Source: Planctomycetota bacterium (GTDB lineage: Bacteria > Planctomycetota > MHYJ01 > WSZJ01). From it: a DNA stretch of 64,000 bases. The notes beneath the pieces were generated by a model. The model made no database searches. It was not told where the DNA came from and worked only from the letters and a program-made list of their open reading frames with translations. The position numbers and the translations under genes were made by a program. Location of the stretch: assembly GCA_009773755.1 (NCBI GenBank), contig WSZJ01000037.1, forward strand, positions 11,903 through 75,902. Direction: 5' to 3'. This document shows, one piece after another, positions 1 through 64,000 of this stretch (position 1 is its first letter; every line of letters starts with the position of its first letter).

Positions 1-10
1 GCGGGAGGGG

Positions 11-874
11 GTGACCGCGAAGTCTGAGGGCCGCATGACGACGGCGATCGCGAAGCTGAAGGAGGCGATCGGGCTGGAGGCGAGGGAGGAGTGGAAGAAA
101 GCGCTGGAAGAAACGCAGGCGTACGTGACGGACAGCGAGAAGTTTCTCGACGAGGCCTTGAAGCTGTACGAGAAAAAGGAGTGGCGGGAGACCCGCGAAA
201 AGCTCGAGTTGGCGCTCTCGTTGAACAAGGAATGCGCCGCCGCGGCGAAGCTGCTCCCCGAGGTGAAGGCGGCGGCGGTGCGCAGGGGGATGCTGGCGGT
301 CCCTGCGGCGACGGTCGTCGCCGCCGGCACGGAGTCGAAAGTGAAGGCGTTCTATATCGACCCGACCGAAGTCTCGGAGGCCCAGTACTGCACGTACCTT
401 CGCGCGGAAGGCCAGCCGGTGCCGATGCGCTGGCGCAACACCGGCAAGCCCGAGGGCGATGGCTCGCTTCCCATAATGGGGATCAGCGCGAAGGAAGCGG
501 CGTCGTACGCGGCGTGGGCGGGAAAGCGGCTTCCGACGGAATCGGAGTGGCTGGCCGCAGCCGGTGCCGGCGACGGCCGGGCCTATCCGTGGGGAGCGGA
601 TTGGGACGCCGCGAAGGCGAACGCGAAGTCGCCCGCGCCGTGGGCGTGCGGCTCGAATGCCGCAGGCGCGAGCCCCTGCGGCGCGCGGGACATGGCGGGA
701 AACGTCGCCGAATGGACCTCCACCACTGATAACGGCAAACGCGTCGCGAAAGGCGGCAGTTTCCTCTTCCCCGAATCTTCCTGCGCCCTCACGTGGCGCT
801 GGCTTGAAGACGACGATCTCGGATTTCCCGGGATCGGGTTTCGATGCGCGGCGGACGGCGATGAAGAAAAGTGA
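11..874 (+). CDS. FGE-sulfatase (SUMF1/EgtB-like) domain protein with TPR-like helices; probably 5'-truncated by window edge
   Basis: Motifs GKRLPTESEW, YPWG, DMAGNVAEW, RVAKGGSF, GFRCA; frame is open to the window start. Confidence 0.8.
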   Translation: MTAKSEGRMTTAIAKLKEAIGLEAREEWKKALEETQAYVTDSEKFLDEALKLYEKKEWRETREKLELALSLNKECAAAAKLLPEVKAAAVRRGMLAVPAATVVAAGTESKVKAFYIDPTEVSEAQYCTYLRAEGQPVPMRWRNTGKPEGDGSLPIMGISAKEAASYAAWAGKRLPTESEWLAAAGAGDGRAYPWGADWDAAKANAKSPAPWACGSNAAGASPCGARDMAGNVAEWTSTTDNGKRVAKGGSFLFPESSCALTWRWLEDDDLGFPGIGFRCAADGDEEK

Positions 875-1484
875 GCTTCCGGTAGCGACGCCGCCGCCGG
901 CCGCGGAAGCGGGCGGGGATGCGGACCTGATCCGTCGCGCGCAGCGCGGGGACGGCGACGCGTACGGGCAACTCGTCGTGAAGTACCAGGACCTCGTCTA
1001 CAACGCGGTCTTCCGGATGGTGAACCGGGAGGACCAGGCGGCGGACATCGCGCAGGAGGCGTTCGTGAAAGGGTGGCGCGCGCTGGGGAGCTTCGAGGGG
1101 CGCGCGCAATTCGGGACCTGGATTTACCGGATCGCCATCAACGCGTGCATCAGCGACCGGCGCGGGCTGAAGCGGCGAAAGGCAACGAGCCTGAACAGCG
1201 CGATGAGCGGAGGCGAGGACGGCGAAGGCGGGATGGATGTCGCGGACGACGCGCCGGAGCCTGTGGAGCAGCTGGTGGACAACGAAAAGGTGAGGCTGGT
1301 GCAGGAAGCGATCGGCGAGTTGGAGCACGAGTTCAGGACGATGATCGTGCTGAGGGACATGGAGGGGCGGCCGTACGAGGAGATCGCGGAGGTGCTGGAA
1401 GTGCCTGTCGGGACGGTGAGAAGCCGACTGCACAGGGCGAGGCAGGCTCTGAAGGACAAGTTGAAAACCAAGCTGGAGAAGTAG
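861..1484 (+). CDS. ECF-type RNA polymerase sigma-70 factor
   Basis: Region 2 (AADIAQEAFVKGW...FGTWIYRIAINA) and region 4 (YEEIAEVLEVPVGTVRSRLHRAR); ATG at 861 overlaps upstream gene end. Confidence 0.92.
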   Translation: MKKSELPVATPPPAAEAGGDADLIRRAQRGDGDAYGQLVVKYQDLVYNAVFRMVNREDQAADIAQEAFVKGWRALGSFEGRAQFGTWIYRIAINACISDRRGLKRRKATSLNSAMSGGEDGEGGMDVADDAPEPVEQLVDNEKVRLVQEAIGELEHEFRTMIVLRDMEGRPYEEIAEVLEVPVGTVRSRLHRARQALKDKLKTKLEK

Positions 1485-1566
1485 GTAGGAGGTAGTGGGT
1501 AGGAGGTAGGAACGGCCGGTCGCCGCTGGGCCGTTGGTCTTTTCTACTCACTACCCCGTACCTCCT
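1485..1566. repeat. Degenerate 7-mer repeat array (GGTAGGA-like) with inverted partner
   Basis: 20-mer GTAGGAGGTAGTGGGTAGGA at 1485-1504 recurs at 10948-10967; complementary CTACTCACTACCCCGTACCTCCT near 1544-1566. Confidence 0.6.
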
Positions 1567-1640
1567 GTCCCGGTGGTTCATTCAAAACCAAGAAAAAACA
1601 AAAATCGGAACTTTCCACGAACTCCTGTAGTCAAAGAACC

Positions 1641-3776
1641 ATGAGCACCCAGGACCCCGTCAGCAGCAAGGAAACACTCGTCCTCCCGGACGCGATGATC
1701 GGCCGCAAAGTCGGCGGTTACGAGATTCGCGGGATCCTGGGAAAAGGCGGGATGGGGGTCGTGTATCGGGCCCATGACGCGGCCCTTGACCGCGAAGTCG
1801 CGCTGAAACTGCTCCCGCCCGCGCTCAGCGCCGATGCTGAATACTCGGAGCGCTTCATCCGTGAAGCCCGAATGGCCGGCAAGCTCGACCATGCGCGAAT
1901 CGTGCCGGTCTACGCCGCCGGGTCGAGCGACCAGGGCGCCTGGATTGCGATGCAGCTCGTGCGCGGCCGGACGCTGGCTGAGGAGCTGCACGACGGAATG
2001 CGGCCGACATTTTCGAGCGTTCTGCGGATCGCGAAGCAGACCGCGGAGGCGCTCGGCGCCGCGCACAAGGCGGGGCTGATCCACCGCGACATCAAGCCCG
2101 GAAACCTGATCATCGACGCCGACGGGAACGTCAAGGTGCTGGACTTCGGCCTCGCGCGCCCGACGATTCCCTCCGGCCACACGCAGGACGGGACGTACCT
2201 CGGGACCCCCGAGTACTCCAGCCCGGAACAGTGCCAGACCAACGACATCGACGGCCGCGCGGACCTCTACTCGCTCGGCGTCGTGATGTACGAGATGCTC
2301 GGCGGGCGCATTCCGCACGTCGCCGAAACGCCCCTCGCGCTCTTCACCAAAATCGTCAACGACGAGCCGCTCGCCCTTCGCGACCTGAACCCGAAGGTTC
2401 CGCCCTCGCTCGCCGCGATCGTGGCGAAACTGATCGCAAAGAGCCGCGACTCGCGGTACGCGGACGCCGCGGCGCTTGTCGCCGACCTGGAGAAAGTCGT
2501 CGGCAAGGACGGCCCCGCGCGGCCGCACGAAACCGTCGTCGTGGGTCCCGCCGACCGCGCCCGCGTCGCCGCCTGGACCATGGCGGGCGTCCTGGCGACC
2601 CTTCTCGTCGCCGCCGTCATTCACTCCAGCCCCTGGAGCGGCGCGGCGATCGGCGCAGGGAACAACTCCGGCGCGGTCGCAACCAACGGAAGCGGCTCCG
2701 GCGTCCAGCCGGTTCCGCAAACGCCCACCGAGGCCGACGGCCGTATCGTTCTCCTCGACTTCAAAAACATCACCGGAAGCTCGGACCTCCGCTGGCTCGA
2801 ATCCGCGCTTCCTGAGCTCATCGCTTCCAGCCTTGCCACACGCGAGGGTCTCAATCCGCTGGATCGGGATGAAGTCACCGCGGCGATGAAGAAGGAATTC
2901 AACGCGCGCCTGACTTCGGGCGGCGGCGACAACGTGGAGCAGGCCCAGGCGCAGGGCGTCAAGGTGCTCGAGGCTCTGAAGGCCGGCGTGCTCGTGCGCG
3001 GGTCGTTCGTCACTCAGGGAAAGAAGCTCCGGGTGCTGACGACCGTGCTCGTGCGGCGCGGCGAAATGCTGGAAGTGGCGGGCCGGTCGCAGATCGACGA
3101 AGCGACCGAGAACATCCTCGAGATCGCCGACCGGATTGCGGGCGACATTGCGGGCGCGCTCGCGGCGCGGCGCGGGGACCGCGGTGAGCTCGAGAAGCGG
3201 CTCCAGGACAAGACCCAGGTAGGGCGTCTGAAGGCGGCCGATGCCTCGACAAGCGATAAACTCCTGGCACTGACAAAGGCGGGAAGTTCCCTCCGGCGCC
3301 GTGTCGAGAATTTCGAAAAGCAGCGGGGCGGCCGGAAGGAAGACAAGAAGAAGCACGGGGATTCCCCCGCCGAACGTCCCTCGGACGACGCGCGCGAACC
3401 CGCCGGGGCGGCCGGCGTTCCCGACGCGGCTCCGGCGGAAGGAGCGGGGTGGACTGGCGGCGCTCGCAAGGAACTGACGGACGAGGAGAAGCCCGAGAAG
3501 GGCCACGCGGACGGTGGCGAAGTGGCCGGCGACAAACCGAAGCCCGCGACACCGCCTCCTGCCGGGAAGGACGACTCAAAGGCGGAGCCGGAACGGCAAG
3601 CGCCGCAGGAGCCTGAGATCGGCCAGAATCAGGAAGAACACTTGCGCGAGGACCATTTCGGCGGCGCGAATGCCGAGGATTTGCTGCGCGAGCTTCGCAA
3701 ATACGCCGAAGAAATCCGTGAGAGCGAAAAGGACCTTGCGGAAGTAGAGCTGGGGGCCGAAGGGACCGCCAAATGA
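1641..3776 (+). CDS. Membrane Ser/Thr (Hanks) protein kinase with TolB-N/FlgO-like extracytoplasmic domain
   Basis: GKGGMGVV, VALK, HRDIKPGN, DFG, GTPEYSSPEQ, DLYSLG; hydrophobic TM segment; IVLLDFKNITGSSDLRWLESALPELI domain. Confidence 0.92.
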   Translation: MSTQDPVSSKETLVLPDAMIGRKVGGYEIRGILGKGGMGVVYRAHDAALDREVALKLLPPALSADAEYSERFIREARMAGKLDHARIVPVYAAGSSDQGAWIAMQLVRGRTLAEELHDGMRPTFSSVLRIAKQTAEALGAAHKAGLIHRDIKPGNLIIDADGNVKVLDFGLARPTIPSGHTQDGTYLGTPEYSSPEQCQTNDIDGRADLYSLGVVMYEMLGGRIPHVAETPLALFTKIVNDEPLALRDLNPKVPPSLAAIVAKLIAKSRDSRYADAAALVADLEKVVGKDGPARPHETVVVGPADRARVAAWTMAGVLATLLVAAVIHSSPWSGAAIGAGNNSGAVATNGSGSGVQPVPQTPTEADGRIVLLDFKNITGSSDLRWLESALPELIASSLATREGLNPLDRDEVTAAMKKEFNARLTSGGGDNVEQAQAQGVKVLEALKAGVLVRGSFVTQGKKLRVLTTVLVRRGEMLEVAGRSQIDEATENILEIADRIAGDIAGALAARRGDRGELEKRLQDKTQVGRLKAADASTSDKLLALTKAGSSLRRRVENFEKQRGGRKEDKKKHGDSPAERPSDDAREPAGAAGVPDAAPAEGAGWTGGARKELTDEEKPEKGHADGGEVAGDKPKPATPPPAGKDDSKAEPERQAPQEPEIGQNQEEHLREDHFGGANAEDLLRELRKYAEEIRESEKDLAEVELGAEGTAK

Positions 3777-5308
3777 ACTGCACAAACATCATCGAACGGC
3801 TGGGCGAGCACCTCGACCGGATGCTTCCGCACGCGGAAGCCGCCGAGTTCGATGCGCATCTCGCAACGTGTGGTTCGTGCCGCGCGGAGATGGACGATCT
3901 GCGCCGCACGCTGGATGCAGTCAAGGCCCTTCCCCGCGTCCGCGCCCCGCGCGGTTTCGCGGCGGGCGTCATGGCGGAAATCCGGACCGAGCCGGCGGCG
4001 GCCACTGCGGGGCCTGCCCGGGTCACCCCGATCCGGAGCGCCACGGTCTTCATGCGCCTCGCGGCGAGCATTGCGGCGGTCTGCCTCGTGTGGGTCGGCG
4101 TTCGCGCCTTGCAGGTCGACCAGGCCATCCCACCGGCCACCGGGGTTGCGGCGAAGAACGAGCCCCTGAAGCGGACCGGCGAAGTCGACGAGATTGCTCG
4201 ACTGAAGAAGGCCGGCGACGCGCGTGCTGCAGAAAACGCTTCCAAGACCCTGGACGCTTCGCTGGCCGCGGCGAAGGACGCGCCCGAAGGCCGGGGGTAC
4301 GCTCCGGTTGCCGATGGCATTTCGCCGCCCGCCCCTGCGGTACCTCAGGACGCAGGTGGCCTTCCGGACACGGCTGCGAGAAAAGGTGCGGCCGGCGACC
4401 TCGAAAAGGCCGGCTGGGCCGCTCAGCCTGAAGAGAAAGCGCAGGGTCTCGCCGTGCAGCGCATCACCGTTTACTCGAGCGACATCGCCGTGGACACGTC
4501 GCAGCTCAAGAAACTGCTCAGCGAGTCCGGGTACACCTATTCCACGCAGAAGAAGGCGATTCTCGTGCGGGTTCCGGCAAGCGAGGCCACCCGCCTCGTC
4601 GCGTCTCTGGGATCCATGCCCGGCGGATTCCGCGCCGCGGACCGGCAGTCCCTGGACGCACTGGAGCGCCTGAAGAAGACCGACCAGAAGGCTGGAAAGT
4701 CGGACAAGAATGGCCAGCCCGGGGGCGGCGAAGGAGGTCTGACCGCGGACGCCGACGACCTCAAGGAAGCGCTGCGGCAGCACATCGACGAATCCCGCCG
4801 CGAAATCCAGAAGCAGGAAGAAGGGAAGAAGTTGAACGAGAAGAAGGCACCGGCTTCGGACCCGAAAGTGACAGCGGGAGGGGGAGGCGGCCTCAGCGGC
4901 AAAAGCAAGAACGGCGCTTCAAAGGAAAAGGACAGTGCGGGCGCCAAGGCCGTAGACCCGGCTGAGGGCGCTGACGAGCACGATCACGAAGAAGCCATGG
5001 GCGCCTCTTCAGAGCCCGCGAAGGCTCCCGCAGGGCCGGTGATTGCGGGCGGAAACCGGCCGGAGGAAGCAGAAAAGAAGGAGCACGGCAAGGACGGCGG
5101 TCGCGGCGACGACACCTACAAGGATCCAGGCGAGCCGAAGCCCGAGGCCGGAGGCACTGACGACGTAGAAGGCCGGGTCCGGCGCGAGAAGGAACTGGGC
5201 GAAAAGCTGTCGGACGAACTGCGGAAGCTGGAATCGGAACGAAAACTGGCGGATGCCGAGGACGCGGTCGTCATCTACATCGAGTTCGAGGAGCCGGCGG
5301 CGAAGTAG
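3773..5308 (+). CDS. Zinc-finger (zf-HC2/ZAS) anti-sigma factor with TM helix and long low-complexity C-terminus
   Basis: MNC...HLATCGSC HxxxCxxC motif; TM LAASIAAVCLVWVGV; ATGA overlap with kinase. Confidence 0.85.
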   Translation: MNCTNIIERLGEHLDRMLPHAEAAEFDAHLATCGSCRAEMDDLRRTLDAVKALPRVRAPRGFAAGVMAEIRTEPAAATAGPARVTPIRSATVFMRLAASIAAVCLVWVGVRALQVDQAIPPATGVAAKNEPLKRTGEVDEIARLKKAGDARAAENASKTLDASLAAAKDAPEGRGYAPVADGISPPAPAVPQDAGGLPDTAARKGAAGDLEKAGWAAQPEEKAQGLAVQRITVYSSDIAVDTSQLKKLLSESGYTYSTQKKAILVRVPASEATRLVASLGSMPGGFRAADRQSLDALERLKKTDQKAGKSDKNGQPGGGEGGLTADADDLKEALRQHIDESRREIQKQEEGKKLNEKKAPASDPKVTAGGGGGLSGKSKNGASKEKDSAGAKAVDPAEGADEHDHEEAMGASSEPAKAPAGPVIAGGNRPEEAEKKEHGKDGGRGDDTYKDPGEPKPEAGGTDDVEGRVRREKELGEKLSDELRKLESERKLADAEDAVVIYIEFEEPAAK

Positions 5309-5327
5309 AAGTCAATTCAACGAACAG

Positions 5328-5359
5328 CCGGGACGACCATCGGTCGCCCCGGTTTTTTT
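5328..5359 (+). terminator. Rho-independent terminator
   Basis: CCGGGACGACC-ATC-GGTCGCCCCGG hairpin followed by T7. Confidence 0.75.
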
Positions 5360-5391
5360 ACGCCTGCCCGCCAGCCGGGTACCATCCACGG

Positions 5392-6138
5392 ATGCGGCGC
5401 GCATTCCCTCTCATCTTCGCGATCCTCGCCGGATGCGCTTCCGATCCGCCCCCTGAGCCGGCATGGGTTTCGGAGGCGGATCCAGGGCTGGTCGCGCTCG
5501 GCGGCACAACGCGAGTGGACATCGAGGTCGACTGGTTCGCCATGGTTCCCCCGGATGACGTGGCGCTCGAGGGCCTGGCGGTCGTCGCGAAACGCGAGTG
5601 CCCCGGAAAGGTCGTGACCATCCGGCGCGACACCGAAATCCCGGCCACCCGCTGGAAATCCTGCCGCGGGGACGCCATCGAAGTGGCGCTCGACGAGTGC
5701 CGCGGCCGGCAGGAAGCCGCCGACGGCGTCGCCTACGTCCATGTTCTCTACTGCCCCGTCAACCCCTGGGGAGAAGCGTACGCCTCAAACGGTCTCTGCC
5801 GCCGCCTGGAAAAGCCGTTCCCCCATTGGCAGATCTTCGTCTTCAAGGGAACGCTGAAGTCCCGCGCGATCCTCGGCCTGGGCGCCGACAAGATCGATCG
5901 CTCCTGCCTCGTCCACGAGTTCGGTCACGCCCTCGGCCTGGTCGCGAATCCCGAGCACCGCTTCGAAGACGGCGGCGGTCACTGCACGGACACGGGATGC
6001 GTCATGACCAAGCCCAAGCTCGCCGCCGTGCTGGCGAATGCCGCCATGGCCATCGCGACCGGCGAGATCCCGTGGGATTACTGCGTGAAGTGCTGCGCGG
6101 ATCTCGAGCGCGCGCGGGCCATGTACGGCCGTCGCTGA
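5392..6138 (+). CDS. Zinc metalloprotease lipoprotein (metzincin-like)
   Basis: Lipobox ILAGC; HEFGHALGL zinc motif; HCTDTGCVM Met-turn-like segment. Confidence 0.75.
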   Translation: MRRAFPLIFAILAGCASDPPPEPAWVSEADPGLVALGGTTRVDIEVDWFAMVPPDDVALEGLAVVAKRECPGKVVTIRRDTEIPATRWKSCRGDAIEVALDECRGRQEAADGVAYVHVLYCPVNPWGEAYASNGLCRRLEKPFPHWQIFVFKGTLKSRAILGLGADKIDRSCLVHEFGHALGLVANPEHRFEDGGGHCTDTGCVMTKPKLAAVLANAAMAIATGEIPWDYCVKCCADLERARAMYGRR

Positions 6139-6239
6139 AGCGATTCTTTGCCTGCTGAGCGTGACGTCCCTAGAATCCCGAGTCGCTCTATCGGGGCTTC
6201 CGGCTCCGGTTCACAGGGGGAATTGCCTAAGGGGTCGCC

Positions 6240-7256
6240 ATGGTCCCGCTTCGTCCACATTTTGCGGCCACTCTCATCGTGGCCGCCGCCATACTTTCCG
6301 GGTGCAAAACGCCCATGGCGACGCTTCAGGTGCGCCGCCCCCCCACCTTGGAGCTGCCGAGCGTGAAAGTGCTGGCCTTTGCCGACTTCGAGTCCGCGAC
6401 GAAAGGCGACGACGCAATCGCCCGCTACGTCCGCGATCAGTTCATCGCGGGCATTAATCGCGAAGGCGCGATTCAGGCGATGACTCTGGCGGAGGCGAAC
6501 GAAAGGTCCGCCGCTTCAGGCCTGAAAATCGAAGCGATCCTGCGCGGCCGGGTGTGGGCGGACTTCGTTCACATCCAGGGGCTGCGCGAGCCGGTAGTGA
6601 CCAGCGATGTGGTCTGGGAAACGACGGACAAGGGGGTCAAGTTCATTGCCGAGGCGCACGACAAGGTCGAGACGCAGACCTATGAGGTGGTCAAGGCGTT
6701 CGTGAGCATCCAGCTCAACCTCGTGCAGGTCTCCGGGGTCGAGTCGAAGACGATCGCCGCGCTCTCGGGCGGCCGCGGGTTCCGTCAGCGGATCGGCGGC
6801 GGCTCTTCGTCGAGCTACGACCTCTGGACCGGGCGGGCGGAGGCGGCGGCAGCCAAGGGGGAGCGGAACAAGGATGCGCTGCTGCGCCTCTCCGCGGACC
6901 GCGCCATCCGGGAGTTCGTGAAGGCGATCAGTCCGCACCAGGAGACAATCACCGCGGTGATCGCGAAGGGAGGCGACGGATCGGCCGCTTCGATGATCCG
7001 GTCCGGCCAGTACGATCAGGCGATTCAGCGGCTGGAGCCCGGTTTGAAAAGCGCGACAAAGGATCGTGCGCCGGACCTGTACAACCTGGGGTTGGCGTAT
7101 GAGGCGACGGGAGACACGGCGTTGCTGGAAGCGGCCGTGCATTTCTACCGGAAGGCACTGGAATTCGATCCTGAGAACGAGGACTACGCGGCAGGGCTGG
7201 GGCGGGTCGAACGGCTGATGCGCGGCAAGGCGAAGCTCGCGGAGGGTATCCGGTGA
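6240..7256 (+). CDS. Lipoprotein with C-terminal TPR (paralog 1)
   Basis: Lipobox LSGC; APDLYNLGLAYEA...YRKALEFDP TPR. Confidence 0.75.
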   Translation: MVPLRPHFAATLIVAAAILSGCKTPMATLQVRRPPTLELPSVKVLAFADFESATKGDDAIARYVRDQFIAGINREGAIQAMTLAEANERSAASGLKIEAILRGRVWADFVHIQGLREPVVTSDVVWETTDKGVKFIAEAHDKVETQTYEVVKAFVSIQLNLVQVSGVESKTIAALSGGRGFRQRIGGGSSSSYDLWTGRAEAAAAKGERNKDALLRLSADRAIREFVKAISPHQETITAVIAKGGDGSAASMIRSGQYDQAIQRLEPGLKSATKDRAPDLYNLGLAYEATGDTALLEAAVHFYRKALEFDPENEDYAAGLGRVERLMRGKAKLAEGIR

Positions 7257-8425
7257 AGAAACTCACGGTCCTGATTTCGGCCGCCCTGCTCTGCGGCTGC
7301 GCCGTCGACACCGTCAAGCTGCGCGTCACCGTCCCGGCTAAGACGCGCATCGTCGGCGTGCGAGGCGTGGCCGTCGGTGGGTTCAAAGCCGAAAATCTCG
7401 ACGCGTGGCAGGCGAACGCCGAGGGCGCGGGCTGGAACAGGCACCGGCTGCCGGGAAGCGACCTCCGCGCGATTTCCGACGGCGTGAAGAACGACCTGCT
7501 CGGCAAGCTCGCCGAGACGCCTTTCTACTCGGTCATGGACCTCGAGGGGCAGGAGAAGATCTTCGACATGGACGGGCTGGCCGGTCTCGTCGGCCAGCCG
7601 ACGTTCAAGCCGGGGACGGTGGATGCGCTGATCTTCGGCCGCTGCTGGGTCGGGTACCTAGAGGCCGACGGCGTGAAGCACGAAAAGGTCACCCTCGAGG
7701 ACTGGGACTACCGTGGCCCGGAGGCGCGCATCACGGCGTCGCGCGAAGAGCTTGTCGCCTCCGATTACAAAACCGCTTCGGCTGTCCTCGTCGTCCAGTA
7801 CACCGCGGTCCGTTTCAGGCCACGGCTTGAAATCCTCTTCGTCACCACTACTGTGCAGTCGCTTCGACAGGACGAGGGCGGAGGGATGGTGATTTCGAAG
7901 ACCCGTGGCGGCGCGTTTGGCATGGGGGGCGGGTTCGGCGGCGGCGGACGGGAAGGGAAGTCGGAATCGACCGGGTCGAAACCCGCCGGCGGCACCGTCC
8001 CGCTCGCGCTTGAGGTATTCAGCTACCTGTCGCACGAGGCCGCCAACGGATTCGTGGAGCAGATCAGCCCGACGACGACCGAAATCGAGATCGAGGTTGC
8101 CGACGGCGACAAGACCTCGGCCAACCTGATTCGCGCGGGGGCCTATCGCGAAGCGTCGAGGCTGCTCCGGCAGATCACGCAGAACCAGAAGCAGGGGACC
8201 CGGGCGTACAAGAAAACCGAAGACCGCGCGCCGGACTTGTACAACCTCGGGCTGGCCTGGGAGGCGCAGGGCCCCGCGTATTACGAGGACGCCATCATCG
8301 CGTACCGGAAGGCCGTGGAGTCCGATCCGGAGACGGTCTTCTTCGCTTCGGGCCTTGGGCGTATCGCGAGGCTTCTGGAGGGGACGAACCTGATCGAATT
8401 GCAGAAGGGAGCTCGCAATGAATAG
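7253..8425 (+). CDS. Lipoprotein with C-terminal TPR (paralog 2)
   Basis: Lipobox LCGC; APDLYNLGLAWEA...YRKAVESDP; GTGA overlap. Confidence 0.75.
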   Translation: MKKLTVLISAALLCGCAVDTVKLRVTVPAKTRIVGVRGVAVGGFKAENLDAWQANAEGAGWNRHRLPGSDLRAISDGVKNDLLGKLAETPFYSVMDLEGQEKIFDMDGLAGLVGQPTFKPGTVDALIFGRCWVGYLEADGVKHEKVTLEDWDYRGPEARITASREELVASDYKTASAVLVVQYTAVRFRPRLEILFVTTTVQSLRQDEGGGMVISKTRGGAFGMGGGFGGGGREGKSESTGSKPAGGTVPLALEVFSYLSHEAANGFVEQISPTTTEIEIEVADGDKTSANLIRAGAYREASRLLRQITQNQKQGTRAYKKTEDRAPDLYNLGLAWEAQGPAYYEDAIIAYRKAVESDPETVFFASGLGRIARLLEGTNLIELQKGARNE

Positions 8426-8489
8426 AGGCCCTTCGACTCGCTTCGCTCGCTCAGGCCGCCCTTCGCATTGCGAAGGGCGGGGGCCCGCA

Positions 8490-9584
8490 ATGAATAGAGG
8501 CCCATCGACTCGCTCCGCTCTTCGACGCGCTGGCCTTGGTCTGACGGCGGCTCTCCTGCTTGTCGCGCTCCTCTCGAGCTGCGCCGCGCAAAAGGCGATC
8601 ATGATCCCGATGCGCAAGCCGGCGAAGGTCGCCATCCCGGGCTCGATTCGCACGCTGATGTTTGAAAATGTGACCGAGAAGCGCGGCAGCGTCCCCGGCG
8701 GGTACAAGCAGGACTCCAGCGACAACGTGACGCTCGTGAAGGCCACGATGTCGGCCGAGTTCTGCGCTTCGAGCTACGCCGTTCTCAACGACGAGCTGCT
8801 CGAAATGGTGCGCAAGTCCGGGAAAATCCCGAACTACCTCTCCGGCGGTCCGACGGTCGCCGTTGACTTCATCAACCAGATGATTGGCGACCCCGGCTCG
8901 ATCGGCGTCGTGGAGATTGAAATCAGCAGCGCGTTCGGCGACGACTACACGGCGAAACCCCAGGAAATCTCCCTTACTACCGTTCACTACGACCAGAACG
9001 GCGTCGCCACTTCGCGCGTCGCGAAGCGTTCCATCTCCGTTCACCGGATCGACGTCTTCGGCGCCGTTTCAGGGGTCGTCCGGATCCGCTCGCCGTATCC
9101 CGACGGCAGGGTCGTCTTCGAGAAGTCCTACACCGTCCCGGACTTCCGCTACGCTTCCACCGAGTCGGCGCCGCGGAGTTTGTTTCTCTTCGGCCGCAGC
9201 GACGCCGCGAAGCAGGGGAACGGCGCGCCGACGCTGACGGAGGTCAAGGCGATCCAGTTCAAGCAGCTGGCGCGGATGTTCTATGAAGACATCAGCCCGA
9301 GCACGAGCGAGGTTCCAGGCGAGCTGGACCGCCGTGGCGACAAGATGGCGTACAACCTGCTTGCGGAAGGCGCACTGCCGTGGGCGGAAATTCGCCTGCG
9401 AAAGGTCGGCAAGGAAGGGAAGCCGGCGGAGCAGGCGGCGAACCTGTACAACCTCGGCGTCTGCTGGGAAGCGCAGGGGATGGCGTCGGAGGCGGTCGTG
9501 AAATACAAGGCGGCGCTGGACATGGAGCCGGGGAACAGGCAGTTCCGGAAAGCTCACGACAGGGCGAGCGCGAAAGGAAAGTAG
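8490..9584 (+). CDS. Lipoprotein with C-terminal TPR (paralog 3); alternative in-frame start at 8418
   Basis: Lipobox LSSC; NLYNLGVCWEA...YKAALDMEP; start region duplicated 72 bp apart. Confidence 0.7.
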   Translation: MNRGPSTRSALRRAGLGLTAALLLVALLSSCAAQKAIMIPMRKPAKVAIPGSIRTLMFENVTEKRGSVPGGYKQDSSDNVTLVKATMSAEFCASSYAVLNDELLEMVRKSGKIPNYLSGGPTVAVDFINQMIGDPGSIGVVEIEISSAFGDDYTAKPQEISLTTVHYDQNGVATSRVAKRSISVHRIDVFGAVSGVVRIRSPYPDGRVVFEKSYTVPDFRYASTESAPRSLFLFGRSDAAKQGNGAPTLTEVKAIQFKQLARMFYEDISPSTSEVPGELDRRGDKMAYNLLAEGALPWAEIRLRKVGKEGKPAEQAANLYNLGVCWEAQGMASEAVVKYKAALDMEPGNRQFRKAHDRASAKGK

Positions 9585-9673
9585 AAACCAACCGGCCGGG
9601 CACACGCCGGAAGCCGCTTCAGATGCGGCCTTCGAAAACCCGACCCAAACATTCAGGGGTGAAAGGAGACGAC

Positions 9674-10933
9674 ATGCGACTGAAGTTCTGGCAGGGGCTG
9701 TCCCTCGCAGCGGCAGCGATCGTGGCCGGCTGCAGCGACAAGCCTCAGGCGCCGCCGCCGGACGACCGGAGCATCGAGACGAGCGATGAGAAGTGGGAGA
9801 ACAACCCGGTCCGTTCCGACGGCGACGCGTTCGACGTCTCGGTGTCGGTGCCGGTGCAGGACACGATTGCGAACGCCAAAGAGGATGCGAAGGACGAGTG
9901 CTTCCGTAAGGCCGTGGACCAGGCAACGAAGGACTACCTTCGCGACACGGACAAGTACCGGAGCAACCAGAAGGAGATCGACCGGCAGATCCTCCAGCAG
10001 CCCGCGAAGTACGTGAAATCACACAGCGAACTTCGCCATATGGTTTTCCAGAGGGGTCAGATGTACGGGCTGGAGCTGCGGGTCGTGATCGACGACCAGC
10101 GGATCAAAAACGTCCTGCAGGATCTGGGGACGATTCGCACGGAGATTGCGGAGAAGAAGGCGATCCTGGCGATCTACGGCGGCAAGAACGCCGACAAGGA
10201 GCTGGTCGGCGACCTCGGCCGGCAGTTGGCGGAGTACTACAACAAGCAGGGCTACAACGCGGTCCTGTGGGACGAGATCGCGGCGGATATCGCCGAGGAG
10301 CGCAACGTCGGCGAGAAAGCGACCGAGGCCTTCATCCAGAAGTTCGTCGAGAACCCCGAGTTCGCCGGCGACCAGGAATACCAGGGGACCCTCACGGCGC
10401 TTCGAAGCCGCGGCAGCCTCGTCATCGGTTTCAACGTCATCAAAGTCTCAGTCGTGAACGGCACCGTGAACGCCGGCGTCAAGGCGTTCGCCAAGGACAT
10501 GGTTTCCGGCCGAGTCTTCGCCAATCACCAGGAGTACGGCAACCGCCGGATGGCCAGGGACTCCGACCGCGATCTCGCGATGTCCGAGAGCCTTTACGAA
10601 GCGGCGAAGCTCTGCAGCGCAAAGGTCGTCAAGGAAACCAACGACTGGTTTGACAAGAGCGAGCAGCTCCAGAAAGGCACGGAATACACGTTCAAGTTCT
10701 CCGGCTTCTCCGAGGACGACATCCAGCTTCTCAACAAGCAGTGGAGCGCGACTTTCTCGACGGGCGGAGACTTCCACATGGAAGGAACCGCCTACGTCCG
10801 GACCTACAAGAGCGAGATGAAGGGGAACGAGCTCGTTCAGAAGGTCGACATGATGATCAAGAAGGCGGGGCTGAAGGCGAAACCGCCGATGCCCGACAGC
10901 CGCGCCACCACCTTTGAGTTCAAGAGGCAATAG
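9674..10933 (+). CDS. Hypothetical lipoprotein (LPP20/FlgT-N-like helix)
   Basis: AAGGAG RBS; lipobox VAGC; AKEDAKDECFRKAVDQA helix. Confidence 0.7.
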   Translation: MRLKFWQGLSLAAAAIVAGCSDKPQAPPPDDRSIETSDEKWENNPVRSDGDAFDVSVSVPVQDTIANAKEDAKDECFRKAVDQATKDYLRDTDKYRSNQKEIDRQILQQPAKYVKSHSELRHMVFQRGQMYGLELRVVIDDQRIKNVLQDLGTIRTEIAEKKAILAIYGGKNADKELVGDLGRQLAEYYNKQGYNAVLWDEIAADIAEERNVGEKATEAFIQKFVENPEFAGDQEYQGTLTALRSRGSLVIGFNVIKVSVVNGTVNAGVKAFAKDMVSGRVFANHQEYGNRRMARDSDRDLAMSESLYEAAKLCSAKVVKETNDWFDKSEQLQKGTEYTFKFSGFSEDDIQLLNKQWSATFSTGGDFHMEGTAYVRTYKSEMKGNELVQKVDMMIKKAGLKAKPPMPDSRATTFEFKRQ

Positions 10934-10976
10934 GCAGGTGGTAGGGGGTAGGAGGTAGTGGGTAGGAACGACCTCT

Positions 10977-11011
10977 CGGGCGGGCGGCGGAAACGCTGCC
11001 CGCCCGTTTTT
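10977..11011 (+). terminator. Rho-independent terminator between convergent genes
   Basis: CGGGCGGGCGGCG-GAAA-CGCTGCCCGCCCG followed by T5. Confidence 0.75.
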
Positions 11012-11018
11012 CTGGCCA

Positions 11019-11909
11019 CTAGTCCTCGTACCCGTATTCCTTCAGCCGCGACGGATTGTTCCGCCATTTCTCGCGCACTTTCACGAACAGCTCCAGAAAC
11101 ACCTTTTTGTTGAGCTGCTTCTCGATGTCCTTTCGCGCGTCCGTGCCGATCGCCTTGATCATGCTCCCGCCCGCGCCGACGAGAATTCCCTTCTGCGAAT
11201 CGCGCTCCACGACGAGGTCCGCGACGATCTTGAGCAGCGTCTCTTTCTCCTCGTACTGTTGCACGATCACAGCGACCGCGTGCGGGACCTCCTGGTGCAC
11301 CAGCGTCAGCACTTTTTCGCGGATCAGGTCCGCCACCCACAGCTTTTCGTCCAGCCCGACTTCCTCGTCAGCCTTCACTTCAAACTCCCGCTCCGGAAGC
11401 GCCTCCGCAATGGCCTGCCAGAGAAGCGGCAGACCTTTTGCGGACTGAGCGGAGATCGGCAGGATCGCCCGGAATTGGTAGAGCTTGCGCCACTTCTCGA
11501 CCAGCTCGGTGATCAGCTTTCCGCGCTTCATGAGATCCATCTTGTTCAGCACGAGAATGACGGGGACTTCCTTCGCCCGGATCTTGATGGTCGTCAGCAT
11601 TCTCCGGTCGTTTTCCCGGGCTCCGGCGTCGTCGCTCACCAGCAGGACAAGGTCGACGCCCTCGACGGCGCGGACGACCATCCGCTCCATGAACTTGTCG
11701 AGCATCTTGGTGGGCTTGAACAGCCCCGGCGTGTCGGCGAACAGCGCCTGCGCGTTGTCCTTCGTGACGGCCGCGTACACGCGGTGGCGCGTCGTTCCCG
11801 GCTTCTCGCTGACGATCGAGACCTTTTTCCCCGCGAACGCGTTGAGCAGCGTCGACTTGCCGACGTTCGGCTTGCCGACGATCGAAACGTAGCCGCATCT
11901 TGTTTGCAT
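11019..11909 (-). CDS. era: GTPase Era
   Basis: GKPNVGKSTL, TTRH, DTPG, NKMD, C-terminal KH domain (QKGILVGAGG). Confidence 0.97.
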   Translation of the reverse strand: MQTRCGYVSIVGKPNVGKSTLLNAFAGKKVSIVSEKPGTTRHRVYAAVTKDNAQALFADTPGLFKPTKMLDKFMERMVVRAVEGVDLVLLVSDDAGARENDRRMLTTIKIRAKEVPVILVLNKMDLMKRGKLITELVEKWRKLYQFRAILPISAQSAKGLPLLWQAIAEALPEREFEVKADEEVGLDEKLWVADLIREKVLTLVHQEVPHAVAVIVQQYEEKETLLKIVADLVVERDSQKGILVGAGGSMIKAIGTDARKDIEKQLNKKVFLELFVKVREKWRNNPSRLKEYGYED

Positions 11910-11929
11910 GACGCGCGGATCATACACAT

Positions 11930-12014
11930 GAGTTGCGAGTTGCGGGTTGCGAGTTGCGAGGAAGGGCACCCTTGCCGCGGTTCACTCGCAACTCGTAACC
12001 CGCAACTCGCAACC
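11930..12014. repeat. Inverted pair of 7-mer tandem arrays (GAGTTGC)n / (GCAACTC)n
   Basis: About four units each side in the era/ABC divergent intergenic region. Confidence 0.8.
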
Positions 12015-12036
12015 GCGGTATATCATTCGCGCCGCA

Positions 12037-12945
12037 ATGGCCGCCATCGTCGCGCAAGCGCTCACCAAGCACTACAAGGACACCGTCGCGGTGAACGCGA
12101 TTTCGTTCGAGGTTCGCGAAGGGGAGTGCTTCGGCTTTCTCGGGCCGAACGGGGCGGGGAAGACGACGACGATGAAAATGACGTACGGATTCAGTCCCGT
12201 GACCTCCGGGCGCCTCGAAGTCTTCGGACTCGATGTCCTGACCCGATCGCGGGAAGTCAGGGCGCAAACCGGCGTCTGCCCGCAGGAGGACAATCTCGAC
12301 CCGGACTTCACCGTCCGCAAGAACCTGATCGTCTACTGCAGGTACTTCGGCATCGATCCCGTTGAGGCCGCGAAGCGCGCCGACGAACTGCTCGACTTCG
12401 TGGCGCTTCGGGAAAAGGCCGGCGGACCCGTGATGGCGCTGTCGGGCGGCATGAAGCGCCGTCTCGTCCTCGCGAGGGCGCTTCTCAACAAGCCGAAGCT
12501 CCTCATCCTCGACGAGCCGACGACCGGCCTCGACCCGCAGGCCCGGCACGTGCTGTGGGACAAGATCCGCGAGCTGCGCCGTAAGGGCGTGACGATCCTG
12601 CTGACGACCCACTATATGGAAGAGGCCGCCCAGCTCTGCGACCGTCTCGTGATCATGGACAAGGCGAAAATCCTGGTGAAGGGGTCGCCGGCGGAGCTGA
12701 CCGCGAAGCATGCGCGCCCGACGGTCGTCGAGGTCTGGAACCCTCCCGCCGCGGCCGAGGCGTGGATCAAGGCGCGCAACATGCCCTGCGAGCGCTTCGG
12801 CGACCGGCTCTACGTCTACCCGGACGCCGGCGAGGCGCTTCAACGCGAGCTCGTCACGAAGTTCAACGCCGACCAGGTCATCGTCCGCCGAGGCACGCTC
12901 GAGGACGTTTTTCTGCGGCTGACGGGAAGGGATCTGCGCGAATGA
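12037..12945 (+). CDS. ABC-2 transporter ATP-binding protein (NodI/DrrA-like)
   Basis: GPNGAGKTT, LSGGMKRR, LILDEPTTGLDP, LTTHYMEEA. Confidence 0.93.
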   Translation: MAAIVAQALTKHYKDTVAVNAISFEVREGECFGFLGPNGAGKTTTMKMTYGFSPVTSGRLEVFGLDVLTRSREVRAQTGVCPQEDNLDPDFTVRKNLIVYCRYFGIDPVEAAKRADELLDFVALREKAGGPVMALSGGMKRRLVLARALLNKPKLLILDEPTTGLDPQARHVLWDKIRELRRKGVTILLTTHYMEEAAQLCDRLVIMDKAKILVKGSPAELTAKHARPTVVEVWNPPAAAEAWIKARNMPCERFGDRLYVYPDAGEALQRELVTKFNADQVIVRRGTLEDVFLRLTGRDLRE

Positions 12946-13715
12946 ACCCCTTTCAGCGCATCCTGACCGTCTGGCGCCGGAACCTCGACGTCTACCTCGT
13001 GACGTGGAAGGTGAACTTCCTGCCGCCGCTTCTTGAGCCGATGTTCTACCTGCTGGCGTTCGGCGCGGGGTTGGGCGGTTTCGTGAAGGTGATTCCATAC
13101 AGGGGCGGGGAAGTCGGTTACACGAGTTTCATCGCGCCCGGGATGATCGGGATTTCGGTGATGTTCTCGTCCTTCTTCGAGTGCACGTACGGCTCGTACA
13201 TCCGCATGTACTACCAGAAGACCTTCGACGCGATCATCGCGACGCCATTGAGCCTCGAAGAAGTCATCCTCGGCGAAATCCTCTGGGGCGCGACCAAGTC
13301 CTTCATCTCGGTCACGATCATGTGCGTCGTGGTCCGCGCCTTCGGGTTCATGCAGTTCCCGGACCTGATTGCGCTCCCGTTTGTGGCGTTCCTGGGCGGC
13401 CTTTTCTTCGCTTCCGTGGCGATGTGTTTCACCTCGTTCACCCCCGGAATCGACGCGTTCAACTACCCGATCTTCCTCTTCATCACGCCGATGAGCCTCT
13501 TCGGGGGGACGTATTTCCCGATCGAAGGTCTGCCGGCGTGGGCACAGCAGGTGGCTGTGTTCATGCCGCTGACGCACTTGACTTCCGTGACGCGCTCGAT
13601 CGCGTTCGGGCACTGGGACATGGGAGTCTTCGTGCGCCTGGCGGGATTCGCGGCGCTGGTAGCTCCTCTGATGATCCTCGCGGTGAGGCTGATGAAGCGA
13701 CGCCTGATCGTCTAG
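12942..13715 (+). CDS. ABC-2 transporter permease (NodJ-like)
   Basis: Six hydrophobic segments, YTSFIAPG, ATPLS, FGGTYFP; ATGA overlap. Confidence 0.9.
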   Translation: MNPFQRILTVWRRNLDVYLVTWKVNFLPPLLEPMFYLLAFGAGLGGFVKVIPYRGGEVGYTSFIAPGMIGISVMFSSFFECTYGSYIRMYYQKTFDAIIATPLSLEEVILGEILWGATKSFISVTIMCVVVRAFGFMQFPDLIALPFVAFLGGLFFASVAMCFTSFTPGIDAFNYPIFLFITPMSLFGGTYFPIEGLPAWAQQVAVFMPLTHLTSVTRSIAFGHWDMGVFVRLAGFAALVAPLMILAVRLMKRRLIV

Positions 13716-13751
13716 AAGAGGGCATTCGTGGCCAGGCTTTCCCTCTGTAGA

Positions 13752-13779
13752 ACGTCCGATAATGTCTCTTATGTTGCGT
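13752..13779. other. dif-like XerC/XerD recombination site
   Basis: ACGTCCGATAA-TGTCTC-TTATGTTGCGT: 11-6-11 layout with ATAA-N6-TTATG core, intergenic. Confidence 0.45.
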
Positions 13780-13902
13780 CCAGATGGATAGCGCCAGGCG
13801 CCGTTCTGTCCTCGATTTCCCTGGGGAAACCACGCCCCTTCCCACGAGGGCCGAGGAATCAACCATTGGAACCTGCGAGTCCGCAACCGAGAATGCCCGC
13901 CC

Positions 13903-14628
13903 ATGACATCTTTCTTCGCCGGGCTGGGTGACTTCTTCGCGGGCTTCGGCCTCGTCCTCAGGGTCGGGAGTATCCGCAAATGGGCGATCATCCCGATGAT
14001 CCTGAATGCCCTGCTGTTTGGCGTCCTTGCGGTCCTGGTGTTCCTCTACGCGGACAATGCCGTGGACTGGATGCTGGGACAGTCGAAGTCGAACTGGGGG
14101 TCGTTCTGGTACGTCGTGCTGCAGGTTCTGGTCATCGTCGCCGGCCTCATGGCGGTGATCGTCCTGACCCTGGTTCTTTCGAGCCTGATTGCGGCGCCGT
14201 TTTATACGAAGCTCGCCGAGGCCACCCTGCTTCACCTCACCGGCCGGCAGATTGCAGACATGGGGCCGCTCTGGAAGATCGCCTTCAAAACGATCTACCA
14301 GGAGGCTGGCAAGCTGGCGATCTTCATCGGTGTCCAGGCCGTGCTGTTCGGCATCGGCCTGGTTCCGCTCGTTGGCCAGGTCATCGCGGGGGGCGTGACG
14401 TTTCTGCTGCTCGCGTTCCAATTCGCCGACTATTCACTCGAGGCGTACGGCTACGGCCTGCTCGACCGCTACAAGTTCACGGTTGCCAACCCCGGCCGGT
14501 CGCTGGGATTCGGCTGCGGCGCGTTTCTGACCACGATCATCCCGCTCATGGGCATCTTCACGGCGCCGGCCGCCGTGGCAGGCGCCGCCCGCATGGTGGT
14601 CCGGCTCAAGGGCGAAAACGTCCGATAA
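13903..14628 (+). CDS. cysZ: CysZ/EI24 family membrane protein
   Basis: IIPMILNALLF, LIAAPFYTKLAE, AFQFADYS, APAAVAGA are typical of CysZ. Confidence 0.75.
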   Translation: MTSFFAGLGDFFAGFGLVLRVGSIRKWAIIPMILNALLFGVLAVLVFLYADNAVDWMLGQSKSNWGSFWYVVLQVLVIVAGLMAVIVLTLVLSSLIAAPFYTKLAEATLLHLTGRQIADMGPLWKIAFKTIYQEAGKLAIFIGVQAVLFGIGLVPLVGQVIAGGVTFLLLAFQFADYSLEAYGYGLLDRYKFTVANPGRSLGFGCGAFLTTIIPLMGIFTAPAAVAGAARMVVRLKGENVR

Positions 14629-14647
14629 TATTCCCCGTCTCTTCAAC

Positions 14648-14682
14648 AAAAACGGCGGCCATCGAGGCCGCCGTTTTCTTTT
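14648..14682. terminator. Bidirectional terminator
   Basis: AAAAACGGCGGCC-ATCGA-GGCCGCCGTTTT between convergent genes. Confidence 0.8.
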
Positions 14683-14746
14683 CGTTTTTCCTTTTTCGTT
14701 TTTCTTTTTTCGTTTCCTCGTTGCCCATATCCACTTCCACCCCGGC

Positions 14747-16321
14747 TCATTCCTCCGCCCTGAAATGCTCCATGTAGTGCGGCTGCTTCATCAGCAGCGG
14801 CCGGATCCTCCCCGACTTCAACAACGCGAGGAAAATCTCCGCCACCTTCGGGTCGAACTGCGCTCCCTTGCACCGCTCCACTTCGAACATCACCTCTTCG
14901 TGAGTCATCCCCCGCCGGTACGGCCGGTGGCTCGTCATCGCGTCGTACGAATCCGCCATCTGGATCACCCGCGCCATCGCGGGAATCTGCTCCGCCCTCA
15001 GCCCGTCCGGATACCCCATCCCGTCCCACCGCTCGTGGTGGTGCCGGATCCCGCCGATGATCGCCGCCGCGTTCTTCAGGTGCTTGATGATCTCCGCCCC
15101 GATCACCGGATGCTGCTTCATCACCTCGTACTCCTCCGCCGTCAGCTTGCCGGGCTTCAGCAGCACGCGCTCGGGAATGCCGATCTTGCCGACGTCGTGC
15201 AGAAGCGCGCTCAGGTTCAGCGTCGTCAGGTCCTTCTCGTTCCAGTTCATCGCGCGCGCCAGCTCGACCGCATACGTCGTCACGCGCTCGGAATGCCCGC
15301 ACGTGTACTTGTCCTTGGCTTCGAGCGCCGCAACGATCGTCCGGATGCTCTCGAAGAAGAGGCTCTCGAGGTCTTCGATGAGCTTGGCGCGGTCGATGGC
15401 GAGGCCGGCCTGAAGGGCGATGGCGGTCACGAGCTCGAGATCCGCCTGCTGGAACACGTCGGCGACCCCCGTCGAATCGAGGTAGATCGCTCCCAGGATC
15501 TTCTCCTTCGCGGCGAGCGGTACGCACATCACGCTTCGGATGTGCTGGATGATCACGGACTCCCCTGCCTTGAAGCGCTCGTCCCCCATCGCGTCGTTCG
15601 AAATGATCGACTGCCCGTTTCGCACAACGCTGTCGAGAATCGTCCGGGACAGGTACGGCCGCACTTCCTGGCTCGGGTCTTCCGTCGGATCGTCGACGCC
15701 CGTGTGCACCACCACCGGCTCGTAGGTCCCGCGCTCCCGGTCGATCAGGATCAGCGTCCCGCGGTCCGCCCGGATCTGGCTCATGACCGCGTCCATCGTG
15801 CTCTTCAACACCTTCTGCAGGTCGATTTCCCCGTTGATCAGGTTGCCGACCTTGTACAGCGTCGTCAGCGCACGGTGGGCCTGGCGCATGTCCGCTTCGC
15901 TCTGGGGAAGCGCCATGATGGTCGACTTGTCCAGGTCGAGGCCGACGCTTGTTTCTTCCTTGCCGCCGCCCTCGCTCTTTCCCTCGTGCGTGAGGAAAAT
16001 CTGCGTCGTTTCCTCATTCACGTCGTCCTGCACGCGGAACTCGAAGAGGCTGGAGCCGGCCGCGACGATGTCGCCGTGATGAAGCGGGACCGTCCCGGTG
16101 ATGCGCTCGCTGTTGACGTAGGTGCCGTTGGTGGACTTGGCGTCGATGAGTACGTACCCGCCGTTGTCCTGCGAGACGCCGAAATGTCGGCGCGAAAGGC
16201 CCGGGTCGAACATGGGGATGCTGGAATCGTCGCCGCGTCCGATCGAGATCGCCGCCTTAGGCGTCACCTCGATGAATGCGCCGGCGTTCTTGCCCTTGAT
16301 GACCAAGAGGCGCGCCTGCAT
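14747..16321 (-). CDS. FHA-GAF-HD-GYP cyclic dinucleotide phosphodiesterase
   Basis: FHA (IGRG, LSRRH, STNGTYVN), GAF (SVMCVPL), HDVGKIG, HHERWDGMGYP. Confidence 0.92.
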   Translation of the reverse strand: MQARLLVIKGKNAGAFIEVTPKAAISIGRGDDSSIPMFDPGLSRRHFGVSQDNGGYVLIDAKSTNGTYVNSERITGTVPLHHGDIVAAGSSLFEFRVQDDVNEETTQIFLTHEGKSEGGGKEETSVGLDLDKSTIMALPQSEADMRQAHRALTTLYKVGNLINGEIDLQKVLKSTMDAVMSQIRADRGTLILIDRERGTYEPVVVHTGVDDPTEDPSQEVRPYLSRTILDSVVRNGQSIISNDAMGDERFKAGESVIIQHIRSVMCVPLAAKEKILGAIYLDSTGVADVFQQADLELVTAIALQAGLAIDRAKLIEDLESLFFESIRTIVAALEAKDKYTCGHSERVTTYAVELARAMNWNEKDLTTLNLSALLHDVGKIGIPERVLLKPGKLTAEEYEVMKQHPVIGAEIIKHLKNAAAIIGGIRHHHERWDGMGYPDGLRAEQIPAMARVIQMADSYDAMTSHRPYRRGMTHEEVMFEVERCKGAQFDPKVAEIFLALLKSGRIRPLLMKQPHYMEHFRAEE

Positions 16322-16480
16322 CTTGTTGATTCCCCGGGAGTTTGGGCGGACCTGACGGCAGAACTTCCACGCTGATTCTAGGTCCGGAGCACGTCCTTGA
16401 TCAAGCGCGAAGAGTGGGCCAATCGCATGTCTCCCACTCTTCGCGCATGACAGCGTTCCCATCGAGGACAATGGGCGGAG

Positions 16481-19400
16481 TCAGGGCCGGCCGCGGAGTA
16501 GCGCGCGGCACCTGACCAGCGCCGGGTGACTCTCCAGAAGCTCGCGTTTCCCGGCTGGAAGCAGGGCCGCTAGCCTCATGGCCTCGCGTTCGGCCGCCTC
16601 GGCGTCCGACCGCGAACCCGAAATTGAGGCCAGGTCGGCTCGCACGCGCCAGGCGATACCCAGGAGGCCGAGAGACTCGACCTCGGCGGCGAAACGGCGG
16701 AGGGTCGGCTCCGTCTGGTGAGCCCGGGCGGCGACGGCAGTTGCGGTCCAGAGGACGCCATCCTGGGTGGGCAATGGCGCGATGGCGAGGATTTCGGCGG
16801 CGGCGGCGGGGTCTCCGGCGCTCGCGCGGATCTGGAGCGCCAGCGCCGGGGGCATGTCGGCCGCAATTGCGAGCGCCTCCTCGCGCTTCCCCGCTTCAAG
16901 GAGGTCGAGCGCAAGCATGAAGCGGCAATCTGTCGAGCGCGTTGGATCGACGGCGGAGGATTCACGATGGTCGCGCTCGGCGGCTTCAAAGTCTCCGGAC
17001 AGGCGGGAAAGATTGCCTCTCGCGTCGAGGGCGGCCGCGAGCACCCGTTGCTGCCGGGTCGCGCGTGCGAGGGCAATGGCGGCGTCCAGTGCCGTCGAAG
17101 CTCCGGCGAGGTCGCCGAGCAGGTGGCGCACGATCGCCGCATTGCCGAGCGTCGTCGCGACGCCGGATCGGTCGCCCATTTCGCGCCGGAGCGAAAGCGC
17201 CTGGTTGTAGGTCTCGAGCGCTTCCCGGTAACGGCAGCGGCGCGCGTGGATGTTCGCGAGATTGTTGAGGCAGATGCCGAGGCCGTAGACGAGGCCTATT
17301 TCGCGGGCGAGACGGATCGCCTCCTGGTAGGTCGCGACCGCCGTGTCTTCCGCCTGGAGGCGCGCCTGGACTTCAGCGAGGTTGGTGAGGCTCCCGATGA
17401 CGCCCGGGCGATTCCCGACCTCTTTTTCGAGGGTCATCGAATCCTCGAAAAGTTTCCGGGCTTCCTCGAACGCGTTCCGGCGCATCGCCAGCAGCCCTAG
17501 ATTGTTCAGCGCCGCGGCAGCGGTGCGCCGGTCCCCCGCCGCCCGGGCCGCCGCCTCGCAACGCTTCCAGGCGTCTTCCGCTTCCCCGTCGCGCCTCTGC
17601 CGCGCCATCACGACGCCGAGCGTGTTGAGCGCCGCGGACTCCGCGACGCCGTCCCCGTCCTTCGCGGCCTCGGCGGCGATCCTGCGGGCCTCGGATTCGG
17701 CGCCGTCGAAGCGTTCCATGTAGGCGAGCGTGTGGGCGATGCCGTTTTCGGCGAGACGCCGGTTGACGACGTCGCCGTCGAGCGCATGCTTCTCCCGGAG
17801 ACGTCGGTGGTCGGCGAGGGCCTCGGCCTGGCGTCCCATGTGGATCAGGACTTCCGCGCGGCCGCGAAGGGCCTCGGGGCGCTCGTCCATCGCGAGGACC
17901 CGGGCGTAGCAGGAGAGCGCTTCCTGGTTCGCATAGATCTGCCTCGCGCGGCCGGCGGCCTCGAGGAAGAGGGAGACTGCGCGATCGCGAACGTCGGCCT
18001 GCTCGAAATGATTGGCGGCTGAGGCGAGGAGGTCGAGGGGCCGCCGGGGGCCGAGGCGTTCTTCGAGGGCTTCGGCGATGCCGCGGTGGAGTGCTTTCCG
18101 GTTGCGCCTCAGGATCTCCCGGTAGGCGACCTCGGGGATGAGGGCGTGGGCGAAAGCGAAGTCGCGGTCGCCGGCGTTTGACGCAGGGCGTTCGTGAATG
18201 AGCTCCCGGCGGAGCAGCTCGGCAAGCGCTTCATCCACGCCGCGCTCAAGAACGCGCTCGAGAATCGACCGCGAAAAAGTGCGGCCCGCGACGGCTGCGG
18301 CCTTGAGCACCTTGCGGGCGTCTTCCGGAAGAGCGTCGATGCGCGAGGTCACGACGCCCTGGACCGTGTGCGGAAGCCTGACTTCCTCGATCGGCCGCGC
18401 GAGGCGGAGAGTCCGGCTGGGCTTCAGGGCCAGTCCTTCGCCGTCGAGCTCGACGTCGGTGTCCTCGGCGAGCGCGCCCTCCTCGACGAGGCTGCGGAGC
18501 ATTTCCTCGATGAAGAAGGCATTCCCTTCCGACCGGCGGTGGATGAGCTCCGCGAGTTCGCGCGGGAGGTCGCGTCCGCCGAGGAGGGCGCGGATCAGTT
18601 CGTCGGTCTCGCCCGGCGAGAGCGCGGCCAGCTCGACCCTTTCGATCTCCGCGAGCGAGGGCCGCTCCCGGAATGCTTCGGAACGGGCGACCGCGACGAG
18701 CGCGACGGGGGCGGGAAGCGGGGACTTCAGCAGGTTTTCGATGAAGTCGGTCGTGCCGGAGTCCGCCCACTGGAGTTCGTTGAGGAGCAGGACGACGGGC
18801 CCGCGGTGCGAGAGGCCGATAAGGAGGTTGCGAAGGGCGGCGAAGGCGGCGACGCGGACGTCGCGCGGATCCAGGTGACGGACGCGCGTGCCGGACTCGA
18901 TGCCGAAGAGCCGGCCGATGAAGCCTGCCGAGAGGTCGGGGTTGCGGTCGCCGCCGGTGGCGAGGTCCTCGGCGAGCGACCGCATGAGCTCGTCCGCCTC
19001 CGTTTCCTCGCCGTAACGCCCCAGCACCGCGGCGCGCACGGCGCGGGACGGCTCGCCGCCGTATGGAACGGAGTCGCCCGAGAGGAAGACCGCCTCGGGC
19101 CAGCATTTCTCAACCCGCCGGCGCCATTCCGAGACAAGTCGAGCTTTGCCGACACCCGGCGACCCGGCGATTCCGATCGAGACCATCGAATTCGAAGCAC
19201 GTGACTTTTCGAGCAGCGCGTCCAGGCGGGCGAGCTCGGAAGATCTTCCGACGAACGGCGTGGCAATCCCGGCCGCCGACTCGATCCTCGGCGCGGGGCC
19301 CGCGACCTCGAAAACGCTCAGCGCTCCGCTCTTCCCCTTGACCAGGAGAGGTTCCAGCAGCCGCACCGCGAACTTCCCTTCCACGAGCTTTTGCGTCGCC

Positions 19401-20011
19401 GCGCTCACGACAGTCCGCCCCGGCTGAGTGTGCGTGTGGAGCCGGCTGGCCGTGTTCACCGTGTCGCCCATCGCGGTGTAGTCCTTCTCCCCGCGGTCGG
19501 ATACCGAACCGACGATCACCTCGCCCGTATGCACGCCGATCCGCAGCCGCAGCCGGTCGTCCCGCAGAGCATGGTGAAGCGCGAGGGAACATCGCACCGC
19601 GCGCTCGGGGTCGTCTTCGTGCGCGGTCGGCGCGCCGAACAACACCATGACCGCGTCGCCGATGTACTTGTCGACGTACCCGCCGTGCCTCTCGATCACC
19701 GGCGTCAGGCGCGCCCAGCACGCCCGGATCCGCTCCTCCACATCCTCGGGATCGAGCCGTTCCGCCAGCGAAGTGAAGCCGCTGACGTCCGCGAACAGCA
19801 CCGTCACCACCCGCCGCTCTTTCCCCTCGTCCTGGAATGCCGAGGTGCCAAGCCGCGATCCGCACTGGTTGCAGAAGCGGCAGCCGGGCGGATTCGGCGC
19901 GCGGCACCGCGGGCAGGCGGCGGTGGGTCCCGCCGCCGCGAGGGACAGTCCGCAACCGCCGCAAAATCGCGAGGTCGTCAGGTTGTCATGCCCGCAACTC
20001 TGGCACTTCAC
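16481..20011 (-). CDS. Class III adenylate/guanylate cyclase with double zinc ribbon, AAA16 ATPase and TPRs
   Basis: CxxC pairs, VLFADVSGFT, KYIGDAVM, GDTVNTASRL, FVGRSSEL, TPR C-terminus; GTG start inferred. Confidence 0.9.
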   Translation of the reverse strand: MKCQSCGHDNLTTSRFCGGCGLSLAAAGPTAACPRCRAPNPPGCRFCNQCGSRLGTSAFQDEGKERRVVTVLFADVSGFTSLAERLDPEDVEERIRACWARLTPVIERHGGYVDKYIGDAVMVLFGAPTAHEDDPERAVRCSLALHHALRDDRLRLRIGVHTGEVIVGSVSDRGEKDYTAMGDTVNTASRLHTHTQPGRTVVSAATQKLVEGKFAVRLLEPLLVKGKSGALSVFEVAGPAPRIESAAGIATPFVGRSSELARLDALLEKSRASNSMVSIGIAGSPGVGKARLVSEWRRRVEKCWPEAVFLSGDSVPYGGEPSRAVRAAVLGRYGEETEADELMRSLAEDLATGGDRNPDLSAGFIGRLFGIESGTRVRHLDPRDVRVAAFAALRNLLIGLSHRGPVVLLLNELQWADSGTTDFIENLLKSPLPAPVALVAVARSEAFRERPSLAEIERVELAALSPGETDELIRALLGGRDLPRELAELIHRRSEGNAFFIEEMLRSLVEEGALAEDTDVELDGEGLALKPSRTLRLARPIEEVRLPHTVQGVVTSRIDALPEDARKVLKAAAVAGRTFSRSILERVLERGVDEALAELLRRELIHERPASNAGDRDFAFAHALIPEVAYREILRRNRKALHRGIAEALEERLGPRRPLDLLASAANHFEQADVRDRAVSLFLEAAGRARQIYANQEALSCYARVLAMDERPEALRGRAEVLIHMGRQAEALADHRRLREKHALDGDVVNRRLAENGIAHTLAYMERFDGAESEARRIAAEAAKDGDGVAESAALNTLGVVMARQRRDGEAEDAWKRCEAAARAAGDRRTAAAALNNLGLLAMRRNAFEEARKLFEDSMTLEKEVGNRPGVIGSLTNLAEVQARLQAEDTAVATYQEAIRLAREIGLVYGLGICLNNLANIHARRCRYREALETYNQALSLRREMGDRSGVATTLGNAAIVRHLLGDLAGASTALDAAIALARATRQQRVLAAALDARGNLSRLSGDFEAAERDHRESSAVDPTRSTDCRFMLALDLLEAGKREEALAIAADMPPALALQIRASAGDPAAAAEILAIAPLPTQDGVLWTATAVAARAHQTEPTLRRFAAEVESLGLLGIAWRVRADLASISGSRSDAEAAEREAMRLAALLPAGKRELLESHPALVRCRALLRGRP

Positions 20012-20036
20012 GCTGGCCGTGCCTCCCCCCGCGGCG

Positions 20037-21401
20037 CTACTTGTAGGAGACCACCCGGTCCAGCCCCGTCCCCAGGCACCGGAGGCAGAGCGAAGAGCTG
20101 CCGACCAGGCCTTTCCCCGCACATTTGTTGCAGTTCACGTGTTCCACCGGCTTGATCATCATGGTTTTCTCGGCCGCGTACGCAGTGAGCCAGTTGATCC
20201 TTGCCGTCGTATTCTGTTTGGCCCACCACTCGTTGACGAGCTTCCGCTGGTCGCCTGCCTGCTTCTTGAGGCTGGCGATCAGCGCTTCCTTCTCGCGTTT
20301 CTTCGCAATGTCGTCCTGGCTCGTCCCCTTTTCGATCGCGAGGTCCGCCGGATCCATCAGCCAGGACCCCTCGCCGTAGGAAGCCGTCTTCCATTCGTCC
20401 AGCTCCCGCGCCTTCCAGTCCATTTCGAGCTGCTTACGATCGACCTTGAGCTTGGTCGCCAGGTTGTCCAGGATCTCGATCGCCAGTCCCTTCTCCGCGT
20501 ATCCCTTGATGTCGTCGAACGTCAGGTCTTTCTTCGCGATCACCTTGCCGATCAGCGATTTCATTTCGTCGTAGTACGACTTCGCCGTCTTCTTGTCCGC
20601 GTCCTTCTTCTGCTCACCCTTCAGCGCCGTTACGTCCCCCTCGCCCTTGTTGGCCAGGTCCGCAGCCTTCACCGCCGCCGCAGTCCCCGGATACTTCTCG
20701 ATGATTTCCTTGAACTTCGCGACCGCCTCCTCCAGCTTGTCGTCCGTCACGAGCTTCTCCGCCTCTTTCAGCATCACGGCCGCCTCGGCTTCCTTGATTC
20801 CGGAATCGGCTTTCGCCAGCTTCGGGTCCACGCGGCCTTTCCAGGTGGGGTCGAGCTCGAGGGCTTTCGTGAAGTGTTCCTTCGCCTTCACGAAGAGGCC
20901 GATCGCGAGGCAAAGCTCGGCGAGATCGAAATTGCCCGCGGGAGTCTCAAGCTTGTAAAGCGCCGCTTTCGCCGCGTACATCTCGTCCGGCGTGTACACG
21001 GAGAGCATGTTGATCTGGGTCTTCTCTCGCTTCATGATCCCTGACTTCGCGACGTCCTTCGTTCCCCTCGCCGTCCGCAGTTTCACCTTGTCCGGGGTCT
21101 CGTCCAGGACGATTCCCTCCAGCGTGTCGCTGCGCGTGTAGATGACTTCCCCGTCGATCTTGAAGCGAGACGCCTTCTCCGTCGCCTGGCGCGTCCGCAG
21201 CCTCTGAGCCTCCCCGGAAGCCAGCTGGTCCCACTTCAGCTCAAGTTCCAGCCCGTTTTCTGCAAACTTGATGCGCACGACGTCGTCGTCGGCCGACACG
21301 ACTTCTCCGGAGTGGTACGAGCCGTCGCGCATCCGGATCGTCTCCGCGGCGGCGGGCGAGAAGAGCGCCATGGCCAGGACGGCAACGAGCAGCTTCGTCA
21401 T
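20037..21401 (-). CDS. Secreted TPR protein with C-terminal CxxCxGxG zinc-finger repeats
   Basis: Signal peptide MTKLLVAVLAMALFSPAAA; TPR (FTKALELDP); CNKCAGKG and CLRCLGTG. Confidence 0.7.
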   Translation of the reverse strand: MTKLLVAVLAMALFSPAAAETIRMRDGSYHSGEVVSADDDVVRIKFAENGLELELKWDQLASGEAQRLRTRQATEKASRFKIDGEVIYTRSDTLEGIVLDETPDKVKLRTARGTKDVAKSGIMKREKTQINMLSVYTPDEMYAAKAALYKLETPAGNFDLAELCLAIGLFVKAKEHFTKALELDPTWKGRVDPKLAKADSGIKEAEAAVMLKEAEKLVTDDKLEEAVAKFKEIIEKYPGTAAAVKAADLANKGEGDVTALKGEQKKDADKKTAKSYYDEMKSLIGKVIAKKDLTFDDIKGYAEKGLAIEILDNLATKLKVDRKQLEMDWKARELDEWKTASYGEGSWLMDPADLAIEKGTSQDDIAKKREKEALIASLKKQAGDQRKLVNEWWAKQNTTARINWLTAYAAEKTMMIKPVEHVNCNKCAGKGLVGSSSLCLRCLGTGLDRVVSYK

Positions 21402-21466
21402 GAGCGGGCTCCTGTCTGGAACTGAAGAAAGGGCAGTCCTTCCCCCTTGATTGCAACCCCCGTAGT

Positions 21467-23209
21467 CTAAAAGAGTTCCGGGATGATTCGCCTGGTTTTC
21501 TCCGTGAGGTACTCGACGACCTGGTGCGCGTCGGGAAGCGCCAGCGCGTCCTGCGCTATCTGCCTGGCTTCGGGGATCGAGACCGACCGGAGCACCTTCT
21601 TGACTTCGGGAAGGGCGCTCGGGACGGCGCTGAAGCTGCGAAGGCCGAAGCCCAGGAGCAGGGCGGTGAAGAGCGGGTCGCCGGACATCTCGCCGCACAT
21701 GGAAACAGGGCGCTCGGCGCGGGCGCCAGCGTCGATGACGCTTCGGATCAGGCGCAATACCGCAGGGTGGGCGGGCTGGTACAGCGGCGCGATCTTCTCG
21801 TTCACGCGGTCCACGGCCATGACGTACTGGACGAGGTCGTTCGTGCCGATCGACAGGAACTCCGCTTCGGTACAGAGAATATCCGCCGCGATTGCGGCGC
21901 TGGGGACCTCGATCATGATCCCGACAGGCATTTCCGGGTCGAACGACACGCCCTCGGCGTCCAGTTCTTCACGAACGTCCGCGACAATCGCCTTGGCTTG
22001 CTTGATCTCGTCGAGCGTCGACACCATCGGGAACATGAGCCGGACTTTGCCGAACGCACTGGCCCGCAGGATCGCGCGAAGCTGAGTGCGGAAGAGGTCC
22101 ATGCGCTCGAAGAGCAGGCGGATGCCCCGGCATCCGAGGAACGGGTTGCGTTCCTGCGCCGTGATTCCGGAGACTTCCTTGTCCGCGCCGATGTCGAGCG
22201 CGCGGATCGTGACGGGGCGACCGTCCATGGACTTCAGGACCTGCCGGTACTTTTCGAACTGCTCTTTTTCGGTGGGAAGATTGCGCGGGTCGAAATACAG
22301 AAACTCGGTGCGGAACAGACCGATCCCGCCGGCGCCATAATCCCTCGCCGTCGCCGCTTCCTCGGGCCGCTCGATGTTCGCCAGAAGTGCGATCGCGATC
22401 CCGTCGCGCGTTTCGGACGGCTGCGAACGCATCTCGTCCGCGGTCCGCCGCTCGAAGCTGATGAAGTTCTTCTCGAGCGCGCGGTACTTCTTCAACGTCT
22501 CCCCGTCAGGCTCGACGATCACGATCCCCTTCGTTCCGTCCACGATCACCGTGTCGCCGCCGCTCACGTCCCGCGTCACGTCCGCGATGCCGACCACGGC
22601 CGGAATCCCGTGCGCACGGGCCAGAATCGCCGTATGGCTCGTCCGTCCGCCAAATTCGGTCACGAACCCGAGGATTTTCGTCCGGTCGAGCCCGATTGTT
22701 TGCGAGGGCGTCAGGTCCTTTGCGAACACGACGGACTTGCCGTTCGCGCCGCCCTTGAGCCCACCGCGCTCCCCGAACAGCGCGCGAAGCAACCGCTTCT
22801 CAACGTCGTTGAAATCGACCACGAAGCGTGCCGCGAGGCCGCTCGGGTCGTCCCTCGAAGTCAGCTGTTTGACGATCGTCCGGACTCGTTTCGAGACGGC
22901 GTGCTCCGGCGTGAAACGGTACTTCCGGATCGAATCGACCACGGAGGGCACGAGGTCATTCACGATCGCCGCGTGCCCTTCAAAAATCTTGTGAAGGTCG
23001 TCCTCCGGCATCGCCGCTTTCAGCCGCCTGACGTCTTCCGTGATTTCGCCGACCACCGCGTCGACCGCGGTCTGGAAGCGGGCTACTTCCTGCTCGATCT
23101 GCTCCGGCTCGACGGCACGCCGGGGCATGCGGTACTCCTCGAGATCGAGGAGGAAAGCCTCCCCGATCACGATTCCGGGGCTGACGGGGGTTCCTTTCAG
23201 GATCTGCAT
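21467..23209 (-). CDS. ptsI: PEP-protein phosphotransferase (PTS enzyme I)
   Basis: GGRTSHTAILAR phospho-His motif, GIGLFRTEF, ERNPFLGCRG, SIGTNDL, MCGEM. Confidence 0.96.
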   Translation of the reverse strand: MQILKGTPVSPGIVIGEAFLLDLEEYRMPRRAVEPEQIEQEVARFQTAVDAVVGEITEDVRRLKAAMPEDDLHKIFEGHAAIVNDLVPSVVDSIRKYRFTPEHAVSKRVRTIVKQLTSRDDPSGLAARFVVDFNDVEKRLLRALFGERGGLKGGANGKSVVFAKDLTPSQTIGLDRTKILGFVTEFGGRTSHTAILARAHGIPAVVGIADVTRDVSGGDTVIVDGTKGIVIVEPDGETLKKYRALEKNFISFERRTADEMRSQPSETRDGIAIALLANIERPEEAATARDYGAGGIGLFRTEFLYFDPRNLPTEKEQFEKYRQVLKSMDGRPVTIRALDIGADKEVSGITAQERNPFLGCRGIRLLFERMDLFRTQLRAILRASAFGKVRLMFPMVSTLDEIKQAKAIVADVREELDAEGVSFDPEMPVGIMIEVPSAAIAADILCTEAEFLSIGTNDLVQYVMAVDRVNEKIAPLYQPAHPAVLRLIRSVIDAGARAERPVSMCGEMSGDPLFTALLLGFGLRSFSAVPSALPEVKKVLRSVSIPEARQIAQDALALPDAHQVVEYLTEKTRRIIPELF

Positions 23210-23274
23210 TGCCCTGTCCCGCTTCGGTCGTCGCTCACGCCAGTTTCATCGCCCGGCTGCCCGCGCGGTTCGCT

Positions 23275-23541
23275 TCAATCGAGGCCGAACCGTGCGTTCA
23301 CCAGCTTCTCAATCGCATCGACCGCCTCCGCTGCGTCGGGGCCCTCGGCACGGATCTTCAGCTGCGTCCCCTGCGCGGCGGCCAACGTCAGCAGCTCGAT
23401 GATGCTTCGTGCCGCCACGTCCTGCCCGTCCTTGTGAATCGTCACCTGGCTTTTGAATTTCCCGGCAAGGTCGGCCAGTTTCGTCGCCGGCCGAACGTGC
23501 AGGCCGTGCGCGTTCTGGATCGTCACCGTTTTTTCGACCAC
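23275..23541 (-). CDS. ptsH: Phosphocarrier protein HPr
   Basis: GLHVRPA (His15), ARSIIELL (Ser46); GTG start. Confidence 0.92.
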   Translation of the reverse strand: MVEKTVTIQNAHGLHVRPATKLADLAGKFKSQVTIHKDGQDVAARSIIELLTLAAAQGTQLKIRAEGPDAAEAVDAIEKLVNARFGLD

Positions 23542-23546
23542 CGCGT

Positions 23547-24020
23547 TCAGGCCCCCACCGTCTCGTCCATCTCGCGAAGCAGATCCCAGATCTCCTTCGC
23601 TCCCTTCGCGGCCCTGAGGAACTTCAGCATGTTCGGCAGTCGGATCCCCGCCGAAAGTCGCTTCAACGCCGCAAGGTGCGCGTTCGCCTCCGACGGCGGC
23701 GAGAGGATCATGAACATCACGTGGACTCTCTCGCCGTCCACGGCGCCGTATTCCACCCCTGCTTTGGATCGCCCGAACGCGCCGTAGAGTCCCGACAATC
23801 CTTCGACTTTGGCGTGGGGAAGCGCAACTCCGCCTCCCATGCCGGTGGTGCCCATTTTTTCGCGCTTGAGCAGCGCCTCGAGCACGTCCGCGGCCTTGAA
23901 GGCCGTCGGTTTGCGCGCGGCGCGGAGAGCTTCCGCGACTTCGCGCAGCGCGCCCTTCTTGTCCGTGGACTGGATGTCCTCGACGACGGACTCCCTGGTC
24001 ACCAGCTCCGTCAGCTTCAT
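23547..24020 (-). CDS. ptsN: PTS EIIA (Ntr/Fru-type) protein
   Basis: REKMGTTGMGGGVALPHA motif. Confidence 0.85.
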   Translation of the reverse strand: MKLTELVTRESVVEDIQSTDKKGALREVAEALRAARKPTAFKAADVLEALLKREKMGTTGMGGGVALPHAKVEGLSGLYGAFGRSKAGVEYGAVDGERVHVMFMILSPPSEANAHLAALKRLSAGIRLPNMLKFLRAAKGAKEIWDLLREMDETVGA

Positions 24021-24083
24021 GGTTCCGTGTGCCTCTCACCGAAGTCGGCGGAATCGCGGCCGCCGTTCCGTCCTCCTACCTGT

Positions 24084-24410
24084 TCAACTCAGCTCCGCCG
24101 ACTTGGGCGCCTTCTTGACGTGGTGCCCGCGCACTTTTTCCTTCAGCTTGGTCAACTGCCGTTCCATCTTGTCCGTCACCAGGTCCATCGCCGCGAAGAC
24201 GTCCTTGTGTTTCTCCTGCGCGACGAGTTGTATTCCGCGTGCGCCGCCGCAGATCATTTCAGCCGTGTAGGAATTCGCGTCGCGGTTGAGGATGACCTGC
24301 ATCGAGTTGATCCGGTTGAAATAGTGCTCCAGTTTCGCCGCCCGCTCTTCCGCGTAGTCTTTCATTTCCTCCGTGATGTCCATGTGCTTCACGGCAATCT
24401 GGACACGCAT
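24084..24410 (-). CDS. hpf: Ribosome hibernation promoting factor (RaiA/HPF, short form)
   Basis: MRVQIAVKHMDITEEMKDYA...DVFAAMDLVTDKMERQL. Confidence 0.9.
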   Translation of the reverse strand: MRVQIAVKHMDITEEMKDYAEERAAKLEHYFNRINSMQVILNRDANSYTAEMICGGARGIQLVAQEKHKDVFAAMDLVTDKMERQLTKLKEKVRGHHVKKAPKSAELS

Positions 24411-24442
24411 GCAGGTCCCCCTCTCGAGTGTGGCGCGGGCCC

Positions 24443-25225
24443 TCAACGTCCGAGCCCGAGCCTGTCCCCCATCCGCGGATCGATCGCCGAAATCCCGCGG
24501 ATTTTGTCCGCGGTCTTTTTCCAGTCGTATTCGACCCGATGATACTTGAGCTGGTCCCCTTCGATCGTCACGTAGCAGGAGCGCGGGTCGCCGTCGCGAG
24601 GTTGCCCGATGCTGCCGACGTTGATGAGCGCCTTCTTGCCCTGCTCGAATTTGTACTCCATGTTCAACTCCGCGGGCGTGTGGAATTTGCCGTCATCCGT
24701 GATCACGCCGGGGTCGTGAGTATGGCCATTGAAGCAGATCCACGACTGCTCCATCTTCTCGAAACACTCGCGGATTTTGTCAGGGATTCCGCCCATCAGG
24801 TCCTCGCAGTCGGAGCGCAGTACGTACTCCATCGTAGGGTCGCGGGGGGATCCGTGGACGTACATGAACTCGCCTTCCTTCTTCAGGCGCGGAAGCCCCC
24901 GCAGCCAGTCCCAGCGGTCCTTCCTCTGCCGGTTTGAAAGCCAGCCGGGCTTCAACTCCTTGCGATGCCAGTCGATGACGCCGCGCGCCAGCGGGTTGAA
25001 TCCTATTCCGCCGACGACCTCGTCGACCACCGCTTCATCATGATTCCCCAGCAGGCACCACTCGACGCTCGAACGTGCGATGTCCGTGCACTCGACGGGA
25101 TTGGGCCCGTATCCGACGACATCTCCAAGGCACTGGATCTGAGTGATCCCCTGGTCTTTGATGTGCTTCAGGATCCCCTCGAGAGCCTCAAGGTTTGCAT
25201 GAATGTCGGAAATGATGGCTCTCAA
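24443..25225 (-). CDS. Metallophosphoesterase
   Basis: SDIHAN, LGDVVGYG, GNHD, VHGSP, GHTH, NVGSIGQPRD; TTG start inferred. Confidence 0.9.
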   Translation of the reverse strand: MRAIISDIHANLEALEGILKHIKDQGITQIQCLGDVVGYGPNPVECTDIARSSVEWCLLGNHDEAVVDEVVGGIGFNPLARGVIDWHRKELKPGWLSNRQRKDRWDWLRGLPRLKKEGEFMYVHGSPRDPTMEYVLRSDCEDLMGGIPDKIRECFEKMEQSWICFNGHTHDPGVITDDGKFHTPAELNMEYKFEQGKKALINVGSIGQPRDGDPRSCYVTIEGDQLKYHRVEYDWKKTADKIRGISAIDPRMGDRLGLGR

Positions 25226-25269
25226 GGTCAGACGCTCCGGGCCCCGGGGGTGGCCTCGAATTGTAGCAG

Positions 25270-25394
25270 CCGCGCGGAGGGTGACAACCATGAGGCGGGT
25301 CGGGCGCAGTCGGCCGGGCGGCGGGAATTCGAGAAGTGCTCCGCAGGCGGGCCGACTCCGCCGACCCGCCTCATGGTTGTCACCCTCCGCGCGG
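25270..25394. repeat. Long palindromic element (34-bp perfect inverted repeat)
   Basis: CCGCGCGGAGGGTGACAACCATGAGGCGGGTCGG at 25270-25303 and its exact reverse complement at 25361-25394. Confidence 0.9.
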
Positions 25395-25404
25395 GCCTGA
25401 TCAA

Positions 25405-26568
25405 CTACAGCGTTCCGGCCTCGCGTTTGCCGTAAAGGTTCACGAGCGACTCAACCATGGCGTCTGCTGAGAAGCGCTCCCGACAGAGGTCTCTGCCCCG
25501 CACGCCCCACTTTTGCGCCGCAGGCAGGTCTGAAGCAACCCGATTCAGTGCATCGGCCAGGCCGCCGACATCCTCGGGACTCAGCAGAAGTCCCGTAACT
25601 CCATGCTCGATCACCTCGCGCGCGCCGTCGATGTCGAACGAAATCACGGGGAGACCTGCCAGGAGAGCCTGCGGCAGCACGCGCGCGAGCCCTTCGCGCA
25701 ATGAGGCGTGCACCAGGAAATCGGAAGCGTGCAGGTAGTCCGGAACGTCCTGCGGCGGCACCAGGCCCGCGTAGTGAATTCTTCCTTTCAGGCCCAGGTC
25801 TTCGGCTTTGCGCGTCAGTCGTTCGCGCCAGAGGCCATCGCCGACGAACAGGAAGTGGATCCGCGGGTCGGCCCTGGCTGCAGCCTCCAGGACGAAGTCG
25901 TGGCCTTTCAGCTCGAAGAGGCGCGCGACCTTGCAGCCGAGGAGCGCGTCCTGCGGGATTCCGAGCGCCGCGCGGACGTCCGCTCGCCCGCGGTTCGGTT
26001 TCAGGAATGGCTCGACCTCCATCCCGCTCCACACGCGCACGAATTGTTCTTCGCGCCCCACGCGGGCCGCGAGCGCTTTCTGTTTCATGGCATCCGCCAC
26101 GACGACGATCTTCCCGGTCAGCGCGGCGGCCGCGCGTTCCGACCAGATGAACGCAAGATTCGCCGCGGGGGCCGCATAGGGATGAAACGGCAGCCCGTGA
26201 ATGGTGTGGATCACTCGCGGCACGCCCGCGGCTGCCGCGGCGAAGCGGCCGAGGATGCCGGCCTTGGACGAGTGCGTGTGAACGATATCGGGGCGTTCGC
26301 GCCGGAAGAGCGAAGCGAGCGCGTGGAACGCGCGCATGTCGGAAACCGGCCTGACCGCCCGCCGCAGCGTCGGGATCTCCACGACCGGAAATCCTCCGCG
26401 CCTCGCCCGCGTCAGCAACTCCCCTTCCGGCCCCTCCGCGGGTCCTGTAACCAGCCAGGCGTCCCAACCGCGCCGGTGCAACCCCTCGACCGTCAGCAGG
26501 GTGTTCTCCTGCGCGCCGCCGAGGATCATCCGCGTGATGACATGAAATACGCGGACCGGCCGGCTCAC
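25405..26568 (-). CDS. Glycosyltransferase family 4
   Basis: GGAQEN, VHTHSSKAGILGR, HTIHG, REGLARVLPQA. Confidence 0.92.
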   Translation of the reverse strand: MSRPVRVFHVITRMILGGAQENTLLTVEGLHRRGWDAWLVTGPAEGPEGELLTRARRGGFPVVEIPTLRRAVRPVSDMRAFHALASLFRRERPDIVHTHSSKAGILGRFAAAAAGVPRVIHTIHGLPFHPYAAPAANLAFIWSERAAAALTGKIVVVADAMKQKALAARVGREEQFVRVWSGMEVEPFLKPNRGRADVRAALGIPQDALLGCKVARLFELKGHDFVLEAAARADPRIHFLFVGDGLWRERLTRKAEDLGLKGRIHYAGLVPPQDVPDYLHASDFLVHASLREGLARVLPQALLAGLPVISFDIDGAREVIEHGVTGLLLSPEDVGGLADALNRVASDLPAAQKWGVRGRDLCRERFSADAMVESLVNLYGKREAGTL

Positions 26569-27072
26569 CTCTGCCCCTCAGGCGCGAGAGCGGAAGCGAG
26601 CGCTCGAGGGGCCTCGGTGGCGTCGCCGTAGAACGGCTCGATGCGGCGCTGAGCCTCGTCGAGCATCCAGCGAACGCGGGACTTTGCCTCAACGGGGAGG
26701 GCGGCTTCCGCACCGCGCAGCAAGAGGGGTGCCAGGACTGAGGAGTGCATGTCATCGGAGAATTCGCGCGTCGGGTACATCGACAATCCTGCGAGCGCGA
26801 CGAGAACGGCCGCCGTCGCCTTCGCGGCGCCGAGCCGCGTAGGCCGCGAGGTAAAGAAACAGGAAAACGAGGAAGTATGCGAAGACTGAAGCGACGGCGG
26901 GACTGAACCGGTTTTCGAGGACTCCCGAGGCCCAGGATCCCCAGCGGAGTGCGCCCAGGGCGCCGAGCACGGCCATAGAGACGCGGGCAATCTGCCAGAA
27001 CGCGCCCGTCAGGGCACCAAAGGTGGCCCCGAGGACGAGCACTGAGACAATGGAGGCGTCCAGCCAGGTCAT
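26565..27072 (-). pseudogene. cvpA: CvpA-family membrane protein, frameshifted near 26835
   Basis: N-terminus MTWLD...GALTGAFWQI in one frame and C-terminus LGAAKA...HSSVLAPLL in another; DRxLG segment missing. Confidence 0.6.
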
Positions 27073-27092
27073 GGCGCTCCTTCCGGTCGAGC

Positions 27093-27201
27093 GGCGGGCA
27101 AGCGGGCAGGCGGGCAGGCGGGCAGGCCTTCATGTGCGTGCGGCAGTCGCCCGCCTCGGCAGGATGAGCCTGCCCGCTCGCCCGCTCGCCCGCTTGCCCG
27201 C
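27093..27201. repeat. Inverted pair of 8-mer tandem arrays (GCGGGCAG)n / (CTCGCCCG)n
   Basis: About four units each side, intergenic. Confidence 0.75.
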
Positions 27202-27253
27202 CCCGACGTTATTCGCATCCGCCGCTCCACGATCCCCACCTTTCTTCCTGCCG

Positions 27254-28003
27254 TCAGTATTTCACTTCCACCAACGTCAGTCCCTTCGCCGGCGCGACAG
27301 GACCCGCCGTCTTTCTGTCCTTGGACTTCAGGATCTCGTCGATCTTCGAGGACGGCCAGGCGCCGCCGCCGATTTTCAGCATCGTTCCCGCGAACGTCCG
27401 CACCATGTTGTAGAGGAAACCGTCGCCTTCGACGTCGAGGAGCATCGACGGGCCTTCCTTCGTCCAGGAAACCCGTTTCATCGTGCGAACCGAGTTCTTG
27501 TCTGCATCGATCTGCGTCGCAAATGCCCGGAAGTCGTGCTCCCCCTCCAGCCGCTTCCCTGAATCCTGCATCGCTCTCAGGTCCAGGCCGTTTCTCACGA
27601 GATGCGCGAACGCCCGGTCAAGCGCGGAACGATAACGGTCGTTGCGGACTCGATACTGGTACCACTTCCCCTTCGCCATGAACTGCGCATGGAAGTCCTC
27701 CGCTGCGTCCACCGCCTCCGTCACCGCCACGTCCTCCGGCAGGTGCGCGTTCAGCGCGTGCGCGATCTTCCACGCCGTCATCCCGCTCGCCGTCCGGAAA
27801 TTCGCGACCTGCCCCCGCGCATGCACACCGGCGTCCGTCCTGGAAGCGCCGTACACCGTGACGCGTTCGCGCAGAGCCTTCTCGATCGCCATCATGACCA
27901 CGGCCTGCACCGTCGGCTGGTCGTCCTGAAGCTGCCACCCGGCGTAGTTCGTCCCTTCGTACTCGATCGTCAACCGGATGTTCCGCTTCGACTCCCCCAT
28001 CAT
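27254..28003 (-). CDS. truA: tRNA pseudouridine(38-40) synthase
   Basis: EYEGTNYAGWQ, SRTDAGVHARGQV, GFLYNMVR, APAKGLTL. Confidence 0.97.
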   Translation of the reverse strand: MMGESKRNIRLTIEYEGTNYAGWQLQDDQPTVQAVVMMAIEKALRERVTVYGASRTDAGVHARGQVANFRTASGMTAWKIAHALNAHLPEDVAVTEAVDAAEDFHAQFMAKGKWYQYRVRNDRYRSALDRAFAHLVRNGLDLRAMQDSGKRLEGEHDFRAFATQIDADKNSVRTMKRVSWTKEGPSMLLDVEGDGFLYNMVRTFAGTMLKIGGGAWPSSKIDEILKSKDRKTAGPVAPAKGLTLVEVKY

Positions 28004-28227
28004 TCGCCCGGCCCCTTCTGGAAGAATTTCGCGACGTCGAGTCCGAAGTACCGAAGGCCGCTGATCAGGATCACGGTTGCGACGACTTCATCGATGTTCC
28101 CGTAGAACGGCGCGCGGTCCGGCAGCAGTTCGAGTTCTCCCGCAGTCGGGTTCATGAGGTACACAGCCAGCGCGATGCAGACCGACCACACGAGGAACGA
28201 CCGCGACAGCTTTCCGACGTCGGTCAC
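28000..28227 (-). CDS. Small membrane protein, DUF1232/YkvA-like
   Basis: YLMNP...LLPDRAPFYGNIDE motif; overlaps both neighbours. Confidence 0.7.
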   Translation of the reverse strand: MTDVGKLSRSFLVWSVCIALAVYLMNPTAGELELLPDRAPFYGNIDEVVATVILISGLRYFGLDVAKFFQKGPGE

Positions 28228-29282
28228 TTGGCCTCCTCCAGGACCTGCTCGAGTTCGGGAAGCGTCGCGAGCGATTTGAAAGCGCGGAATTCGCCGTTCT
28301 CCGCCACTTCGCCCCATGCGAACGCTTCACCGTCCCGACGCAACTCCATGATCTTTATCGGTTTGCCGCCCGGCCGGGCTTTATCGAACAGCTCGATGCG
28401 GAAACGCCAACGGACGGTGTCTAGCAGGGCCTCGCGGGTGATGGAAGCGCCTCCCGGGCGAGGAAGGACCGCGACTTTGAGCTGGTCTCCGAGCTTTGGG
28501 AACTGGCTCGCGCGGGCCCTCATCAGCTCGCGTTCGCGTCTTACTTCGGCCATTTTGTTCTGGCCGACCAATGCCTGAATCGCTGCCTCGCGGGCGCGCC
28601 AGTGAATCAGGTCGAATTCGAGTGCGTTTGTCAGTGCCCTTTCAGCGGATTCGTACAGCCCGCGGCCGAGCCACACGACTCCGACCCCATACCAGGCTTC
28701 GGAGCAGCCGGGATCCTCCGCCAGGGCCGCGCCCCATTGGTCCAACGCCAGGTCGATTTCCCTCTGGTAATAGGCGGCGAATGCGAAACGGTGCCTTGTT
28801 TCCGCGTCGCGTCCGTCTTCTGCGACGAGCTCTTCGAACTTCCGCCGAGCCTCGGCCCACTTGCCGTCGTCAGCGTCCATGGTTGCCAGCGCACGGCGCG
28901 TAGGCCGGTGCTTCGGGTGTTCCGCGAGGACTGCTTCAAACGCCTGGCGAGTCGGCGTGGATCGCGCCCGGAGGTACGCCAGGTCGGCCGGTGGCAGCCC
29001 GAAGCACTCCACGACGCTCTTCGATCCGTCGGGCGGAAGCTGTGCTTCCAGATTCTGCAGGTCGATCGCATCTTCGAACCCGATACCGAATCTGGAACCG
29101 AACTTCATCACCTCTTTCATGCTCTTCAGCGCCTTTCGAATCGTCTCCAGATTCCCCCTGACCATGTCTTTTCGCCAGGCCAGATGCCTGGGAACGGGTT
29201 TCGGTGAGGGATCCTGTCCGCTGGCGAGGCACGCGAAGGCCAGTCCCAGGACGAGTCCCGCTTTGGAGATTCCGCTCTTCAT
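28224..29282 (-). CDS. Secreted TPR protein (paralog A)
   Basis: Signal peptide and TPR repeats; strong similarity to neighbouring gene. Confidence 0.75.
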   Translation of the reverse strand: MKSGISKAGLVLGLAFACLASGQDPSPKPVPRHLAWRKDMVRGNLETIRKALKSMKEVMKFGSRFGIGFEDAIDLQNLEAQLPPDGSKSVVECFGLPPADLAYLRARSTPTRQAFEAVLAEHPKHRPTRRALATMDADDGKWAEARRKFEELVAEDGRDAETRHRFAFAAYYQREIDLALDQWGAALAEDPGCSEAWYGVGVVWLGRGLYESAERALTNALEFDLIHWRAREAAIQALVGQNKMAEVRRERELMRARASQFPKLGDQLKVAVLPRPGGASITREALLDTVRWRFRIELFDKARPGGKPIKIMELRRDGEAFAWGEVAENGEFRAFKSLATLPELEQVLEEAK

Positions 29283-29346
29283 CCTGGCAGGTTACCCCGC
29301 GGCCGTGTCCCACGGGGAGGGCAATCCTGCCGGTACCGGCCGCCGG

Positions 29347-30390
29347 TCACCTGGCTCTCGCCACAACCTGCTCCAGATCCGGAAGCGCGGCAAGACTCTT
29401 CGCCGCCCGGAATTCGCCGTTCTCCGAAACATCGCCCCAGGCAAATGCTTCCCCGTCCCGGCGCAATTCCTCGACCCTGGCGAATCCGCGCCCTGGCCCG
29501 GTCTTATCGATTACCTCGATGCGGAAGATCCAGGGGACGGCGTCCAGCAGGGCTTCCCGGACTTTCGCGGCGCCGCCCGCTCGCGGCAGGACGGCGACGA
29601 GGATTTGGTCGCCGATCCGCGGGAGTTTCGGCGCCAACTCACGCAATTTGTCGCGAAGGATTTTTGCGTCCGCGAATCTCCCCTGCCCGACCAGCGCCTG
29701 GATCAGCGATTCGCGCGCGCCCCAGTGAAGCGGGTCGAATGCCACGGCGTTGATCAGCGCCTTTTCTGCCGACTCGAACTGTCCGCGGTTGAGCCAGAAA
29801 GCGCCGCAGCCGTACCACGAGGCCGCGTGTTTCGGGTTCTCCTCCAGCGCGCGAGCCCACTGATCCAGCGCGGCGTCCAGCTCATTAGCTCCGCAGAGCG
29901 CGAAGGCGTACCGGTGCCGGGTGTCGGCGTTCGCCGCGTCTTCCGCGAGCAGGTCTTCGAACGCCGCGCGGGCTGCCGGCCAATTCCCGCCCTCCGCATC
30001 CATCGTCGCGATTGCGCGCCTCGCCGCGTGATGTTTCGCATCGAGGGCGAGCACCTTCTCGAAGGCCGCCCGGGTCGGCACGCCGCGAGCCTTGATGTAC
30101 TCCTCGTCCGCTTCCCGCTCGAGCATCATCCGGACCAGGGTCACTCCGGACGTCTCGCCGATCTGAAGGTAAAGGTCCTGGATGTCCACGACGGCCGCGA
30201 GCGTCGGCGGCTGTCCCGTGATGCGGAGCCGGTTCGCCTCTGCTGCGAGGTTCCTTGAGGCGCCTTTCACGTCTCCGCGCGCGATCGCCTCACGGATTTT
30301 CCCCCGTGGATCCGCGTCAACCGGAGACCCGCAAATAAAAAGGGCGAGGCCCGTGACGAGCCCCGCCCTGGCGATTCCGTTCTTCATCAT
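29347..30390 (-). CDS. Secreted TPR protein (paralog B)
   Basis: Shares ELRRDGEAFAWG.V.ENGEFRA.KSLA.LP.LEQV C-terminus with paralog A. Confidence 0.75.
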   Translation of the reverse strand: MMKNGIARAGLVTGLALFICGSPVDADPRGKIREAIARGDVKGASRNLAAEANRLRITGQPPTLAAVVDIQDLYLQIGETSGVTLVRMMLEREADEEYIKARGVPTRAAFEKVLALDAKHHAARRAIATMDAEGGNWPAARAAFEDLLAEDAANADTRHRYAFALCGANELDAALDQWARALEENPKHAASWYGCGAFWLNRGQFESAEKALINAVAFDPLHWGARESLIQALVGQGRFADAKILRDKLRELAPKLPRIGDQILVAVLPRAGGAAKVREALLDAVPWIFRIEVIDKTGPGRGFARVEELRRDGEAFAWGDVSENGEFRAAKSLAALPDLEQVVARAR

Positions 30391-30492
30391 TTCACATTAC
30401 CGCACCGACGTCGTCCCGGGACGTCATTCCTGCTCACTGCTCCCTGTTCACTTCTCACTACTCACGACTCATTACTCCCTGCTGTCCCACGC

Positions 30493-31500
30493 TCAGAGCA
30501 TCTCAGCAATCTGTACCGCATTCAGCGCCGCGCCCTTCCGGATATTGTCCGACACGATCCACAGGTGCAGCCCGTTGTCCACCGTCGGATCCCTCCGGAT
30601 CCGCCCGACATAGCACTCGTCGTGCCCCGCCACATCCGTCGCGAGCGGATACGCCATCCTCGACGGATCGTCCACGACCCTCACCCCCGAAGAGGAACCC
30701 AGGATCTCCCGTGCCCTTTCCGGCGTCAGCGGCTTCGCCGTCTCGATGTTCACGCTCTCACTGTGCCCGCGCAGCACCGGCACACGCACGCACGTCGGCG
30801 CCACCGCGATCGTGTCGTCCTCCATGATCTTCTTCGTCTCGTGGATCATCTTCGTCTCTTCGTCCGTGTACCCGTCCTTCCCGAACGTCTCCTTCTTCTG
30901 CCCGATCTGCGGGATGCAGTTGAACGCGATCTGGTGCGGGAAAATCGCCCGCTTGTACTCCTTCCCCGCCAGCACCGCCCTCGTCTCCTCGATGCACTCT
31001 TCCACCGCCTTAGCCCCCGCGCCGCTAACGCTCTGGAACGTCGTCACCACCACGCGGCGGATGCGGGCCTTGTCGTGAAGCGGCTTCAGCACGACGACCA
31101 TCCCGATCGTCGAGCAGTTCGGGTTCGCGATTACGCCCTCGTGCCGCGCGATCGCCTTCGGGTTGACCTCAGGCACCACCAGCGGCACGCGCGGGTCCAT
31201 CCTCCACGCGCTCGTGTTGTCCACGACGATGCACCCGGCCTTCGCCGCGATCCACGCGAATTCCTTCGAGACGCCGCTGCCCGCGCTGAAGAGCCCGATC
31301 TCCTGACCCTTGAACGACTCCGCCTTCAGCTCTTCCACCCTGAGCGTCTCCCCCCGGAACTTCATCGTCTTCCCCTTCGACTTCGCGCTCGCGCAAAGCT
31401 TCAGGTTTTTCACCGGAAACTCGCGCTGCTCGAGGACTTTGAGGAATTCCTGGCCGACCGCACCGGTCGCGCCGACGATGACGACGTTACGGGGAGGCAT
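30493..31500 (-). CDS. asd: Aspartate-semialdehyde dehydrogenase
   Basis: VGATGAVG, ANPNCST, QSVSGAG, CVRVPVLRGHS, DNIRKGAALNAVQIAE. Confidence 0.97.
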   Translation of the reverse strand: MPPRNVVIVGATGAVGQEFLKVLEQREFPVKNLKLCASAKSKGKTMKFRGETLRVEELKAESFKGQEIGLFSAGSGVSKEFAWIAAKAGCIVVDNTSAWRMDPRVPLVVPEVNPKAIARHEGVIANPNCSTIGMVVVLKPLHDKARIRRVVVTTFQSVSGAGAKAVEECIEETRAVLAGKEYKRAIFPHQIAFNCIPQIGQKKETFGKDGYTDEETKMIHETKKIMEDDTIAVAPTCVRVPVLRGHSESVNIETAKPLTPERAREILGSSSGVRVVDDPSRMAYPLATDVAGHDECYVGRIRRDPTVDNGLHLWIVSDNIRKGAALNAVQIAEML

Positions 31501-31743
31501 GGGGCCGGATCCTTTCGTGGAATGAAGTTGCGAGGGCGGAGGTCTGCCCGGGGGCGCGAGACTATACGCTGCCGGGAGATCCGGAAACGGCAAACTGCAA
31601 AGGGCAAGAGGCAAGGAAACGGCAACAATCAAAAGGCGACATCGTTCGCGCGGTGCCCTGAACGACCGGTTGGGCTTGTGAGTTTTGAAACTTCGGACGC
31701 TACACTGTCGGCCCTCGGGGACTTCCCTTCTCAGGACACCAGC

Positions 31744-33090
31744 TTGCTCGACTGCATCGTGATCGGCGCCGGCCCGGCCGGCTCGGCCTCCTCAACCGTT
31801 CTTGCGCAGGCCCGGCGCTCCGTCCTCTGCCTCGAGGCCGAGGAATTCCCCCGATTCCATATCGGGGAGTCCATGCTTCCGGCGGCGGTGAGGATCTGGA
31901 AGCGGCTCGGGCTGTGGGAGAAGCTGCAGCCGCTGGGATTTCCGTACAAGGGCGGCGCGGACTTCGTCACGGCGGACAACAAGGACATCGCGCACTTCTG
32001 GTTCGGCGACTGGCTGGAGGAGGACCTGAAGGACGCGATCCAGGTCGACCGCGCGAAGTTCGACAAGGCGGCGGTTGACCACGCCCGGTCGTGCGGGGCC
32101 GACGTGCGCTATGGCTGCCGAGTCACGGATGTGAAACTGATGAATCCGGGAGTCGAGGTGACCTGGCGCGACCCGGCGGGGGCGAGTCACACCGGGTGTG
32201 CGCACGCGCTTCTCGATTGTTCCGGAATCAAGTCTTTCATGGGGAAGCGGCTCGGGCTGCGCCGCACGATCGACTCACTGACGAAGTTCGCGGTCTTCGC
32301 GCATTACGACGACGTGAAACTCCCCGAGGGGATCCGCGAAGGAATCATCACGGTCGTCTGCGCCGCCGACGCGTGGTACTGGGTGATCCCGCTGGAGATC
32401 CACGGCAGGCACAACCGGACGAGCGTCGGCTGCGTGATCGACCGCAAGGTACGCGACCACTGGCGCGGAGAGCCGGCCGACCTGCTCGACCACCTCATCG
32501 AGGCGTCCGTGCATCTGCGCGAGCGCATGACGCGAGCGAAGCGCGTCTCTCCCGTTCGCGTGGAGGCCGACTACTCGAACCGCTGCGACCCCTCCCACGG
32601 CGAAAGCTGGTCCCTCGTCGGCGATGCCGCCGCGTTCCTCGACCCGATCTTTTCCACCGGCTTCTGCCTGTCGCAGCGCCACGCGATCATCAGCGCAGAG
32701 GCGATCGACGGGGCGATCCGGAAGCGCGGTTGCGTTCGTGCCGCGGATTTCGCCGGTCCTTCGAGAGAGTTTTTCCAGTCCGTGGACACCTACACCCGCT
32801 TTGTCCGCGGCTTCTACGAACGTCCCGCCTGGCTCGACTGCTTCATGAGCCCCCCGGTCAATCAATTCAACGTCCGCCGCGCGGTCGTCCGCGTCCTCGC
32901 GGGGGACGTCCACCGCGTGTCGTTCTGGCTGGCGGTGTTCTTCCTGTTCGTGCGGCTGCAGCGGTGGTTCCCGCTCGTGCCTCGCGTGTCGAGGCCGCGG
33001 GTAACGGATGGGTTGGTGAGTGGGGGTGAAGGCGGAAGGGGTGTTTCAGGAAAAGCGAAGGCTGGCTTCGCCGACGCTGGAACGCGCTGA
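31744..33090 (+). CDS. FAD-dependent oxidoreductase, flavin-dependent halogenase family
   Basis: GAGPAG, FPRFHIGESMLP, GFPYKGG, WYWVIPL, GDAAAFLDPIFSTG; TTG start inferred. Confidence 0.85.
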   Translation: MLDCIVIGAGPAGSASSTVLAQARRSVLCLEAEEFPRFHIGESMLPAAVRIWKRLGLWEKLQPLGFPYKGGADFVTADNKDIAHFWFGDWLEEDLKDAIQVDRAKFDKAAVDHARSCGADVRYGCRVTDVKLMNPGVEVTWRDPAGASHTGCAHALLDCSGIKSFMGKRLGLRRTIDSLTKFAVFAHYDDVKLPEGIREGIITVVCAADAWYWVIPLEIHGRHNRTSVGCVIDRKVRDHWRGEPADLLDHLIEASVHLRERMTRAKRVSPVRVEADYSNRCDPSHGESWSLVGDAAAFLDPIFSTGFCLSQRHAIISAEAIDGAIRKRGCVRAADFAGPSREFFQSVDTYTRFVRGFYERPAWLDCFMSPPVNQFNVRRAVVRVLAGDVHRVSFWLAVFFLFVRLQRWFPLVPRVSRPRVTDGLVSGGEGGRGVSGKAKAGFADAGTR

Positions 33091-33286
33091 AACGACCGCT
33101 GAACGGCGCAGATCGGTGGTCGTTTTGCAGCGCTTTTCCTGCTTTTCAGCGCGTTTCCGTGTCCGCGAAGCGGAATGACTTACCTGGAGTTACCACGTGT
33201 TGCCGCAATCACTGATTGAAGCGTCGGAAATCGTCGCTGCGCAGCGTGAGGTGCGCTGGAATCGATCGTCCGGCGGGTGGCGGCAC

Positions 33287-36142
33287 CTACCAGTCCATCG
33301 TCCCCTTCCAGGCCCGTTCCGCCTCTTCAACAGGCACCACGCACACCGCCTTCGCGCTCTTCGTGAACCAGATGCCGCTTCGACCGGTGACTTCGCCGAC
33401 TCTTCGCGCGGGGAACTTCTCGAACAGCTTTGCGAACGCCGCCTCGCTGGTCTTTTCGACTTCGACGAGGAAGCGGGTGCAGGTCTCGCTGAACAGCAGC
33501 GCGTCGATGGTGAGCGGCACGGGCGTTGGCAGGGAATCGAGAGCGACTTCGCATCCGATGCCGCCAGCGAGCGCCATTTCAGCGGCGGCGACGGCGAGGC
33601 CGCCGTCGGAGAGGTCGTGGCACGACCGTACGAGACCTTGCGAAATGGCGGCGTGCATCGCTGCGAGGACATTCGGCGCTTCACGGATATCCGGCGTCGG
33701 GGACAGCATGCCGAGCCATCCGTGGAGTCTGTACCACTCGCCGCCGCCCATTTCCTCGCGGGTTTCGCCGACGATCCAGAGGGCGTTGCCGGCTTTCTTG
33801 AGGTCCATGGTCACGGCTCGGCGCACGTCGGGGACGATGGCGAGGGCGCTGATGAGAAGGCTCGGCGGTACGGCGATCGTCTCGCCGCCATGGGAGAATT
33901 CGTTGTTGAGGGAGTCCTTGCCGCTGATGAACGGCGTGCGGTACGCCATCGCGCCGTCGCGGCAGCCCTGCGCGGCACGGACCAGCGATCCCAACCGGTC
34001 GGGCTTGGCGCAGTTGCCCCACGAGAAATTGTCGAGGATCGCGCACTGCTTCGGATCGCCTCCGACGGCAACGACATTCCGCAGAGCCTCGTCGATTGCC
34101 GCCAGCGCCATGCCGTGCGGGTCGATGTCGCCGTAGCGAGGGCACATTCCGCAGCCGATCGCGGCGCCGCGGTTCGAGCCGAAGACCGGACGGATCACCG
34201 CGGCGTCCCCGGGGCCGGACTTCGGCCCCACGAAGGGCTTCACGACGAGCCGCCCCTGCACCTCGTGGTCGTACAACCTGACGATCCATTCCTTCGACGC
34301 CACGTTCCACGACCCGAGCAGCTTCAGGACTTCCTTCCCCCAGTCCAGCTCTTTCGGCCGCGACGGCTCCGACAGCCGAGGCATCTTCCACTCGGCCTTG
34401 CGCGTCCACTGGGGGACTCCTTTGTGGAGGAAGTGCATCTCGAGATTGGCGACTTCGGTTTCATTGAAGAGCAGCCTGAGCCGTCCGGTGTCGGTGAACT
34501 TGCCGATCGGCGTCGCTTCGACGTCCTCGCTCGCGAAAAGTCGCAGCATGTCGTCGAGTTTCTCCGGCGGGACCGCAAAGACCATGCGTTCCTGCGCTTC
34601 GCTGATCCAGATCTCGGTGTAAGTGAGGCCGTCGTACTTGAGCGGCACCTTCTCCAGGTGAACTTCCGCGCCGCACCTTTCCCCCATCTCGCCGACCGCG
34701 CTCGACAGCCCGCCGGCGCCGCAGTCCGTGACGCCCCGGTACATCCCTCTGTCGCGCGCCTGCAGCATCACGTCGAGCAGCCGCTTCTCCGTGATCGCGT
34801 TACCGATCTGGACAGCGCCGCCGCTCAGCGACTCGCTTTCGTGGGTCAGTTCGGCGCTCGAGAACGTCGCGCCGTGGATCCCGTCGCGTCCGGTGCGCCC
34901 GCCCGCGACGACGACGATGTCGCCGGGAAGCGATTCCTTTTCGACCATCGTGCGCGGGAGGAGGCCGACGTTGCCGGCGTAGACGAGCGGATTGCCGAGG
35001 TAGCGGTCGTCGAAGAGGACCGCGCCGTTGACCGTCGGGATTCCCATGCGGTTGCCGTAGTCCTTCACGCCCTGCACGACGCCCTTCAGGACTTTCTTCG
35101 GGTGCAGGACGCCCGGCGGAATCGACTCCGGGTTCGTGTCCGGCGGCGCGACGCAGAAGACGTCCGTGCTTGCGATCGGCTTCGCGCCGAGTCCGACCCC
35201 CATCGTGTCGCGCAGCACGCCGCCGATGCCGGTGCCGGCGCCGCCGTACGGTTCCAGCGCGCTCGGGTGGTTGTGCGTCTCGACCTTGAAGGTCAGCGCC
35301 CACTCGTCGTCGAACGCGATGACCCCCGCGTTGTCCTTGAAGACGCTGAGGCACCATGGCGCGTTGATGAACTCCGTCGCTTTGACGATGGTGCTCTTGA
35401 GCAGGTTGTCGATCTTCTCACTTCCGAATTCGATCACGCCCGTCAAGGTCTTGTGCTTGCAGTGCTCGCTCCAGGTCTGCGCGATCGTCTCCAGCTCGGC
35501 GTCGGTCGGGTCGCGTTTCTCGGACCGGAAGTGGTCGCGGATTGCCTGCATCTCGCGAAGCGTCAGCGACAACTGGCCGTCCTTGCTGATCTTCTCGAGG
35601 GCGGCGTCGTCGGCGTCGAGAAGTGGCACGACGATTTTCCTGAAGGGCGGGACGCGCGAGGCCGGGATTTCCTGAATCGTCCGGTCCTCGAACGCGATTT
35701 CGTCGACGACGGCGTTCGCGAGCGCTTTGCCCGCCCATTGTTCCAGGCCGGGCGAAGCGTCGCCGGCGTAGAGGACCTTGCGTCCGGTGCGGACGGATTT
35801 TGGGTGGAGGCCGAGGTCGCGAAGCGCTTTGAGGGAAGACTCCTCGACGGGGTCCATGACGCCGGGTTTGCGCGTAATGGTGATGGCGTTCCAGGCGCCC
35901 TCGAGTTTTTTGGAGACGGGTTCGCCGATGGTCCAGAAGTCGGTGACGGGATCTGCGAAGAGGTCGCGGGCCACGCGCTCGGCGGAAGCGCGGTCGAATT
36001 CAGCCTGGATAAAGAAGACCCGAACAACACGAACATCCGTAAGTGATGAAAACCCGGCCTCTCGCGCATCGGCGAGGATCGACTTCCCCGCTGGATCGGC
36101 AAGCCCAGGCTTGATCGCCGTCTCAATCTGCCAGATATTCAT
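33287..36142 (-). CDS. purL: Phosphoribosylformylglycinamidine synthase PurL with N-terminal PurS-like domains
   Basis: QTWSEHCKH, FKVETHNHPS, GRDGIHGA, DCGAGG, SGKDSLNN, HDLSDGGL; N-terminal KPGLADP/KPGVMDP. Confidence 0.96.
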   Translation of the reverse strand: MNIWQIETAIKPGLADPAGKSILADAREAGFSSLTDVRVVRVFFIQAEFDRASAERVARDLFADPVTDFWTIGEPVSKKLEGAWNAITITRKPGVMDPVEESSLKALRDLGLHPKSVRTGRKVLYAGDASPGLEQWAGKALANAVVDEIAFEDRTIQEIPASRVPPFRKIVVPLLDADDAALEKISKDGQLSLTLREMQAIRDHFRSEKRDPTDAELETIAQTWSEHCKHKTLTGVIEFGSEKIDNLLKSTIVKATEFINAPWCLSVFKDNAGVIAFDDEWALTFKVETHNHPSALEPYGGAGTGIGGVLRDTMGVGLGAKPIASTDVFCVAPPDTNPESIPPGVLHPKKVLKGVVQGVKDYGNRMGIPTVNGAVLFDDRYLGNPLVYAGNVGLLPRTMVEKESLPGDIVVVAGGRTGRDGIHGATFSSAELTHESESLSGGAVQIGNAITEKRLLDVMLQARDRGMYRGVTDCGAGGLSSAVGEMGERCGAEVHLEKVPLKYDGLTYTEIWISEAQERMVFAVPPEKLDDMLRLFASEDVEATPIGKFTDTGRLRLLFNETEVANLEMHFLHKGVPQWTRKAEWKMPRLSEPSRPKELDWGKEVLKLLGSWNVASKEWIVRLYDHEVQGRLVVKPFVGPKSGPGDAAVIRPVFGSNRGAAIGCGMCPRYGDIDPHGMALAAIDEALRNVVAVGGDPKQCAILDNFSWGNCAKPDRLGSLVRAAQGCRDGAMAYRTPFISGKDSLNNEFSHGGETIAVPPSLLISALAIVPDVRRAVTMDLKKAGNALWIVGETREEMGGGEWYRLHGWLGMLSPTPDIREAPNVLAAMHAAISQGLVRSCHDLSDGGLAVAAAEMALAGGIGCEVALDSLPTPVPLTIDALLFSETCTRFLVEVEKTSEAAFAKLFEKFPARRVGEVTGRSGIWFTKSAKAVCVVPVEEAERAWKGTMDW

Positions 36143-36324
36143 GGTGAGACCTTCTCTAAATCGTTATGTATTAACGTCTTACGACTGCGCACTTTCAACC
36201 GCCCGCTGCCCCCGCCATCGTATCCCCTCCTCCCTACCCTACCACCTTTTTCTTTCTCTTGACCCCCCCGTACCCCGCCGCGATACCATCAACCTCTTCG
36301 CCCCCACCAAGAGGGACACCCCGG

Positions 36325-36501
36325 TTGGACGCCACGAGAGAGTTCGACAAAACTCTCAAGCAGATCGAAAAACGGATCGAGGAGCTCGAAGCCCTTTCGC
36401 GCTCCTGCCAGCTCGACGTCGCTTCAACGATCCAGGCCCTGCGCGTTCAGGTCGATGCCGTCCGCAAATCAGCGCACTCCCGACCCGGCATAGGAGATTG
36501 A
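36325..36501 (+). CDS. 58-aa mini-protein resembling the AccA N-terminal helical hairpin
   Basis: GAGGGA RBS and TTG start; EFDKTLKQIEKRIEELEALS aligns with AccA EFEQPIKDVEKKIEELKKFS; stop is 1 nt before the accA start. Confidence 0.6.
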   Translation: MDATREFDKTLKQIEKRIEELEALSRSCQLDVASTIQALRVQVDAVRKSAHSRPGIGD

Positions 36502-36502
36502 C

Positions 36503-37600
36503 GTGGAAGATTTCCTCGAATTCGAGCAGCCGATCAAGGACGTCGAGAAGAAGATAGAGGAGCTGAAGAAATTCTCGGAGCAGATGGACGTCGATCTCTC
36601 GGGGTCGATTGAGGAGCTCCGGAAGCAGCTCGATCTGCTGAAGCGGGAGATCTACAACAAGCTGACGCCGTGGCAGCGCGTGCAGCTTGCGCGCAATCCG
36701 GGGCGGCCGGACACGATGGACATCATCGCGACCTTCGTGGAGAAGTTCCAGGAGCTCCACGGCGACCGGTTTTTCGGCGACGACCCGGCGATCGTCTGCG
36801 GCACCGGGATCATCGGCGGCCACAAGGTGATGTTCATCGGGCAGCGCAAAGGCAAGAACACGAAGGAGCGGCTGCGCTGCAATTTCGGCTCGCCGCACCC
36901 CGAGGGGTATCGCAAGGCGCTTCGCAAGATGAAGCTCGCCGAAAAATTCCACCTCCCGGTCGTCTGCCTCATCAACACTCCGGGCGCCTACCCCGGCATC
37001 GGCGCCGAGGAGCGCGGCCAGGCTCACGCGATTGCCGAGAACATCTTCGAGATGAGCCGCCTGCGCACCCCGATTCTCTGCCTCGTGATCGGCGAGGGCG
37101 GAAGCGGCGGAGCGCTCGGCATCGGCGTCGGCGACCGGCTGGCGATCATGGAAAACGCATACTTCAGCGTCATCTCGCCCGAAGGATGCGCGGCGATTCT
37201 CTGGAAGGACTCGGAGAAGGCGAATCGCGCGGCGGAGGTGCTGAAGCTCACGCCGAAAGATCTGAAGGGCCTCGGCATCTTCGACGACATCGTCCCCGAA
37301 CCGCTAGGGGGCGCGCACACCAACCCGGCGGCCGCGATGGAAACGATCAAGGCGTATCTCACCAAGACACTGACCGAGCTGAAGGCGATCCCGATCGACA
37401 AGCTCGTCGAAACGCGCTACCAGAAGTACCGCCACATCGGGATCTTCCTTGAGGACCAGCAGGCGAAAGTCGTGATGCTTCCCGGAAAGGGCGTCGTCGA
37501 GTCGGCGCTTCCGACGCCCGGCGAGATCGCGGCGGCGGAAATGGGCGAAGCACAGGCGGTCGAGGAAGAGGAAGACGTGAAGCCGGGGAAGGAAGATTAA
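36503..37600 (+). CDS. accA: Acetyl-CoA carboxylase carboxyltransferase alpha subunit
   Basis: LTPWQRVQLAR, ELHGDR, PEGYRKALR, GAEERGQ, GEGGSGGAL, VISPEGCAAILW. Confidence 0.97.
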   Translation: MEDFLEFEQPIKDVEKKIEELKKFSEQMDVDLSGSIEELRKQLDLLKREIYNKLTPWQRVQLARNPGRPDTMDIIATFVEKFQELHGDRFFGDDPAIVCGTGIIGGHKVMFIGQRKGKNTKERLRCNFGSPHPEGYRKALRKMKLAEKFHLPVVCLINTPGAYPGIGAEERGQAHAIAENIFEMSRLRTPILCLVIGEGGSGGALGIGVGDRLAIMENAYFSVISPEGCAAILWKDSEKANRAAEVLKLTPKDLKGLGIFDDIVPEPLGGAHTNPAAAMETIKAYLTKTLTELKAIPIDKLVETRYQKYRHIGIFLEDQQAKVVMLPGKGVVESALPTPGEIAAAEMGEAQAVEEEEDVKPGKED

Positions 37601-37604
37601 CGGC

Positions 37605-37685
37605 AGTCGGGAGTCGGGAGTCGGGAGTTGCGACCGGGCGCCTTGATCTCCGAACTCCCGTCTCCTGTCTCCCGACTTCCGAGTC
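37605..37685. repeat. Inverted pair of 7-mer arrays (AGTCGGG)n / (CTCCCGA-like)n between convergent genes
   Basis: Three to four units each side. Confidence 0.7.
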
Positions 37686-37696
37686 CGTGACGACGG

Positions 37697-39709
37697 CTAT
37701 CGCTCAACGGACGCCTTCGCGATGCGGTCCCCGACCTCGATCGCGCGCACCACGTCCATGCCGCTCTCCAGCCGCGCGAATACCGTGTACCTGCCGTCGA
37801 GATGCGGCGCAGGCGCGCTCATGATGAACAACTGGCAACTGCCGGTGTCCTTGCCGGAGGTCGCCATCCCGACCGCGCCCGCGTCGAACGGCTCGCGCGA
37901 CCACTCGTCTCGCACCGTGAATCCCGCGTCGCCCGTGCCGTCTCCCTTCGGGTCGCCGCCCTGGATGACGAAGTTCGGCACTACCCGGTGCCACGTTTTC
38001 CCGTCGTAGAAGCCGCTCCTCACGAGACGGACGAACGACGACGCCATCGCGGGCGCAGCGCCCGGCAGCATCCGGATCCGGATCACGCCGCGCGTCGTCT
38101 CCAGCTTCACGATCATCGAGAAGCCGATCTCCTCCAGCCTGGTCGGTTCAATCGCCGCGGGAGGCGGCGCCGGCGCCGCTTCCGCGGATTCGTTGCTCGC
38201 CTTCAGAGTTTTCACGGCCTGGGCTCTCACCGCCGGCACGTCGTCCTTCGTCGCCTCGAAGGCCAGCGACCGTCCGCGCTTCGCCTTCTCGAACCACATC
38301 AGCACCGCCATCCGCGGGTCCACCATGTCCTTCCCGCCGCTGGCGCGGTACGCCTTCTCGAGCGCGGCGTCCCACGAGGCGTCCTCCTCCCTCCCCGCAA
38401 GCGCCCCCACGGCCGCTTCACGCACCCCCGCATCCGGGACGTCCAGCGCCGACTTCACGTAGCCGTCCCAGTCCGCGTGCAGCTGCGGGTGCCGCTTGTG
38501 GTGGTCCGCGATCTCGGCCATCAGCTGCACCTGGAGCGCCCTCTCGTTTCCGAGCATCACGCGTTCGAGTTCGCCGTGCGCCTTCGAGGTGCCGATCGCC
38601 ACGAGCGCCCTAACGGCCGCCCGGCGCGACATCGCGTCCCCGGATTTCAGCGCGGTCATTGACTCGTCGAAAGCCTCCATCCCGTGCCTGAATGCCTTCG
38701 CCCACAGCGCCACCCCGCGTACCGTCACGCTCGGGTGCCGCAGCGCCGCCTTGATCGTGCCGGGCGTCGCTTCGCCGCGCATCCCGAGAATCTCGAGCGC
38801 CCGGGCGATCGTCACGGACTCGCCGCCCGACGCCGCCTTGTTCAACGCTTCGCTCACTTCCCCGCTCACGCACTTTTCCAGCGCATTCACGCCCTCCCAG
38901 GCCACCCGTGGATCCGAGTCTCCCGCCGAACGGATCAGCGTCTTTTCCGCGGCCCGGGTCTTCTTTTCCTGCTCGGGATCCACGATCCGGCCCAGCGCCC
39001 GCGTCGCGAACGCCCGCACCAGCGCCTCCTGGTCGACCGTCGCTGCTTCGATCTCCGCCCGGAGCGGCGAAGCGTCAACTCTCGAGAGTCCGCACGCTGT
39101 CCGCCAGCGGGCTGCGTCATCGGGGTCGTGGAGAAGCGGCTTGAGCGCGAGCACGGCGTCCTTCAGCTTCGATTTGTCCTCATCGCTTTCCGCCCTCGCC
39201 GCCATGCGTGCGACGGCCATCCCGAGCTCACCCCGGACGCGCGCACTCGCGTCCCGCGCCATGCCCGCCGCCAGCCCGAGGTCCCCGGGTCGGCCAAGGC
39301 GACTCAGCGCCTGGATCGCCAGCGCGCGCACCTCCGGCTCGGGGCTCTTCAGCGCCGGTCGAAGAGGCTCCGCAATCGCCGGGTCGCCGATCAGCCCGAG
39401 CGCGAAGGCCGCGTCCTCGACCACTTTTGTTTCGGGGTCGCGGAGAAGCGCCGCGACGGCACTGACGGATTTCGGGTCGCCGATGCGGCCGAGCGCGAGG
39501 AGCGCGCGGCGGCGGACGGTTTCGTTTTCGTGTGAAAGGAAGGGTTCGACAAGTGCGCCCGGCGCGCGTGTGTCCTCGAGGCGCTGGATGTCGGCGATGT
39601 CCTGGGCGATGGTGCGCTCCGGTGGGTTTTCGTCGACGGGCTTTTCGGAAGAGCCGCAGCCGGCGGTGAGGATGGCGAGCGAGGCGAGGAGGGCGCGGGT
39701 TCGGTTCAT
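37697..39709 (-). CDS. HEAT-repeat lipoprotein with C-terminal cyclophilin-type PPIase
   Basis: Lipobox TAGC; HEAT repeats; GFYDGKTWHRVVPNFVIQGGDP, APHLDGRYTVF. Confidence 0.9.
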   Translation of the reverse strand: MNRTRALLASLAILTAGCGSSEKPVDENPPERTIAQDIADIQRLEDTRAPGALVEPFLSHENETVRRRALLALGRIGDPKSVSAVAALLRDPETKVVEDAAFALGLIGDPAIAEPLRPALKSPEPEVRALAIQALSRLGRPGDLGLAAGMARDASARVRGELGMAVARMAARAESDEDKSKLKDAVLALKPLLHDPDDAARWRTACGLSRVDASPLRAEIEAATVDQEALVRAFATRALGRIVDPEQEKKTRAAEKTLIRSAGDSDPRVAWEGVNALEKCVSGEVSEALNKAASGGESVTIARALEILGMRGEATPGTIKAALRHPSVTVRGVALWAKAFRHGMEAFDESMTALKSGDAMSRRAAVRALVAIGTSKAHGELERVMLGNERALQVQLMAEIADHHKRHPQLHADWDGYVKSALDVPDAGVREAAVGALAGREEDASWDAALEKAYRASGGKDMVDPRMAVLMWFEKAKRGRSLAFEATKDDVPAVRAQAVKTLKASNESAEAAPAPPPAAIEPTRLEEIGFSMIVKLETTRGVIRIRMLPGAAPAMASSFVRLVRSGFYDGKTWHRVVPNFVIQGGDPKGDGTGDAGFTVRDEWSREPFDAGAVGMATSGKDTGSCQLFIMSAPAPHLDGRYTVFARLESGMDVVRAIEVGDRIAKASVER

Positions 39710-39770
39710 GTCCGGAGAGTACAAAAGCGTGCGCCCGCCGGGCACGGATTAGGAACCGCCGGAAGTGCTT

Positions 39771-39880
39771 GTACGCAGATGAAAGTGGATCTTGCAGAAA
39801 CGTCGGCAGATACGGCGACCTTCACCGAACGGCCGGCCGTATCTGCCGACGTTTCTGCAGAATCCGCCTTATCTGCGTAC
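39771..39880. repeat. Palindromic intergenic element
   Basis: 24-bp perfect inverted repeat 39793-39816/39836-39859, extended imperfectly to GTACGCAGAT/ATCTGCGTAC ends. Confidence 0.85.
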
Positions 39881-39891
39881 GCCGTTTTTCT

Positions 39892-41610
39892 TCAGGCGAC
39901 GCACGCCGGACCGGAGCAATCGCCCTTCGCCATCGCCTGCCCCGCGCGGCAACCGTCGCGGTAGACGGTGATTCCCTTGCAGCCGGCCTCCCAGGCCGCG
40001 CGGAATGCCTCCGCCACCTGCGGCCGCGTCGCCTCTTTCGGGAAATTCACCGTCTTCGAAACGGCGCTGTCGACATGCCGCTGGAACGCCGCCTGCATGC
40101 GGACGTGCCAGGACGGCGCGATGTCCGCGGCCGTTGCGAACGCGCGCCGGATCCGCTCGGGGACCGCTTCGCAGCCGCGCACGCCGCCCGTCTTCTTCAC
40201 GTGCGCCCACACCTCCGGCCGGTCGAACCCGCCTTCGCGCGCCAGCCGCGCGAACTCCGGGTGCGCTTCCGGCAGGACTTCCCCGTCCAGCACGTGCCGG
40301 TTGAAGGCGAGGGCGAAGAGCGGCTCGATGCCGCCGCTGGTGCCGGCGAGGATCGAGAGCGTGCCGGTCGGGGCCACGGTCGAGACGGTCGCGTTGCGGA
40401 TCGGATAGCCGGAACCGCGCGCGTGGATCGACTCGGGGTAGTTCGGGAACGGGCCGCGCTCGCGGGCGAGCTGCTGAGAAGCCGCGCGCGCCGCGCGGGA
40501 AAAAGCGGCCATCGTGCGGTCGGCGAGCGCGATCGCCTCTTCCGAGTCGTACGGCACGCCCAGCAGGACAAGCGCGTCCGCCCAGCCCATGATGCCGAGG
40601 CCGATTTTGCGGTTGGCGCGCGTCAGCCGCTCAATCGCCGGCAACGGATACCGGTTGCGCTCGAGGACGTCGTCGAGGAAGCGGACCGAATCGGCGACGA
40701 CCTGTTCGAGGCGGGCGAGATCGAAGCCGGAGGGTTTGACGAAGCGCGCGAGGTTGATGGAGCCGAGCGTGCAGGCCTCGTTCGGAAGAAGCGGCTGCTC
40801 CCCACACGGATTAGTCGCCTCGATCGCGCCGAGGCCGGGAGTCGGGTTGTCGCGCTCGATGCGGTCGCGGAAGAGGATGCCGGGCTCGCCGGAGTCGTGG
40901 GCTTCCTCGACGAGCGCTTCGAAGAGCTTGTCGGCGCGAATGTGTTTCGCGACAAGGCGGGTGCGCGGGCTGACGAGCGCCCACGGCTCGCCGGCCGCGG
41001 CCTTGCGCATGAAGTCGTCTGTGACGAGAACGGAGACGTTGAAGTTCGACAGCTCGCCGCGGTCGCGCTTGGCGCGCACGAATTCCTCGACGTCCGGATG
41101 GTCGGCCGCCAGCACCGCCATGTTCGCGCCGCGCCGGAACCCGCCCTGGTTGATCGCGTTCGTCGCCGCGTTGAACACGCGGATGAACGACACCGGCCCG
41201 CTCGCCGCGCCCTGCGACGTCGCGACGCGGTCGCCTTTCGGCCGCAGCCGCGAAAACGAAAACCCGGTCCCGCCGCCGGACTTGTGGATGAGCGCGGACG
41301 CCCGCAGCGTGCCGAAAATCGAATCGATCGAATCTTCGACCGGCAGAACAAAGCACGCCGCGAGCTGCTGCAACTCGCGCCCCGCGTTCATCAGCGTCGG
41401 CGAATTCGGCAGGAAATCCCCTTCCATCATCAACTCGTGGAAGCGGCGCACCCACGGACGCGGCGAGTTGCCGAACGCCGCTTCCGCAGAAGCAATGTCG
41501 GTCGCGACGCGCAGGAAGAGCGCCTCGGGGGATTCGGCGGCGCGGCCGTTGGAATCCTTGAGGAGGTAGCGTTTTTCGAGAACGGCGCGGGCGTTGGCGG
41601 TCAGGGGCAT
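39892..41610 (-). CDS. nrdJ: Class II (adenosylcobalamin-dependent) ribonucleotide reductase
   Basis: FLPNSPTLMNAG, QLAACFV, GGGTG, RRGANM, TNPCGEQ, APTGT, KGITVYRDG. Confidence 0.93.
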   Translation of the reverse strand: MPLTANARAVLEKRYLLKDSNGRAAESPEALFLRVATDIASAEAAFGNSPRPWVRRFHELMMEGDFLPNSPTLMNAGRELQQLAACFVLPVEDSIDSIFGTLRASALIHKSGGGTGFSFSRLRPKGDRVATSQGAASGPVSFIRVFNAATNAINQGGFRRGANMAVLAADHPDVEEFVRAKRDRGELSNFNVSVLVTDDFMRKAAAGEPWALVSPRTRLVAKHIRADKLFEALVEEAHDSGEPGILFRDRIERDNPTPGLGAIEATNPCGEQPLLPNEACTLGSINLARFVKPSGFDLARLEQVVADSVRFLDDVLERNRYPLPAIERLTRANRKIGLGIMGWADALVLLGVPYDSEEAIALADRTMAAFSRAARAASQQLARERGPFPNYPESIHARGSGYPIRNATVSTVAPTGTLSILAGTSGGIEPLFALAFNRHVLDGEVLPEAHPEFARLAREGGFDRPEVWAHVKKTGGVRGCEAVPERIRRAFATAADIAPSWHVRMQAAFQRHVDSAVSKTVNFPKEATRPQVAEAFRAAWEAGCKGITVYRDGCRAGQAMAKGDCSGPACVA

Positions 41611-41634
41611 GTGGTTTCTCCGAAGGCGAACATA

Positions 41635-41662
41635 ATACTAACATGGAATTCGGCTCCGTCAA
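41635..41662 (-). promoter_or_regulatory. Putative sigma-70 promoter for nrdJ
   Basis: Minus strand TTGACG-N16-TAGTAT with TGn extended -10. Confidence 0.45.
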
Positions 41663-41748
41663 TCCCCTTCCGGAAATTACTGCCGGTAATTCCCGAACTT
41701 CGCGCCAGAATCGCGCGTCTTACCGGTACGCCCACTACGGAGCCCCGC

Positions 41749-42663
41749 ATGCGCTTCCCCGCGATCGTCCTCGCCTTCGTCGTCGCCGCTCTCCCCGTCC
41801 TCGCCGACCCACCCACCGAGCAGGACGTCCGCGGCTGGATCGCGCAGCTTTCCGACGACGATTCCGTGAAGCGCGACGAGGCGCAGCGGCGCATCGAGTC
41901 GCTCGACATCGCGTGGAAGAAAACGCTTCAGGATTCTCTCGCGGCGTCGACCGACGCCGAGGCGCGCGCGCGGCTCACCGAAATCCTGGCGAAAATAGGC
42001 CGCATCCAGTGGATAACAGACGTCACCGCCGCGGTCGCGAAGGCGCGCGCGGAAAAGAAGCCACTTCTCGTCATGGCCACCCCTGGCGCTCCCGACAGCT
42101 TCTCGTGACTCGGCGGCCACCTCATGCGAACCGTGACGTTCGCGGATGCCGACCTGTGCGCGTGGATGAACCGGACGTTCGTCCTCGCGTGGTACGACAT
42201 CAAGCCGGAAGCCACCGCCGCGGGCCTCGGCGCGCTTCAGCCCACCTACTCCAGGGAAGAAATCGCCGCCTACCCCGAGGGCGGCGGCGGCACGAACGTC
42301 CGCGCGGTCTTCTGCTCCCCTGAGGGAATCGTCCGCCACGCGACCCAGGGCTGGTGGCCCGCCGGCCGCTTCCGGGAGGAATGCGAGCGCGGCCTGGCGT
42401 GCGCCGGGGCGAAGTCGCTCGACGCGGCGAAGGATCTGCGGGCGAGGGGCGCGGACGAGCTGATCAAGGCGGCAAACGAGCTGGCCGCTGCGAATCCTGA
42501 AGAAATGAGGCGGCCCGTGCGCGAGTCCGCCGTCGCCCGGCGCGTCGCGGCGCTTCGGTTGCGCGCGACGACCTACGCTCAGATGGAAGGAGCGATCGGG
42601 CAGGAAGCGGTGATCGTGCTGGGAGACTGGGAGGAGGAGGCCGAGGGGCGGATCATGAAGTGA
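41749..42663 (+). CDS. Putative secreted selenoprotein (SelN-like thioredoxin fold), in-frame TGA at 42106-42108
   Basis: Signal peptide; ORF continues in frame across TGA (KPLLVMATPGAPDSFS*LGGHLMRTVTFAD); downstream hairpin. Confidence 0.75.
42126..42143 (+). promoter_or_regulatory. Candidate bacterial SECIS hairpin
   Basis: GCGAAC-CGTGAC-GTTCGC after a 17-nt spacer from the TGA. Confidence 0.65.
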
Positions 42664-42733
42664 GGGTAGTGAGGCGAACCCGGTCAGGGTTCAACGGAAA
42701 GTTCGGAGACGGGAGTCGGGAGACAATCCGGGA

Positions 42734-43291
42734 ATGCGGTGTTCCTTTGTGTTGCTGGCGTTGTCCGCCTGCGGGTGCGCTTCGGCGCCGCCGGCTGCGT
42801 TTTCTCTGAGCAACGACGCCGCTCGCGAACTCGCGAAGAAAGAGCGCAAACCGCTCCTCGTGCTCTCCGTCGTCGGCGACCTCGATGGCAGGTTGTGACT
42901 CGCAGCGCACGTCCTGAGAGCCGTGACGCTCTCGGATCCAGGAGTGAAGCGCTTGATCGAAGAGAACTGGGTTTCCACCTGGCACAACCAGTGCCCGGGT
43001 CTCTACTGCAACAACACGGCCGACACGCGAAAGCCGATTCCCTACCCATCGGAGCAGTTTGACACCGTGTATGAAGGCGTCGGCGGCGGGAACATCCGGC
43101 TGTTTTTCTGCGACAAAGATGGACGCATCATTTACGCCGTCACGGGGTACCTTTCGATCTCCTCGATGATGGACGCAGAGAGGTTCGCGCAATACCTCCT
43201 GCCCCTGGGCGAGCGCCACAGGAAGATCGCATGCGAGATGGAAGCCACGTCTGGCAGGTCCTCCGTGAAATCGAGGACAACATCTATCTGA
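42734..43291 (+). CDS. Putative selenoprotein lipoprotein (SelN-like), in-frame TGA at 42896-42898; C-terminus possibly frameshifted
   Basis: Lipobox-like LSACGC; KPLLVLSVVGDLDGRL*LAAHVLRAVTLSD; shares EGxGGxN(V/I)RxxFCxxxG with the paralog. Confidence 0.72.
42916..42933 (+). promoter_or_regulatory. Candidate bacterial SECIS hairpin
   Basis: GAGAGC-CGTGAC-GCTCTC after a 17-nt spacer from the TGA; two compensatory pairs versus the first copy. Confidence 0.65.
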
Positions 43292-43378
43292 AGGGCGCGA
43301 TCGGCTGAGACAGCGAATGAGCGGCGGTGCGCCGCATTCAGCGCGACAGCCCCAGACAGCCCTGCTATAACCGCATCC

Positions 43379-44008
43379 ATGACGCGCGCGGTCGATAAGT
43401 CCGGCGACTGGAAGAATCGCCTCTATAACCTCGGGTTCGAACTCTTCAATTCAGGCAAGCGCTTTGAGGCGCACGAGGAGTGGGAAGCGATCTGGCTGGA
43501 CGAGCCTAAGGGGCACCCGAACCGGCTGTTTCTGCAGGGACTGATCCAGGTCGCGGCGGCGTTTCACCGGGTGGACACGAATTTTCTGCGCGCGGCTTAC
43601 CGGCTGTTTCGATCTTCGCGGCGAAAGCTGATCCCTTACTCGCCCGGGTACAAGGGCGTCAACGTCGCTTCGCTCATTCCGCTTCTCGAAACCTGGATCG
43701 ATCGCCTGGGCTCGCTGAATCGCGGCGACGCGCCTTCGCACGCCGACTATTTCCCGATGGCGCTCGGCGGGCGCGGCTGGAACGAGGCGACGCGCGAGCC
43801 GGACGCTTCGCCTGAGGGACTGTCGACGTTCAAGGCGTTCGAGGAGTATTCGAGCGACCGGGAGGTGCGGTCCGTCTGCCCGAAATGCGGCGACGCGCTG
43901 GCCGTGAACGGCCGGCGGCGGGCGCCTGCCGAAGACGTCGAGAGCGTCTGGCGGGTCGCCTGCCCTCGCGGCTGCGTCGAGCGCGCGTTCGCGGGAGCCG
44001 GCGCGTGA
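43379..44008 (+). CDS. DUF309-family protein with C-terminal Zn-ribbon-like extension
   Basis: LFNSGKRFEAHEEWEAIW...LQGLIQVAAAFH; CPKC...CPRGC. Confidence 0.8.
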   Translation: MTRAVDKSGDWKNRLYNLGFELFNSGKRFEAHEEWEAIWLDEPKGHPNRLFLQGLIQVAAAFHRVDTNFLRAAYRLFRSSRRKLIPYSPGYKGVNVASLIPLLETWIDRLGSLNRGDAPSHADYFPMALGGRGWNEATREPDASPEGLSTFKAFEEYSSDREVRSVCPKCGDALAVNGRRRAPAEDVESVWRVACPRGCVERAFAGAGA

Positions 44009-44391
44009 GCGCGTTCGTGCACCGCGTGAAGCCCGTCTGGCGCGACATGGACGCGCTTCGGCACGTGAACAACGCGGTGTACCTGACGTATCTTGAGAAC
44101 GCGCGGGAAGCGTGGTGGAAGGACGTCGCGGGGACTTACGACATTTTTCCATTCACGCTGGTGAGGGTGGAGATCGACTACCGGTCGAGCGTGACGTGGC
44201 GGGACGAAATCGACATCAGCGTAACGGTCGCGAAGATCGGCAATTCTTCCTTCGAGCTTGCCTACCTCCTTGCGGCCGGCAAGCGCGTGGTGGCCGAGGC
44301 GCGGACAGTGCTCGTGATGATGGACGAGAAGCAGGTGAAGCCGGTGCGGATACCGGAAGAGGCACGGCAGAAGATGAAGCGCTACGAATAG
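44005..44391 (+). CDS. Acyl-CoA thioesterase (4HBT/YbgC-like)
   Basis: DMDALRHVNNAVYLTYLENAR. Confidence 0.88.
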   Translation: MSAFVHRVKPVWRDMDALRHVNNAVYLTYLENAREAWWKDVAGTYDIFPFTLVRVEIDYRSSVTWRDEIDISVTVAKIGNSSFELAYLLAAGKRVVAEARTVLVMMDEKQVKPVRIPEEARQKMKRYE

Positions 44392-44393
44392 CC

Positions 44394-45611
44394 ATGCCCA
44401 CGCTCGATGTTCTCCTGAAAGCTGCGCTGGCCGCGGGTCCGAAGTCGTCCGCGGCGCTTGCGCGCGAGGCGCTGGGGCTCTCGGGGCCTGAGGCGATCGT
44501 CGCGAAGGTCGCGGAAGCGGCACTGGCGAAGGCGTCCTGGGCGGAGCGTGACGGATCCCTCTGGCGACTGAAGGCGGAGGCACCGCTTGACGAGGAGTCC
44601 GTGTTGCTGGTCGCTACGGAAGCGGACCGTGCGGTGTGGGCGGACTGGTCCGGCAACCGCCTCGGTGAAATCAAGATCTCGGTCATCGCGGCGCTTCCGA
44701 AGGGCCGCGCCGCCATCGCCTTCGAAGCCCTCCCCGGCGCCCTTCCCCTGCGCGCACTCTGCCGTGCGCTCGACCCCGGCCGCGCGTTTACCACGGCCGC
44801 CCGCGCCGCCGAAGAATGGCGCCTCCCGCACGGCGCCGGCGACGATGCGGCGGGAGCCCTTCACACCTTGTCCGCTCTCTGGGAACGCGCCCGCGACCTC
44901 GCCGCCGAGCGCGACGTCCACGGATTCGAGGCGCTGCGTGAGTTCGCCGAGCGCCCGCGGCCGCGCCTCGACCTGGCGCCCTACCGCTTCGACGCGGAGT
45001 TCCTCTCGACGCTCCCGGAGACGCCCGGGACGTACCGGTTTCTCGACGGCGGCGGCTCGGTCTTCTACGTCGGCAAGGCGCGGAACCTGCGCAATCGCGT
45101 CGCCTCGTACTTCCTCGTGCCGCGGCAGCCGGACGCAAAGTGGCTGACCATTACAAAGCGGCTGCGCGAGATCGAGATCTCGATCGCCGGAAGCGAGCTC
45201 GAGGCGCTTCTCCATGAGCATCGCCTCATCCGGGAGCTGCGCGAAGGACTGATCAATGTCCAGTCGGCCGCGCACCCGCGCCCTTCGAGGCGGCTGCCGG
45301 AGCGCTCGATATTCATCCTCCCCTCGGCCGACGACGCGTGCGCGGCGGTGTGGCTCCACCGGCGCGGGGCGGCGCTGAAGCGGCTGGACGTGCGCCTTTC
45401 GCCGCGCGGAGTGAAAGGAGCTTCGGACGCGGCGCGGGCGTTTTTTGACGCCGTGCGTCAAACAGACGCAGAGGAACTCGCGATCGGCGAGGCCTGGCTC
45501 GGCGAGAACATCGCGGCGATCGCGCGGCTGGATCCCGACAGTCCGGATCTCGATGCCTCGCTCGCCGGAATCCTGAAAGGGGACGCCTTTTCACCCGGGG
45601 AGCGCCGATGA
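44394..45611 (+). CDS. GIY-YIG nuclease domain protein (UvrC/Cho-like)
   Basis: LPETPGTYRF...YVGKARNLRNRVASYF, SELEALLHE. Confidence 0.8.
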   Translation: MPTLDVLLKAALAAGPKSSAALAREALGLSGPEAIVAKVAEAALAKASWAERDGSLWRLKAEAPLDEESVLLVATEADRAVWADWSGNRLGEIKISVIAALPKGRAAIAFEALPGALPLRALCRALDPGRAFTTAARAAEEWRLPHGAGDDAAGALHTLSALWERARDLAAERDVHGFEALREFAERPRPRLDLAPYRFDAEFLSTLPETPGTYRFLDGGGSVFYVGKARNLRNRVASYFLVPRQPDAKWLTITKRLREIEISIAGSELEALLHEHRLIRELREGLINVQSAAHPRPSRRLPERSIFILPSADDACAAVWLHRRGAALKRLDVRLSPRGVKGASDAARAFFDAVRQTDAEELAIGEAWLGENIAAIARLDPDSPDLDASLAGILKGDAFSPGERR

Positions 45612-45673
45612 GGACTCGAGATTTCGAATTCAGGCCGAACCTCAAGGTCCGCCGCAACGTCTAATCCAGCATC

Positions 45674-46192
45674 ATGACGCTCTCGACGCCGCGAATCCTG
45701 ATTCTCCTGACCTGCGGCCTCCTCATGGTCGGCGTGCTGGCGGCCGCGGTGGGTGGATTGCAGGCAATGTCGAAATCGCCGGTCGTCATCGTTGATTCGG
45801 CCCCGGGAGGTCCGAGAAAAAACGCTTCTCCGGTGACGCCTGCCCCTCCTCCGGAAGTGCGGGTGGACCTGCCTGACGGACTCCAGGCCGGAAGCGCGGT
45901 TCGTCTCGAGACGACGATTCGCGATGACAGCAACACGCCGGTCAAGGGCGGAACGCTCAGGTTCACCTGGTTTTCCCCGGTCGGGTCGCTGGAAGGATCA
46001 TCGCGCGACGTCACGATCGCCCACCACGGACTCTATTACCTCAATTTCCGCGTTCCGGTCGACGGCCGCGTCGAGATCCGTGTACTCGATGGCAAGGGCG
46101 CGGCTTCCACCTCGTTTCGGGTCACGGACAATTCCAGACTGTCCCGCCAGCTGATCCAGCTCTCGCATCACTTTGACGTGGCGCCGCGCTGA
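45674..46192 (+). CDS. Hypothetical membrane-anchored protein
   Basis: N-terminal TM followed by beta-rich domain. Confidence 0.5.
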   Translation: MTLSTPRILILLTCGLLMVGVLAAAVGGLQAMSKSPVVIVDSAPGGPRKNASPVTPAPPPEVRVDLPDGLQAGSAVRLETTIRDDSNTPVKGGTLRFTWFSPVGSLEGSSRDVTIAHHGLYYLNFRVPVDGRVEIRVLDGKGAASTSFRVTDNSRLSRQLIQLSHHFDVAPR

Positions 46193-47256
46193 TCCGAGGC
46201 GGGGACCACGTCGATGATGACGACGTGCGGGGGGCACCAGAAACGCAGGCGCGGCGCGCTTCCCCGCTCCATTCCAATCCCGCGGGAGACCACGAGGGTC
46301 CGACCGCCGCCGAGATCGTGAGCGCCGCCCGCGGCCCAGTCGCGCGGCACGAGGGAGAGCGTGATCGGCGGCCCAAAAATCGGGATCTGCACCTGTCCGC
46401 CGTGGGTGTGCCCCGCGACGAGGAGGTCTGCCGGCGGATTGGAGAGCGCGAAATCCGGGGCGTGACCAAAGACGATCAGAAAACTGGAAACAGGCGCGAC
46501 GACGAGGTTGGTGCGGCGGGAGTCGCGAAGGGACAGTCCTATGAGGGACACCGCTCCGGCCTGGGCATCAAAAGTCACCTTTGATGTTCGAACAGGAAGT
46601 CCCGTGAAGATGTCAAGCCAGTCCCCCCAGTCGTTATCCCCTTCCACGGCAAAAACGCCTAGCGGGGCGGCGAGGGACTCTTCCAGGAAGATCCGGCGAA
46701 GGCTTTCATGCTGGGTTCGCCTTCGAGCGTCGTCCTCTTCCTCGATGTAGTCCCCGCAGAGGAGCACGAGGTCGGGCTTCTCCTGCATGGCGGCACGAAC
46801 GGCGCGACGCTCGTGCGCACCGACGTCGTCCGTCTGGATGTCGGCGAGGATGGCGATACGGATCGGAGACTTCAACTTGGCGGAAGTGAGCCGGATGTGC
46901 TCGACCTCGAGGCGCTTCGGTTCAATAAGGAATGCGTCCGTCGCGACGGCCAGTACCACGGCAGCCGCTGAAGCGAATGCGACGCGTGCCCGACCTTTCG
47001 CCAGCACAGCTAGCGCGAGAAAGAGAAAGGGGCCGTGCGCGAAAACTCCCCAGGCCCAGAGTCGCATCACCGCGAATCCCTCCTGAGCCACCGGGAGGGA
47101 GAGGGCCAGGGCGACGAGCAGAGGAAGGGCGAGGCGGGTTGCGGCCCGTCCCGTCGTCGCGCCGGTGGCGCGGAGGCGGAGGAAGAGGCCGATCTCTGCG
47201 GCGGCGAGGAGGACGTTCCAGCCGATTTCGATGGCGGGACTCACGTCCTGATTCAA
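46168..47256 (-). CDS. Membrane metallophosphoesterase (YkuE-like)
   Basis: N-terminal TMs; ADIQ, CGDY, GHAPD, GHTHGGQV, VSRGIG. Confidence 0.85.
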   Translation of the reverse strand: MNQDVSPAIEIGWNVLLAAAEIGLFLRLRATGATTGRAATRLALPLLVALALSLPVAQEGFAVMRLWAWGVFAHGPFLFLALAVLAKGRARVAFASAAAVVLAVATDAFLIEPKRLEVEHIRLTSAKLKSPIRIAILADIQTDDVGAHERRAVRAAMQEKPDLVLLCGDYIEEEDDARRRTQHESLRRIFLEESLAAPLGVFAVEGDNDWGDWLDIFTGLPVRTSKVTFDAQAGAVSLIGLSLRDSRRTNLVVAPVSSFLIVFGHAPDFALSNPPADLLVAGHTHGGQVQIPIFGPPITLSLVPRDWAAGGAHDLGGGRTLVVSRGIGMERGSAPRLRFWCPPHVVIIDVVPASDQRGATSK

Positions 47257-47314
47257 CGACTCGCGTCTGAATTAGACCAGCCGGAACGACCTGCGGGATA
47301 TCGTGTCGGGCTCG

Positions 47315-47794
47315 ATGACATCCAATCCCCTCGAAATTCTGCGCGCGGAAGCCGGTGACCTCGAGCCGCTTCTCAGCCTCACGCACCGCGCCTACGCGGC
47401 CAACAAGGCTCTCGGGTTCAATTTCTATGGCACGCGCGAGACGATGGACGACATGCGCGAAGTGTTCCGCGCGAAGGCGTTGTGGAAGCTGGTCGAGAAC
47501 GGGCGGCTGATCGGGACGATCCGGCTGCAGGAATACCCGGACCAGCCGGGAGTGCTTTACGTGAATCGAATGTGCGTGGAGCCGGAGGAGCAGAAGCGCG
47601 GCCTGGGGAAGCGGCTCATGGCCTTCGCGGAAGTTGAGGCCGTTCGGCGCGGGTTGCATGCGGTGCGGTTGGACACGGCGAAGCCCTTCCAGCGACTGGT
47701 CGGGTGGTACCTGAAGCTGGGCTACGTCGTGATTTCGGAGACGCAGTGGGATGTGACCAATTACCGGTCGGTCATTATGGAGAAGCGGCTGTAG
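47315..47794 (+). CDS. GNAT family N-acetyltransferase
   Basis: VEPEEQKRGLGKRLM acetyl-CoA motif; WYLKLGY. Confidence 0.88.
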   Translation: MTSNPLEILRAEAGDLEPLLSLTHRAYAANKALGFNFYGTRETMDDMREVFRAKALWKLVENGRLIGTIRLQEYPDQPGVLYVNRMCVEPEEQKRGLGKRLMAFAEVEAVRRGLHAVRLDTAKPFQRLVGWYLKLGYVVISETQWDVTNYRSVIMEKRL

Positions 47795-48011
47795 CCGGCG
47801 GATTCCCGAATTCGGCGAGTCATTCGTAGGTTTTTCATACGCAACGATTTCGCTGCAAAGTCCGGCGGTAAAACAGGTTGAGCGAATATCGCTGTCCGAA
47901 CAACATTCCTCCGCAACCGGGGTTTTATTCCTGCCATTGACGCGCCTGCCCTTCGCAGGCTCAAATCCGCGCCCAACCATCAAGACCCGCAGGGGAGAAA
48001 AGGGAGAGAAC

Positions 48012-49403
48012 ATGAAGAACTTTGCCTTCGGCCTTGCCGCCGTCGCCCTCCTCGCCGCCGCCGCTTCCACAGCGCGCGCCGACGACTGGGACAAGCTTGG
48101 GACGCGCATCGTCGCGTTCGGAGCGGAGAAAGACACGATCGACTGCACGGGAGACGGGAGATTCTCGGCGATCAAGATCGACGTGGATGAGGGAAATCTG
48201 GAGATGTACGACCTGAAGATCACGTTCGGAAACGGCGATCCGTTTTCGCCCGGAACGCGCTACGAGTTCAACGAAGGAACGCGCAGCCGCACGATCTACC
48301 TGCCGGGCGACGCGCGCAACATCAAGAAGATCGAGTTCTGGTACCGGTCGAAGTTCAAGAAGGGGCGCGCGACCGTGACGGTGTTCGGGAAGCGCGCGGG
48401 CGGCGGAGGCGGCGGGACGGAAGAGCCTCGCCCGCCGGTGAAGGATCCGCCGGCCGACAACGACAAGGGCTGGGAACTGCTCGGCTTGCGCATCGTCGAC
48501 TTCGGAGCCGACAAGGACACGATCGATGTGACGGCCAGCGAGGGGAAATTCAAGCAGATCAAGATCGACGTCGAGCAGGGCAGCGTCGACATGTGGAACA
48601 TCAAGGTCACCTTCGGGAACGACGAGCATTTCTCACCCGAGACGCGCATCGAATTCCGGCAGGGGTCGATGAGCCGGACGATCGATCTCCCGGGCGAAGC
48701 GCGCGTGATCCGCAAGATCGAGTTCTGGTACAAGTCTGAAATCAAGAACGGCAAGGCGCGCGTCCGCCTCTACGGCAAGCAGGCCGGCGGCGGCGGCGAC
48801 GCGAACGAGGCAAAGGAAAAGTGGGAGGACATGTGGAACATCCGCGTGACCTTCGGAGACGGGACCAACCACTCGCCGGACACGCGCCTCGAATTCCGCC
48901 AGGGATCGATGAGCCGCACGATCGATCTCCCCGGCGAAGCTCGTGTCATCCGCAAGATCGAGTTCTTGTACAAATCCGAATTCAAGAAGGGCAAGGCGAC
49001 GCTGCACGTCTTCGGCCGCCACGCGGCAGGCGGCGGCGGCGAGGTAAAGCCCCCGGTCAAGGAGCCGAAGGACCGCTTCCCCGGCTGGGAGCACCTCGGG
49101 TCGCGCGTCGTTAATTTCGGCGGCGACCACGACACGCTCGATTGTCGCGGCGAGGGAAAATTCAGCTCTTTCCAGATCGAGGTGGAAAACGGCGATCTCG
49201 AGATTTTCGACGTCGTTGTCACCTTCGGCAACGGAGAAACCCAGTCGCCGAAAACCCGGCTTTACTTCGACGACAACAACCGCACGCGCCTCATCGACCT
49301 GCCCGGCAAGGACCGCTTCGTCAAGAAAATCGAGTTCTACTACAAGTCGGTGAAGGCGACCAAAGACGGCAGGGCGACGATCAACGTCTACGGAAAGCGC
49401 TAG
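48012..49403 (+). CDS. Secreted protein with about four DUF2541/YaaI-like beta repeats
   Basis: Signal peptide; repeats WxxLGxRxVxF...V(T)FGN...RTIDLPGxxRxIxKIEFxY; third repeat lacks its first half. Confidence 0.75.
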   Translation: MKNFAFGLAAVALLAAAASTARADDWDKLGTRIVAFGAEKDTIDCTGDGRFSAIKIDVDEGNLEMYDLKITFGNGDPFSPGTRYEFNEGTRSRTIYLPGDARNIKKIEFWYRSKFKKGRATVTVFGKRAGGGGGGTEEPRPPVKDPPADNDKGWELLGLRIVDFGADKDTIDVTASEGKFKQIKIDVEQGSVDMWNIKVTFGNDEHFSPETRIEFRQGSMSRTIDLPGEARVIRKIEFWYKSEIKNGKARVRLYGKQAGGGGDANEAKEKWEDMWNIRVTFGDGTNHSPDTRLEFRQGSMSRTIDLPGEARVIRKIEFLYKSEFKKGKATLHVFGRHAAGGGGEVKPPVKEPKDRFPGWEHLGSRVVNFGGDHDTLDCRGEGKFSSFQIEVENGDLEIFDVVVTFGNGETQSPKTRLYFDDNNRTRLIDLPGKDRFVKKIEFYYKSVKATKDGRATINVYGKR

Positions 49404-49428
49404 CCGACCGACCGAAGACGCATCAACC

Positions 49429-49462
49429 GCGGGCCGGGGCGAAAGCTCCGGCCCGCTTTCTT
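49429..49462 (+). terminator. Rho-independent terminator
   Basis: GCGGGCCGGGGC-GAAA-GCTCCGGCCCGC followed by TTTCTT. Confidence 0.7.
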
Positions 49463-49476
49463 GAAACGGAGCCTGC

Positions 49477-50277
49477 GTGCACCCTCGAGTGTCCGAGGTC
49501 CTCGCCGGATTTGCGGCGCCGCTCGGCCTGATCGCGGAAGCGTCCGCCGGTGACCTCGCGCGGCTGGAGGCTCTGGTCGGTCCGATCCCGGAACCCTGGG
49601 CGGAGTTCCTTCGCGGCGCAGGCGCTTCAACCGGCAACCTGCGTCTTCGAGGTCAGCACACGGATCTCGGTCTTTCGCTCGCCGAAGACGTGTTGCCGGT
49701 GCTGGAGAAAAAGCGAAAGAAGGAAGCGGCGAAGGGGCTGAAGCTGGCGCCGGTCGCAGCCTCCCGATTCATGATTGCGATGCCGCGCGGCACCTGCCAG
49801 GACTGCGGACCGGTCTGGCTTGAACTGGAAGGCGGGTTGCTTCCGGCCGCGATCCGCAAGGGGCTGGAAGAAGCGGGATCGCACGAAGCCGCCGTGGTGC
49901 AGGTCGACGAAGGCGGGCCGCGCGGAAAACGGTCTCCGGCGCCTGCCTTCGTGCTCGGCGAATCGCTCGCGGCATGGCTCTTCGATGCCGCGTTTCGCCA
50001 GTTCCGGCTCGCCGCCGCCGGGCCTCCGCAACGCCGTTCCGTCCGCCCCGAACACGCCGCGGCGCCGCGTTCGCTTCTCGAATCCCTCGGCCGTGCCGCC
50101 ATCGCCGAGGGTTTCCGTAGGCACGAACTGTCCCGCTTTGTCCTGACGTCTCACTTCACGCGCAACGACGCCGCCGCAGTCTTCGCGTGGAACGGCAACG
50201 CCGTCGAAGTCGTTTTCGCCGCCCGCACCCCTGCTCTTGCATCGCGTCTGGGCGTCGCGCTGGCGCGTCCCCACTGA
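49477..50277 (+). CDS. Hypothetical protein, possible SMI1/KNR4 (SUKH)-like N-terminus
   Basis: DLARLEALVGPIPEPWAEFL resembles the SUKH signature. Confidence 0.45.
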   Translation: MHPRVSEVLAGFAAPLGLIAEASAGDLARLEALVGPIPEPWAEFLRGAGASTGNLRLRGQHTDLGLSLAEDVLPVLEKKRKKEAAKGLKLAPVAASRFMIAMPRGTCQDCGPVWLELEGGLLPAAIRKGLEEAGSHEAAVVQVDEGGPRGKRSPAPAFVLGESLAAWLFDAAFRQFRLAAAGPPQRRSVRPEHAAAPRSLLESLGRAAIAEGFRRHELSRFVLTSHFTRNDAAAVFAWNGNAVEVVFAARTPALASRLGVALARPH

Positions 50278-50296
50278 CCACGCCCGACATGATTCC

Positions 50297-50341
50297 CGAT
50301 ACCCCCAGCAGGATTTGAACCTGCGACCATCGGTTTAGAAA
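50297..50341. repeat. att site: duplicated 3' half of tRNA-Arg
   Basis: CGATACCCCCAGCAGGATTTGAACCTGCGACCATCGGTTTAGAAA identical to 57964-58008. Confidence 0.95.
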
Positions 50342-50497
50342 TGGATTTCCCCTCGGGGCGAAAGGCCCCCGTCCCGAGGGAAGGGCGCAAGTCGGCGCAA
50401 GTCGTCCGAGCCACTTGCAGGCACGCGAAGGCCCCCGTAGAGGCCCCCGAAGTCTCGCCTGTGGAATCGCACCGCTCGACGTAGAATTCTCAACGGC

Positions 50498-51625
50498 GTG
50501 GCTGATCCCCGCGCCAGTCCCGGACGTGCGGCGAGCCCGTCTCCACCGGGCCGCCGCCGTCCGCTTTCGGGAGTGGAGCCCGTGAAGAAAAAGAAACTGT
50601 CCGCGAGCGAGCGGCGATTCCGTCTCGGCGTGATGCTCCCGCAGGCCCGACGCGAGAAATACACAAGTTATTCCCTCATGGCAGATGTCTACAATCTGCA
50701 CCGTCGCGCCCGAGAGAAGAGGCCGCTGACGCGACCTGCGGAGGGGCTCGCCGCGCATCCTCTCGCCCGTGAGGCCGCGTTTTGTCTCGACGCGATGAAG
50801 GGCTTGCCGCACGCCGACCCCGAACGCATCGGCCTACATCAGAAAAGCATGCTCCCTTGGGCTTCGTCTTGTGATCTGCTCGGCCATTGGGCAAAACAGG
50901 GCTTCGGGTTGACCGGGAACCACGGGAACAGACACTTCCTACTCCGCGACTTGCTACAGCTTGTCTCGCGATCCATCGCCCCGTTGCGCGTGCGCACCCT
51001 TGCCGCCGCCGCCGGGCTCGCCGTCGTGAGCGAGTGGCCGGACCGGCTGACGATGACCTCATTCCCGGACTTCGTGGAAAGCGTGAAGGCGCTTGGCCAC
51101 GCTGACCTGGCCCGTATCGCCGAGGGACTCTATGACGGCAGTTTCGATCCGGCTTCGGGACCGGATCGGGAATCGGCGCTCGCGGCGATTCGAGCGGTTC
51201 GCGTTCCTGATCGCGGTTTCTCTCAACCTTCGCGTGGTATCTCGGAAGGCCCTGACTTGCATTCTGGGAAGGCCATAATCAAGGCTCTCGGACTTTCGGG
51301 AAAGGTGACGTGGAAAGAGTTTCGCATCCGACACGAGAACGACTCCGCGTGTCCCGTTTCATGGGCGAAAGGACCCGGGAAGAAGCCGCTCGCCAATGCC
51401 GAAGCGGTAAGAAGGTGGCATGTGGGATTGCTCAGGGCGGCGGGAGTCTCCTCTGATCCATGGGCCGCGTCGCCGGAAGACGACCGCGCCTTGAACAACC
51501 CCATACCTTGGGGGAAAGGGGAAGTGATACCGGACGGCAAGCGACTCGATTCGCTTTCAATTCGTTCTCATCCGGTGAAGAACGTAACCAAGCAGGCACG
51601 ACCGGCGAACTTGGACGAAAAATGA
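50498..51625 (+). CDS. Hypothetical protein (element); start uncertain
   Basis: Long ORF at element end; no recognisable motif. Confidence 0.5.
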   Translation: MADPRASPGRAASPSPPGRRRPLSGVEPVKKKKLSASERRFRLGVMLPQARREKYTSYSLMADVYNLHRRAREKRPLTRPAEGLAAHPLAREAAFCLDAMKGLPHADPERIGLHQKSMLPWASSCDLLGHWAKQGFGLTGNHGNRHFLLRDLLQLVSRSIAPLRVRTLAAAAGLAVVSEWPDRLTMTSFPDFVESVKALGHADLARIAEGLYDGSFDPASGPDRESALAAIRAVRVPDRGFSQPSRGISEGPDLHSGKAIIKALGLSGKVTWKEFRIRHENDSACPVSWAKGPGKKPLANAEAVRRWHVGLLRAAGVSSDPWAASPEDDRALNNPIPWGKGEVIPDGKRLDSLSIRSHPVKNVTKQARPANLDEK

Positions 51626-51711
51626 CGACTTAGACGAACTTGGCCCGGCGACGCGGAACTCCATGGATTTAGGGGGAGCGCCCGCAACCACCGCTCCTCA
51701 CTGGAGGCGCG

Positions 51712-51924
51712 ATGGATGTCACAAGGCCGGGACTTACCCTTCCCCAAGTCTGCCGATGCGTCGGCATCACGCGGGCTCGGGCCGAAAGACTTCTCTTCGT
51801 CTACCGGGACCGGCTTCCGGTCCCCGTGCGCGTTGGCATCACGCGCCTATGGCCGCCTGAAGTCGCCGATCAAGTCCGCATGATCGTGGCGGAAGAAGAC
51901 CGGCTTCGGGAGGCGGCCCGATGA
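51712..51924 (+). CDS. Small putative HTH DNA-binding protein
   Basis: GGAGG RBS; LTLPQVCRCVGI...RVGITRLW resembles AlpA/Xis. Confidence 0.6.
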   Translation: MDVTRPGLTLPQVCRCVGITRARAERLLFVYRDRLPVPVRVGITRLWPPEVADQVRMIVAEEDRLREAAR

Positions 51925-52178
51925 ATTACCTCACTCCCGCCGAAGTTGCCGACCGGCTCCGGCTCCACGTCGTTTCCGTCCGCGCGATGCTGGCCGCCGG
52001 AAGGCTCGGGGCCGCCGTCAAGATTGGGCGAGTGTGGAGGCTCCCGGAAGACGAGTTGCAACGTGCGGTAGAACGGATGCGCGTCACGCCTCCCTGCTCG
52101 GGGCACGCGCGAACCGCGTTCCCGCGTCCTGATCCGAAATACGTCGCGATGGTGACACCTCGGGGAGGCCGCCAATGA
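51921..52178 (+). CDS. Excisionase-family HTH protein
   Basis: YLTPAEVADRLRLHVVSVRAMLAAGRL...KIGRVWRL. Confidence 0.85.
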   Translation: MNYLTPAEVADRLRLHVVSVRAMLAAGRLGAAVKIGRVWRLPEDELQRAVERMRVTPPCSGHARTAFPRPDPKYVAMVTPRGGRQ

Positions 52179-52390
52179 TTCGCGAGCGAAACGGATACCG
52201 CGACGGCGACGGGAAAGCATGGCTGACGATTCAACAGGCCGCGTACCTGGCCTGCCTCAACGTTGACGACTTCGTGCGCGAAGTCTTGACCCGCTCTCAC
52301 CGTTTCCCCCGCCGCGACGTGCGGCTAGGTGAGTGGCGAACCGAATTCCGCCGCTCGACAATCGAGCGTTGGTTTGGAGTGAGAAGCTAA
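52175..52390 (+). CDS. Small HTH protein
   Basis: WLTIQQAAYL...FRRSTIERW; overlaps neighbours. Confidence 0.6.
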   Translation: MIRERNGYRDGDGKAWLTIQQAAYLACLNVDDFVREVLTRSHRFPRRDVRLGEWRTEFRRSTIERWFGVRS

Positions 52391-54495
52391 TGACCCGCGA
52401 CTTTCGGGCGGAGGCCGAAGCCTTCGCCAATTACCTGCTCGCCGACGATTCAAAGGGCTCCCGCCGCCGCGTAGGGGACAAAGTGATAGGGCGTTGTCCG
52501 CTCCCGGATCACGAAGACAAGTCGCCGTCGTTCGGCTTCGACGTGGCGAAGGACGCATCCGCCTGTTCCTGCTCCGAAGCAACCGGCAAGGGCTCGGCTC
52601 TTCGGGCGCTGCTCGGCTGGAAGCCGGACGGCGGGAACGGCTCCTCCGCTCCGGGCGTGGCCGCGCCAGTCAAGTCCCCCGGCTCCTGTTACGGTTCGCT
52701 CGATGCCGCCGCTCTCGCGCTGTCGAAGCGAATCGAAGGCCCGGAGGCCGGGCGCTGGATCTACCAGCGCGCCGACGCCTCCGAACTCTTCGCCGTTCTG
52801 CGCTTCAACGTGACGAAGACCGGCGACGATGGAAGCCCCTTCAGCACGAAGGAATACCGGCCCGTACGCCGTGACGTAGACGGCTGGCGCGTGGGCGATC
52901 CGCCCGCACCGCTCCCGCTCTACCGGCTCCCGCTTCTCGGCAAGTCCCGGCTTGTCGCCTACGTCGAAGGGGAGAAATGCGCCGATGCGCTCGCGGCGCT
53001 CGGCTTCACCGTGACGACAAACGCGCATGGGGCGAAGGCCGCCGACAAGTCCGACTTCGCGCCGCTCGCAGGCCGTGACGTGCGAATCCTGCCGGACAAC
53101 GACAAGCCGGGGGAGGCGCTCGCGCTCGACGTGGCGGCCCGGCTGTCGAAGCTCACGCCGCCTGCTCGCGCCCGGATCGTGAGGCTACCGGGAATCGCGG
53201 GACTCGGCGAAGGTGCGGACGTAGTGGATTGGATTTCGTGGCGGAGGGGGACGGGCTCTTCCGATGAAGGAATCATCGGCGAACTGTCGGCGCTCTTCGC
53301 ATCCGGGGGCGAGCCCGCGAAAACTCCGCCGCGAACCGAATCGGAGCCCGTCCTGATCCGGGCGGACTCCATCGAAGCGAAGCCGCTCGCTTGGACGTGG
53401 AAGGGCTGGATTCCATCGGGGAAACTCGTTTGCTGGATCGGCGACCCGTCCCTCGGGAAGTCGCTTATGACGCTCGACATCGCGGCCCGCGTAACCACCG
53501 GGGCCAAGTGGCCGGATGGATCGGGACCGGCTGAAATCGGCTCCGTCGTTGTGATGTCTGCCGAAGACGACGCCGCCGACACTTTGAAGCCCCGTCTCAT
53601 GGCGGCGGGCGCGGACCTTTCGCGCGTCCACTTCCTGACGATGGTTCGGAAGCCGGACGGAAGGCAATCCTCTTTCACGCTGGCCGACCTCGGGCCGCTC
53701 GAAAAGGCGATCAAGTCACTGGGGGACGTTCGGCTAATCATCATCGACCCCGTGACCTGTTTCCTCGGCGGGAAGGATTCCTACGTCAACGCGCAGGTTC
53801 GGGAACTGCTCGCTCCCCTCGCCGAACTCGCCGCGCGCTTCGGCGTGGCCGTCGTCTTCGTGACGCATCGACCGAAAGGCGGGACAACCAAGGCCGTCTA
53901 CTCCGCTTCCGGCTCACTCGCTTTCACCGCCGCCGCTCGCGCCGCCGCCCTCATTGCGGAAGACAGCGACGACCGGGACCGGCGCTTCCTGCTCCCGGTG
54001 AAGTCCAACCTGGCCTTGATGCCGCAATCCCTCGCGTACCGCGTCGGCGTCAAGGTACTCGACAAGCTGGGGGAGATTCCCTTCATCGCGTGGGAGCCTG
54101 ATCCGGTGGACGTGACGGCGGAGGACATCATTTCGGCGGAGGCGAAGTCGGCGAAGGGCGAGACTCGCGAGGTAAAGCGTGAGAAGGCGGACGACTTCCT
54201 ACGGGACATCCTCGCCCCCGGGCGCGTCCACTCTGTCGAAGTCATGGCCAAAGGGGAAGCGGCGGGATTCCGGGACGGCGCGATTCGCTCCGCTCTCCGT
54301 CGCATCGGCGGGATCGTCCGCAGGAACGGATTCGGCGGGCAGGTTTTTTGGGAACTCGGCACGCCGGACCCCGCGCCTCCCGACCCCCATACTTCCCATA
54401 CTTCGCGTACTTCTGACAGTAGGGAAAGTGGAAAGAATGGAAAGTATGGAGGGAATGAGGCGGCGGGAGACCGTGAGGAAGGGGGCGTCCTTTGA
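52390..54495 (+). CDS. Primase-helicase fusion (CHC2-like Zn finger, TOPRIM, AAA_25/RepA helicase)
   Basis: CPLPDHEDKSPS, VEGEKCAD, PDNDKPG, GDPSLGKS, LIIIDP, VTH. Confidence 0.9.
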   Translation: MTRDFRAEAEAFANYLLADDSKGSRRRVGDKVIGRCPLPDHEDKSPSFGFDVAKDASACSCSEATGKGSALRALLGWKPDGGNGSSAPGVAAPVKSPGSCYGSLDAAALALSKRIEGPEAGRWIYQRADASELFAVLRFNVTKTGDDGSPFSTKEYRPVRRDVDGWRVGDPPAPLPLYRLPLLGKSRLVAYVEGEKCADALAALGFTVTTNAHGAKAADKSDFAPLAGRDVRILPDNDKPGEALALDVAARLSKLTPPARARIVRLPGIAGLGEGADVVDWISWRRGTGSSDEGIIGELSALFASGGEPAKTPPRTESEPVLIRADSIEAKPLAWTWKGWIPSGKLVCWIGDPSLGKSLMTLDIAARVTTGAKWPDGSGPAEIGSVVVMSAEDDAADTLKPRLMAAGADLSRVHFLTMVRKPDGRQSSFTLADLGPLEKAIKSLGDVRLIIIDPVTCFLGGKDSYVNAQVRELLAPLAELAARFGVAVVFVTHRPKGGTTKAVYSASGSLAFTAAARAAALIAEDSDDRDRRFLLPVKSNLALMPQSLAYRVGVKVLDKLGEIPFIAWEPDPVDVTAEDIISAEAKSAKGETREVKREKADDFLRDILAPGRVHSVEVMAKGEAAGFRDGAIRSALRRIGGIVRRNGFGGQVFWELGTPDPAPPDPHTSHTSRTSDSRESGKNGKYGGNEAAGDREEGGVL

Positions 54496-54746
54496 GCGTT
54501 CCCGACATCATGGCCGACTTGTACTCCGCTGGGGTCCGCCTCTCCGTAGTCGCGTCCGGGCTCGCGTGGACCGCTCCGCCGGGCATCGTCACTCCCGAGG
54601 TGCTGGCGCTGCTCCGTCGCCACAAGGCGGGAATCGTGGACTTCATCCGGTGGACTCGGCAGACCGGCGAGCGGACAAATTCGCACGAAGCGGACGCGCC
54701 CCTCCCGACCTCGACCGTCCACTCCCCCACTCGAAAGGACGCATAG
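54492..54746 (+). CDS. Small protein, TubC N-terminal-domain-like
   Basis: GVRLSV...LAWTAPPGIVTPEVLALLRRHKAGIV pattern; overlaps primase stop. Confidence 0.6.
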   Translation: MSVPDIMADLYSAGVRLSVVASGLAWTAPPGIVTPEVLALLRRHKAGIVDFIRWTRQTGERTNSHEADAPLPTSTVHSPTRKDA

Positions 54747-54749
54747 CGA

Positions 54750-55004
54750 ATGATTCCGCGTGTTGAAACGCTCGGGGACGGCAGGAACTTCGCCACGATC
54801 CGGGAGACGGCGCAAGCCCTCGGCTGTTGCTCGCGGACGATTGAACGGGCGATCTACAGGGGCGAGATCAAGGCCGTGCGCGTAGGGCGTGCCGTGCGCG
54901 TCGTCGTCCCGGCGCTTGACGCTTGGCTCCGGGGCCAGCTGGAAGCGCCTGCAAAGCCTTGGAAGCGAGAGAAACGGAAGGGGACATCGAATGGAACGAT
55001 CTAA
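54750..55004 (+). CDS. Excisionase-family HTH protein
   Basis: TIRETAQALGCCSRTIERAIYRGEIKAVRVGRAVRV. Confidence 0.85.
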   Translation: MIPRVETLGDGRNFATIRETAQALGCCSRTIERAIYRGEIKAVRVGRAVRVVVPALDAWLRGQLEAPAKPWKREKRKGTSNGTI

Positions 55005-55461
55005 CGATGAAGTCAACGAGTACAACCGCCGGGCGGGTGAGCGGTCCCGTGAGCAGACGCTTGAGACTCACCTGAAAGACGTGCTGACTCCGCCGGAAGT
55101 GGGGCAAGACTCCGAACCGTCCGATTCCGAATGGGCGCGGAGGTACGAAGTCAATCTCCCGGAGCCTGCTCCTGTCGTGCGGACGCTACCGGCATGGGAG
55201 GAACTCCGCCCGGCTCTGCCCAACCCGGACGCGATAGAAAAAGTCCTCGGCTACATGGCGGAGCGTGCGACCGCCGCCGACGTACCGGAAGAAACCAGAC
55301 TCGCCTACGCTTCCCGTGTCCTCGATTTCTCAGAAGCGATCCTCAAGGCGACAAGCGGGGGGCTAAGGGTGAAGCGGGGAGAGAAGGAACCGGCCCCGCC
55401 ACCGCGACCTTTCGCGGTCGATACAAGCGCCTTCCCGCTCAACAGGCTGACGGGAAAATGA
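54991..55461 (+). CDS. Hypothetical protein (element)
   Basis: AAGGGG RBS with ATG at 54991; overlaps preceding gene. Confidence 0.5.
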   Translation: MERSNDEVNEYNRRAGERSREQTLETHLKDVLTPPEVGQDSEPSDSEWARRYEVNLPEPAPVVRTLPAWEELRPALPNPDAIEKVLGYMAERATAADVPEETRLAYASRVLDFSEAILKATSGGLRVKRGEKEPAPPPRPFAVDTSAFPLNRLTGK

Positions 55462-55495
55462 ACTTGACTCGGCGACATGGCGGGACTCGAAGGTC

Positions 55496-55816
55496 TCACT
55501 TCTTGGTTGGAAACACCGTTTCGGAGATAGGCTCTCCCCAGTTGGAAACCGCTCCCTTCTCCCTGTACGCAGAAGTCGGCACATCCTGATACATCCACGT
55601 CTCCCCCGTTTCTGTGTTAATTCGAAAGAATCCGACCATCTTTGTCTCGCCTGTGCTCCCGTCCCTGAACTCGCCTTGACACAACGCGTAGGAGCCGACC
55701 TTTCCCGGACGCGGCTCTGCACTTGCTTCACGTCGCGGTAATAGTGACCCGGCAAGGCATCCGACTCCGAACACGACTGCCGCAACGACCACTTGGGAAC
55801 TGCTAGGGCTCTTCAT
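55496..55816 (-). CDS. Hypothetical exported protein (cargo)
   Basis: GGAG RBS; hydrophobic N-terminus with ASA cleavage-like site; FRINTETGETW. Confidence 0.55.
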   Translation of the reverse strand: MKSPSSSQVVVAAVVFGVGCLAGSLLPRREASAEPRPGKVGSYALCQGEFRDGSTGETKMVGFFRINTETGETWMYQDVPTSAYREKGAVSNWGEPISETVFPTKK

Positions 55817-55865
55817 GATTTGATCTCCCTTGAGTTGAGAAGCGAACACCAATCCGGACACGGGA

Positions 55866-56330
55866 CTACCGCGCAGCGAGAACGTCCTTCAGCCGCAGGC
55901 TCTTAAGTTCCTTCGCAACCATCCGGTAACTCTGCTCCGAGAGCCCCCGAAGCACGGCGTCCAACGCGGAACGCATGACTCGCGCGTGCATTTCGGCAAT
56001 GACCTGGTGTTTGCTTTGGTCTTGGGCGATTGCTCCCACGAGGAAGGTGAGTTCCTGCAACGGGTTTGAAGTCCGCTTCGACTTCATCTTTTCGAATTCT
56101 CCGATAACCCCGCTACTCGCCTTGTCAACTAACCGTGCCAGCACGTTCGAGTTCAACAGCTCGTTCATGATTCGAAGCTCGGTTTCAACAACGATGTTTC
56201 GACTCACAGTTCGCTCCTGAAGTCTTGATTGCGGAATCGGGTTGATTTGGACTCCCATCTCGGCACTCGACGCATCGTATGCTTCCGCACCCCCCTTTTC
56301 GAGGGGGCGAACGACCTGTTTCGACGGCAC
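55866..56330 (-). CDS. Hypothetical helical protein (cargo); start uncertain (ATG 56258 possible)
   Basis: ORF in a visibly AT-richer segment. Confidence 0.45.
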   Translation of the reverse strand: MPSKQVVRPLEKGGAEAYDASSAEMGVQINPIPQSRLQERTVSRNIVVETELRIMNELLNSNVLARLVDKASSGVIGEFEKMKSKRTSNPLQELTFLVGAIAQDQSKHQVIAEMHARVMRSALDAVLRGLSEQSYRMVAKELKSLRLKDVLAAR

Positions 56331-56513
56331 CCACTATCTGCCCTCCGCTTGCGCCACGTTCGCGCTTGCCGTGCGATCCCCTCGCCGCGCTTCCATCCCT
56401 GCCGTAGCGGGCGGCCCGGCCCTCCCCCGATTCGCCGCCGCGCCCTAGCCCGCCTCCCTGACCGCTTCACTTCCCCCCGGGAGGCTGATATCACGGGCTC
56501 CCCACATCGTCGC

Positions 56514-56541
56514 TTGACTTCGCTTCACAGTGCTGTACAAT
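56514..56541 (+). promoter_or_regulatory. Sigma-70 promoter for RHH-integrase operon
   Basis: TTGACT-N16-TACAAT. Confidence 0.65.
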
Positions 56542-56577
56542 GCTTTCATGACACTTCAACGGAAGGGAAAGAAGACC

Positions 56578-56736
56578 ATGAGGAAAACGCTCGGCGTGCG
56601 GCTCCCGGACGCGCTTCTCCGGGAACTTGAACAGGCGGCGGAGGCGGATCGGCGCAAGGTGAGTGATTTTGTCCGCGTGCTGATTGAAGACGCGCTCAAG
56701 GCGCGGAAGACAACGAAGGGGGCCCGCAATGCGTAG
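56578..56736 (+). CDS. Ribbon-helix-helix (CopG-like) regulator; alternative start at 56548
   Basis: KTLGVRLPDALLRELEQAAEADRRKVSDFVRVLIE. Confidence 0.8.
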   Translation: MRKTLGVRLPDALLRELEQAAEADRRKVSDFVRVLIEDALKARKTTKGARNA

Positions 56737-57871
56737 GCGCGACTTCGGGCAGGTTTACGAAAAGGCGGGGCGTCCGGGTTTCTACGTTCGCCTTCGCTGG
56801 CGCGGTCTTTCGCTGAAGCGCCACGCGGGACCGTCGCGAGAGAACGCGACAAGCAAGCTGGCGAAACTCCACGTGAAGCTGGAAAACGGCGTCCCCTTTG
56901 ATGATGCCGTGGCCGAAGTCTTCGGGGGCGGGAAGGCGAACCGGCTTTCGTTCCGGGATGCGTCGGCGCTGTTCATGCAGTACCGGGAAGGGCGCGTGAA
57001 GGAGTCCACCTTTCACGGGGACAAGGGGCGCTTCCAGCTTTTGAATTCCTCGCCGTGGGCGTCGAAGTCCCTCCCCGACTTGCGGCCCGTGGACTTCATG
57101 CGTTGGACGGAAGACCGGCGGCGGAAAGTGTCGGGCGCTACGATCAATCGCGACCTGGCCCTCGCTTCGGCGCTCTTCCGTTGGGCGGAGAAAATGGGAT
57201 ACGCGAAAGAAAACCCGCTCCGGCGCGTGGAGAAATTCTCCGAACGCGGGCGGGCTCGGGAAACGTATCTCACGGCGGAGGAATCGCGGGCGCTTGTGGA
57301 CGCCGCGAACCCGATCATGCGGCCTGTGCTGGCGGCGGCGCTTTCGACCGGAGCCCGGCGCGGCGAATTGCTCCGCCTGTGCTGGCGCGACGTGGACTTC
57401 GACCGGAAGGAAATCATCATCCGGGCGGAGAATGAGAAGTCCGGGCGCGGGCGCGTCGTTCCGCTCACGGTGGACCTGCTCGCGGAATTGCTCGCGCTTC
57501 GCAAGGGCCGGACGGTGAAGGCGCTTGAAGGGAACGATCCGGTCTTCCTTCAGGCGAACGGCGCGGCGCTCACGGGCGAAGTCTTGCGGAAGGGACTCCC
57601 CGCCGCCCTTCGCGCTTGCACGGCGATCCCAGCGGAGAAGAAGCCCAAGGTTTGCTTCCACTCACTCCGCCACTCATGCGCTTCGATGATGGTCGCGGCG
57701 GGCGTCCCGCTCTTCGACGTGGCGAAAATCCTCGGCCACTCCACGCTGGCCGTGACGATGCGCTACTCTCACTTCGCTCCCGAGAGTGGCCGGTCCGCCG
57801 TGGAGAAACTCGGGAAGGCCCTCGGGCTTTCCGGCTCCCCCGCCGTCGAAAGCGGGGCGTCGGCCCTGTGA
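56729..57871 (+). CDS. int: Tyrosine recombinase/integrase
   Basis: TGARRGELL (R), FHSLRHS (HxxR), LGHST (H), MRYSH (Y); adjacent to att. Confidence 0.95.
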   Translation: MRRRDFGQVYEKAGRPGFYVRLRWRGLSLKRHAGPSRENATSKLAKLHVKLENGVPFDDAVAEVFGGGKANRLSFRDASALFMQYREGRVKESTFHGDKGRFQLLNSSPWASKSLPDLRPVDFMRWTEDRRRKVSGATINRDLALASALFRWAEKMGYAKENPLRRVEKFSERGRARETYLTAEESRALVDAANPIMRPVLAAALSTGARRGELLRLCWRDVDFDRKEIIIRAENEKSGRGRVVPLTVDLLAELLALRKGRTVKALEGNDPVFLQANGAALTGEVLRKGLPAALRACTAIPAEKKPKVCFHSLRHSCASMMVAAGVPLFDVAKILGHSTLAVTMRYSHFAPESGRSAVEKLGKALGLSGSPAVESGASAL

Positions 57872-57966
57872 GAGAAGGCCCCCTCCCCCTCGCTTTTATG
57901 GTCCCTTCCGAGGGGACATGGGCCCCCGTAGAGGCCCCCGAGGGGGTACTGCTCGACGTAAGTCGA

Positions 57967-58040
57967 TACCCCCAGCAGGATTTGAACCTGCGACCATCGG
58001 TTTAGAAAACCGGTGCTCTTCCGGACTGAGCTATGGGGGC
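57967..58040 (-). tRNA. tRNA-Arg (anticodon TCT)
   Basis: GCCCCCA/TGGGGGT acceptor stem, GCTC/GAGC D-arm, loop TTTCTAA, GGTTCAAATCC; CCA not encoded. Confidence 0.93.
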
Positions 58041-58093
58041 GGTTTTCTGCTCTCCATAGGATAGCTCGCGCGACGAAGAGGTTCACTTTTCGG

Positions 58094-59071
58094 TCAGTAA
58101 CCCCGCTCGAGGTCGATCCGGTTGAGCGGAGGCTCGCCGCGCGCGACGCGCTCCAGGTTTTCGATGATGTCCTCCCATCGACCGAGGTCGTCGAGCGGGC
58201 TGGCGGCGCGGTGCGGGGAGAGCGTGACGTTGGGGAGTTCGTGGAAGGGCCGGTGCCAGGGGAACTTCCGCCCCTGCGCATCGGGACTGGGCCTGTAGTC
58301 ATACCAGACGTCAAGCGCCGCGCCGCCGAGAGGGCCGTTTTTCAGCGCGTCGAAGAGCGCATCTTCTTCCACGACTTCCCCGCGCGAGACGTTGACGAGG
58401 ACCAGGCCGGGCTTCGCGGCCGCGAGCGTCTCACGGTTCAGCATCCCCTTTGTTTCCGGCGTCAGCGGAATCGCCACGACGACGGCGTCGCTCGCCGCGA
58501 GAAGCGACTTCACTTCGGCAGGACCGCCGATCCATTCGAATCCAGGCTCGGGCGCCGGTGACCGCTTCACTGCCCGCACTTTCATCCCGAACGCGCGCGC
58601 GAGATCAGCGACGCGCCGCGCGATGGCGCCGAGCCCAAGCAGCCCGAGCGTCTTGCCTTCGACCAGCCCGCTCGGCCGGTCGTCCAGCCAGAGCCGCCAC
58701 TCCCCCGCCCGCATCGCGCGGTCGTGGAACGCGACCTGCTTCATCTGCGCGAGCAGCAGGGTCACCGTCGATTCCGCGACGGACCGCGCGTTGCCGTGCG
58801 AATTGCACGCCGGGATGTGGGGGAAGCGGCGGAAGAGCGGCACGTGCCACTCGGGGCCAGCGGCCGGGGTCTGGAACAGTCGAAGCCGCTTCGCCGCGTC
58901 GAGCTGCTCGGGCGAAATGCGCCAGCCGACGGCCGCATCAGCCTCGGCGACCAGCGACGGGCTCCCGAGTTCCCCGTCCGGAAACACCAGGTCGAACTGC
59001 GGGCAGCGCGACCGGAACAGGTCCCTCACGCGCGCCGGAACGTCCCACAGGAAGACGACGCGGAACGTCAC
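58094..59071 (-). CDS. D-isomer-specific 2-hydroxyacid dehydrogenase
   Basis: GLLGLGAIA, PLTPETKG, VNVSRG, AALDVW, SPHRA. Confidence 0.9.
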   Translation of the reverse strand: MTFRVVFLWDVPARVRDLFRSRCPQFDLVFPDGELGSPSLVAEADAAVGWRISPEQLDAAKRLRLFQTPAAGPEWHVPLFRRFPHIPACNSHGNARSVAESTVTLLLAQMKQVAFHDRAMRAGEWRLWLDDRPSGLVEGKTLGLLGLGAIARRVADLARAFGMKVRAVKRSPAPEPGFEWIGGPAEVKSLLAASDAVVVAIPLTPETKGMLNRETLAAAKPGLVLVNVSRGEVVEEDALFDALKNGPLGGAALDVWYDYRPSPDAQGRKFPWHRPFHELPNVTLSPHRAASPLDDLGRWEDIIENLERVARGEPPLNRIDLERGY

Positions 59072-60270
59072 TTGCGAGTCGCCGTCGCCCGCTCCTTCTT
59101 CTTCGAGCCCGTCCCCCCGGACCCGAACGGCGCGGTCTTCGGCGGCGCGGGGCTGCCGAGGAGGTTTTCGGGATTCAGGCACTCCAGCTCCGGCACGATG
59201 AAGCGCCCGTTGCGCCGGATGCACTGGTCGTCGAACCAGATCTCGCCTCCCCCGGCCTCCGGGGTCTGGATCAGCACCATGTCCCAGTGGATCTTGCTCT
59301 TGTTCCCGTTGTCCGCGATGTCGTAGGCGTTTCCGAGGGCCATGTGAAGCGAGCCCATGATCTTCTCGTCGAAAAGAATGTCGAGCATCGGCTTCTTGAT
59401 GAGCGGGTGAAACCCGATGGCAAATTCGCCGAGGTAGCGCCCGCCCTCGTCGCTGTCGAGAATCTCGTTGAGCCGCTTCGTGTCCGAGCTCGTCGCGTTG
59501 ATGACCTTGCCGTTGCGAAATTCGAGGCGGACGTTTTCGAAACGGGATCCGGTGTAGATCGTGGGGGCGTTGAAGCGGATCTTCCCGTTGACCGAGTTCT
59601 TCACGGGCGCGGTGAAGACCTCCCCGTCCGGGATGTTCTTGTCGCCGGTGCAGGGGATTGCGGGGATGCCCTTGATGGACATGGTGAGGTCGGTCTCGGG
59701 CGCTTTGATCCGCACGGTATTCGTTTTCTGCATCCGCTCGGCGAGCGGCTTCATGGCGCCCGCCATCTTCGCGTAGTCCATCGTGCAGACTTCGAAGTAG
59801 AAATCCTCGAATGCCCGCGTCGACATTCCCGCCTGCTGAGCAAACGACGGGGTCGGCCAGCGAAGGACGCACCACTTGGTGTTCGTGATGCGCCGCTTGA
59901 AATGCACGGGCTGCATGTAATGCGTCTGGTACCACTGCATGGGCCCGTTCGGCACGTCGCTGATTTCAGCCACATTGTTCGATCCGCGGAGCGCAATATA
60001 GGCCTGCGCTTCCTTCATGAGCGCGAGATCCGCGGCGCCATGGGCCTTCCAGGTTTCCTCTTTCGCATTAATCAGAAGCGCCCTCGTGACCTCGTTCTGC
60101 CTGATGTGAACCAGGGGAACTCCTCCGGCTGCGGAGATTTCCTCGACGACGATTCCGACGACGTCCGAAGGGATGTCGAACGCCTCGAGCAGCACTTTTT
60201 CGCCCGGCTGCACGTTACAGGAGTAGCCGACGATGGTCTTCGCGAGCTTGACGACGCGGGGATCTCTCAA
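59068..60270 (-). CDS. Aminopeptidase, M29 family (AmpS/AmpT)
   Basis: NIPDGEVFTAP, LGEFAIG, ILFDEKI, HMALG, IHWD; TTG start inferred. Confidence 0.92.
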   Translation of the reverse strand: MRDPRVVKLAKTIVGYSCNVQPGEKVLLEAFDIPSDVVGIVVEEISAAGGVPLVHIRQNEVTRALLINAKEETWKAHGAADLALMKEAQAYIALRGSNNVAEISDVPNGPMQWYQTHYMQPVHFKRRITNTKWCVLRWPTPSFAQQAGMSTRAFEDFYFEVCTMDYAKMAGAMKPLAERMQKTNTVRIKAPETDLTMSIKGIPAIPCTGDKNIPDGEVFTAPVKNSVNGKIRFNAPTIYTGSRFENVRLEFRNGKVINATSSDTKRLNEILDSDEGGRYLGEFAIGFHPLIKKPMLDILFDEKIMGSLHMALGNAYDIADNGNKSKIHWDMVLIQTPEAGGGEIWFDDQCIRRNGRFIVPELECLNPENLLGSPAPPKTAPFGSGGTGSKKKERATATRK

Positions 60271-60602
60271 GGGAACCTCTTTCGGGGAGCGGGAAGGGCG
60301 CCCAATGTAGGCCCGGTCCACGGCATCGACAAGATTCGGAGCGTCAAGGTTTCAATGGGCATCGCGGTGGACTCGGTCCGTCAAGTCGTTCTGAGCGCGA
60401 AGAGGTGGGGGTGGGTCTGGCGAAGTCGGCCCGCAAGTGCGAAGCCGTACTGTAATCTCAATCCGGGCCGACGCAGCCAGGCCCGCTCGCACCTCTTCGC
60501 GCTCACTTAACTTTCGAAGGCTACTGGACTTCAGGCTTGTCTTAGGCCGATAAATCTCTCAAAATACCTAACTTGGAAGGCTCCGCAATCACCTCGGCCA
60601 AG

Positions 60603-60968
60603 ATGCCCCCGCCGAATACCAACTACACGGATTTCCAGATTCAGGTCCTCCTGGAGCGGATCCTTCGTCGGCCGCTCTGGAAGGTGCGACGGGAAGGGCC
60701 CACTTACCTCGTGTACACCACCGCTCATGAGCAACCTGTGCGGGTCCCGCATTTCGAGCTGGCGGAGAGCATGGCGAACGGCAATGTCCGCGCCACTCCG
60801 GCCCTGCAGAAAACGCTGCTCGCTTTTCAGAACACCGGCATTCCCGATAAGGAAGGCAACGACATCACGGGCCGGTTCACTCCGCCGACGCAGAAACCCG
60901 CCGGCTTCTCGATTTTCCGGCTTTTCGGCGGCAAGGGGAACGGAAACGGTTCCACTCCACCCGAATAG
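60603..60968 (+). CDS. Hypothetical protein
   Basis: ORF filling the intergenic gap; no motif. Confidence 0.45.
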   Translation: MPPPNTNYTDFQIQVLLERILRRPLWKVRREGPTYLVYTTAHEQPVRVPHFELAESMANGNVRATPALQKTLLAFQNTGIPDKEGNDITGRFTPPTQKPAGFSIFRLFGGKGNGNGSTPPE

Positions 60969-61027
60969 GAACCGCGCCGAGGCTTTGCGTTGCCCCCTTC
61001 CGCCCTTGACGATAGGCTTCCCAACCC

Positions 61028-62086
61028 ATGAAACCCCGGAAATCTCCTAAACCCGCCCGTGCGCGGAAGCCCGCGGGTAGCCGGGACCTCTCGTCGCTGC
61101 TGCTCGACATCAGCAAGCGCTGGCTTTCCTCGCTGGACCCCGCGGTCCTGCTCCCCGAAATCGTCGACCTCACGCGCACCTTTTTCGGCGTGTCGGATAC
61201 GACGCTGCTCATGCTCGACCACGAAGGCCGGGAGTTCGTCCAGCATCTCGCCAGCGGGCCTCACTACGGCAAGCTGGACCGGAAGTTCTTCCAGCGAATC
61301 CGCACCGAGGGCGTCACCGGGTGGGTCGCTTCCCATCGCAAGCCACTCATCGTCAACGACACCGCCAAGGACAAACGGTACGTCGGTAACACTTCGACGC
61401 ACAAATCGGAGCTCGCGGTCCCCGTCATGGCGGAAGGACGGCTGCTGGGCGTGCTGAACCTGGAATCGGCCCTGAAAAACGCGTTCAACAAGGAGCACGT
61501 GGCACTCCTTGAAATGATGGCGGCACAGTGCGCCATCGCGCTCCGGAACGCGGAGGTCTACGAAATCGAACGGCGCAGGGCCCAGCAGTGCGAAGCGCTC
61601 TATCACATTTCGAGGATCGGAGGCGGGGTTCTGCCGCCGATGACGGTGGTGCAGCGCGCGGTGGAAGTGATCAACGGGCTCCTTGAGTGCTTCTACGTCG
61701 GGCTCTTCCATGGCGACTACGACCGCGAGGAACTGGTCCTTGTCGCGCAGCGGTGCAAGGGAGAGATCGACGTGGTTCCCGGGGCGACTCAAAAATTCAC
61801 GGTGGGCCTGATCGGCTACGCGTTCAGGCTCGGAGAAACGGTGCACGTCCGCGACGTCTCCAAGAACGAAACGTATGTGGCGCGCATCCCGGGCGTTCAG
61901 TCGGAAATCTGCGTGCCCCTCCGGATCGGAGACCGGTGCCTCGGAATTCTCGATGCGCAGTCGCAGAAAGTCGACGGCTTCGCGCCCGATGAAGTCATGT
62001 TCCTTGAAACCGTGGCGCGTTTCCTCGCGCCCGTCAGCGCACACCTGGAAGTGGGGTCAACCCGGGCCTGGTCGCCGATGCCCTAA
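61028..62086 (+). CDS. Tandem GAF-domain protein without output domain
   Basis: Two GAF motifs (SELAVPV...GVLNLES, SEICVPL...GILDAQS). Confidence 0.85.
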   Translation: MKPRKSPKPARARKPAGSRDLSSLLLDISKRWLSSLDPAVLLPEIVDLTRTFFGVSDTTLLMLDHEGREFVQHLASGPHYGKLDRKFFQRIRTEGVTGWVASHRKPLIVNDTAKDKRYVGNTSTHKSELAVPVMAEGRLLGVLNLESALKNAFNKEHVALLEMMAAQCAIALRNAEVYEIERRRAQQCEALYHISRIGGGVLPPMTVVQRAVEVINGLLECFYVGLFHGDYDREELVLVAQRCKGEIDVVPGATQKFTVGLIGYAFRLGETVHVRDVSKNETYVARIPGVQSEICVPLRIGDRCLGILDAQSQKVDGFAPDEVMFLETVARFLAPVSAHLEVGSTRAWSPMP

Positions 62087-62163
62087 GGGCAGTGAGTAGT
62101 GGGTGGTCGGTAGTGGGTAGTGCGGTATTGACCGAAGACCGGCTTCGATCTGCGGCGCCTGAT

Positions 62164-63072
62164 TCAGGCCAGAAACGATTCGACGGCTTCGCGGAAGAGT
62201 TGCGGCTGCTCGATCCAGGGCATGTGCTTGGAACCGGCGATCGCGGCCACCTTGAAGCGCGGGCCCATCCGGCCGGCCGCGGCGCGCAGTTTCTCGACGG
62301 ACGCGAACGGGTCCTGATCGCCCGCCATCAGCAGCACCGGGCAGAGAGTCCGCTTCAGTTCAGTCTCTCCCGGCCCGGCGCCGCCGGATTCAGCATATTG
62401 CCGCGCGAAGTCCAGCGCTCCGGGGGATTCCAGCCACTCCACACACCGGTCGTAGTGACGGCGCGCCTCCTTCTCCGGAGGCTTCAGGAAGAACAACCCG
62501 TCCCGCAGCCGGCGCTGCTCGTCGAGCGTCCTCGCGGGCCCCGTTGAAGGTGCCCGGAGCACCCGCGCCCGCGCTTCCTCCGGTGCCTCGCCCCACGCGG
62601 TGCCGACCGTGATCAGACGCCGCACGCGCCCAGGAAAGGCGTACGCGAACGCGGCCGCGACATATCCCCCGTGCGAGTGCCCGAGCACCTCGACCGCCTC
62701 CAGACCCAGTGTCGTCAGCACCGCAGCCACGTCGTGCACGTCCCGGTCAAGCCCCACCGGTTGCCGCGTCCGGCTCATGCACCTGCCGCGCAGATCCACA
62801 TAGATCAACCGCCGCTTCGAAGCCAGCACCGACATCCCCGGATGAAATGCGCGGTGATCGAAGTCAGGGCCGCCGTGCAGGAGGAGAAGCGGCGGCCCGG
62901 TCCCCTCCGTCTCGACCCAGAGGTTGACTTCGCCCGCGCCCTTGAAACCCCGCTCGGTGACCGGCGCGTAATCGCACGCGAAGAAAAACCTGCCGCCGTC
63001 GTGAAAGCCCTTACCCGGCGACGTCGGGGGTCGCGAGTCGTGTTTGCCGGGCGTTGAACTCTGGTGAGACAT
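62164..63072 (-). CDS. Alpha/beta hydrolase (proline iminopeptidase-like); start uncertain
   Basis: LLHGGP, GHSHGG nucleophile elbow, GDQD, KHMPWIEQP. Confidence 0.85.
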   Translation of the reverse strand: MSHQSSTPGKHDSRPPTSPGKGFHDGGRFFFACDYAPVTERGFKGAGEVNLWVETEGTGPPLLLLHGGPDFDHRAFHPGMSVLASKRRLIYVDLRGRCMSRTRQPVGLDRDVHDVAAVLTTLGLEAVEVLGHSHGGYVAAAFAYAFPGRVRRLITVGTAWGEAPEEARARVLRAPSTGPARTLDEQRRLRDGLFFLKPPEKEARRHYDRCVEWLESPGALDFARQYAESGGAGPGETELKRTLCPVLLMAGDQDPFASVEKLRAAAGRMGPRFKVAAIAGSKHMPWIEQPQLFREAVESFLA

Positions 63073-63138
63073 GAAACCTTCAGGACCCTTTGAATCGCTG
63101 CGCCGGCAGGCGGTCGCCGGCGCGCTTCCTTCCGCAGA

Positions 63139-63214
63139 GGTGGGTAACGGGATTTGAACCCGCAACGTTCAGAGCCACAATCTGATGCTCTAGCCAAGTT
63201 GAGCTATACCCACC
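63139..63214 (-). tRNA. tRNA-His (anticodon GTG)
   Basis: G-1/C73, GTGGGTA/TACCCAC acceptor stem, loop TTGTGGC, GGTTCAAATCCC. Confidence 0.95.
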
Positions 63215-63359
63215 GTGATTCGTCGGGATTTTATCCCGCTGGGAGGGAAGGGGCAAGAACTGGGCATTGATTCGATTGTGGTGGAGGCCCGGGGCATGCC
63301 CCGGGCGCACTTCCGCTATGAGGGTCAGACCAAAGTGATGAATCAACTCCTCTCAACCG

Positions 63360-64000
63360 CTAGAGCTTTTTCCCCTTTGCCGCCGGGTCGGTATCCGCGG
63401 GGAAAATCTCGCTGTCGGTCCGCCGGGGAGTCGCCTTGAAGATCTCCGGGAACATGCGCTGCATGTATTTTTCGAGCGTCACGTTCGTGGGGCCGAAGCG
63501 GTTGTGATACATGTAATACTCGAGGTCGTACGCCATACGGCTCGCGTCCTGATAGCGGTTGTTCATGTCGCGCTGAAGGGCCTTGTTCAGGATGCGCTCG
63601 ACTTCCTCCGGGATTTCCGGGTTCACGCGCCGCGCCGGGAGAATTTCCTTGTAGACGACGTTCTCCAGGATGATCCCGGTGTTCTCGCTTCCGAACAGCG
63701 TCTGGCCCGTGAGGAGTTCCCACGCGACGATCCCGAGGGAGAAGAGGTCGCTGCGGCCGTCGGTCTGCATGTACTGGGCCTGCTCGGGGGACATGTACTG
63801 CGCCTTTCCCATGAGGACCTCGCCTTCCTGGTTCTTCATGAGATTCCGGGCCTTGGCGATGCCGAAGTCGGTGAGTTTCACGAAGCCTTCGGTGGAGATC
63901 ATGATGTTCTTGGGAGAGATGTCGCGGTGGACGACGTTGAGGAGGTTTCCCGCCCTGTCGGTCTTGCGGTGCGCGTATTCGAGGCCCCGGCAGACGCGCG
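63360..64000 (-). CDS. Ser/Thr protein kinase, C-terminal part (5' end outside window)
   Basis: VVHRDISPKNIMI, DFGIAK, YMSPEQ, DLFSLG. Confidence 0.9.
   Translation of the reverse strand, partial: RVCRGLEYAHRKTDRAGNLLNVVHRDISPKNIMISTEGFVKLTDFGIAKARNLMKNQEGEVLMGKAQYMSPEQAQYMQTDGRSDLFSLGIVAWELLTGQTLFGSENTGIILENVVYKEILPARRVNPEIPEEVERILNKALQRDMNNRYQDASRMAYDLEYYMYHNRFGPTNVTLEKYMQRMFPEIFKATPRRTDSEIFPADTDPAAKGKKL

Follow-up and report, generated by a model that had tools for sequence, protein, structure and literature searches.

In the window (the whole stretch of 64,000 nucleotides analysed, from a Planctomycetota bacterium), two tandem genes very probably encode exported thioredoxin-fold selenoproteins, which belong to a large unannotated family of Planctomycetota and Verrucomicrobiota and in which an internal UGA is decoded as selenocysteine (Sec) with the aid of a SECIS hairpin. 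Judging from sequence comparison, the two products are likely to function as periplasmic single-selenol oxidoreductases, one soluble and the other a lipoprotein. The earlier note on this DNA had proposed that both are true selenoprotein genes with Sec at an active-site position, and the conservation of the TGA, the presence of the Sec machinery and the existence of Cys forms all support that proposal. The positions of the two genes and of their parts are listed in Table 1.

Table 1. Predicted features of the two tandem selenoprotein genes (positions are those of the window)
Feature	Position	Strand	Description	Basis
Gene 1	41749..42663	+	304 aa, exported thioredoxin-fold selenoprotein (predicted)	Translation with TGA=U
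Putative Sec-type signal peptide, gene 1	41749..41805	+	MRFPAIVLAFVVAALPVLA	By-eye reading
UGA codon, gene 1	42106-42108	+	Predicted Sec, residue U120	
Predicted SECIS hairpin, gene 1	42126..42143	+	GCGAAC-CGUGAC-GUUCGC, +21 to +38 from U of UGA	
Gene 2	42734..43291	+	185 aa, shorter paralogue, probable lipoprotein	Translation, BLASTP to gene 1
Putative lipobox, gene 2	42761..42772	+	L-S-A-C, residues 10-13	By-eye reading
UGA codon, gene 2	42896-42898	+	Predicted Sec, residue U55	
Predicted SECIS hairpin, gene 2	42916..42933	+	GAGAGC-CGUGAC-GCUCUC	

The read-through products of genes 1 and 2 shared 31% identity over 106 residues (BLASTP, E 2e-15), and the two TGAs align with each other because this alignment is gap-free around the TGA column. 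The in-frame continuation past both TGAs, the peptides on either side, the exact alignment of the TGAs and a later shared motif, EG(G/V)GG(T/G)N(V/I)R..FC, were all found as the earlier note had described them. Its claim of export also agrees with the by-eye readings, by which both products look exported: the predicted signal peptide of gene 1 is followed by D, and the lipobox site of gene 2 reads LAGC, IGGC or LFGC in orthologues. In gene 1 a helical N-terminal region (approximately residues 20-85) precedes the Sec domain. ORF calling with table 11 broke both genes into the pieces that had been predicted, namely 42124-42663 (179 aa), 42734-42898 (54 aa) and 42923-43291 (122 aa), the N-terminal part of gene 1 being swallowed by a long spurious ORF (39769-42108). 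The database copies of gene 1 are C-terminal pieces of 172-181 aa, and full-length orthologues, with identities of 83%, 69% and 40%, each carry one internal TGA. The second gene directly follows the first also at loci L016-L021.

At the Sec column, TGA was found in 35 of 36 homologous domains (30 loci in other Planctomycetota genomes) and Cys in the remaining one. Each of the TGA domains, which come from distant genera, carries exactly one stop at this column, always TGA and never TAA or TAG, and protein similarity and reading frame run on across it. This pattern of conservation is far beyond chance. Among 83 DNA-pattern matches in other genomes, 72 were family members with the same TGA. The residue at the Sec column was examined in the best 149 database representatives: 114 begin right after the column, and the residues there in the remaining 35 are C (16), S (12), A (3), W (2), P (1) and T (1). 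Full-length relatives with Cys, such as P0018, are therefore on record, and Cys was also found in L044 and L051. Homologues with TGA or Cys at this column, for which the earlier note had advised a search, thus exist in both forms. Its concern that the column might hold arbitrary residues does not apply to the 36 domains, and applies in part to some diverged paralogues with Ser, Thr or Ala; since those with Ser or Thr occur in the same genus, the scaffold is put to a non-redox use as well, which counts against the main reading.

The source genome carries genes for selA (544 bits), selB (311 bits), selD (370 bits) and tRNA-Sec (selC, 71.9 bits), all over the cut-off, and the lack of Sec machinery that had been named as an argument against the proposal is therefore not the case. 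Among the 69 genomes with listed TGA members, selA was detected in 66 and the other three have selB over the cut-off (tables compared by eye). As a separate observation, selD of the source genome itself includes one TGA.

When the family profile was compared with the PDB, it matched chain 3ira_A (E 0.0019, 65 residues) with Sec placed on the first Cys of CHWC. The in-frame UGA is aligned, in other words, with the nucleophilic Cys that opens an active site of the CxxC type. The Pfam models Thioredoxin_7 and DsbH each gave a weak match to 10 of 35 members (best E 2.5e-5), with scores of 17.2 and 18.3 bits for gene 1 and 13.7 bits for gene 2 against an unmet gathering cut-off of 27 bits. All Pfam and PDB thioredoxin-fold matches stayed below curated cut-offs, and because the sequence matches are weak, the thioredoxin fold of the family is given here as a prediction. 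The comparison with thioredoxin-fold families that the earlier note had advised gave Thioredoxin_7 and DUF255 as the nearest relatives, at a distant level below the cut-off. The family motif is G-x-L-D-x-x-L-U-(S/L/M)-(A/G)-(G/A)-H. The position of the second Cys of CxxC is occupied by Gly or Ala throughout the family (U-L-G-G and U-L-A-A in the window genes), and an Arg at U+7 is invariant and the motifs W-x-N and G-x-G-G-x-N are conserved. As the earlier note had pointed out, the window genes have S-U and L-U (F-S-U-L and R-L-U-L) where SelN has its defining C-U.

An addition to this explanation, not a replacement of it, takes up the label 'SelN-like' of the earlier note: the family would be truly homologous to the thioredoxin-like domain of animal selenoprotein N (SelN, SELENON), its members acting as SelN-like periplasmic reductases that repair over-oxidised cysteines of membrane proteins; we regard this as a tentative but serious possibility. 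Somewhat more doubtful is the wider proposal that the catalytic domain of SelN has its prokaryotic counterpart in this family; SelN would then have descended from, or share its origin with, an exported selenoprotein of Planctomycetota and Verrucomicrobiota. What makes the link a good lead is the pattern G-x-L-D-x-x-x-C-U of sister subfamilies, as in G-D-L-D-K-E-G-C-U (L047 of the same genome), and C-U is also found in F-C-U-A-N of Verrucomicrobiota; around Sec these subfamilies read G-C-U-A and F-C-U-A. The SelN stretch, as given in the earlier note, fits the gap-free spacing G-x-L-D-x-x-x-C-U-x-x-G-x-x-L-R. According to the accessible parts of three papers (PMC12839072, PMC7474598, PMC8967691), Sec of SelN belongs to an SCUG motif, and the predicted thioredoxin domain around it is on the luminal side of the ER, which corresponds topologically to the periplasm. 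The mRNA of SEPN1 has a stem-loop (SRE) immediately downstream of the UGA, again as described in the part of the source available (PMC8967691); if the wider proposal holds, this element could even be a remnant of an in-frame SECIS like that of the bacterial genes.

Against homology to SelN stand several observations. The window genes have S-U and L-U instead of C-U, an EF-hand was absent from the Pfam scan at E<=1, and a type II membrane anchor was not seen by eye. SelN did not appear among the 8 matches that a 39-sequence alignment gave in a database search for longer proteins, all of them unnamed or 'hypothetical', nor among the best 120 of 5576 matches to a 478-aa Cys-type relative, again all unnamed or 'hypothetical'. 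The short motif match, moreover, may be convergent among thioredoxin folds. A SelN chain was not found in the PDB by protein or profile search; SEPN1 was without a solved three-dimensional structure in 2020, and the same source leaves bacteria unmentioned in the part consulted (PMC7474598). The six-letter SelN motif was not found in literature text, and bacterial or prokaryotic homologues of SelN were not mentioned among the literature matches listed. SelN is an enzyme of unclear substrates and chemistry, the loss of which causes human myopathy; if the link is true, bacterial sequences become available as SelN models by the thousand, Cys, Ser and double-Sec variants among them, and open an experimental route to its mechanism.

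Bacterial SECIS elements are stem-loops located close downstream of the UGA with a G in the apical loop. The hairpin of the window genes fits in both location and form: a stem of 6 bp, which lies 20 nt behind the UGA within the coding sequence, carries the loop CGUGAC. Between the two genes the offset and the loop are identical, and two base pairs are altered on both sides of the stem. In the homologues, too, the hairpin keeps this offset behind every internal TGA. The six core pairs were formed in 204 of 204 cells (34 distinct sequences), and both-sided, compensatory change was observed in three of the six, the pair types at the varying positions being AU (25) and CG (9); GC (19), AU (14) and GU (1); and CG (32), GC (1) and UA (1). 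In an 8-pair test the covariation was 0.357 against 0.179 for shuffles, none of 500 reaching the observed value, and <=0.119 for slid partners. The minimum free energy of two 70-nt stretches was not lower than that of shuffles (z +1.10 and -0.54), so that the case for the hairpin is built on comparison and not on energy. Within 41600-43400, no relevant Rfam family was found at E<=10.

The hairpin lies within the most conserved stretch of peptide, and it might be regarded as a by-product of the sequence R-(A/T)-V-T-(L/F)-(S/A), with read-through, if any, taking place by near-cognate Trp or Cys insertion or by another route. The unremarkable folding energy and the W at the Sec column of two database proteins agree with such a view, which is nevertheless very improbable; the two W are most simply explained by translation of TGA as Trp by a pipeline. 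Synonymous positions are constrained in the direction that pairing requires. Arg at U+7 is encoded by AGA (20), AGG (6), CGA (6) or CGG (3) and never by CGC or CGT, although these two account for 220 of 379 Arg codons in the rest of the domains. GTG encodes Val at U+9 in 30 of 32 cases (background 108/333), and ACG encodes Thr at U+10 in 29 of 31 (background 92/236). This Thr codon tracks codon U+8, its third base changing with the second base there: ACG occurs with C, ACC with G (L020) and ACA with U (L023). The first base of the Arg codon covaries with the residues three to four codons further on, which are either L-S or F-A, CGA going with Phe-Ala and AGA with Leu-Ser. The Sec machinery is also present in all 69 carrier genomes examined. 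RNA pairing thus seems to drive the choice of amino acids in the hairpin region, and the predicted SECIS, at a fixed offset and with a fixed loop, offers a clean example of an RNA signal within a protein-coding sequence.

That the internal TGAs are ordinary stops, leaving four small genes or two pseudogenes with the similarity across the TGA as a relic, agrees with the public annotation (14 of 14 matches are separate C-terminal pieces, 'hypothetical protein' where named) and with the use of TGA as the real terminal stop of both genes (42661, 43289), but is scarcely credible and is already contradicted by the comparative data, namely the persistence of similarity and frame behind a single TGA at a single column, the full-length Cys homologues in databases, the conserved hairpin with compensatory changes, and the C-terminal pieces themselves, which alone would be devoid of export signal and active site.

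In the library searched, the family forms 2370 clusters when grouped at 50% identity; it is distributed in Planctomycetota and Verrucomicrobiota, and is represented by at least three members in one genome. A member (L113) was also found in the complete genome of Ca. Uabimicrobium amorphum. No model of Pfam-A or NCBIfam 20.0 gave a match over its cut-off, and none of the 119 families of prokaryotic selenoproteins in the tables of a 2026 review, in the part accessible, was recognised as this one. A description of the family was not found in the literature covered, including passages of PMC4807772, PMC5029168, PMC12013277 and PMC13188914; Table S9 of PMC4807772, for selenoprotein candidates of two planctomycetes, and the supplementary tables of PMC5029168 and PMC12013277 could include it. 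Gene callers split the members of this large and so far unnamed family of presumed exported redox proteins into two pieces. Its genes are annotated as truncated 'hypothetical' proteins in many genomes of Planctomycetota and Verrucomicrobiota, and the selenoproteomes of both phyla are therefore under-counted.

For the selenoproteins proposed here, a working scheme can be drawn. SelB-GTP-Sec-tRNA would bind the hairpin and insert Sec at the internal UGA, and the terminal TGAs, which are not followed by such a hairpin, would stop translation. After export, the product of gene 1 would be free in the periplasm and that of gene 2 anchored by lipid. The single selenolate, in an active site presumably shaped by the invariant Arg and the W-x-N and G-x-G-G-x-N motifs, would attack a substrate of the cell envelope, either an oxidised sulfur or a peroxide. 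Since a second active-site Cys is missing from most members (U-x-x-G/A), it would take an outside thiol to resolve the selenenylsulfide or selenenic acid so formed; in sister subfamilies this part may be played by the neighbouring Cys of C-U or by an N-terminal C-C or C-U tail. The neighbours in the window are all housekeeping genes (class II ribonucleotide reductase, HEAT-cyclophilin, DUF309, thioesterase, AccA and PurL) and gave no clue to the substrate. Clustering of neighbours at 110 loci yielded mostly antisense ORF artefacts, together with one real neighbour in another subfamily.

Among known systems, the Thioredoxin_7 (PF13899) and Thioredox_DsbH/DUF255 (PF03190) domains, as represented by 3ira_A, share with the family the K-P-(L/I/V) strand in front of Sec or the first Cys. 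The family differs from them in the absence of a CxxC pair, Sec standing for the first Cys and Gly or Ala for the second, and in the additional G-x-G-G-x-N motif and the invariant Arg. The bacterial VPGUxxT proteins of types 1 and 2 (NF041382, NF041383; 'OS_HP5') are likewise thioredoxin-like and have no second active-site Cys (U-x-x-T). Theirs is the only curated selenoprotein model touched by more than one member (5 of 35 at E<=0.01, best 6.6e-5), but gene 1 reached 14.3 bits against the 275-bit cut-off of NF041383, in residues 83-109 in front of Sec, and the family has its own motif in place of VPGU. The start of the motif of TsoA (LULAxC, NF045695) is resembled by L-U-L-A-A-H of gene 2; assignment of gene 2 to TsoA was rejected, since NF045695 did not match at E<=1 and His replaces the Cys of LULAxC. 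In the source genome NF045695 gave no match, and the control was also without a match anywhere.

Exported thioredoxin folds are also found in DsbD gamma (E 0.36-0.47 for its chains in the PDB profile search) and in the TlpA/DsbE reductases, including Sec forms annotated as 'thiol:disulfide interchange protein' or 'UGC-containing TlpA family'. These proteins, which act on envelope proteins, each have a pair of redox residues (CxxC, UxxC or UGC) and depend on DsbD/CcdA for recharging, whereas most members of the family have a single Sec, and a DsbD/CcdA-type partner gene does not adjoin the pair in the window. As far as the accessible parts of the sources go (PMC12839072, PMC7474598, PMC8967691), the family resembles SelN in the extracytoplasmic location of a predicted thioredoxin domain with Sec, in the C-U of the sister subfamilies and in a stem-loop right after the UGA. 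SelN, a type II glycoprotein of the ER membrane, has an EF-hand and the SCUG motif, the latter as given in PMC12839072. Its SECIS is located in the 3'-UTR, while the window proteins differ in their predicted signal peptide or lipobox, in S-U and L-U, and in an in-frame SECIS of the bacterial type.

The two genes of the tandem pair each continued in frame past one internal TGA, which was read as Sec (U; U+n and U-n are residues after and before it). The read-through proteins of gene 1 and gene 2 were 31% identical over 106 residues (BLASTP, E 2e-15), with both TGAs in the same column of the alignment, as the earlier note had claimed, and standard ORF calling yielded only fragments, the splitting that the note had also described. 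Judged by eye, the N-terminus of gene 1 would be a Sec-type signal peptide and that of gene 2 a lipobox, L-S-A-C, in place of which the gene 2 orthologues have LAGC, IGGC or LFGC; export of both proteins is predicted from these signals.

Positions of the gene pair and of related loci (in the window unless a locus, L, or the source genome, G000, is named)
Feature	Position	Strand	Remarks
Gene 1	41749-42663	+	ATG 41749, TGA stop 42661-42663; 304 residues read through
Internal in-frame TGA, gene 1	42106-42108	+	single interruption
Hairpin, gene 1	42126-42143	+	GCGAAC-CGUGAC-GUUCGC
Gene 2	42734-43291	+	ATG 42734, TGA stop 43289-43291; 185 residues read through
Internal in-frame TGA, gene 2	42896-42898	+	single interruption
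Hairpin, gene 2	42916-42933	+	GAGAGC-CGUGAC-GCUCUC
HEAT-repeat/cyclophilin-type fusion	37697-39745	-	two genes upstream of the pair
Paralogue L045	G000:C244:17400-19300		Ser at Sec column
Paralogue L046	G000:C100:10900-12350		Thr at Sec column
Third member L047	G000:C222:1100-2700		TGA at locus 521 and 671
selD (L010)	G000:C224:32024-35950		TGA at locus 1531
Cys-type subfamily	L044:1114-2547	+
Cys-type subfamily	L051:234-1463	+
FHA-domain neighbour	L066:1882-3375	-
FHA-domain neighbour	L089:5230-6717	+
FHA-domain neighbour	L097:1142-3217	-
FHA-domain neighbour	L111:2509-4659	-
FHA-domain neighbour	L116:4917-6689	-
FHA-domain neighbour	L054:3453-6182	-

The order of a long secreted form followed by a short lipoprotein form was found in the window and at L016-L021, that is, at seven of the eight loci L015-L022, the second gene of L022 being only a partial match without TGA. 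The TGA-to-TGA distance within pairs was 695-827 nt. Since this order recurs in genomes from the genus, the order and the class of G000 and from other families of its phylum, the duplication is judged to be old, with both forms kept together. The neighbouring genes are housekeeping genes and give no pointer to the substrate. Two genes upstream, HEAT repeats (PF13646, E 1.3e-33) are unusually fused to a cyclophilin-type prolyl isomerase at the C-terminal end (PF00160, E 4.9e-35); by eye, gene 1 too looked HEAT-like in its N-terminal region.

When read-through gene 1 was compared with all six frames of 401 Planctomycetota genomes, matches were identified in 104, and nearly all those spanning the active-site region contained exactly one TGA. 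Among 36 homologous domains cut from the 30 loci listed by this search, the Sec column was TGA in 35 and Cys in one. The consensus was K-P-L-x-V-x-x-x-x-G-D-L-D-G-x-L-U-(S/L/M)-(A/G)-(G/A)-H-x-(L/M)-R-(A/T)-V-T-(L/F)-(S/A)-D, and the invariant residues were Gly at U-7, Sec, Arg at U+7, Gly and Asn of a later G-x-G-G-x-N, and one further Gly. Public protein databases hold the family mostly as C-terminal pieces: all 14 near-length matches to gene 1 were of 172-181 aa, covered 54-59% of the query and were named, where a name was given, hypothetical protein. Against 1.84 billion representatives, the family profile matched 2370 clusters at E<=0.001, 1082 of them at E<=1e-10. Among the 149 best representatives, 114 begin directly after the Sec column and 35 span it, with Cys (16), Ser (12), Ala (3), Trp (2), Pro (1) or Thr (1). 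Close relatives of gene 1 are among the Cys forms (P0018), and an identity look-up of ten full-length forms gave entries that were nameless or "hypothetical protein". The Trp of P0023 and P0024 (...G-Y-T-W-S-A-G-N-S-L-R-A-V-T-L...) is most likely a TGA rendered as Trp by a pipeline.

G000 and its genus also have full-length, stop-free paralogues of gene 1, all lacking G-G-x-N. The residue at their Sec column is Ser in L045 and L048-L050 and Thr in L046, and these proteins are probably copies of the same scaffold without redox activity. A very large Cys-type subfamily of about 470 aa (L044, L051) carries ...S-C-A-N-S-R-F-F-R-T-V-L-Y-A-N... preceded by Tyr (Y-S-C-A-N), and a long C-terminal extension; 5576 clusters matched at E<=0.001 among 8000 candidates scored, of which the best 120, from Planctomycetota and Pedosphaera, were nameless or "hypothetical" and had no Pfam domain. 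Arbitrary residues at the Sec column had been named as counting against a selenoprotein; the column is not arbitrary, Sec or Cys going, as far as these sequences tell, with retained active-site motifs; drifted forms show Ser, Thr or Ala. A third member in G000, L047 (V-G-D-L-D-K-E-G-C-U-A-A-G), seems to hold two Sec, as does L062. Behind the first TGA of L047 lies, at +18 to +36, the hairpin GAAACCC-UGGCA-GGGCUUC, and its counterpart in L062 has a perfect 7-bp stem. In the U-S-A-G-H-S-L-R-A-V-T-L-S subfamily, an FHA-domain gene (PF00498, E 5e-16 to 7e-8) lies directly upstream on the same strand, these neighbours forming two related groups of 13-14 loci each; such a gene is absent beside the pair in the window.

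A hairpin was present at +21 to +38 (U of UGA = 1) in all 35 Sec members, which had been picked by protein similarity, not RNA. Between gene 1 and gene 2, loop and offset were identical and two pairs were altered on both sides. In the 35-sequence DNA alignment, the six core pairs were formed in 204 of 204 cells with different pair types (AU 25 / CG 9; GC 19 / AU 14 / GU 1; CG 32 / GC 1 / UA 1). The covariation score of the 8-pair version, with its two weak outer pairs (16/34 and 20/34 paired), was 0.357 versus 0.179 for shuffles (0/500 reached 0.357) and at most 0.119 with slid partners. Because the hairpin lies in the coding stretch of the most conserved peptide, synonymous sites were examined. 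Arg at U+7 was encoded by AGA (20), AGG (6), CGA (6) or CGG (3) and by CGC or CGT in none of 35, against backgrounds in the same domains of 220/379 for CGC plus CGT and 13/379 for AGA; Thr at U+10 was ACG in 29 of 31 (background 92/236) and Val at U+9 GTG in 30 of 32 (108/333). In both sequences with a Thr codon other than ACG, the partner base suited the codon: G for ACC (L020) and U for ACA (L023). With synonymous codons skewed and partner bases matching, the hairpin RNA is under selection in its own right. Base 1 of the Arg codon pairs with base 2 of the Ser/Ala codon at U+12, so that F-A accompanies CGA and L-S accompanies AGA; the RNA stem thus appears to dictate an amino-acid covariation in the protein, F-A versus L-S at U+11/U+12 (42106-42145 and 42896-42935; alignment A3). 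The loop 23 nt after UGA and the G at its second position fit the bacterial SECIS rules. Points against this are that single-sequence folds had no stability advantage over shuffles (z +1.10 and -0.54), Rfam gave no match to the hairpin region, and the family hairpin was not behind the terminal TGA of either gene.

The Sec machinery that such genes call for was present in G000 (5.78 Mb, 302 contigs, 88% complete), with selA (544 bits), selB (311 bits), selD (370 bits) and tRNA-Sec (71.9 bits) all above the curated cut-offs, and UGA is decodable as Sec in this genome. The selD is itself a selenoprotein gene with one in-frame TGA (...S-C-A-G-U-A-S-K...) and a hairpin, GGGUCC-GGC-GGACCU, 13 nt after UGA, its loop unlike that of the family hairpin. 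selA was found in 290 of the 401 sampled Planctomycetota genomes and, on comparison of the tables by eye with 27 rows of the six-frame search outside the count, in 66 of the 69 genomes for which a TGA-bearing member was listed. The three carriers without selA are 67-84% complete; selB was above cut-off in all three and tRNA-Sec above the gathering score in two.

A DNA-pattern scan (UGA, 17 free bases, hairpin) of bacteria and archaea, each species represented by a single genome, gave at least 119 stretches. Among the matches listed (83 in 80 loci), the profile assigned 72 to the family (E<1e-5), and 11 were chance matches in other GC-rich genomes. The members among these listed matches were mostly from Planctomycetota MAGs, and also from Verrucomicrobiales, Akkermansiaceae and Roseibacillus (together six loci, L-F-G-K-L-D-E-E-F-C-U-A-N-G), Ca. 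Uabimicrobium amorphum and one MAG labelled Rokuibacteriota; the scan, biased to one hairpin type, therefore shows presence, not proportions.

Weak Pfam, NCBIfam and PDB matches point to a thioredoxin fold, in which the lone Sec would be the nucleophile. Pfam matches were sub-threshold only (gene 1, 17.2 and 18.3 bits for Thioredoxin_7 and DsbH/DUF255, cut-off 27), each model being matched by 10 of 35 members at E<=0.01, and NCBIfam 20.0 gave only weak matches, to VPGUxxT selenoprotein models (5/35 members, best 6.6e-5, cut-off 275 bits). In the PDB, the family profile matched 3ira_A, a DUF255-type domain (E 0.0019), followed by DsbD gamma domains (E about 0.4). Sec aligns with the first Cys of the C-H-W-C of 3ira_A, and the family has Gly or Ala in place of the second.

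From the anatomy of UGA and hairpin and from the gene set, SelB with Sec-tRNA would bind the in-frame hairpin and deliver Sec at UGA. Once exported, the selenolate could attack an oxidised substrate (disulfide, sulfenic acid or peroxide, for example), and the resulting selenenylsulfide or selenenic acid would be resolved by another thiol, since a second Cys is not universally conserved. Some subfamilies have Cys immediately before Sec (C-U); the G-C-U-A-A-G subfamily holds an additional pair shortly after the signal peptide, C-C in homologues from six other loci and C-U in L047; this pair resembles a mobile tail that would do the resolving. Arg, invariant at U+7, and a frequent W-x-N are candidates for activation of the selenol, on the model of peroxiredoxins and glutathione peroxidases.

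The table of a 2026 review covers 119 families of prokaryotic selenoproteins and gives their model accessions; no family with a matching motif was found in the part available (PMC13188914), and none of its NCBIfam/Pfam models came up to cut-off on these proteins. TsoA (LULAxC), the sole motif look-alike, was rejected, its model giving no match. No description was found in the accessible portions of the literature on Planctomycetes selenoproteins and bacterial relatives of selenoprotein N (SelN), nor any mention in those of PMC4807772, PMC5029168, PMC12013277 and PMC7474598; supplementary tables, outside this scope, could hold one. The family is filed as a new one among the well-known thioredoxin-fold bacterial selenoproteins.

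The earlier note had proposed animal SelN as a relative. The G-x-L-D-x-x-x-C-U spacing of the sister subfamilies presumably occurs also in SelN, in the stretch which that note quoted. In the sections available, SelN is described as a type II ER membrane protein with an EF-hand and with Sec in an SCUG motif of a predicted thioredoxin domain facing the lumen (PMC12839072, PMC7474598, PMC8967691), with no solved structure as of 2020 (PMC7474598), and its mRNA as having a stem-loop (SRE) just downstream of UGA (PMC8967691). Homology of the family to SelN is a tentative reading, somewhat on the doubtful side. An extracytoplasmic setting, predicted for the proteins in the window, and Sec in a thioredoxin-type site are common to both, and the sister subfamilies share with SelN the C-U pair.

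Follow-up and report, generated by a model that had tools for sequence, protein, structure and literature searches.

Two short RNA hairpins that follow in-frame UGA codons in a Planctomycetota genome are very probably working SECIS elements. Judging from sequence and evolutionary pattern, we consider it highly probable, though short of certain, that they are the coding-region bacterial SECIS of two tandem paralogous genes for predicted exported, thioredoxin-like selenoproteins, here called genes A and B (Table 1). Both lie in the window, i.e., the whole 64,000-nucleotide stretch of DNA that was analyzed. For the events at the ribosome, we infer from the established bacterial pathway that each UGA would be read with the help of a stem-loop 23 nt downstream, to which SelB, loaded with Sec-tRNA(Sec), would bind through its C-terminal winged-helix domain. 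SelB would be expected to contact the early G-U of the loop, and selenocysteine would then be inserted in place of termination.

Table 1. Genes A and B, their Sec codons and their hairpins (positions count from the first nucleotide of the window).
Feature	Position	Strand	Description
Gene A	41749..42663	+	putative 304-aa thioredoxin-fold selenoprotein (translation with TGA=U); closing codon is a genuine TGA stop
Sec codon of gene A (U120)	42106..42108	+	column of the first Cys in the thioredoxin CxxC motif
SECIS hairpin A (candidate)	42125..42144	+	stem UGCGAAC / GUUCGCG, 7 bp, outer pair U-G; RNAfold -9.2 kcal/mol; arms 42125-42131 and 42138-42144
Gene B	42734..43291	+	185-aa paralog, Trx-like domain with U55; closes at a TGA stop
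Sec codon of gene B (U55)	42896..42898	+	translation with TGA=U
SECIS hairpin B (candidate)	42914..42935	+	stem CUGAGAGC / GCUCUCGG, 8 bp; RNAfold -13.1 kcal/mol; arms 42914-42921 and 42928-42935

Genes A and B and the selenium machinery of their host

Both TGAs are in frame within open frames, and a coding signature flanks each of them on either side. The predicted product of gene A starts with a hydrophobic segment, followed by a helical N-domain, a Trx-like domain that contains U120 and finally a helical tail; it is putatively exported (the signal peptide was judged by eye alone). Its Pfam matches, to Thioredox_DsbH and Thioredoxin_7, are weak and below cut-off. Gene B shares 28-30% identity with gene A across the domain and has a lipoprotein-like N-terminus (LLALSAC; the lipobox was likewise judged by eye alone). 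The active-site motifs read U-L-G-G-H and U-L-A-A-H, with Sec at the position of the nucleophilic Cys and no resolving Cys. The neighboring genes, which encode ribonucleotide reductase, a HEAT/cyclophilin protein and DUF309, showed no functional link to genes A and B, and a scan for promoters and terminators was uninformative.

The host is a Planctomycetota MAG that encodes selA (544 bits), selB (76.6 bits for the SelB wing domain in a 674-aa frame), selD (370 bits, with an in-frame TGA of its own) and two tRNA-Sec genes, so that cognate selA, selB, selC and selD all stand in the same genome as the two hairpins, as for other bacterial SECIS. Other in-frame UGAs of this genome, e.g., in an fdhA-like gene, in UxxC thioredoxin-like genes and elsewhere, also bear hairpins, which lie at +11 to +17, have G-first loops and differ in sequence from those of genes A and B. 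The genome appears to encode many selenoproteins (dozens of candidates). Several mutually unrelated genes have loops of the (C)GUG type, for which SelB of this lineage may have a preference. Our search of the literature for selenoproteins in Planctomycetes or Planctomycetota found nothing relevant, and the string "Planctomycet" occurs 0 times in the main texts of a review (PMC13188914) and of the BSepDB paper (PMC13326102).

One could also take the two TGAs for real stops in split or decaying genes, or suppose that TGA has been reassigned to a standard amino acid throughout the genome. Gene callers do break these genes up: in the best 150 database representatives, 92 domain rows start immediately past the Sec column. 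A few further entries show W or G there, as though translated with a different genetic code. Against this, among 152 distinct family segments that we assembled from 41 related genomes and metagenome-derived records, 127 have TGA at one single aligned column, which is that of the catalytic Cys, and the family has matches in 32 of the 41 genomes. The coding signature on either side of the TGA and the full Sec machinery also speak against this reading, and genes A and B themselves both terminate in TGA. We therefore regard stops or reassignment as extremely unlikely and treat both TGAs as probable Sec codons.

Anatomy of the two hairpins

An earlier note on this DNA had pointed out two hairpins at identical spacing after the TGAs, and this description is accurate. 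Exactly 17 nt after the TGA of gene A lie GCGAAC (42126-42131), the loop CGTGAC (42132-42137) and GTTCGC (42138-42143), and exactly 17 nt after that of gene B lie GAGAGC (42916-42921), the same loop (42922-42927) and GCTCTC (42928-42933), which places the loop 23 nt from the UGA in each gene. The note is also right about the two compensatory differences: a C-G to A-U change combines CGA>AGA, a synonymous Arg change, with GCG>TCG (Ala>Ser), and an A-U to G-C change combines ACC>GCC (Thr>Ala) with TTC>CTC (Phe>Leu).

The bacterial SECIS consensus used by bSECISearch, as given in the main text of the review, consists of an upper stem of 4-16 bp, an apical loop of 3-9 nt with G at position 1 or 2 that is usually followed by G or U, a UGA-to-loop distance of 16-37 nt and a free energy of -7.5 kcal/mol or lower (PMC13188914). 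By these published terms, both hairpins are ordinary: they lie within the coding region directly 3' of an in-frame UGA, their stems of 7 and 8 bp, their 6-nt loop, in which a G in second place is followed by U, and their distance of 23 nt all fall inside the ranges, and so do their folding energies, though hairpin A only barely if it is evaluated as a plain hairpin (-7.9 kcal/mol, compared to -11.6 kcal/mol for hairpin B). What sets them apart is an upper stem without an evident bulged nucleotide and stem and loop sequences that are peculiar to one protein family. The prototype bacterial SECIS are the fdhF and fdnG elements of E. coli, to which the two hairpins have, to our knowledge, no primary-sequence likeness.

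Taken one by one, hairpins A and B are not very improbable. Dinucleotide shuffling of the 26-nt hairpins gave z-scores of -1.88 (gene A) and -3.33 (gene B), with 0 of 200 shuffles folding as well as hairpin B, while the 45-nt contexts gave +0.10 and -0.85. Resampling of synonymous codons with stem length as the statistic gave p = 0.17 for gene A, because its amino-acid motif alone already yields a mean stem of 5.1 bp, and p = 0.02 for gene B. We adopted stem length in place of folding energy, since MFE-based resampling gave no signal (z = -0.07 for gene A) and did not separate Sec from Cys sites in this G+C-rich genome (65.7% G+C). There, contiguous stems of at least 6, 7 and 8 bp occur at the same place after 12.7%, 5.3% and 2.3% of 8484 control Cys codons in long ORFs. 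It is therefore the comparison across homologs, not the two sequences alone, that lifts the hairpins beyond chance.

A functional RNA of some other kind, such as a site of ribosome pausing or a determinant of mRNA stability, with Sec insertion depending on something elsewhere, seems very unlikely to us. The Rfam covariance models gave 0 matches at E <= 10 in positions 41000-44000 of the window, and their binding by SelB is a prediction. However, the size of the element, its UGA-to-loop distance of 22-24 nt across the family and its G[G/U] loop agree with the published SECIS consensus, RNA folds around the UGAs of genes A and B offered no second hairpin candidate nearby, and the element accompanies TGA and is lost with TGC, as laid out below.

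Conservation, covariation and codon choice across the protein family

The predicted SECIS hairpin follows the UGA across the family. A stem of at least 6 bp that starts 9-20 nt past the TGA column is present in 115 of the 127 TGA-bearing segments but in only 3 of the 25 segments without TGA, and where the stem has at least 5 bp (122 segments), 22-24 nt separate the UGA from the loop in 107. By this simple measure, 12 of the 127 TGA members lack a contiguous 6-bp stem, and a strict bulge-free consensus is passed by only 108 of 159 TGA sites. One homolog without Sec (C244) has a strong 10-bp hairpin at a shifted place (p = 0.01) that is not seen in its own orthologs.

Covariation was evaluated on 116 ungapped family sequences with 500 shuffles and additional slid controls. 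Paired cells amounted to 74.1% compared to 66.7% in the shuffles, none of which (0/500) reached the observed value, and the covariation score of 0.316 stood against 0.197 in the shuffles (again 0/500) and at most 0.160 in the slid controls. Individual pairs switch between Watson-Crick combinations, i.e., AU 58 / CG 25 / GC 3 at pair 22-37, AU 46 / GC 41 / GU 14 at pair 25-34 and CG 61 / GC 17 at pair 26-33. Phylogenetically independent contrasts for three stem pairs, based on a FastTree topology, had the partner changing the same way about 3.6, 1.8 and 4.0 times and the opposite way about 0 times; with median p-values of 0.125, 0.5 and 0.125 they point in the right direction but are underpowered.

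Codon choice is biased in the same region. Arg stands at position +7 after the UGA in 118 of the 127 TGA-bearing segments and is encoded there by AGA (47), AGG (29), CGG (23), CGA (11) or CGT (8) but never by CGC, which makes up 48.5% of Arg codons genome-wide. AGA and AGG together account for 76 of these 118 codons, as opposed to 9.9% across the genome (2.6% and 7.3%, respectively). The first base of this Arg codon also tracks its partner in the stem (A-U 58 and C-G 28, compared to A-G 2 and C-U 10), and another 16 cases of A facing A belong to a subfamily in which the stem is shifted by 2 nt.

Closest to home are the orthologs of gene A. Every one of the 17 Sec orthologs retains all six core pairs, in eight versions of stem and loop, among them one A-type version with a C-G to G-C change, and a more distant family member (L089) shows a C-G to U-A change. 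The loops vary at synonymous sites (GGUCAC, GGUUAC, GGUGAC), and all eight versions retain G followed by G or U. By contrast, the two Cys orthologs available as DNA (L177 and L178, TGC confirmed in both) keep only 5 and 3 of the six pairs, have no early loop G and encode the in-stem Arg by CGG or CGC. The possibility raised beforehand that Cys-codon homologs might keep the hairpin equally well is thus not what these two sequences show. The other possibility raised there, that hairpins would be absent after further in-frame UGAs, is contradicted by the additional hairpins of this genome described above. At the protein level, MRTVTFAD is found in 14 of the 17 Sec forms, while the Cys proteins (P0005, P0006, P0008, P0009, P0011, P0014 and P0051) read MRS[LMSV]-, MRH[VA]- or MRTVP-. 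All Cys forms came from the protein library and from metagenome contigs; searches of 401 genomes from the phylum and 56 from the class yielded 0 Cys orthologs, and all close matches had TGA.

These data also bear on the view that the stem is a mere by-product of the protein motif L/M-R-T/A-V-T-F/L-S/A-D at the start of thioredoxin-fold helix 1, with no role for the RNA. This view can draw on gene A, whose amino acids alone give a mean best stem of 5.1 bp and leave the 7-bp stem at p = 0.17, on the silent MFE resampling and on a Cys homolog with a CHWCH motif (C273) that also has a 6-bp stem at the same offset. In addition, part of the covariation between Thr..Phe and Ala..Leu could be protein-level coupling of residues i and i+3, e.g., by helix packing. 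However, the protein motif does not account for synonymous choices that track the stem, i.e., the avoidance of CGC, the excess of AGA and AGG and the match between the first base of the Arg codon and its partner. Neither does it account for Cys orthologs that lose pairs and use CGG or CGC despite a near-identical protein motif, nor for the scarcity of the stem in homologs without TGA. The CGUG loop, finally, recurs in other reading frames of distant members (CGU-GCG, CGU-GUG). Together with the synonymous changes in the ortholog loops, this largely answers the reservation of the earlier note that the loop also encodes a conserved Val-Thr. A by-product of the protein motif thus appears very unlikely, and the hairpin is, as far as comparative data can tell, real and under selection, with compensatory change and a tie to UGA rather than Cys codons as in other bacterial SECIS. 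The SECIS assignment made in the earlier note is borne out on the combined strength of the Sec machinery, the distribution of stems, covariation, codon bias and the loss of the hairpin in two Cys orthologs.

Search value of the hairpins and place of the protein family

Two further proposals, namely that the hairpin represents a lineage-specific SECIS and that it could serve to mine the selenoproteome of the organism, are not supported. The element fits the general bacterial consensus in all its published terms, and its sequence is inherited within one paralogous family: hairpins A and B resemble each other because the genes are paralogous and not because the organism has a special SECIS. The pattern TGA-N17-stem6-CGTGAC finds only three sites in the genome, i.e., genes A and B and one paralog (C222). 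A covariance model built from the 116 family hairpins recovered only 10 own-genome members of its training set among the 150 of 13723 first-look candidates that were scored. The generic consensus, on the other hand, fires after 307 of 3000 (ca. 10%) ordinary Cys codons, so that a hairpin alone has poor specificity in this genome. With a family model that recovers nothing beyond the family and a generic consensus this permissive, selenoproteome discovery in this genome must combine several signals, i.e., a coding signal upstream and downstream of the UGA, Cys/Sec homology and a hairpin.

The proteins resemble known thioredoxin-fold selenoproteins in being putatively exported, in carrying the predicted Sec at the position of the nucleophilic Cys and in having the hairpin directly downstream; they differ by a U-x-x-[G/A/H] motif that lacks a second redox residue. 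They stay far below the curated cut-offs of the NCBIfam selenoprotein families VPGUxxT (NF041383) and Trx7/PDZ (NF041199), for which the family scores 12.3-15.5 bits (roughly 12-16) against cut-offs of 275 and 300. All Pfam matches stay below the gathering score, with 13-22 bits for Thioredoxin_7 and Thioredox_DsbH against a cut-off of 27, and the text of the review (PMC13188914) names neither PF13899 nor PF03190 nor DUF255. Among solved structures, the best matches of the family profile to PDB sequences are the DUF255/Thioredox_DsbH N-terminal domain (3ira_A, E 4.8e-8), 2kuc_A (E 1.7e-6), both over 120 of 131 positions, and thioredoxin-fold proteins of the AGR2/AGR3 type (AGR2, about 1e-4), with the Sec column aligned to the first Cys of CHWC or WCGPC. 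This likeness is distant, and these proteins carry Cys, not Sec; AGR2 is a single-Cys CxxS protein.

TGA-bearing members of the family in this genome number at least 10 close and 18 wider ones, and one relative has up to 39 matches. In a wider reading, which we consider about equally likely right or wrong, the hairpins are the hallmark of a single branch within a large family of exported single-Sec thioredoxin-fold proteins that is missing from the catalogues we checked and has multiplied in Planctomycetota. Sec would be near-obligate in this family, and compensatory change would have preserved the in-frame SECIS through well over 100 divergences; residues such as Thr+8, which may differ freely in Cys orthologs, would thereby have become fixed.

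Annotation of the genome at hand should show two intact, probable selenoprotein genes in place of two seemingly "broken" reading frames, and the apparent richness of the host in selenoproteins is of interest for selenium biology in Planctomycetota. Because the predicted SECIS occupies codons +6 to +13, RNA pairing determines which codons are used and, in part, which amino acids they encode (M/L-R-T/A-V-T-F/L-A/S-D). Sec forms are tied to R-T-V-T-F and to rare Arg codons, while Cys forms drift to R-S-x-T-F with common codons, which makes genes A and B a clean natural case of a coding-region RNA signal that shapes protein sequence.

The two window genes and their hairpins

Genes A and B, tandem thioredoxin-like paralogs, are each open only if a single in-frame TGA is read through as selenocysteine (Sec). 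Both terminate at a further TGA, which means that this codon is also used as an ordinary stop in the genome.

Features of the window and of other contigs of the same genome
Feature	Sequence	Position	Strand	Remarks
Gene A	window	41749-42663	+	304 aa; open only with TGA read through
Sec codon of gene A (U120)	window	42106-42108	+	in-frame TGA
Hairpin A	window	42125-42144	+	RNAfold: 7 bp, -9.2 kcal/mol
Gene B	window	42734-43291	+	185 aa; open only with TGA read through; tandem with gene A
Sec codon of gene B (U55)	window	42896-42898	+	in-frame TGA
Hairpin B	window	42914-42935	+	RNAfold: 8 bp, -13.1 kcal/mol
Paralog with two TGAs	C222	about 1548-2513		locus L006:1384-2349
Second TGA of this paralog	C222	1620
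Stop-free homolog	C244	17901-18740		full-length
Stop-free homolog	C100	11432-12247		full-length
selD	C224	33524-34450		in-frame TGA
TGA candidate	C52	20977		de novo scan
TGA candidate	C259	48416		de novo scan
TGA candidates	C281	16987/17927		de novo scan
TGA candidates	C29	12476/13500/14920		de novo scan
TGA candidate	C28	13125		de novo scan
TGA candidate	C79	18915		de novo scan
TGA candidates	C253	12938/16309		de novo scan
TGA candidate	C41	10126		de novo scan

The stem-loops described in the earlier note are present 17 nt past each Sec codon (GCGAAC-CGTGAC-GTTCGC in hairpin A, GAGAGC-CGTGAC-GCTCTC in hairpin B), and so are the two compensatory differences between them, with one synonymous and three non-synonymous changes. 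The hairpins are identical at 14 of 18 nt and the remainder of the aligned domain at 45%, a likeness that reflects shared descent under common constraint.

Judged on the two sequences alone, these hairpins are only moderately beyond chance. In this genome with a G+C content of 65.7%, contiguous stems of at least 6, 7, or 8 bp start 9-20 nt downstream of 12.7%, 5.3%, and 2.3% of Cys codons in long ORFs (n = 8484). Shuffling gave z-scores of -1.88 (gene A) and -3.33 (gene B) for the bare hairpins and about zero for their 45-nt contexts. Under synonymous resampling with the genome's own codon usage, stem length was unusual for gene B (p = 0.02) but not for gene A (p = 0.17), where the amino-acid motif alone already yields about 5 bp, and plain minimum free energy (MFE) gave no signal. 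Given these weak single-sequence statistics, the case for the hairpin rests on comparison across homologs.

Hairpin, UGA, and RNA-level selection across homologs

Genes A and B have five further paralogs in their own genome that carry TGA at the corresponding alignment position (contigs C222, C15, C71, C161, and C78) and two stop-free homologs (C244 and C100). A profile of seven thioredoxin-like domains of the paralogs found 25 segments there, with TGA (18), TGC (6), or TCG (1) at the Sec column. Across 41 genomes (40 relatives and this one), 32 contain the family, one of them with 39 matches, and most of the matches listed have exactly one TGA. In a phylum-wide sample of 401 genomes, 46 had a match to a gene-A-like query (E <= 1e-10), and nearly all of these matches contain one TGA. 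Our comparison set of 152 distinct DNA segments from these genomes and from metagenome-derived records comprises 127 with TGA, 13 with Cys codons (mostly of the CHWCH DUF255 type), and 12 with Ser, Asn, Ala, Leu, or Thr.

A stem of at least 6 bp occupies the expected place in 115 of the 127 TGA segments compared with 3 of the 25 others, and it reaches at least 7 bp in 93 of the former. Where at least 5 bp are formed (122 segments), the stem mostly starts 15-17 nt past the TGA (93) and the UGA-to-loop distance is 22-24 nt (107). Loops include CGUGAC (40), CGGGUC, GGGC, GUCA, CGUGU, and GGA, and nearly all have G as their first or second base. When the published bacterial SECIS consensus was applied strictly and without bulges, 108 of 159 TGA sites conformed to it, as did 2 of 27 non-TGA sites and 307 of 3000 Cys codons taken as background.

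Covariation was tested on 116 family sequences aligned gap-free for 60 nt from the TGA, using eight pairs (columns 19-26 versus 33-40). Paired cells made up 74.1% versus 66.7% in shuffles, and the covariation score was 0.316 versus 0.197; neither observed value was reached in 500 shuffles, and slid registers scored at most 0.160. Base pairs were exchanged at positions 22-37 (AU 58, CG 25, GC 3), 25-34 (AU 46, GC 41, GU 14), and 26-33 (CG 61, GC 17). The two outermost pairs are weak, which leaves the 6-bp core of the earlier note as the conserved part. Many apparently unpaired cells go back to subfamilies in which the stem register is offset by 2 nt (CUGAGGG-CGGGUC-CCUUCAG) or the loop has 4 nt (UGAGGAC-GGCC-GUCCUCA). 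With hairpin residues masked for tree building, phylogenetically independent contrasts for three pairs gave about 3.6, 1.8, and 4.0 cases of the partner base changing in the matching direction and about 0 of the reverse, though each test is underpowered singly (median p 0.125 to 0.5).

Codon choice points in the same direction. The residue at +7 from Sec, whose codon supplies three stem positions, is Arg in 118 of 127 TGA segments, encoded by AGA (47), AGG (29), CGG (23), CGA (11), CGT (8), and never CGC; genome-wide, CGC accounts for 48.5% of Arg codons, AGA for 2.6%, and AGG for 7.3%. The synonymous first base of this codon tracks the first base of its partner codon (A/U 58, C/G 28, A/G 2). 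Furthermore, the CGUG of the loop is read as xxC-GUG-ACx in the window genes and as CGU-GCG or CGU-GUG in distant members with differing amino acids, and synonymous-site changes in gene A orthologs (GGUCAC, GGUUAC, GGUGAC) retain G followed by G or U. Arg codon choice and a loop kept across frames support the proposed selection on RNA structure and not on the protein level only.

Among 1.84 billion protein representatives, 3256 belong to the family (E <= 0.001). From the best 150 of these, 92 domain rows start just past the Sec column; they come from Sec genes that gene callers have truncated, often with the start set at the Met/Leu codon at +6. Four entries (P0013, P0019, P0044, and P0079) show W or G in place of Sec, which looks like gene calls under codes reading TGA as Trp or Gly and could give rise to mis-annotation. 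Gene A also has full-length Cys forms (P0005, P0006, P0008, P0009, P0011, P0014, and P0051), and a metagenome scan yielded eight loci, six with TGA and intact hairpin and two with TGC (L177 and L178).

All 17 Sec orthologs of gene A form 6/6 core pairs, in eight stem/loop versions that each have G then G/U in the loop; their Arg codon is CGA or CGG, and +6 to +13 reads MRTVTFAD in 14. One A-type stem version has a compensatory C-G to G-C change, and the more distant member L089 C-G to U-A. In the TGC orthologs the hairpin is degraded, with 5/6 core pairs, loop CCUGAC, Arg codon CGG, and MRSLTFAD in L177 and 3/6 core pairs, loop CUCGAC, Arg codon CGC, and MRSSTFAD in L178, both without G at loop positions 1-2. 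As read from these sequences, with two Cys forms at the DNA level, the hairpin accompanies UGA and degenerates once Cys replaces Sec. Gene B orthologs keep the register in 10 of 16 cases and have a different hairpin with loop CGUGU or CGGGU in the other 6. On both TGC-bearing soil-metagenome contigs the tandem gene B ortholog still has TGA, so the neighbors changed independently.

A probable SECIS of the general bacterial type in a genome with Sec machinery

The 5.78-Mb assembly, 88% complete in 302 contigs, encodes selA (544 bits), the C-terminal wing domain of SelB (76.6 bits, inside a 674-aa frame), two tRNA-SeC genes, and selD (370 bits) with its own in-frame TGA, which makes selenophosphate synthetase a probable selenoprotein. 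Together with the TGA association, the covariation, and the loss in Cys orthologs, this machinery supports the SECIS reading well, and we consider hairpins A and B very probably to be SECIS elements.

The suggestion that they are lineage-specific is not supported. The general bacterial model, in the portion of PMC13188914 available to us, has a stem of 4-16 bp, a loop of 3-9 nt with G within positions 1-2 and, in most cases, G or U next to it, a UGA-to-loop distance of 16-37 nt, and an MFE <= -7.5 kcal/mol, and hairpins A and B agree with it in every term. Their envisaged use for mining the selenoproteome is not supported either: the pattern TGA-N17-stem6-CGTGAC occurs at three sites genome-wide (gene A, gene B, and the C222 paralog; 0-1 sites behind six control trinucleotides), and a covariance model of 116 hairpins recovered only its 10 training members in the own genome, with few candidates scored by the filter.

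Scanning de novo for TGAs flanked by coding signal upstream and downstream gave dozens of plausible selenoprotein genes, including an fdhA-like one, many UxxC thioredoxin-like ones, a deiodinase-like one (S-Y-T-U-P-P-F), and several of unassigned type (D-Y-U-T-H-F-W and D-L-U-P-P-F-W). Their hairpins start 11-17 nt past the UGA but differ in their stems, and their loops include GUCA, GAUA, GUC, GUG, and AGGUG. By its predicted genes, this genome looks unusually rich in selenoproteins.

The host protein family

Compared with solved thioredoxin-fold domains, the family profile matches 3ira_A (E 4.8e-8), 2kuc_A (1.7e-6), and AGR2/AGR3 (about 1e-4), and its Sec column aligns with the first Cys of CHWC or WCGPC. 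The second redox residue is absent (U-L-G-G-H in gene A, U-L-A-A-H in gene B). Read by eye only, hydrophobic N-termini of both proteins, plus a lipobox-like LSAC in gene B, suggest export; the neighboring genes (ribonucleotide reductase, a HEAT/cyclophilin protein, and DUF309) gave no functional clue.

The C222 paralog has a second in-frame TGA directly past the signal peptide (context D-C-U-T-K-D), kept in the same-genus ortholog L058 and followed 15 nt on by its own hairpin, GAAACCC-UGGCA-GGGCUUC, whose one A.C mismatch is A-U in L058; its product probably contains two Sec residues, each with a SECIS element of its own. The C244 and C100 homologs of gene A lack both Sec and Cys in the active-site column, where C244 has Ser, and are possibly relatives without redox activity. 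In C244 a 10-bp hairpin lies at a shifted place; no counterpart was seen in its orthologs.

No Pfam or NCBIfam model scored above its cut-off for the family, and PF13899, PF03190, and DUF255 are absent from the available portion of the review PMC13188914. The kind of element, a bacterial SECIS, is already known; the protein family that hosts it appears to be uncatalogued among the catalogues checked.
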